Shown here: positions 1 through 4,005 of the stretch, piece after piece
How the letters are laid out: each line of letters starts with the position of its first letter
How positions within the stretch are numbered: position 1 is the stretch's first letter
Virus record (IMG/VR): IMGVR_UViG_2574180358_000004
Strand: one strand, 5' to 3'
DNA length: 4,005 nucleotides
Source of the DNA: a virus
Lineage: Duplodnaviria; Heunggongvirae; Uroviricota; Caudoviricetes
Notes under the pieces: generated by a model
The model's input: only the letters and a program-made list of their open reading frames with translations
What the model was told of the DNA's origin: nothing
Databases searched by the model: none
Position numbers and translations under genes: made by a program

Positions 1-260
1 TAAGTTGGAGTCATTACCCGGAAAGTAAACAAGAATACTCCCATTGACTTATATCAATTAATCAACTTTTTATAAGCTATCACTAACTTATTGTGTATAG
101 CTGAAAAGTCAGAGACAAGTTCACCATCTGCATTATTTCTTAAGTTAATAGTTTATTGCTAACTTAATTTATGTATCGACTATTGATAGCCATCTTAAAG
201 TTACAATATCCCTCTGCATTATTTTTCATCACAAATAATATATCTATTGCACGACACTCA

Positions 261-277
261 TCTGCTCTAATAAATTT
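261..277 (+). promoter_or_regulatory. C1-repressor-type operator (Op51-like) in front of the c4-icd-ant operon
   Basis: Sequence TCTGCTCTAATAAATTT matches 15 of 17 positions of the asymmetric P1 C1 operator consensus ATTGCTCTAATAAATTT as I recall it. A possible overlapping promoter is TTGCAC (247-252), 18-bp spacer, TAAATT (271-276). The same box recurs at 1918-1934 within a ~30-bp conserved block. Confidence 0.6.
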
Positions 278-315
278 GTATTTTTAAGTCGCGAATGCTA
301 TCTTTTCGCATCATA

Positions 316-345
316 TTGACCTTTTAATCGTTCAGGCTTATAGTT
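316..345 (+). promoter_or_regulatory. sigma70-type promoter candidate directing rightward transcription into the c4-like RNA and icd-ant
   Basis: TTGACC (316-321), 18-bp spacer, TATAGT (340-345); sits in the AT-rich ORF-free region just upstream of the structured RNA. Pattern match only. Confidence 0.35.
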
Positions 346-373
346 TCGCCGTCGTAGCAAATTCTGCGACCGG

Positions 374-396
374 GTTTAGCAGCCTGAATGATTGTG
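374..396 (+). repeat. Upstream copy of antisense-RNA target boxes (a1/b1-like): TTAGCAG and GATTGTG
   Basis: GTTTAGCAGC (374-383) and GATTGTG (390-396) recur at 543-552 and 574-580. Both are exactly complementary to CACAATC (502-508) and CTGCTAA (515-521) in the structured region, in the order expected for antiparallel pairing. Confidence 0.45.
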
Positions 397-439
397 CGGA
401 CAGCCGCAGATATCCGATATTGCGGTATTTTTGTGTCCG

Positions 440-535
440 TAAAACCGCGTTACGCCCAAATTATGGTGGGGCGTGATGGGGAGGCTTCGGCCTGCTGGTT
501 TCACAATCGCCAGTCTGCTAACCCCGTCACGTCCT
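440..535 (+). ncRNA. c4: c4-type antisense RNA candidate (immunity-I repressor RNA); boundaries approximate
   Basis: GC-rich structured stretch between the promoter region and icd with no convincing ORF. Predicted hairpins: 448-457/469-478 (10 bp including G-U pairs); 482-485/490-493 closed by a UUCG tetraloop; 495-498/511-514 with CACAATC in the loop; alternative closing stem 475-481/522-528. The two 7-nt elements complementary to the duplicated flanking boxes lie in a loop and a junction. Position upstream of icd-ant matches P1 immI organisation. Confidence 0.45.
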
Positions 536-542
536 GCCACCT

Positions 543-583
543 GTTTAGCAGCGGGTAGCAGGTTGTTAAACCTGATTGTGAGG
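543..583 (+). promoter_or_regulatory. Downstream target boxes (a2/b2-like) overlapping the icd Shine-Dalgarno; probable site of antisense translational repression
   Basis: GTTTAGCAGC (543-552) and GATTGTGAGG (574-583). The GAGG at 580-583 is the Shine-Dalgarno for the ATG at 592, so pairing with the RNA element CACAATC would occlude the ribosome-binding site. Confidence 0.45.
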
Positions 584-591
584 CCGTAACT

Positions 592-813
592 ATGGTTAAT
601 GCCAATCCTTGCGCACGCCAAGAATTCATCTGGCGTTTCTATTCCTGTAAAAAACACCACTATCACTTCGTCATCGCAGCAACAGAAGACGAAGCACGCT
701 CTCAATTGCCTGATGGTCCCTGCATTTTTACTGCCCGTTTTTCAACTAACTCGCGCAATTCACTTAGTTACTGGAACCTCCCCTTCTCTGCCGACGTTCA
801 GGGGGATTTATGA
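592..813 (+). CDS. icd: Small icd-like protein (73 aa), translationally coupled to ant
   Basis: ATG at 592 preceded by GAGG with 8-nt spacing. Its TGA stop (811-813) overlaps the ant ATG (810-812) as ATGA. Length and position match my recollection of P1 icd; no sequence-level confirmation is possible here. The alternative frame 599-835 cannot be fully excluded. Confidence 0.5.
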   Translation: MVNANPCARQEFIWRFYSCKKHHYHFVIAATEDEARSQLPDGPCIFTARFSTNSRNSLSYWNLPFSADVQGDL

Positions 814-1754
814 AAAAACCTCTCGTCACCCGTAATGAAATAGCCGAAGCGATCGCCCTGCATACAACCTGTATGCCGACACGGGAGATCCCCGGCGCAA
901 TTGCCAACTATTTCATGATAACCAGACGTTTTTATACCCGAACAGATAAGGCTGTGATCAACAAGCTACTGATAGCCGAGATCAGGGATTATTTGATTGA
1001 ACAAGGACGTCTACGTTACGCAACAGTGGCAGCAGAAATGAGAAAGGAGGCACATAGAATGACCGGTAATAATTTGAATGTTGAAAAACCAGCACCTGTT
1101 GCTTCAGCTACGCCATCACCAGCTGTGAATGTTATCTCCAACACTGGAGACACAATCGACAGCCAGACACTGTTAAAGATGGTCAATGAAGCTCGTAAGT
1201 TATGTGGGGAACCAGAGGTTCGGAACAACAAATTCATCGAAAAAATACTCGACGAATTAGAAGGTGAGGACGGTTACACAAAAAGTGCAACCGTGCCGCC
1301 AGGTGGCGGTACGCCTATGGTTGTCATAACCATGACCTACAAACAAGCCCTGCGAGTCGCCGCGCGCGAGTCAAAAGCGGTCCGCCGTTCGCTGATCGAC
1401 AAACTGGAAGAGTTACAGCAGGCAAACTCCCCTACCCCATCGATCCCCCAGACATTACCAGAAGCCCTACGCCTGGCTGCCGAGTTAGCAGAACAGAAAA
1501 TGCAGTTGGAACAACAGCTGGTGGCCGCAGCCCCTAAAGTCGATTTTGCCGACCGGGTATCAGTGGCCAATGGAATCCTGATCGGGAACTTTGCAAAGGT
1601 CGTTGGACTTAAGCAAAACGCCCTTTTCTCATGGTTGCGCCAGAACGGCATTCTCATGGCTTTTGGAGCGCGCAAAAACGTACCGCGCCAACAGTACATC
1701 AACGCCGGGTATTTCAGGTGCTGGATGATGAAAATGGCTACCAGATACGGCTGA
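810..1754 (+). CDS. ant: Antirepressor Ant (Ant1 form) with KilAC/ANT-type C-terminal domain; reading frame breaks near 1712-1715 so the ORF as written ends prematurely at 1754
   Basis: 314-aa ORF. ATG at 810 preceded by GGGGG (801-805). Residues ~200-300 (LPEALRLAAELAEQK...PKVDFADRV...NGILIGNFAKVVGL...WLRQNGIL...RKNVPRQQYINAGYF) align closely with the C-terminal half of the downstream KilA ORF. After GYF the frame yields RCWMMKMATRYG-stop, while the conserved continuation lies in the -1 frame. Confidence 0.8.
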   Translation: MKKPLVTRNEIAEAIALHTTCMPTREIPGAIANYFMITRRFYTRTDKAVINKLLIAEIRDYLIEQGRLRYATVAAEMRKEAHRMTGNNLNVEKPAPVASATPSPAVNVISNTGDTIDSQTLLKMVNEARKLCGEPEVRNNKFIEKILDELEGEDGYTKSATVPPGGGTPMVVITMTYKQALRVAARESKAVRRSLIDKLEELQQANSPTPSIPQTLPEALRLAAELAEQKMQLEQQLVAAAPKVDFADRVSVANGILIGNFAKVVGLKQNALFSWLRQNGILMAFGARKNVPRQQYINAGYFRCWMMKMATRYG

Positions 1755-1840
1755 CGCCCCAATTAACGGGTAAAGGCCAGCAGTGGTTAACTCGCAAGCT
1801 ACTTGATGCTGGTTTGTTAAAACCAGTAGCAATAGGTTAA
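1715..1840 (+). other. ant: Displaced C-terminal segment of ant in the -1 frame (QVLDDENGYQIRLTPQLTGKGQQWLTRKLLDAGLLKPVAIG); ant is either a frameshifted pseudogene or carries a 1-bp sequencing error
   Basis: The frame-2 translation from 1715 aligns with the KilA C-terminus (…RISFTTRITGKGQQWLMKRLLDAGVLVPVAATR). Restoring one T in the run at 1712-1714 (TATTTCAG to TATTTTCAG) gives the contiguous reading GYF-QVLDDENGY…. Confidence 0.6.
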
Positions 1841-1852
1841 CAAAAGAAAAAA

Positions 1853-1877
1853 CCTGCCAGCTAACTGGCAGGTTTCT
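1853..1877 (+). terminator. Rho-independent terminator after ant
   Basis: Stem CCTGCCAG (1853-1860), loop CTAA, stem CTGGCAGG (1865-1872), followed by TTTCT; preceded by an A-tract (AAAAAA), so it could act in both directions. Confidence 0.6.
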
Positions 1878-1917
1878 GAGCAGATCGTCCAACCCGATCT
1901 GGATCGAGTCAGAAAAA

Positions 1918-1934
1918 TTTGCTCTAATAAATTT
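1918..1934 (+). promoter_or_regulatory. C1-repressor-type operator (Op53-like) in front of kilA-repL
   Basis: TTTGCTCTAATAAATTT matches 16 of 17 positions of the recalled consensus ATTGCTCTAATAAATTT. It sits in a block (1918-1947) that repeats the 261-290 block, including TAAGT 17 bp downstream of TGCTC. A possible promoter is TTGCTC (1919-1924), 17-bp spacer, TAAGTG (1942-1947). Confidence 0.65.
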
Positions 1935-2003
1935 CGTTTTCTAAGTGCAAAGAATCACCATTTCGAGCTGGTGATTGAAGGTTGATGCAAATTTGGAGAA
2001 AAA

Positions 2004-2804
2004 ATGCAACAAACATTCAATGCGGATATGAATATATCAAACCTTCATCAAAATGTCGATCCTTCCACCACTCTGCCCGTTATTTGTGGTGTTGAAATTA
2101 CGACCGACCGCGCTGGCCGTTACAACCTTAATGCTCTACACAGAGCGAGCGGACTCGGTGCCCATAAAGCGCCAGCTCAATGGCTAAGAACGCTGTCAGC
2201 CAAACAGCTCATCGAAGAGCTGGAAAAAGAAACTATGCAGAATTGCATAGTTTCGTTCGAAGGCCGTGGCGGCGGCACTTTTGCCCATGAATTGCTCGCA
2301 GTGGAGTACGCTGGTTGGATTTCTCCCGCGTTTCGGCTGAAGGTAAACCAGACATTTATCGACTATCGCGCTGGAAGATTACAACCTGCTATTCCGAAGA
2401 GCCTCCCAGAAGCTCTCCGTTTGGCTGCTGACCTGGCAGAGCAAAAGCAACGGCTGGAGCAAAAAATGCTGATGGATGCACCTAAAGTCGAATTCGCCGA
2501 ACGCGTTGCTACCGCCAGCGGGGTTCTAATCGGCAACTATGCCAAAGTGCTCGGCCTGGGCCAAAACTATCTCTTCACCTGGTTGCGTGATAACGGAATT
2601 CTGATCGCAACCGGTGAACGCAGGAACGTCCCCAAACAAGAATACATATCCCGTGGGTATTTCACCCTTAAAGAAACCGTGATCGATACAAGCAATGGAA
2701 GCAGGATTTCTTTCACGACTCGTATAACCGGCAAAGGTCAGCAGTGGCTGATGAAGCGATTGCTTGATGCTGGTGTGCTGGTACCTGTCGCGGCAACGCG
2801 CTAA
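2004..2804 (+). CDS. kilA: KilA-like protein: N-terminal KilA-N DNA-binding domain plus C-terminal Ant-like (KilAC) domain
   Basis: 266-aa ORF. ATG at 2004 preceded by GGAGA (1995-1999). The N-terminal region (…YNLNALHRASGLGAHKAPAQWLRT…FEGRGGGTFAHELLAVEYAGWISPAFRLKV…) fits the KilA-N fold pattern. The C-terminal ~130 aa is paralogous to the ant C-terminus. Position after ant and before a repL-like gene matches P1 order. Confidence 0.8.
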   Translation: MQQTFNADMNISNLHQNVDPSTTLPVICGVEITTDRAGRYNLNALHRASGLGAHKAPAQWLRTLSAKQLIEELEKETMQNCIVSFEGRGGGTFAHELLAVEYAGWISPAFRLKVNQTFIDYRAGRLQPAIPKSLPEALRLAADLAEQKQRLEQKMLMDAPKVEFAERVATASGVLIGNYAKVLGLGQNYLFTWLRDNGILIATGERRNVPKQEYISRGYFTLKETVIDTSNGSRISFTTRITGKGQQWLMKRLLDAGVLVPVAATR

Positions 2805-2833
2805 CAGACGTAGTAAGAACCACCAGCATTGTA

Positions 2834-3679
2834 ATGCTGGCTAAAGTCACTTTCCTGAGCTGTATAACGATGAGCGATTTTACTTTTTCTGGCTATGAAT
2901 TGGCCTTCTTTGTAACACACTCCGGTCTATCCCGTAGCGCCGGGCATATCCTGTCGCAATGTGCAAATCTCGCGGCAACAACCAGTGAATACTTCATTCA
3001 CAAGCCCCACCGCCTGATCGCGGCAGAAACTGGTTATAGCCAATCAACCGTCGTTCGTGCATTCCGTGAAGCTGTAAACAAAGGAATTCTGTCAGTAGAG
3101 ATTGTTATCGGCGATCACCGTGAACGTCGCGCTAACCTGTACCGGTTTACACCATCCTTTTTGGCCTTCGCACAACAAGCCAAAAATGCGCTGATTGAAA
3201 GCAAATTAAAGATCTCTTCAGCGGCAACCAAGGTTAAAGCTGTTCTCGCTAAGACATTGGCTTTATTTGATTTTTTATCCACACCCCCATATCAAAATGA
3301 TACCCCCTCCCCCTGTCAGGATGACGTGGCAATAAAGAATAAGAAGTCACAAGTTAAAAAAACAAAAAGATCAGTTTCCGGCGGTGCCGGAACGACCAGA
3401 CTCAAAAAATTGACTTCATGGATCGCTGAGGCAAAAGCAAAGGCTGACAATCTGCGGTTATCCAAAAAACGCGCTCAAAAACATGAGTTCAAGCAGAAAG
3501 TAGAGGCGGCTGCGCGGAAATATGCTTACCTGAAGAACAAGCGTTCGCCTGATATTGGCGGGATATCAAACTTCGATAATCTACCGCATTGCATGACGGT
3601 AAACGAAGCTCTTAATGCGGTTTTAGCCAATAATAAAGATAACGAAAAATGGGGTATACCGGCAGGATTCAGGGGGTGA
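2834..3679 (+). CDS. repL: RepL-like lytic replication protein (winged-helix/HTH N-terminal region, lysine-rich basic C-terminal region)
   Basis: 281-aa ORF directly downstream of kilA, same strand, 30-nt gap. HTH-like segment IAAETGYSQSTVVRAFREAVNKGIL; basic tail KKSQVKKTKRS…KKRAQKHEFKQK. Assignment rests on gene order and length as recalled for P1, not on verified homology. No convincing Shine-Dalgarno before ATG 2834; an alternative in-frame ATG lies at 2870. Confidence 0.55.
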   Translation: MLAKVTFLSCITMSDFTFSGYELAFFVTHSGLSRSAGHILSQCANLAATTSEYFIHKPHRLIAAETGYSQSTVVRAFREAVNKGILSVEIVIGDHRERRANLYRFTPSFLAFAQQAKNALIESKLKISSAATKVKAVLAKTLALFDFLSTPPYQNDTPSPCQDDVAIKNKKSQVKKTKRSVSGGAGTTRLKKLTSWIAEAKAKADNLRLSKKRAQKHEFKQKVEAAARKYAYLKNKRSPDIGGISNFDNLPHCMTVNEALNAVLANNKDNEKWGIPAGFRG

Positions 3680-3682
3680 TAG

Positions 3683-3693
3683 ATTGCTCTAAT
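3683..3693 (+). promoter_or_regulatory. Partial C1-operator-like box (ATTGCTCTAAT) between repL and the downstream small gene
   Basis: The first 11 positions match the operator consensus exactly and the last 6 do not (11/17 overall). Location is intergenic, 4 bp after the repL stop. Confidence 0.25.
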
Positions 3694-3729
3694 CTGGAGT
3701 CACCTGGCGTTTTCAGTTTGAGGTCGGAG

Positions 3730-3975
3730 ATGCAATCTGATTTTTTACAGTTAGCGATCGCTTTTGCAGGATATGTTTGTATTGGCTTCTGTGTATACAT
3801 GATCAGCCGAAAAATGCTTGTCGATATCTACCGCAAAGAACGAGCAGAGGAGATCTTAGTATGGATTTTCTTTGGCGCGGTCTGGCCATTAGGGATCATG
3901 TTTGCTGCAACATTTCTTCTGATGTGGATATTCACCCTTCCAGGTGATTTCTATAGAAAAAAAGCCAGACATTGA
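3730..3975 (+). CDS. Small hydrophobic protein (81 aa) with two predicted transmembrane helices; function unknown
   Basis: ATG at 3730 preceded by GAGG (3720-3723) with 6-nt spacing. Hydrophobic segments LQLAIAFAGYVCIGFCVYMI and ILVWIFFGAVWPLGIMFAATFLLMWIF are separated by a charged loop (SRKMLVDIYRKERAEE). The longer ORF from 3649 overlaps repL and lacks a ribosome-binding site. Confidence 0.5.
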   Translation: MQSDFLQLAIAFAGYVCIGFCVYMISRKMLVDIYRKERAEEILVWIFFGAVWPLGIMFAATFLLMWIFTLPGDFYRKKARH

Positions 3976-4005
3976 TACAATCGTTGCGGGTGCTTGAGGC
4001 TATCT

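Follow-up and report, generated by a model that had tools for sequence, protein, structure and literature searches.

Probable C1 operators Op51 and Op53 ahead of the ant and kilA operons in a P1/P7-like phage-plasmid

The stretch of viral DNA analysed here (the window, 4,005 nucleotides) is the immI (c4-icd-ant) and kilA-repL region of a P1/P7-like phage-plasmid, as identified by megablast over bases 19-4005. Phages P1 and P7 and several P1-like phages are 96-98% identical to it, and plasmids of Salmonella, E. fergusonii and E. coli in PLSDB reach up to 98.7%. The nearest complete replicon is pGCUET01-1, a plasmid of a pig E. coli, with 99.3% identity. P1, P7 and hundreds of P1-like plasmids share 96-99% identity with the window, and related records number about 800 in complete E. 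coli genomes and PLSDB. Bases 1-18 (TAAGTTGGAGTCATTACC) had no match among the matches listed in three collection searches, in which the listed alignments begin at base 19; this short end is either another module junction or an artefact of the window edge.

The open reading frames of the window are icd, ant1/ant2, kilA and repL, all on the plus strand. The counterpart of P1/P7 icd occupies 592-813 and is followed by ant1/ant2 (810-1840), the frame of which is broken by a 13-bp deletion after 1716, as seen from the open reading frames and from comparison with relatives. The kilA gene (2004-2804) and repL (2834-3679), which has oriL inside it, correspond to genes annotated in P1. A terminator scan placed a terminator-like hairpin with a 13-bp stem at 1848-1877, between ant and kilA. 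At their C-termini, ant and kilA encode paralogous KilAC domains, visible in the DNA as direct repeats D2/D3 (1764-1830 and 2725-2791); both C1-controlled operons therefore end in a related domain.

Two 17-bp boxes lie in front of these operons, TCTGCTCTAATAAATTT at 261-277 and TTTGCTCTAATAAATTT at 1918-1934, both on the plus strand. The initial annotation had taken them for near-consensus C1-type operators. C1 sites are asymmetric and dispersed (PMC8546580); about 20 of them are spread across the P1 genome. The part of that paper that quotes Lobocka et al. 2004 gives the C1 operator consensus as ATTGCTCTAATAAATTT, the same as the one used in the initial annotation. Measured against the consensus as quoted there, the first box has two mismatches (at positions 1 and 2) and the second has one (at position 1), and they are the sole matches in the window with up to three mismatches on either strand. 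A position weight matrix (PWM) was built from 18 annotated operators of P1 (AF234172), with Op51 and Op53 held out of the 20 monovalent ones. Run over the window, it scores 1918-1934 at 21.6 bits and 261-277 at 18.2 bits; the third-best site reaches 6.7 bits. Annotated P1 operators range from 15 to 27.5 bits, except for the weak Op99b (6.2 bits), and across the P1 genome they are among the top scorers, only two unannotated sites outscoring the weakest annotated one. The proposed operators thus stand, at the proposed coordinates. Other operator-like strings in the window, such as 155-171 (ATTGCTAACTTAATTTA) and 3477-3493, were dismissed because they score merely 2-7 bits.

An AT-rich 17-mer might recur by chance, and exact 16-mers of this AT-rich motif do occur at 59 viral-contig loci that lack similarity to P1. 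About half of the matches in that scan of viral contigs are unrelated chance occurrences, which served as a control for flank composition. Within the window, however, two consensus matches were observed against 0.03 expected from dinucleotide shuffles, and none of 200 shuffles gave two. Furthermore, both boxes fall exactly on orthologous annotated operators, so that recurrence by chance has essentially no probability left and may be regarded as refuted.

The positional evidence comes from alignments with the P1 and P7 records, in which both boxes are exactly in register with protein_bind features of AF234172 and AF503408. In P1, 48140-48156 (AATGCTCTAATAAATTT) is annotated as "monovalent C1-controlled operator Oc4, former Op51", and 49810-49826 (TTTGCTCTAATAAATTT) as "OrepL, former Op53; controls expression of kilA and repL". 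The P7 record carries the corresponding features: TCTGCTCTAATAAATTT is its annotated Op(c4), and the box at 1918-1934 equals its Op(rep). The comparison with P1 Op51 and Op53 drawn in the initial annotation therefore holds in a stricter form, as the boxes are positional orthologues and not merely similar sequences. Both are monovalent, in agreement with the P1 annotation: no inverted partner site beside either box scores above 2.3 bits with the PWM, whereas bivalent operators of the Op72ab and Op99ab type have a second, inverted 17-mer overlapping the first by 6 bp.

Taken together, these data indicate, with a probability of about 0.95, that the boxes are Op51 (Oc4) and Op53 (OrepL), asymmetric 17-bp C1 sites of a P1/P7-like phage-plasmid. 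Given their identity with P1 Op53 and P7 Op(c4), C1 would be expected to bind at both. The initial interpretation is essentially correct, and the feature, the thoroughly studied Op51/Op53 pair of P1 and P7, is already known. Its significance beyond correct annotation is small, as the element is one more member of a very common phage-plasmid family; re-identification of two textbook regulatory sites can serve as a positive control. The arrangement resembles that of phage lambda, where CI, acting at OR and OL, is likewise a single prophage repressor that occludes lytic promoters. Lambda operators, however, are palindromic, dimer-bound and clustered, whereas C1 sites are asymmetric 17-mers, mostly single and in some cases paired (bivalent). 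C1 binds as a monomer.

The two boxes differ in how closely they follow their P1 counterparts. The Op53 locus shows no substantive difference from P1, with two substitutions in the surrounding 151 bp. The same 17-bp sequence lies 70 bp upstream of kilA with the same -10 hexamer inside the operator, the same three GATC sites lie in or near the -35 region, and the same antisense promoter follows. Op51 of the window is in register with P1 Op51 (Oc4) and has the same downstream promoters, but it differs at operator positions 1-2, and only there: these are TC in the window and in P7, AA in P1 and AT in the consensus. T at position 1 is found in none of the 18 other P1 operators and C at position 2 in one of 18, and the PWM score falls from 25.4 bits for Op51 of P1 to 18.2 bits in the window. 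Judging from this score, the window Op51 may have a lower affinity for C1 than that of P1. The TC variant is nonetheless an annotated operator in P7, to which the window Op51 is identical, downstream promoters included. Positions 1-2 are also the point at which P1 and the P7/window type lose upstream homology; the sequence upstream of the window Op51 is P7-type and not the sim region of P1.

Control of the kilA-repL operon follows most directly from this layout. Promoter P53 (PkilA) lies at 1899-1928 on the plus strand, with coordinates taken over from P1 (49792-49820) and from X15638, the original record. Its -35 hexamer TGGATC (1900-1905) carries a GATC, and its -10 hexamer TCTAAT (1923-1928) corresponds to operator positions 6-11 of Op53 in two independent annotations, the P1 genome record and X15638. 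Three Dam sites lie in or near P53, at 1883, 1896 and 1902. Identity to P1 is complete across Op53 and the -10 hexamer, with one substitution upstream, at 1907. The antisense promoter P53as (PaskilA), TCGACA-17-TATATT, lies at 2031-2059 on the minus strand; it matches the promoter consensus at 10 of 12 positions and corresponds to P1 49923-49951. Since Op53 contains the P53 -10 hexamer, bound C1 would exclude RNA polymerase and, in the prophage, would keep kilA and the lytic replication initiator gene repL silent. The experimental literature, as summarised in PMC9948254, has C1 sitting on Op53 across P53 and thereby preventing expression of kilA and repL in the lysogen, in agreement with the initial proposal that this operon is held under C1.

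The same proposal had been made for the c4-icd-ant operon, and there it applies in part. Two promoters follow Op51 on the plus strand. P51a (P2c4; 275-304, P1 48154-48183) has its -35 region at 275-281 and its -10 hexamer TATCTT at 299-304; the stretch is identical to P1, and the -35 region overlaps the 3' end of Op51. Both promoter overlaps, that of P53 within Op53 and that of P51a with the end of Op51, use coordinates transferred from P1 onto identical sequence. P51b (P1c4; 316-344, P1 48195-48223), TTGACC-17-TATAGT, is near-consensus, with 10 of 12 matching positions, and starts 39 bp past Op51 with no operator overlap. P51b and P53as were recovered by the promoter consensus scan independently of the P1 annotation. 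Because Op51 touches P51a and P51b lies 39 bp beyond, C1 could occlude the former but not the latter. Repression of P51a but not of P51b would also be expected from published work on P1; papers from the Schuster laboratory reportedly describe P51b as constitutive in lysogens.

The remaining control would come from the C4 antisense RNA. Its gene (459-544, plus strand) matches Rfam RF01695 at 69.6 bits, and the a1/b1 targets of C4 RNA (338-390, plus strand) match RF03163 at 54.6 bits, above the gathering score. At variable positions c4 is identical to P7 and unlike P1. Throughout 338-590, wherever P1 and P7 differ, C4 RNA and its targets a1/b1 and a2/b2 follow the P7 type, which predicts P7 immI specificity for the element. 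The Salmonella small RNA IsrK also matched in Rfam, below threshold (43.7 bits against a gathering score of 50); this match overlaps a1/b1 at 351-432 and suggests that IsrK-type small RNAs are related to the a1/b1 part of immI leaders.

In P1, C1 represses the c4-icd-ant operon, full repression of ant needs C4 RNA too, and Ant is the sole antirepressor that can be produced while C1 is present (PMC8198154). A mechanism consistent with these reports can be proposed for the window. C1 bound at Op51, on the border of the -35 region of P51a, would shut this upstream immI promoter, while the stronger promoter P51b, beyond the reach of C1, could go on supplying C4 antisense RNA, which in turn would block translation of icd and ant. 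Inactivation of C1 would open P51a and P53 together. Control of c4-icd-ant by C1 is thus only partial, the remainder being exerted by C4 RNA. The label "lytic-promoting", given to both operons in the initial annotation, is too simple for c4-icd-ant, because this operon also encodes the immunity RNA C4.

The similarity of the two control regions extends beyond the 17-bp boxes. The initial annotation had described a duplicated block of about 30 bp, and a repeat search confirms that 260-289 and 1917-1946 form the longest direct repeat in the window, with 25 of 30 bases identical. The downstream flanks are T-rich: that of Op51 (GTATTTTTAAGTC, 278-290) ends in TAAGT, and its counterpart beside Op53 (CGTTTTCTAAGTG) occupies 1935-1947. 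Between 261-290 and 1918-1947, 16 of the 17 operator bases and 8 of the 13 flank bases are identical. As had been pointed out, TAAGT stands 17 bases past TGCTC in both copies (263-267 to 285-289 and 1920-1924 to 1942-1946).

These observations could reflect a specific duplication, in which an ancestral operator and a gene with a KilAC domain were copied in tandem to give the ant and kilA operons, the shared T-tract and TAAGT being leftovers of the copying. Besides the rank of the block as longest direct repeat, the paralogous C-terminal halves of ant and kilA, in which repeats D2 and D3 keep a constant spacing of 961 with 67% DNA identity, are consistent with such an event. However, a flank identity of 8/13 is ordinary, as 31 of the 190 pairs among 20 P1 operators reach at least 8/13, and each flank is closer to that of another P1 operator than to its partner in the window: Op51 to Op86a (10/13) and Op53 to Op68 (9/13). 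The P1 data thus already suggest that the closest relatives of Op51 and Op53 lie among other operators. Moreover, the operators are 1657 apart while the genes are 961 apart, and with about 550 bp between operator and ant1 against 70 bp between operator and kilA, the supposed units are out of register. Tandem duplication is for these reasons an improbable origin of the blocks.

A survey of the 20 P1 operators indicates instead that the flank belongs to the operator family. Mean pairwise identity is 5.1/13 in the downstream flank (positions 18-30), against 3.6 in the upstream flank and 3.7 for random AT-rich 13-mers. T is the consensus letter at operator positions 19-25, with 0.5-1.0 bit per position, and the majority letters at positions 25-29 spell TAAGT. 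A co-oriented T-tract (at least five T in positions 18-25) accompanies 13 of the 20 operators, compared with 4.7% of random P1 8-mers and, among 85 PWM sites occurring by chance in unrelated viral contigs, 19%. The flank of some operators resembles a decayed inverted half-site; the bivalent operators Op72ab and Op99ab have their partner site there. The flank similarity is real but is a general trait of C1 operators and not a sign that the two blocks are copies. Because the T-rich flank is common to most C1 operators, the repeat seen in the initial annotation is genuine, but its reading as a private duplication falls, the flank match being at the background level of the family.

The spacing between TGCTC and TAAGT invites another reading, in which the repeat is mainly a sigma-70 promoter (-35 TTGCTC, 17-bp spacer, -10 TAAGTN) rather than a repressor site and recurs because both operons need a promoter. 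The spacing is promoter-like, and Op72a, Op86a and Op88 of P1 are annotated with a -35 hexamer at operator positions 2-7 and a -10 hexamer at positions 25-30. On the other hand, TTGCTC matches TTGACA at 3 of 6 positions, and TAAGTC and TAAGTG lack the conserved T at -10 position 6. Neither site is called by the consensus scan, and P51a and P53 are annotated with different hexamers. Furthermore, conservation across 18 operators peaks at positions 3-11 (GCTCTAAT) and shows no promoter pattern, which makes a promoter origin of the repeat hardly credible.

The conserved flank raises the possibility, not a likely one, that C1 operators are longer than 17 bp and form a cassette of about 30 bp, with a T-tract at positions 18-25 and a weak TAAGT-like motif. 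The flank might then function in the C1/Lxc-operator complex, through DNA bending or extended contacts, or as an embedded promoter, and such cassettes might travel with exchangeable modules or delimit them. The latter idea arises because three operators, Op51, Op55 and the one at a second ant locus, coincide with module junctions between P1-like genomes or lie only a few bases from them. Homology between P1 and pGCUET01-1 breaks inside Op51 (P1 48142; window 262/263) and again inside Op55 (P1 51585; window 3693/3694), and the inserted second icd-ant locus of pGCUET01-1 starts 6 bp before its own operator (33166-33188). This second locus (pGCUET01-1 33390-34858) is diverged, with 70-82% DNA identity, lies directly beside c1 and is preceded by operator TTTGCTCTAATAAATTG and a T-tract.

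The idea that operators act as recurrent recombination joints was considered and rejected: all fetched loci show only two alleles on each side per joint, and two or three operator joints among about 24 breakpoints are not clearly above expectation when intergenic positions serve as the null. Deletion of immI through the two direct repeats would leave a hybrid Op51/Op53 joint, and a search of PLSDB gave 0 records with such a joint at a coverage of at least 80%. Of 510 matching plasmids, 507 share at least 95% identity in the ant-kilA spacer and the other three 90-95%, a near-uniformity that deprives phylogenetic footprinting of power. Phage D6, which has c4 and icd, has no C1-type operator in that locus, where the best PWM site scores 8.4 bits.

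Repression at either operator would depend on a C1 protein encoded elsewhere on the replicon. The pGCUET01-1 plasmid encodes a "phage repressor protein C1" identical to P1 C1.100 at 281 of 283 residues (99%), together with genes that are coi-like and lxc-like by size. It has 21 PWM sites of at least 15 bits, which correspond to the P1 operator set and include the same Op51 and Op53. As the window covers only 4 kb, the c1 gene of its own replicon presumably lies outside it, judging from these relatives.

Two lesions in the window could be taken as signs that the operators are relics in a decaying plasmid that has lost C1 control. The first is the deletion in ant, which removes 13 bp (CGGTGAAAGAAGT, between GGTG repeats) relative to P1, P7 and pGCUET01-1. 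The resulting frameshift replaces the last ~42 residues of Ant1/Ant2 with nine others, and the deletion is absent from the 10 plasmid matches listed of 219 (coverage of at least 80%). Either ant is truly an antirepressor pseudogene here, or the deletion is an assembly error. With ant frameshifted, part of the circuit controlled by Op51 may be defective here.

The second lesion concerns the homologue of P1 Op55 (Orlf), the third C1 operator in the region. Just past the repL stop codon, at the same place as in P1, the window keeps the left 11 bp of this operator, ATTGCTCTAAT (3683-3693), but from there on unrelated sequence, beginning with CTGGAG, takes the place of the right 6 bp and of all that lies downstream, so that homology to P1 and P7 stops at 3693 in mid-operator. 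The remnant (3683-3699, plus strand, aligned with P1 51575-51591) scores 3.4 bits with the PWM against 18.4 bits in P1 and is probably no longer an operator.

Neither lesion makes general decay a likely explanation. Both operators, promoters P53, P51a and P51b, and c4, icd, kilA and repL are intact and identical or nearly identical to functional P1/P7 counterparts, and the nearest replicon still has c1 together with its coi-like and lxc-like genes. The Op55 remnant is widespread as an allele and no private lesion. A relic status for Op51 and Op53 is accordingly very improbable. Instead, the element combines P7-type immI specificity and an intact C1-controlled lytic replicon with a truncated antirepressor gene and the loss of Op55. 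Among P1-like viral contigs the allele with the Op55 remnant in fact outnumbers the P1 type by 15 to 8, and in the window a small hydrophobic open reading frame of 81 amino acids (3730-3975) stands in place of rlfA/rapA.

Follow-up and report, generated by a model that had tools for sequence, protein, structure and literature searches.

Antisense RNAs in phage immunity

The c4 RNA of P1 and P7 is a 77-nt antisense RNA processed by RNase P, which cuts at a GGU; the loop that carries the recognition element b' occludes a ribosome-binding site and a second element, a', adds specificity (PMC5320573, PMC2190699, PMC12197685). Full repression of the antirepressor gene ant requires c4, and Icd, encoded between the two, is an inhibitor of cell division (PMC8198154). 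The heteroimmunity of P1 and P7 has been put down to small differences within immI (PMC6906374).

A second system has been described in the Salmonella prophage Gifsy-1, where IsrK, a 77-nt terminated small RNA, acts in trans to raise, by a factor of more than 100, the translation of an ORF and an antirepressor encoded 3' of it; another RNA, STnc1160, is processed to about 80 nt and likewise lies 3' of IsrK (PMC4825925). The authors of that study likened the Gifsy-1 system to CI/seqA of the satellite phage P4 and not to c4 of P1, and in a 2025 review IsrK and c4 appear as unrelated items (PMC12197685). The P4 CI RNA is itself a processed small RNA that controls immunity and has complementary targets, seqA and seqC, both 5' and 3' of it on its own transcript (PMC4825925), a likeness to c4 that is drawn here from its description; it differs in causing transcription termination, with no covering of a ribosome site.

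Organisation of the locus

The stretch of DNA analysed here, referred to as the window, comprises 4,005 nt of a Caudoviricetes record (IMGVR_UViG_2574180358_000004). The features on which the comparison with these systems turns are as follows.

261-277, + strand: operator of the C1 repressor, Op(c4)/Op51 (TCTGCTCTAATAAATTT), at the aligned position of the annotated P7 operator and identical to it
316-344, + strand: sigma-70 promoter P1c4 (former P51b), TTGACC-17 nt-TATAGT, 10/12 consensus, at the position annotated in P1
351-432, + strand: IsrK-like leader RNA with the upstream target copy, from the isrK and c4-a1b1 model alignments
376-382, + strand: a1 box TTAGCAG, which the 371-386 hairpin presents in its loop; annotated in P1 as putative a1
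390-396, + strand: b1 box GATTGTG, complement of b', re-extracted by script
465-541, + strand: mature c4 antisense RNA, 77 nt, by transfer of the P7 misc_RNA coordinates, the sequence being identical
502-508, + strand: recognition element b', CACAATC, within the second internal hairpin (loop of 9 nt)
515-521, + strand: a' recognition element CTGCTAA, in a 7-nt single-stranded junction
545-551, + strand: a2 target box TTAGCAG, annotated as a2 in P1
559-574, + strand: spacer hairpin between a2 and b2, CAGGUU/AACCUG, -7.8 kcal/mol, from the predicted fold
574-583, + strand: b2 target box GATTGTG (574-580), which merges into GAGG, the Shine-Dalgarno of icd (580-583); annotated as b2 in P1
592-813, + strand: icd, 73 aa, cell-division inhibitor, with an ATGA overlap with ant, from the ORF list and NCBIfam phage_ICD_like (52.7 bits, cut-off 25)
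810-1754, + strand: ant1/ant2 antirepressor, out of frame after 1716 owing to a 13-bp deletion

The order of operator, promoters, leader, c4, icd and ant is common to P7 and the window. c4 is the first gene of the immI operon, with the C1 operator and the promoters on its 5' side and icd followed by ant on its 3' side. The GenBank records of P7 (AF503408, c4 as misc_RNA 51057-51133) and P1 (AF234172, misc_RNA 48343-48419) carry at homologous positions the C1 operator, promoters P2c4 and P1c4, a1, b1, the 77-nt c4, a2, b2, icd and ant1/ant2. Identity over positions 300-830 is 99.4% to P7 and 94.9% to P1, and from 347 to 716, a segment that takes in the leader, c4, all the boxes and the start of icd, the window is base-for-base identical to P7. 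Within 255-830 differences from P7 are confined to five positions (259, 291, 346, 717 and 806), that at 346 falling between the -10 hexamer and the transcription start. An earlier note on this DNA, made from the sequence alone, had recognised here the logic described for c4 of P1 and P7, and this was borne out, c4, a1, b1, a2, b2, the leader and the icd ribosome site all being identical to those of P7 and annotated as features in the P7 and P1 records. The window departs from P7 in that the backbone around immI is not that of P7 and in the 13-bp deletion in ant.

Identity and fold of the c4 RNA

A search with Rfam covariance models returned a match to the C4 antisense RNA family (RF01695) at 459-544 that covered the full model (positions 1-87) with 69.6 bits and an E value of 1.1e-12, against a curated cut-off of 45 bits. 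The c4-a1b1 target motif (RF03163) was recognised at 338-390, where its score of 54.6 bits likewise exceeds the cut-off (46.7). The identification of a c4-type antisense RNA made by eye was thus confirmed by the search. The region 459-544 is almost certainly the c4 of a P1/P7-like plasmid prophage immI operon, with P7 specificity and with the mechanism published for P1 and P7; it is an already known element, an ordinary antisense RNA of the P1/P7 type. What goes slightly beyond the existing annotation is confined to the covariation of the boxes and the link to IsrK, both set out below. The same search also returned weak matches to mir-2320 and ctRNA_p42d (E of about 0.3), which were dismissed as chance.

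Like P7, and with the identical sequence, the window has the GGU (at 465) and the 3' CCACC. The 77-nt RNA has a predicted minimum free energy of -44.9 kcal/mol (z -5.7), and the minimum free energy and centroid structures coincide in a single dominant structure, in which a long closing stem surrounds two internal hairpins, in agreement with the Rfam consensus structure. In the predicted fold the second hairpin carries b' in its loop of 9 nt and a' falls in an unpaired junction of 7 nt, so that the folding that had been suggested as a check of the c4 assignment came out in its favour. The c4 of P1 resembles that of the window in scaffold, fold, position and mechanism.

Since the sequence is that of P7, the mechanism established for P1 and P7 is adopted for the window. 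On the strength of the P1/P7 experiments, the operon of leader, c4, icd and ant would be transcribed from the 316-344 promoter and from a C1-controlled promoter just upstream, and RNase P would cleave the precursor before the GGU at 465 to yield a stable 77-nt RNA. The exposed b' in its hairpin loop and a' in the junction would then pair with b2 and a2 on the mRNA of their own operon, and the pairing with b2 would cover the icd Shine-Dalgarno, leaving icd untranslated. Synthesis of Ant would then be expected to fail, both through premature transcription termination and through loss of the icd-ant coupling, and without Ant the repression by C1 would be kept, giving lysogeny and superinfection immunity. 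Control of ant through coupling to icd, as initially envisaged, is kept in this scheme and refined in one respect, in that the shut-off of ant is said to be achieved mainly by premature transcription termination; Biere, Citron and Schuster (1992) reportedly found that it is chiefly by this route that a block of icd translation lowers ant.

Target boxes and their geometry

All six 7-nt elements were recovered at the positions given in the earlier note, with spacers of 7 nt between a1 and b1, 22 nt between a2 and b2 and 6 nt between b' and a', and the downstream GATTGTG does run into the GAGG of icd, the ATG of which is at 592. The complementarity of b' and a' to both target copies, upstream and downstream, is exact over 7+7 nt, and the duplex of b' with b2 can be extended to 12 pairs including G:U (c4 498-509 with 573-584), which covers the whole of the GAGG. 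GATTGTG occurs in the entire window at 390 and 574 only, and TTAGCAG at both box sites and once more, at 1485.

It might be argued from the shortness of the boxes (7 nt), and from that alone, that they are chance repeats, or sites at which a protein binds the DNA, and not partners in RNA pairing. In 3000 dinucleotide-preserving shuffles of the region 338-620, one-sided complementarity arose 164 times, but the two-sided, correctly ordered bipartite 7+7 pattern was found in none (0/3000). The stronger case against this explanation comes from the variation among related loci considered in the next section.

The difference in spacing had led to the suggestion that the upstream and downstream interactions would differ in geometry. 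The spacing does differ, but the suggestion needs refinement. Unequal spacing of the boxes is a trait of the family and no peculiarity of the locus in the window: in the 166 distinct loci whose boxes are canonical, 7 - 12 nt separate a1 from b1 and 20 - 31 nt separate a2 from b2. Furthermore, the predicted hairpin at 559-574 leaves 7 unpaired nucleotides (552-558) in the a2-b2 spacer, the same as the length of the upstream spacer.

The spacer has a further property. The loop at 563-570 (UUGUUAAA) is complementary, with G:U pairs, to the a box (UUUAGCAG; 375-382 and 544-551), the P1 allele of the a box (UUUGACAG) would pair with it equally well, and in the minimum free energy fold of 338-600 the segment 371-386 is paired with 559-574. 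In the Stx2 and Gifsy-1 loci it is b' that the spacer mimics instead, pairing with b2. The pairing of the spacer loop with the a box may be a sequestration of the target in cis or may be a coincidence.

Immunity specificity and covariation of the boxes

The alleles of b' and a' are CACAATC/CTGCTAA in the window and in P7, CACTAAC/CTGTCAA in P1 and CGTAAGT/CTGTCAA in D6. A four-way alignment shows that the scaffold is conserved and that the differences of P1 and D6 from P7 cluster in the boxes, with complementary changes in a1, b1, a2 and b2. The c4 of P1 thus differs from that of the window in its recognition elements, and its targets are changed to match, giving a heteroimmune specificity. 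The earlier note had left open whether the specificity was that of P1, P7 or another phage, and the alignment with the immI regions of P1 and P7 that it had suggested supplies the answer: judged by sequence, the immunity specificity is P7-type, a', b' and all four targets being the same as in P7 and unlike those of P1. For cognate partners the duplexes are predicted at about -23 to -24 kcal/mol, against -10 to -14 kcal/mol for the c4 of P7 on P1 targets. The element in the window would be expected to repress superinfecting genomes of the P7 type and not those of the P1 or D6 type, and the assignment to a P7-type immI predicts which related phages this plasmid prophage excludes. Since the pairing established for P1 and P7 requires both short boxes, a difference of 2+2 bases is enough to render these two phages heteroimmune.

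Natural variation bears on the pairing itself. An exact scan of viral contigs with 25 nt of the c4 scaffold yielded 119 loci; with the window, P7, P1 and D6 included there were 115 usable loci, 114 of them with boxes. In all 114 of these P1-family loci the four target boxes are exact reverse complements of the recognition elements in c4, at conserved offsets, and seven b' alleles and two a' alleles occur in 12 observed combinations. For 77 distinct sequences the entropy per column came to 0.919 for all three copies of the b element (b', b1, b2) and to 0.28 for all three of the a element (a', a1, a2); the remainder of c4 and of the leader stays at about 0 - 0.1, and the spacer that separates a2 from b2 is at 0.21. 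This constitutes strong comparative evidence that both copies of the target, the upstream one included, would pair with c4, and it is unusually clean in that a1 and b1, which the P1 annotation calls 'putative', turn out to be constrained by pairing just as the proven a2 and b2 are. It also disposes of chance repeats or protein binding sites as an explanation. Reverse complementarity between elements of a single strand, kept over 12 allele combinations in 114/114 loci, is a prediction of RNA pairing and not of a protein site, and the explanation, to which practically no credence can be given, is refuted by the covariation. Reverse complementarity is likewise kept in a wider enterobacterial family (L129-L367) over roughly 50 box combinations, a rough count since some of the listed specificities, e.g. 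GGTTTC, are scaffold matches.

The specificity of c4 in the P1-family loci (L004-L122) is combinatorial, on a near-invariant scaffold, and hybrids that combine the b' of P7 with the a' of P1 are among them. One viral contig (L064) matches the 25-nt seed, then diverges at once and is without complementary boxes; it may represent a disrupted or recombinant c4.

The upstream leader and its proposed relation to IsrK

The upstream copy of the target lies in a leader with a layout of its own: a hairpin at 351-370, the a1 hairpin at 371-386, the b1 box, a terminator-like hairpin at 404-425 and UAUUUUU at 426-432. The Rfam isrK model (RF01394) aligns to 351-432 with 43.7 bits and an E value of 2.5e-7, below its cut-off of 50; with the same model P1 scores 35.1 and D6 46.5. 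The match begins at about the point where transcripts from the 316-344 promoter should start, and the start itself is probably near 351. The hairpin at 404-425 with its UAUUUUU, at about -8 kcal/mol, is aligned to the terminator stem of isrK. No terminator was called in a consensus scan of 200-900, but the bulge and the long effective loop of this hairpin put it outside the rules of the scan, which therefore neither supports nor excludes a terminator here.

In Gifsy-1 the isrK match (79 bits) lies directly 5' of a C4-family RNA (69 bits), and the c4-a1b1 motif overlaps isrK. In the phages Stx2a_1447 and mEp460, too, C4 (83.6 bits) comes after isrK (67 bits), and D6 has the same order. The boxes of the Gifsy-1 and Stx2 phage loci also show three-way complementarity, with b2 running into a GAGG. 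The IsrK/STnc1160 locus of Gifsy-1 shares with the window the entire order of promoter, hairpin, a1 hairpin, b1, terminator (putative in the window), C4-family RNA, a2, spacer, b2 at the Shine-Dalgarno, small ORF and antirepressor; it differs in its box sequences (a is TTGGCG and b is TCACCG), in its lambdoid context and in a spacer that pairs with b2 itself. By its position STnc1160 should be the C4 homologue. It is proposed from these alignments that the a1/b1 leader of the window is the P1/P7 counterpart of IsrK and one part of a conserved module. IsrK and the a1/b1 leader of P1 and P7 would appear to be the same part of that module, a link drawn neither in the Gifsy-1 study (PMC4825925) nor in the recent review (PMC12197685). 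Loci at which the leader/IsrK module was located include, beside 351-432 of the window, 34131-34329 (- strand) of L128 and 1124-1325 of L125.

The module was surveyed more widely with a 15-nt seed from the c4 core, which gave 346 loci, 233 of them distinct. Under a strict rule by which c4 and both target copies must match exactly over 6 nt or more, 166/233 were canonical and 67/233 failed. A run of T between b1 and c4 is present in 164 of the 166 canonical loci, and in at least 143 of those it abuts a hairpin; a Shine-Dalgarno and a start codon are found at b2 in 160/166.

What the leader does is a separate question. It could serve to draw off c4 as a decoy, or it could be an attenuator that responds to c4. 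In the first case a1 and b1, carried on a short leader RNA of the IsrK type (~351-432), would titrate c4 off a2 and b2, in trans or in cis, and so activate icd and ant. This is consistent with the span of the isrK alignment, which takes in the terminator stem, with the order of isrK and then C4 in Gifsy-1, Stx2a_1447, mEp460 and D6, with the activation in trans by IsrK (PMC4825925), with the perfect covariation of a1 and b1 with c4, and with the T-run that follows b1 in nearly all of the distinct loci. Against it, the isrK scores of the window and of P1 are under the cut-off, the 404-425 hairpin is not called by a simple terminator scan, and the P1 and P7 records are without an annotated short leader RNA; moreover, the Gifsy-1 authors invoke a remodelling of the long mRNA, and in their hands a constitutively supplied C4-like RNA did not block the effect of IsrK (PMC4825925). 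Titration of c4 by the leader is on this balance a tentative proposal, and we would lean somewhat against it. In its fullest form the upstream a1/b1 would be no passive duplicate but the part that does the work in a leader RNA of the IsrK type (351-432, ended by a terminator), this leader and the icd ribosome site competing for c4; immI would then be, as would isrK of Gifsy-1, a switch of three RNAs (decoy or activator, repressor and target) made from one promoter, with a specificity that is combinatorial through the two boxes; this too is conceivable, with the chances rather against it.

In the second case c4 would pair with a1 and b1 on the nascent transcript and alter termination at 404-432, as does the P4 CI RNA with seqA, and would so limit its own synthesis together with that of icd and ant. 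The end of b1 lies 7 nt 5' of the 404-425 hairpin, a run of U follows the hairpin, hairpin and T-run are conserved family-wide, and the targets lie on both sides of the processed RNA as they do in P4 CI/seqA/seqC (PMC4825925). The sites at which c4 would pair do not, however, overlap the stem of the terminator itself; we consider such autoregulation unlikely.

State of icd, ant and the backbone

Repression of icd and ant by the P7-type c4, as adopted above, would be exerted in the window on an altered antirepressor gene. Compared with P7 and with NZ_OP927715, the closest plasmid, ant has lost 13 bp at 1716/1717 (CGGTGAAAGAAGT), with GGTG microhomology at the flanks. As a result of the frameshift Ant ends in 11 different residues in place of its last ~44, and its KilAC/ANT domain is broken off at position 72 of the 108-position profile. 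An exact search of viral contigs for the junction found it nowhere else, and none of the complete E. coli genomes matches window positions 1640-1800 without the gap; in the sequences compared the deletion is private to the window. The c4 here may control a dead antirepressor, and the final output of the circuit may be lost.

Downstream of icd the genes are ant, kilA and repL, as in P1 and P7. The backbone is mosaic: the segment from leader through c4 to icd is identical to P7, ant (1001-1500) is 78 - 87% identical to P7, and the sequence after 3694, past repL, is unrelated to it. The best matches to the whole window are plasmids of Salmonella and Escherichia fergusonii (98.6 - 98.7%), and records under the name 'Punavirus P1' reach 97.5%. 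Two further C1 operators were noted, one (TTTGCTCTAATAAATTT) at 1918-1934, before kilA, at the position annotated in P7 as Op(rep), and the other (ATTGCTCTAATCTGGA) at ~3683-3698, after repL, at the position annotated in P7 as Op(rap).

What the first reader, a model, noticed from the sequence alone, without database searches (positions are those of the whole stretch)
1707..1840. ant carries a -1 frameshift at a T-run that displaces its conserved last ~40 codons
In the ORF frame the protein reads …QQYINAGYF then RCWMMKMATRYG-stop (ends 1754). The -1 frame from 1715 reads QVLDDENGYQIRLTPQLTGKGQQWLTRKLLDAGLLKPVAIG-stop (1840), which aligns with the KilA C-terminus. One extra T in TATTTCAG (1710-1717) would restore a single ORF of ~343 codons. 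This is either a genuine inactivating or attenuating mutation in the antirepressor, which would bias the element toward stable lysogeny or plasmid maintenance, or a homopolymer sequencing error. A programmed frameshift is unlikely because there is no obvious slippery heptamer with a downstream structure.
Basis: seen in the sequence. Interest (0 to 1): 0.55.

Follow-up and report, generated by a model that had tools for sequence, protein, structure and literature searches.

The report
13-bp deletion breaks P1-type ant
The antirepressor gene (ant) of this P1-like phage-plasmid is broken by a private 13-base deletion, not a one-base slip, which cuts off the conserved last third of its C-terminal domain; this is an ordinary one-off loss-of-function mutation in a well-known, dispensable phage gene.

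Summary
The ant1 frame (810 onward) reads ...NAGYF, then 12 junk residues and a stop at 1752-1754. The conserved C-terminus continues in the -1 frame to 1840. The cause was misread. Compared with P1, P7-like phages and every related locus examined, the window lacks 13 bp (CGGTGAAAGAAGT) between A1716 and G1717. That removes the conserved codons T-V-K-E plus one base. It is not a T-run indel, so a homopolymer sequencing error is excluded.

The allele is private. It is absent from 105 fetched relatives, from about 670 matching records in each of the plasmid and complete E. coli genome collections, and from three collection-wide junction scans. It is reproducible: the window is an exact piece of NCBI contig JAEOJZ010000096.1, and the same gene is in a separately named ENA metagenome scaffold and in Logan.

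Both Ant1 (314 instead of 347 aa) and Ant2 (231 instead of 264 aa) lose about the last third of the KilAC/ANT domain (from profile position 72-73 of 108). There is no slippery heptamer, no downstream structure, and no conservation of the two-frame layout.

Verdict: a recent, sporadic inactivating deletion. Other P1-like elements carry different ant lesions. Interest is low.

The parts
810..1716 (+). Intact 5' part of ant1 (codons 1-302 plus one base), in the original frame. The start ATG overlaps the icd stop codon (ATGA, 810-813).
   Evidence: It is 99.3% identical, without gaps, to ant of NZ_OP927715 and NZ_CP057105. Pfam ANT profile positions 1-72 map to residues 234-303. It matches PHROG 63 'anti-repressor Ant'.
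1059..1061 (+). Internal in-frame ATG of ant2, preceded by AAGGAGG. Ant2 shares the truncated C-terminus (231 aa instead of 264).
   Evidence: The position corresponds to the annotated ant2 start of P1 NC_005856.
1716..1717 (+). Deletion junction. Relative to all relatives, 13 bp (CGGTGAAAGAAGT) are missing between A1716 and G1717. There is no microhomology at the junction itself. The lost segment begins one base before the first of two GGTG repeats lying 12 bp apart in the parent.
   Evidence: The junction is found only in the source contig among 106 full-length loci. It is absent from genome, viral and metagenome contig scans.
1717..1754 (+). Out-of-frame read-through (the R codon AGG spans the junction at 1716-1718, then CWMMKMATRYG) and the premature TGA stop at 1752-1754.
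1717..1840 (+). Displaced remnant, now in the -1 frame, that encodes the conserved C-terminal 40 residues of the KilAC domain (VLDDENGYQIRLTPQLTGKGQQWLTRKLLDAGLLKPVAIG) plus the original stop codon.
   Evidence: The DNA is identical in 89 of 105 relatives.
1712..1718 (+). U_UUC_AGG, created by the deletion. It is the only place where a P-site -1 slip (UUC to UUU), ahead of the rare AGG codon, would rejoin the conserved residues on both sides. It is listed as a caveat, not as a functional element.
   Evidence: for the sequence logic. The precedent for AGG-pause slippage is PMC7022156. It was not tested here.
592..813 (+). icd, upstream in the same immI operon and intact (73 aa).
   Evidence: It matches NCBIfam NF033153 phage_ICD_like.
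338..544 (+). c4 regulatory RNA region: the a1/b1 target sites (338-390) and the C4 antisense RNA (459-544) that represses icd and ant translation. Both are intact.
   Evidence: Rfam RF03163 at 54.6 bits and RF01695 at 69.6 bits, both above their gathering thresholds.

Best explanation
The window is the immI-kilA-repL segment of a P1-like phage-plasmid. It holds the C4 RNA, icd, ant1/ant2, kilA and repL. Its ant gene carries a genuine, recent, lineage-private 13-bp deletion inside the KilAC (ANT) domain. The deletion removes the conserved residues T-V-K-E and shifts the frame. Both overlapping products, Ant1 and Ant2, therefore end after 12 unrelated residues and lack about the last third of the domain, which is conserved even in the paralogue KilA. 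The most likely consequence, which is inferred, is loss of antirepressor activity. The element would then be unable to antagonise the C1 repressor through the immI route. Lytic replication functions (kilA, repL) and C4/Icd are untouched. It is a sporadic pseudogenising mutation in a dispensable gene, not a regulatory device.
For: Shown by tool results. (1) A single 13-bp gap against P1 and the nearest plasmids. The only other indel in 4 kb is a 1-base length difference in the intergenic stretch just after ant. (2) 0 of 105 other loci carry the junction and all 105 have the undeleted site. All 79 viral loci that span the region keep one frame, reading GYFTVKEV(V/G)LDDE(N/D)G. (3) No plasmid or complete E. 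coli genome record exceeds 96.3% identity over 1560-1900, and every top hit spans 354 nt against 341 in the query. (4) The junction 30-mer is absent from three collection-wide scans. (5) The allele is reproducible. The window is an exact substring of NCBI GCA_019365755.1 contig JAEOJZ010000096.1. The identical gene lies on ENA ERZ28666514 scaffold_2979, which is 4408 bp against 4452 bp. The protein is also recorded in Logan. (6) The deletion is the only private change in ant, because all 7 substitutions against the nearest plasmid are shared polymorphisms. The displaced tail is undecayed, which points to a recent event. (7) The truncated product matches Pfam ANT profile positions 1-72 of 108 at 73 bits, while intact Ant matches 1-106 at 106 bits. 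(8) The lost tail is 61% identical to the KilA tail and nearly invariant among relatives, so it is under purifying selection. From the literature: Ant1/Ant2 act as a complex antirepressor held off by C4 RNA (PMC8546580); ant1 and ant2 scored non-essential for P1 lytic growth (PMC10695390); ant1 is interrupted by an mcr-1 insertion in a P7-like plasmid (PMC5786510).
Against: No read-level data were available, so the reality of the deletion rests on agreement between assemblies that probably derive from one sample. Loss of function is inferred from domain truncation and conservation, not measured. No solved structure exists. Both AlphaFold models were of low confidence across the KilAC domain, so the structural role of the lost segment is not established. 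A trace of frame-restoring slippage at U_UUC_AGG cannot be excluded.
Confidence: 0.85

Rival explanations
1. Assembly or sequencing artefact: the sampled DNA has an intact 347-codon ant, and the 13-bp gap was introduced during sequencing or assembly.
For: The source is a short (4.4 kb) contig from what looks like a metagenome-derived assembly. No other record anywhere carries the junction. The read data could not be inspected.
Against: A 13-bp loss in non-repetitive sequence is not a homopolymer-type error, and the adjacent run is only TTT. The same gene sequence appears in two differently built contigs of 4452 and 4408 bp and in a third source. The rest of the 4 kb has no comparable indels against its nearest relatives.
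Confidence: 0.07
2. Leaky or programmed -1 ribosomal frameshifting: ribosomes slip from UUC to UUU at U_UUC_AGG (1712-1718) while pausing on the rare AGG codon. This would produce some 343-aa Ant, so the allele would be attenuated rather than null.
For: UUC to UUU re-pairing is cognate for tRNA-Phe. AGG lies directly in the A site and occurs only once elsewhere in the ant frame, at 984. Pausing on AGG drove 5% slippage that suppressed an rpoB frameshift in E. coli, without other signals (PMC7022156).
Against: The site was created by the deletion and exists in no relative, so it cannot be an evolved signal. There is no X_XXY_YYZ heptamer and no stable downstream structure (-19.4 kcal/mol, z = 0.15). 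The published precedent is a +1 shift in a very highly expressed gene, whereas ant is normally repressed. Even a shifted product would lack four residues (TVKEV replaced by Q) of a segment conserved in Ant and KilA.
Confidence: 0.04
3. The truncated Ant1/Ant2 keep some activity, or act as a dominant-negative, because the N-terminal regions and two thirds of the KilAC domain remain.
For: 302 of 347 native residues are retained, and the remaining part still scores 73 bits against Pfam ANT. Which part of Ant contacts C1 or the partner subunit was not found in the accessible literature.
Against: The lost 45 residues are the most conserved stretch shared by Ant and KilA and are nearly invariant in 79 loci. 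Truncating a domain mid-way and adding a 12-residue junk tail commonly destabilises a protein.
Confidence: 0.1

Closest known systems
ant1/ant2 antirepressor genes of the immI operon of phage P1 (NC_005856, P1_gp046 and P1_gp047) and of P7 and P1-like phage-plasmids
   Same: The gene order is the same: C1 operator, a1/b1 sites, C4 RNA, icd, ant1/ant2, hairpin, Op53, kilA, repL. The icd/ant ATGA overlap and the internal ant2 start are present. DNA identity is 93.5% to P1 and up to 98.7% to P1-like plasmids.
   Different: 13 bp are missing inside the KilAC domain. The products are 314 and 231 aa instead of 347 and 264 aa, and they lack the segment from ANT profile position 72-73 to 108.
Other natural ant lesions in P1-like elements
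   Same: They are sporadic, independent disruptions of the same dispensable gene. Examples are the mcr-1/ISApl1 insertion in ant1 of pMCR_SCKP-LL83 (PMC5786510), a nonsense codon at residue 209 in L063, a nonsense codon at residue 65 in L078, and an extra A after the ATG in L053.
   Different: Each lesion is different. None shares this 13-bp deletion, and L078 and L053 affect Ant1 only.
KilA of P1 (window 2004-2804), the paralogue carrying the same KilAC domain
   Same: It has the same C-terminal domain. Its tail is 61% identical to the displaced Ant tail.
   Different: KilA is intact here and has a KilA-N domain at its N-terminus.
Intrinsic suppression of frameshift mutations by P-site slippage before a rare AGG codon (E. 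coli rpoB CCC-AGG-C; yeast Ty1 CUU-AGG-C)
   Same: A slippery P-site codon is followed directly by AGG (PMC7022156).
   Different: Those are +1 shifts, whereas -1 would be needed here. There is no experimental evidence for this site, and the gene is expressed at a low level.

Membership tests
P1-type Ant1/Ant2 antirepressor (immI operon) | Location downstream of C4 RNA and icd, with the ant start overlapping the icd stop codon | tested here: met
   Rfam C4 at 459-544 and c4-a1b1 at 338-390. icd lies at 592-813 and ant begins with ATG at 810. This matches the P1 annotation.
P1-type Ant1/Ant2 antirepressor (immI operon) | Nested in-frame ant2 start with its own ribosome-binding site | tested here: met
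   ATG at 1059 preceded by AAGGAGG, aligned to the P1 ant2 start.
P1-type Ant1/Ant2 antirepressor (immI operon) | Complete C-terminal KilAC/ANT domain (PF03374) in one reading frame | tested here: not met
   Only profile positions 1-72 of 108 are in frame. Positions 72-106 lie in the -1 frame. Intact relatives cover positions 1-106.
P1-type Ant1/Ant2 antirepressor (immI operon) | Binding and inactivation of the C1 repressor | not testable with these tools
   This needs a protein interaction or prophage induction assay.
Programmed -1 ribosomal frameshift | Slippery heptamer X_XXY_YYZ in the overlap of the two frames | tested here: not met
   None between 1631 and 1754.
Programmed -1 ribosomal frameshift | Stimulatory downstream RNA structure | tested here: not met
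   Folding 1719-1800 gives -19.4 kcal/mol against a shuffle mean of -19.85, z = 0.15.
Programmed -1 ribosomal frameshift | Two-frame arrangement conserved in orthologues | tested here: not met
   0 of 105 relatives have it. All 79 viral loci spanning the site are in a single frame.
Homopolymer sequencing error | Gain or loss of one or two bases within a long mononucleotide run, not reproducible between assemblies | tested here: not met
   The lesion is 13 bp of mixed sequence next to a run of only TTT. The allele is identical in the NCBI and ENA contigs.
Sporadic pseudogene (recent loss-of-function allele) | Disrupting lesion private to one lineage, intact orthologues, and no secondary decay | tested here: met
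   The junction is private. It is the only private change in the gene. The tail is identical to most relatives.

The most novel reading that the evidence does not exclude
The deletion accidentally created U_UUC_AGG. A ribosome pause on the rare AGG codon might let tRNA-Phe slip back one base and produce a small amount of a 343-aa, four-residue-shorter Ant. The allele would then be a self-suppressing, attenuated antirepressor rather than a null, in effect a naturally occurring 'savior indel' that tunes induction of a phage-plasmid.
Probability: 0.03. Interest if true: 0.35.

Novelty: already known. Interest (0 to 1): 0.1.

Why it matters
It matters little beyond correct annotation. The gene should be flagged as a pseudogene (a frameshifted ant), not as two ORFs, a recoding site or a sequencing error. 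For this particular element it predicts loss of the Ant route for inactivating the C1 repressor, which may make the plasmid-prophage harder to derepress. Together with the private IS1 insertion about 240 bp upstream of the immI operator, it fits the familiar picture of P1-like phage-plasmids accumulating lesions in dispensable genes. It opens no new question.

Tried and rejected
1. A one-base T-run indel or homopolymer error was rejected by alignment, which shows a 13-bp gap.

2. The short junction-centred megablast searches did not discriminate. The tool joined the two 30-nt halves across the 13 bp (73-nt spans), so the '100% covered' rows are undeleted alleles. I relied instead.

3. Structure of the KilAC domain. 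There is no PDB relative. The single-sequence AlphaFold model of KilA had mean pLDDT 35.8. The model of intact Ant from an 11-sequence alignment had mean pLDDT 48.7, and about 35-45 across the KilAC domain. Both predict strand-strand-helix for the lost tail, but they are too unreliable to use, so no fold search was run.

4. The homologue search returned only near-identical Ant proteins among its best 120 hits. This confirmed that 345-347 aa is the norm but gave no diversity for modelling.

5. Literature look-ups for JAEOJZ and SAMN15422830 found nothing. Heinrich et al. 1994 on immI suppressor mutations (PMC196329) is not held.

6. A repeat-mediated deletion was considered. GGTG repeats lie 12 bp apart in the parent, but slippage between them would remove 12 bp in frame, not the 13 bp observed, so the mechanism of the deletion is unresolved.

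7. Independent translation of the -1 ORF from ATG 1631 was considered and rejected. There is no Shine-Dalgarno sequence upstream, and the first 28 residues would be out-of-frame junk.

Full report
**What the window is.** The 4005-base window is the immunity-I / lytic-replicon segment of a P1-like phage-plasmid.
- Rfam finds the a1/b1 target sites (338-390) and the C4 antisense RNA (459-544) above their gathering scores.
- The ORFs are icd (592-813), ant (from 810), kilA (2004-2804; KilA-N plus ANT domains) and repL (2834-3679).
- Two matches to the C1 operator consensus lie at 261-277 and 1918-1934. By position they correspond to P1's Oc4 (formerly Op51) and OrepL (formerly Op53).
- The DNA is 93.5% identical to P1 over icd-ant. 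It is up to 98.7% identical to P1-like plasmids of Salmonella, E. fergusonii and E. coli over the whole window.
- The window is an exact substring (positions 57-4061) of NCBI contig JAEOJZ010000096.1 of assembly GCA_019365755.1, which is 4452 bp long.

**Checking the observation.**
- Frame 0 from 810 reads ...QQYINAGYF, then RCWMMKMATRYG, then a TGA stop at 1752-1754.
- The -1 frame read from 1715 gives QVLDDENGYQIRLTPQLTGKGQQWLTRKLLDAGLLKPVAIG, with its stop ending at 1840.
- The displaced tail is truly the KilAC C-terminus. It matches KilA of the same window (23/38 identical, E = 4e-15) and Pfam ANT profile positions 72-106. The frame-0 product covers only positions 1-72 of 108.

**What the lesion really is.** The window was aligned with P1 and with MH422554, and then with its two closest plasmids.
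- These alignments show one 13-bp gap. The relatives read GGGTATTTCA-CGGTGAAAGAAGT-GGTGCTGG, which encodes G Y F T V K E V V L. The window reads GGGTATTTCA-GGTGCTGG.
- The junction lies between A1716 and G1717.
It does not describe what happened, because the wild-type protein has 347 residues.
- The neighbouring 'T-run' is only three bases long.
- The junction has no microhomology. GGTG repeats 12 bp apart in the parent would predict a 12-bp in-frame loss, so the mutational mechanism is unresolved.
- Over the rest of the 4 kb the window differs from its nearest relatives by about 40 substitutions and by only a 1-base length difference in the intergenic stretch just after ant. It is not an indel-prone sequence.

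**How common the allele is.**
- Among 665 plasmid records and 677 complete E. coli genome records matching 1560-1900, none exceeds 96.3% identity. All top hits span 354 nt against 341 nt in the query, so they are identical apart from the 13 bp.
- The 30-mer across the junction has no exact match in the genome, viral or metagenome contig collections.
- Of 105 other loci fetched (80 IMG/VR contigs, 20 contigs carrying the identical KilA or Icd protein, and 5 annotated phage and plasmid records), all have the undeleted site and none has the junction.
- All 79 viral loci that span the region keep the domain in one frame, with exactly 83 codons between the PKVDFADR and GKGQQWL motifs.
It is not fulfilled.

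**Is it real DNA or an artefact?**
- I could not see reads.
- The exact 314-aa product is recorded on three contigs from three sources: NCBI, ENA and Logan.
- One of them is a differently built scaffold, ENA ERZ28666514 'ZHAN20-1_SAMN15422830_METAG-scaffold_2979' (4408 bp). Its ant sequence is identical base for base.
- A 13-bp loss in mixed sequence that reappears in separately built contigs is not a typical sequencing or assembly error. I put the artefact reading at about 7%.
- The three records probably derive from one sample, so this counts as one biological observation.

**Age and selection.**
- All seven substitutions that separate the window's ant from the nearest plasmid allele are polymorphisms shared with 10 to 98 other loci.
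- The 124 nt downstream of the junction are identical in 89 of 105 relatives.
- The deletion is therefore the only private change in the gene, and nothing has decayed behind it. That is the signature of a recent event.

**Consequence (inferred).**
- Ant1 and Ant2 share their C-terminus, so both are truncated: 314 against 347 aa, and 231 against 264 aa.
- They lose T-V-K-E plus the last 40 residues. This stretch is nearly invariant among Ant proteins and strongly conserved in the paralogue KilA.
- P1 literature describes Ant1/Ant2 as a complex that antagonises the C1 repressor and is kept off by C4 RNA (PMC8546580).
- A CRISPRi screen scored ant1 and ant2 non-essential for P1 lytic growth (PMC10695390).
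- The most likely outcome is loss of the immI antirepressor route, with everything else left intact. A hairpin (1848-1877) and kilA's own C1-controlled promoter region follow ant, so no polar effect is expected.
- I could not establish the structural role of the lost segment. There is no PDB relative, and both AlphaFold attempts were of low confidence.

**Recoding.**
- There is no X_XXY_YYZ heptamer in the overlap of the two frames.
- The RNA downstream folds no better than shuffled sequence (z = 0.15).
- The two-frame layout exists in no relative. Programmed frameshifting is therefore excluded.
- One caveat remains. The deletion itself created U_UUC_AGG (1712-1718). A P-site tRNA-Phe could re-pair one base back, and the A-site codon is the rare AGG.
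- Pausing on AGG sufficed for 5% slippage that suppressed an rpoB frameshift in E. coli (PMC7022156). That was a +1 shift in a very highly expressed gene.
- Here, any shifted product would still lack four conserved residues. I give a functionally meaningful leak about 3-4%.

**Context.** Other P1-like elements carry their own, different ant lesions.
- L063 has a nonsense codon at residue 209, which affects both Ant1 and Ant2.
- L078 has a nonsense codon at residue 65, which affects Ant1 only.
- L053 has an extra A directly after the ATG, which also affects Ant1 only.
- A published P7-like plasmid has an mcr-1/ISApl1 insertion in ant1 (PMC5786510).
- That is roughly 2-4% of the loci sampled. 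Sporadic ant inactivation is a known and unsurprising phenomenon.

**Verdict.** The molecular description is wrong: the lesion is a 13-bp deletion, not a missing T, and not a homopolymer error. It is an ordinary private pseudogenising mutation in a well-characterised, dispensable phage gene. Interest is 0.1 and the novelty rating is 'already known'.

Noticed in passing
window 1-18 (L006 1-74): The left edge of the window is the terminal part of IS1, 100% identical to IS1 copies in more than 5000 plasmids. Homology to P1-like plasmids starts at window 19. 29 other loci holding the adjacent P1-side sequence continue with P1-type DNA instead, so this IS1 junction is also private. It sits about 240 bp upstream of the C1 operator at 261-277, between the divergent upstream gene and the c4 promoter region. 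It probably also explains why the contig ends there.
   Followed up: partly
L006 4214-4369 (just beyond the window's right end): A Hok/Gef-type toxin ORF (MKQQKAMLIALIVICLTVIV...) follows the small ORFs after repL. Equivalent ORFs in relatives hit Pfam HOK_GEF. This is another repeated module that may explain the other contig end.
   Followed up: no
L063 (IMGVR_UViG_2695420521_000002), ant codon 209: An independent nonsense codon (P-S-I becomes P-stop-I) truncates both Ant1 and Ant2 before the KilAC domain in a 99-kb P1-like contig.
   Followed up: partly
L078 (IMGVR_UViG_2609460060_000003) ant codon 65; L053 directly after the ant ATG: L078 has CAA changed to TAA at codon 65. L053 has an extra A in the A-run after the ATG. 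Both lesions would remove Ant1 but leave the nested Ant2 ORF intact. The L053 case could be a homopolymer error.
   Followed up: partly
P0016-P0019 and P0093 (418-420 aa); L074: Several database proteins named 'Icd-like' are 418-420 aa long and align to Ant over 96% of the query, so they look like icd-ant fusion ORFs. L074 has a one-G deletion just before the icd stop codon that fuses an upstream frame to ant, giving 414 aa. The ATGA overlap region seems prone to such changes or errors.
   Followed up: no
L093 and L095, between icd and kilA: Some elements with the identical KilA protein carry a different antirepressor architecture, ORF6N plus ANT (called products of 265 aa and 470 aa), instead of the 344-347 aa Ant. 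This indicates swapping of modules among antirepressor alleles.
   Followed up: no
window 1270-1330 (ant codons about 154-172): The central part of Ant is a variable cassette with in-frame indels between P1 (EFYTKSAKSHGTRAGRSFEV) and this lineage (EDGYTKSATVPPGGGTPMVV), and a third variant occurs in other relatives. This accounts for the 344-349 aa length range of intact alleles.
   Followed up: no
window 1848-1877: A 13-bp-stem GC-rich hairpin lies directly after the original ant stop codon. The scan scores it as terminator-like only on the minus strand. On the plus strand its T-tract is short. It may act as a bidirectional terminator between ant and the kilA promoter region.
   Followed up: no
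window 2834 and 2870 (repL start): Gene callers disagree on the repL start. Relatives give 281 aa (equivalent to ATG 2834) or 269 aa, which would correspond to a start 36 nt downstream.
   Followed up: no
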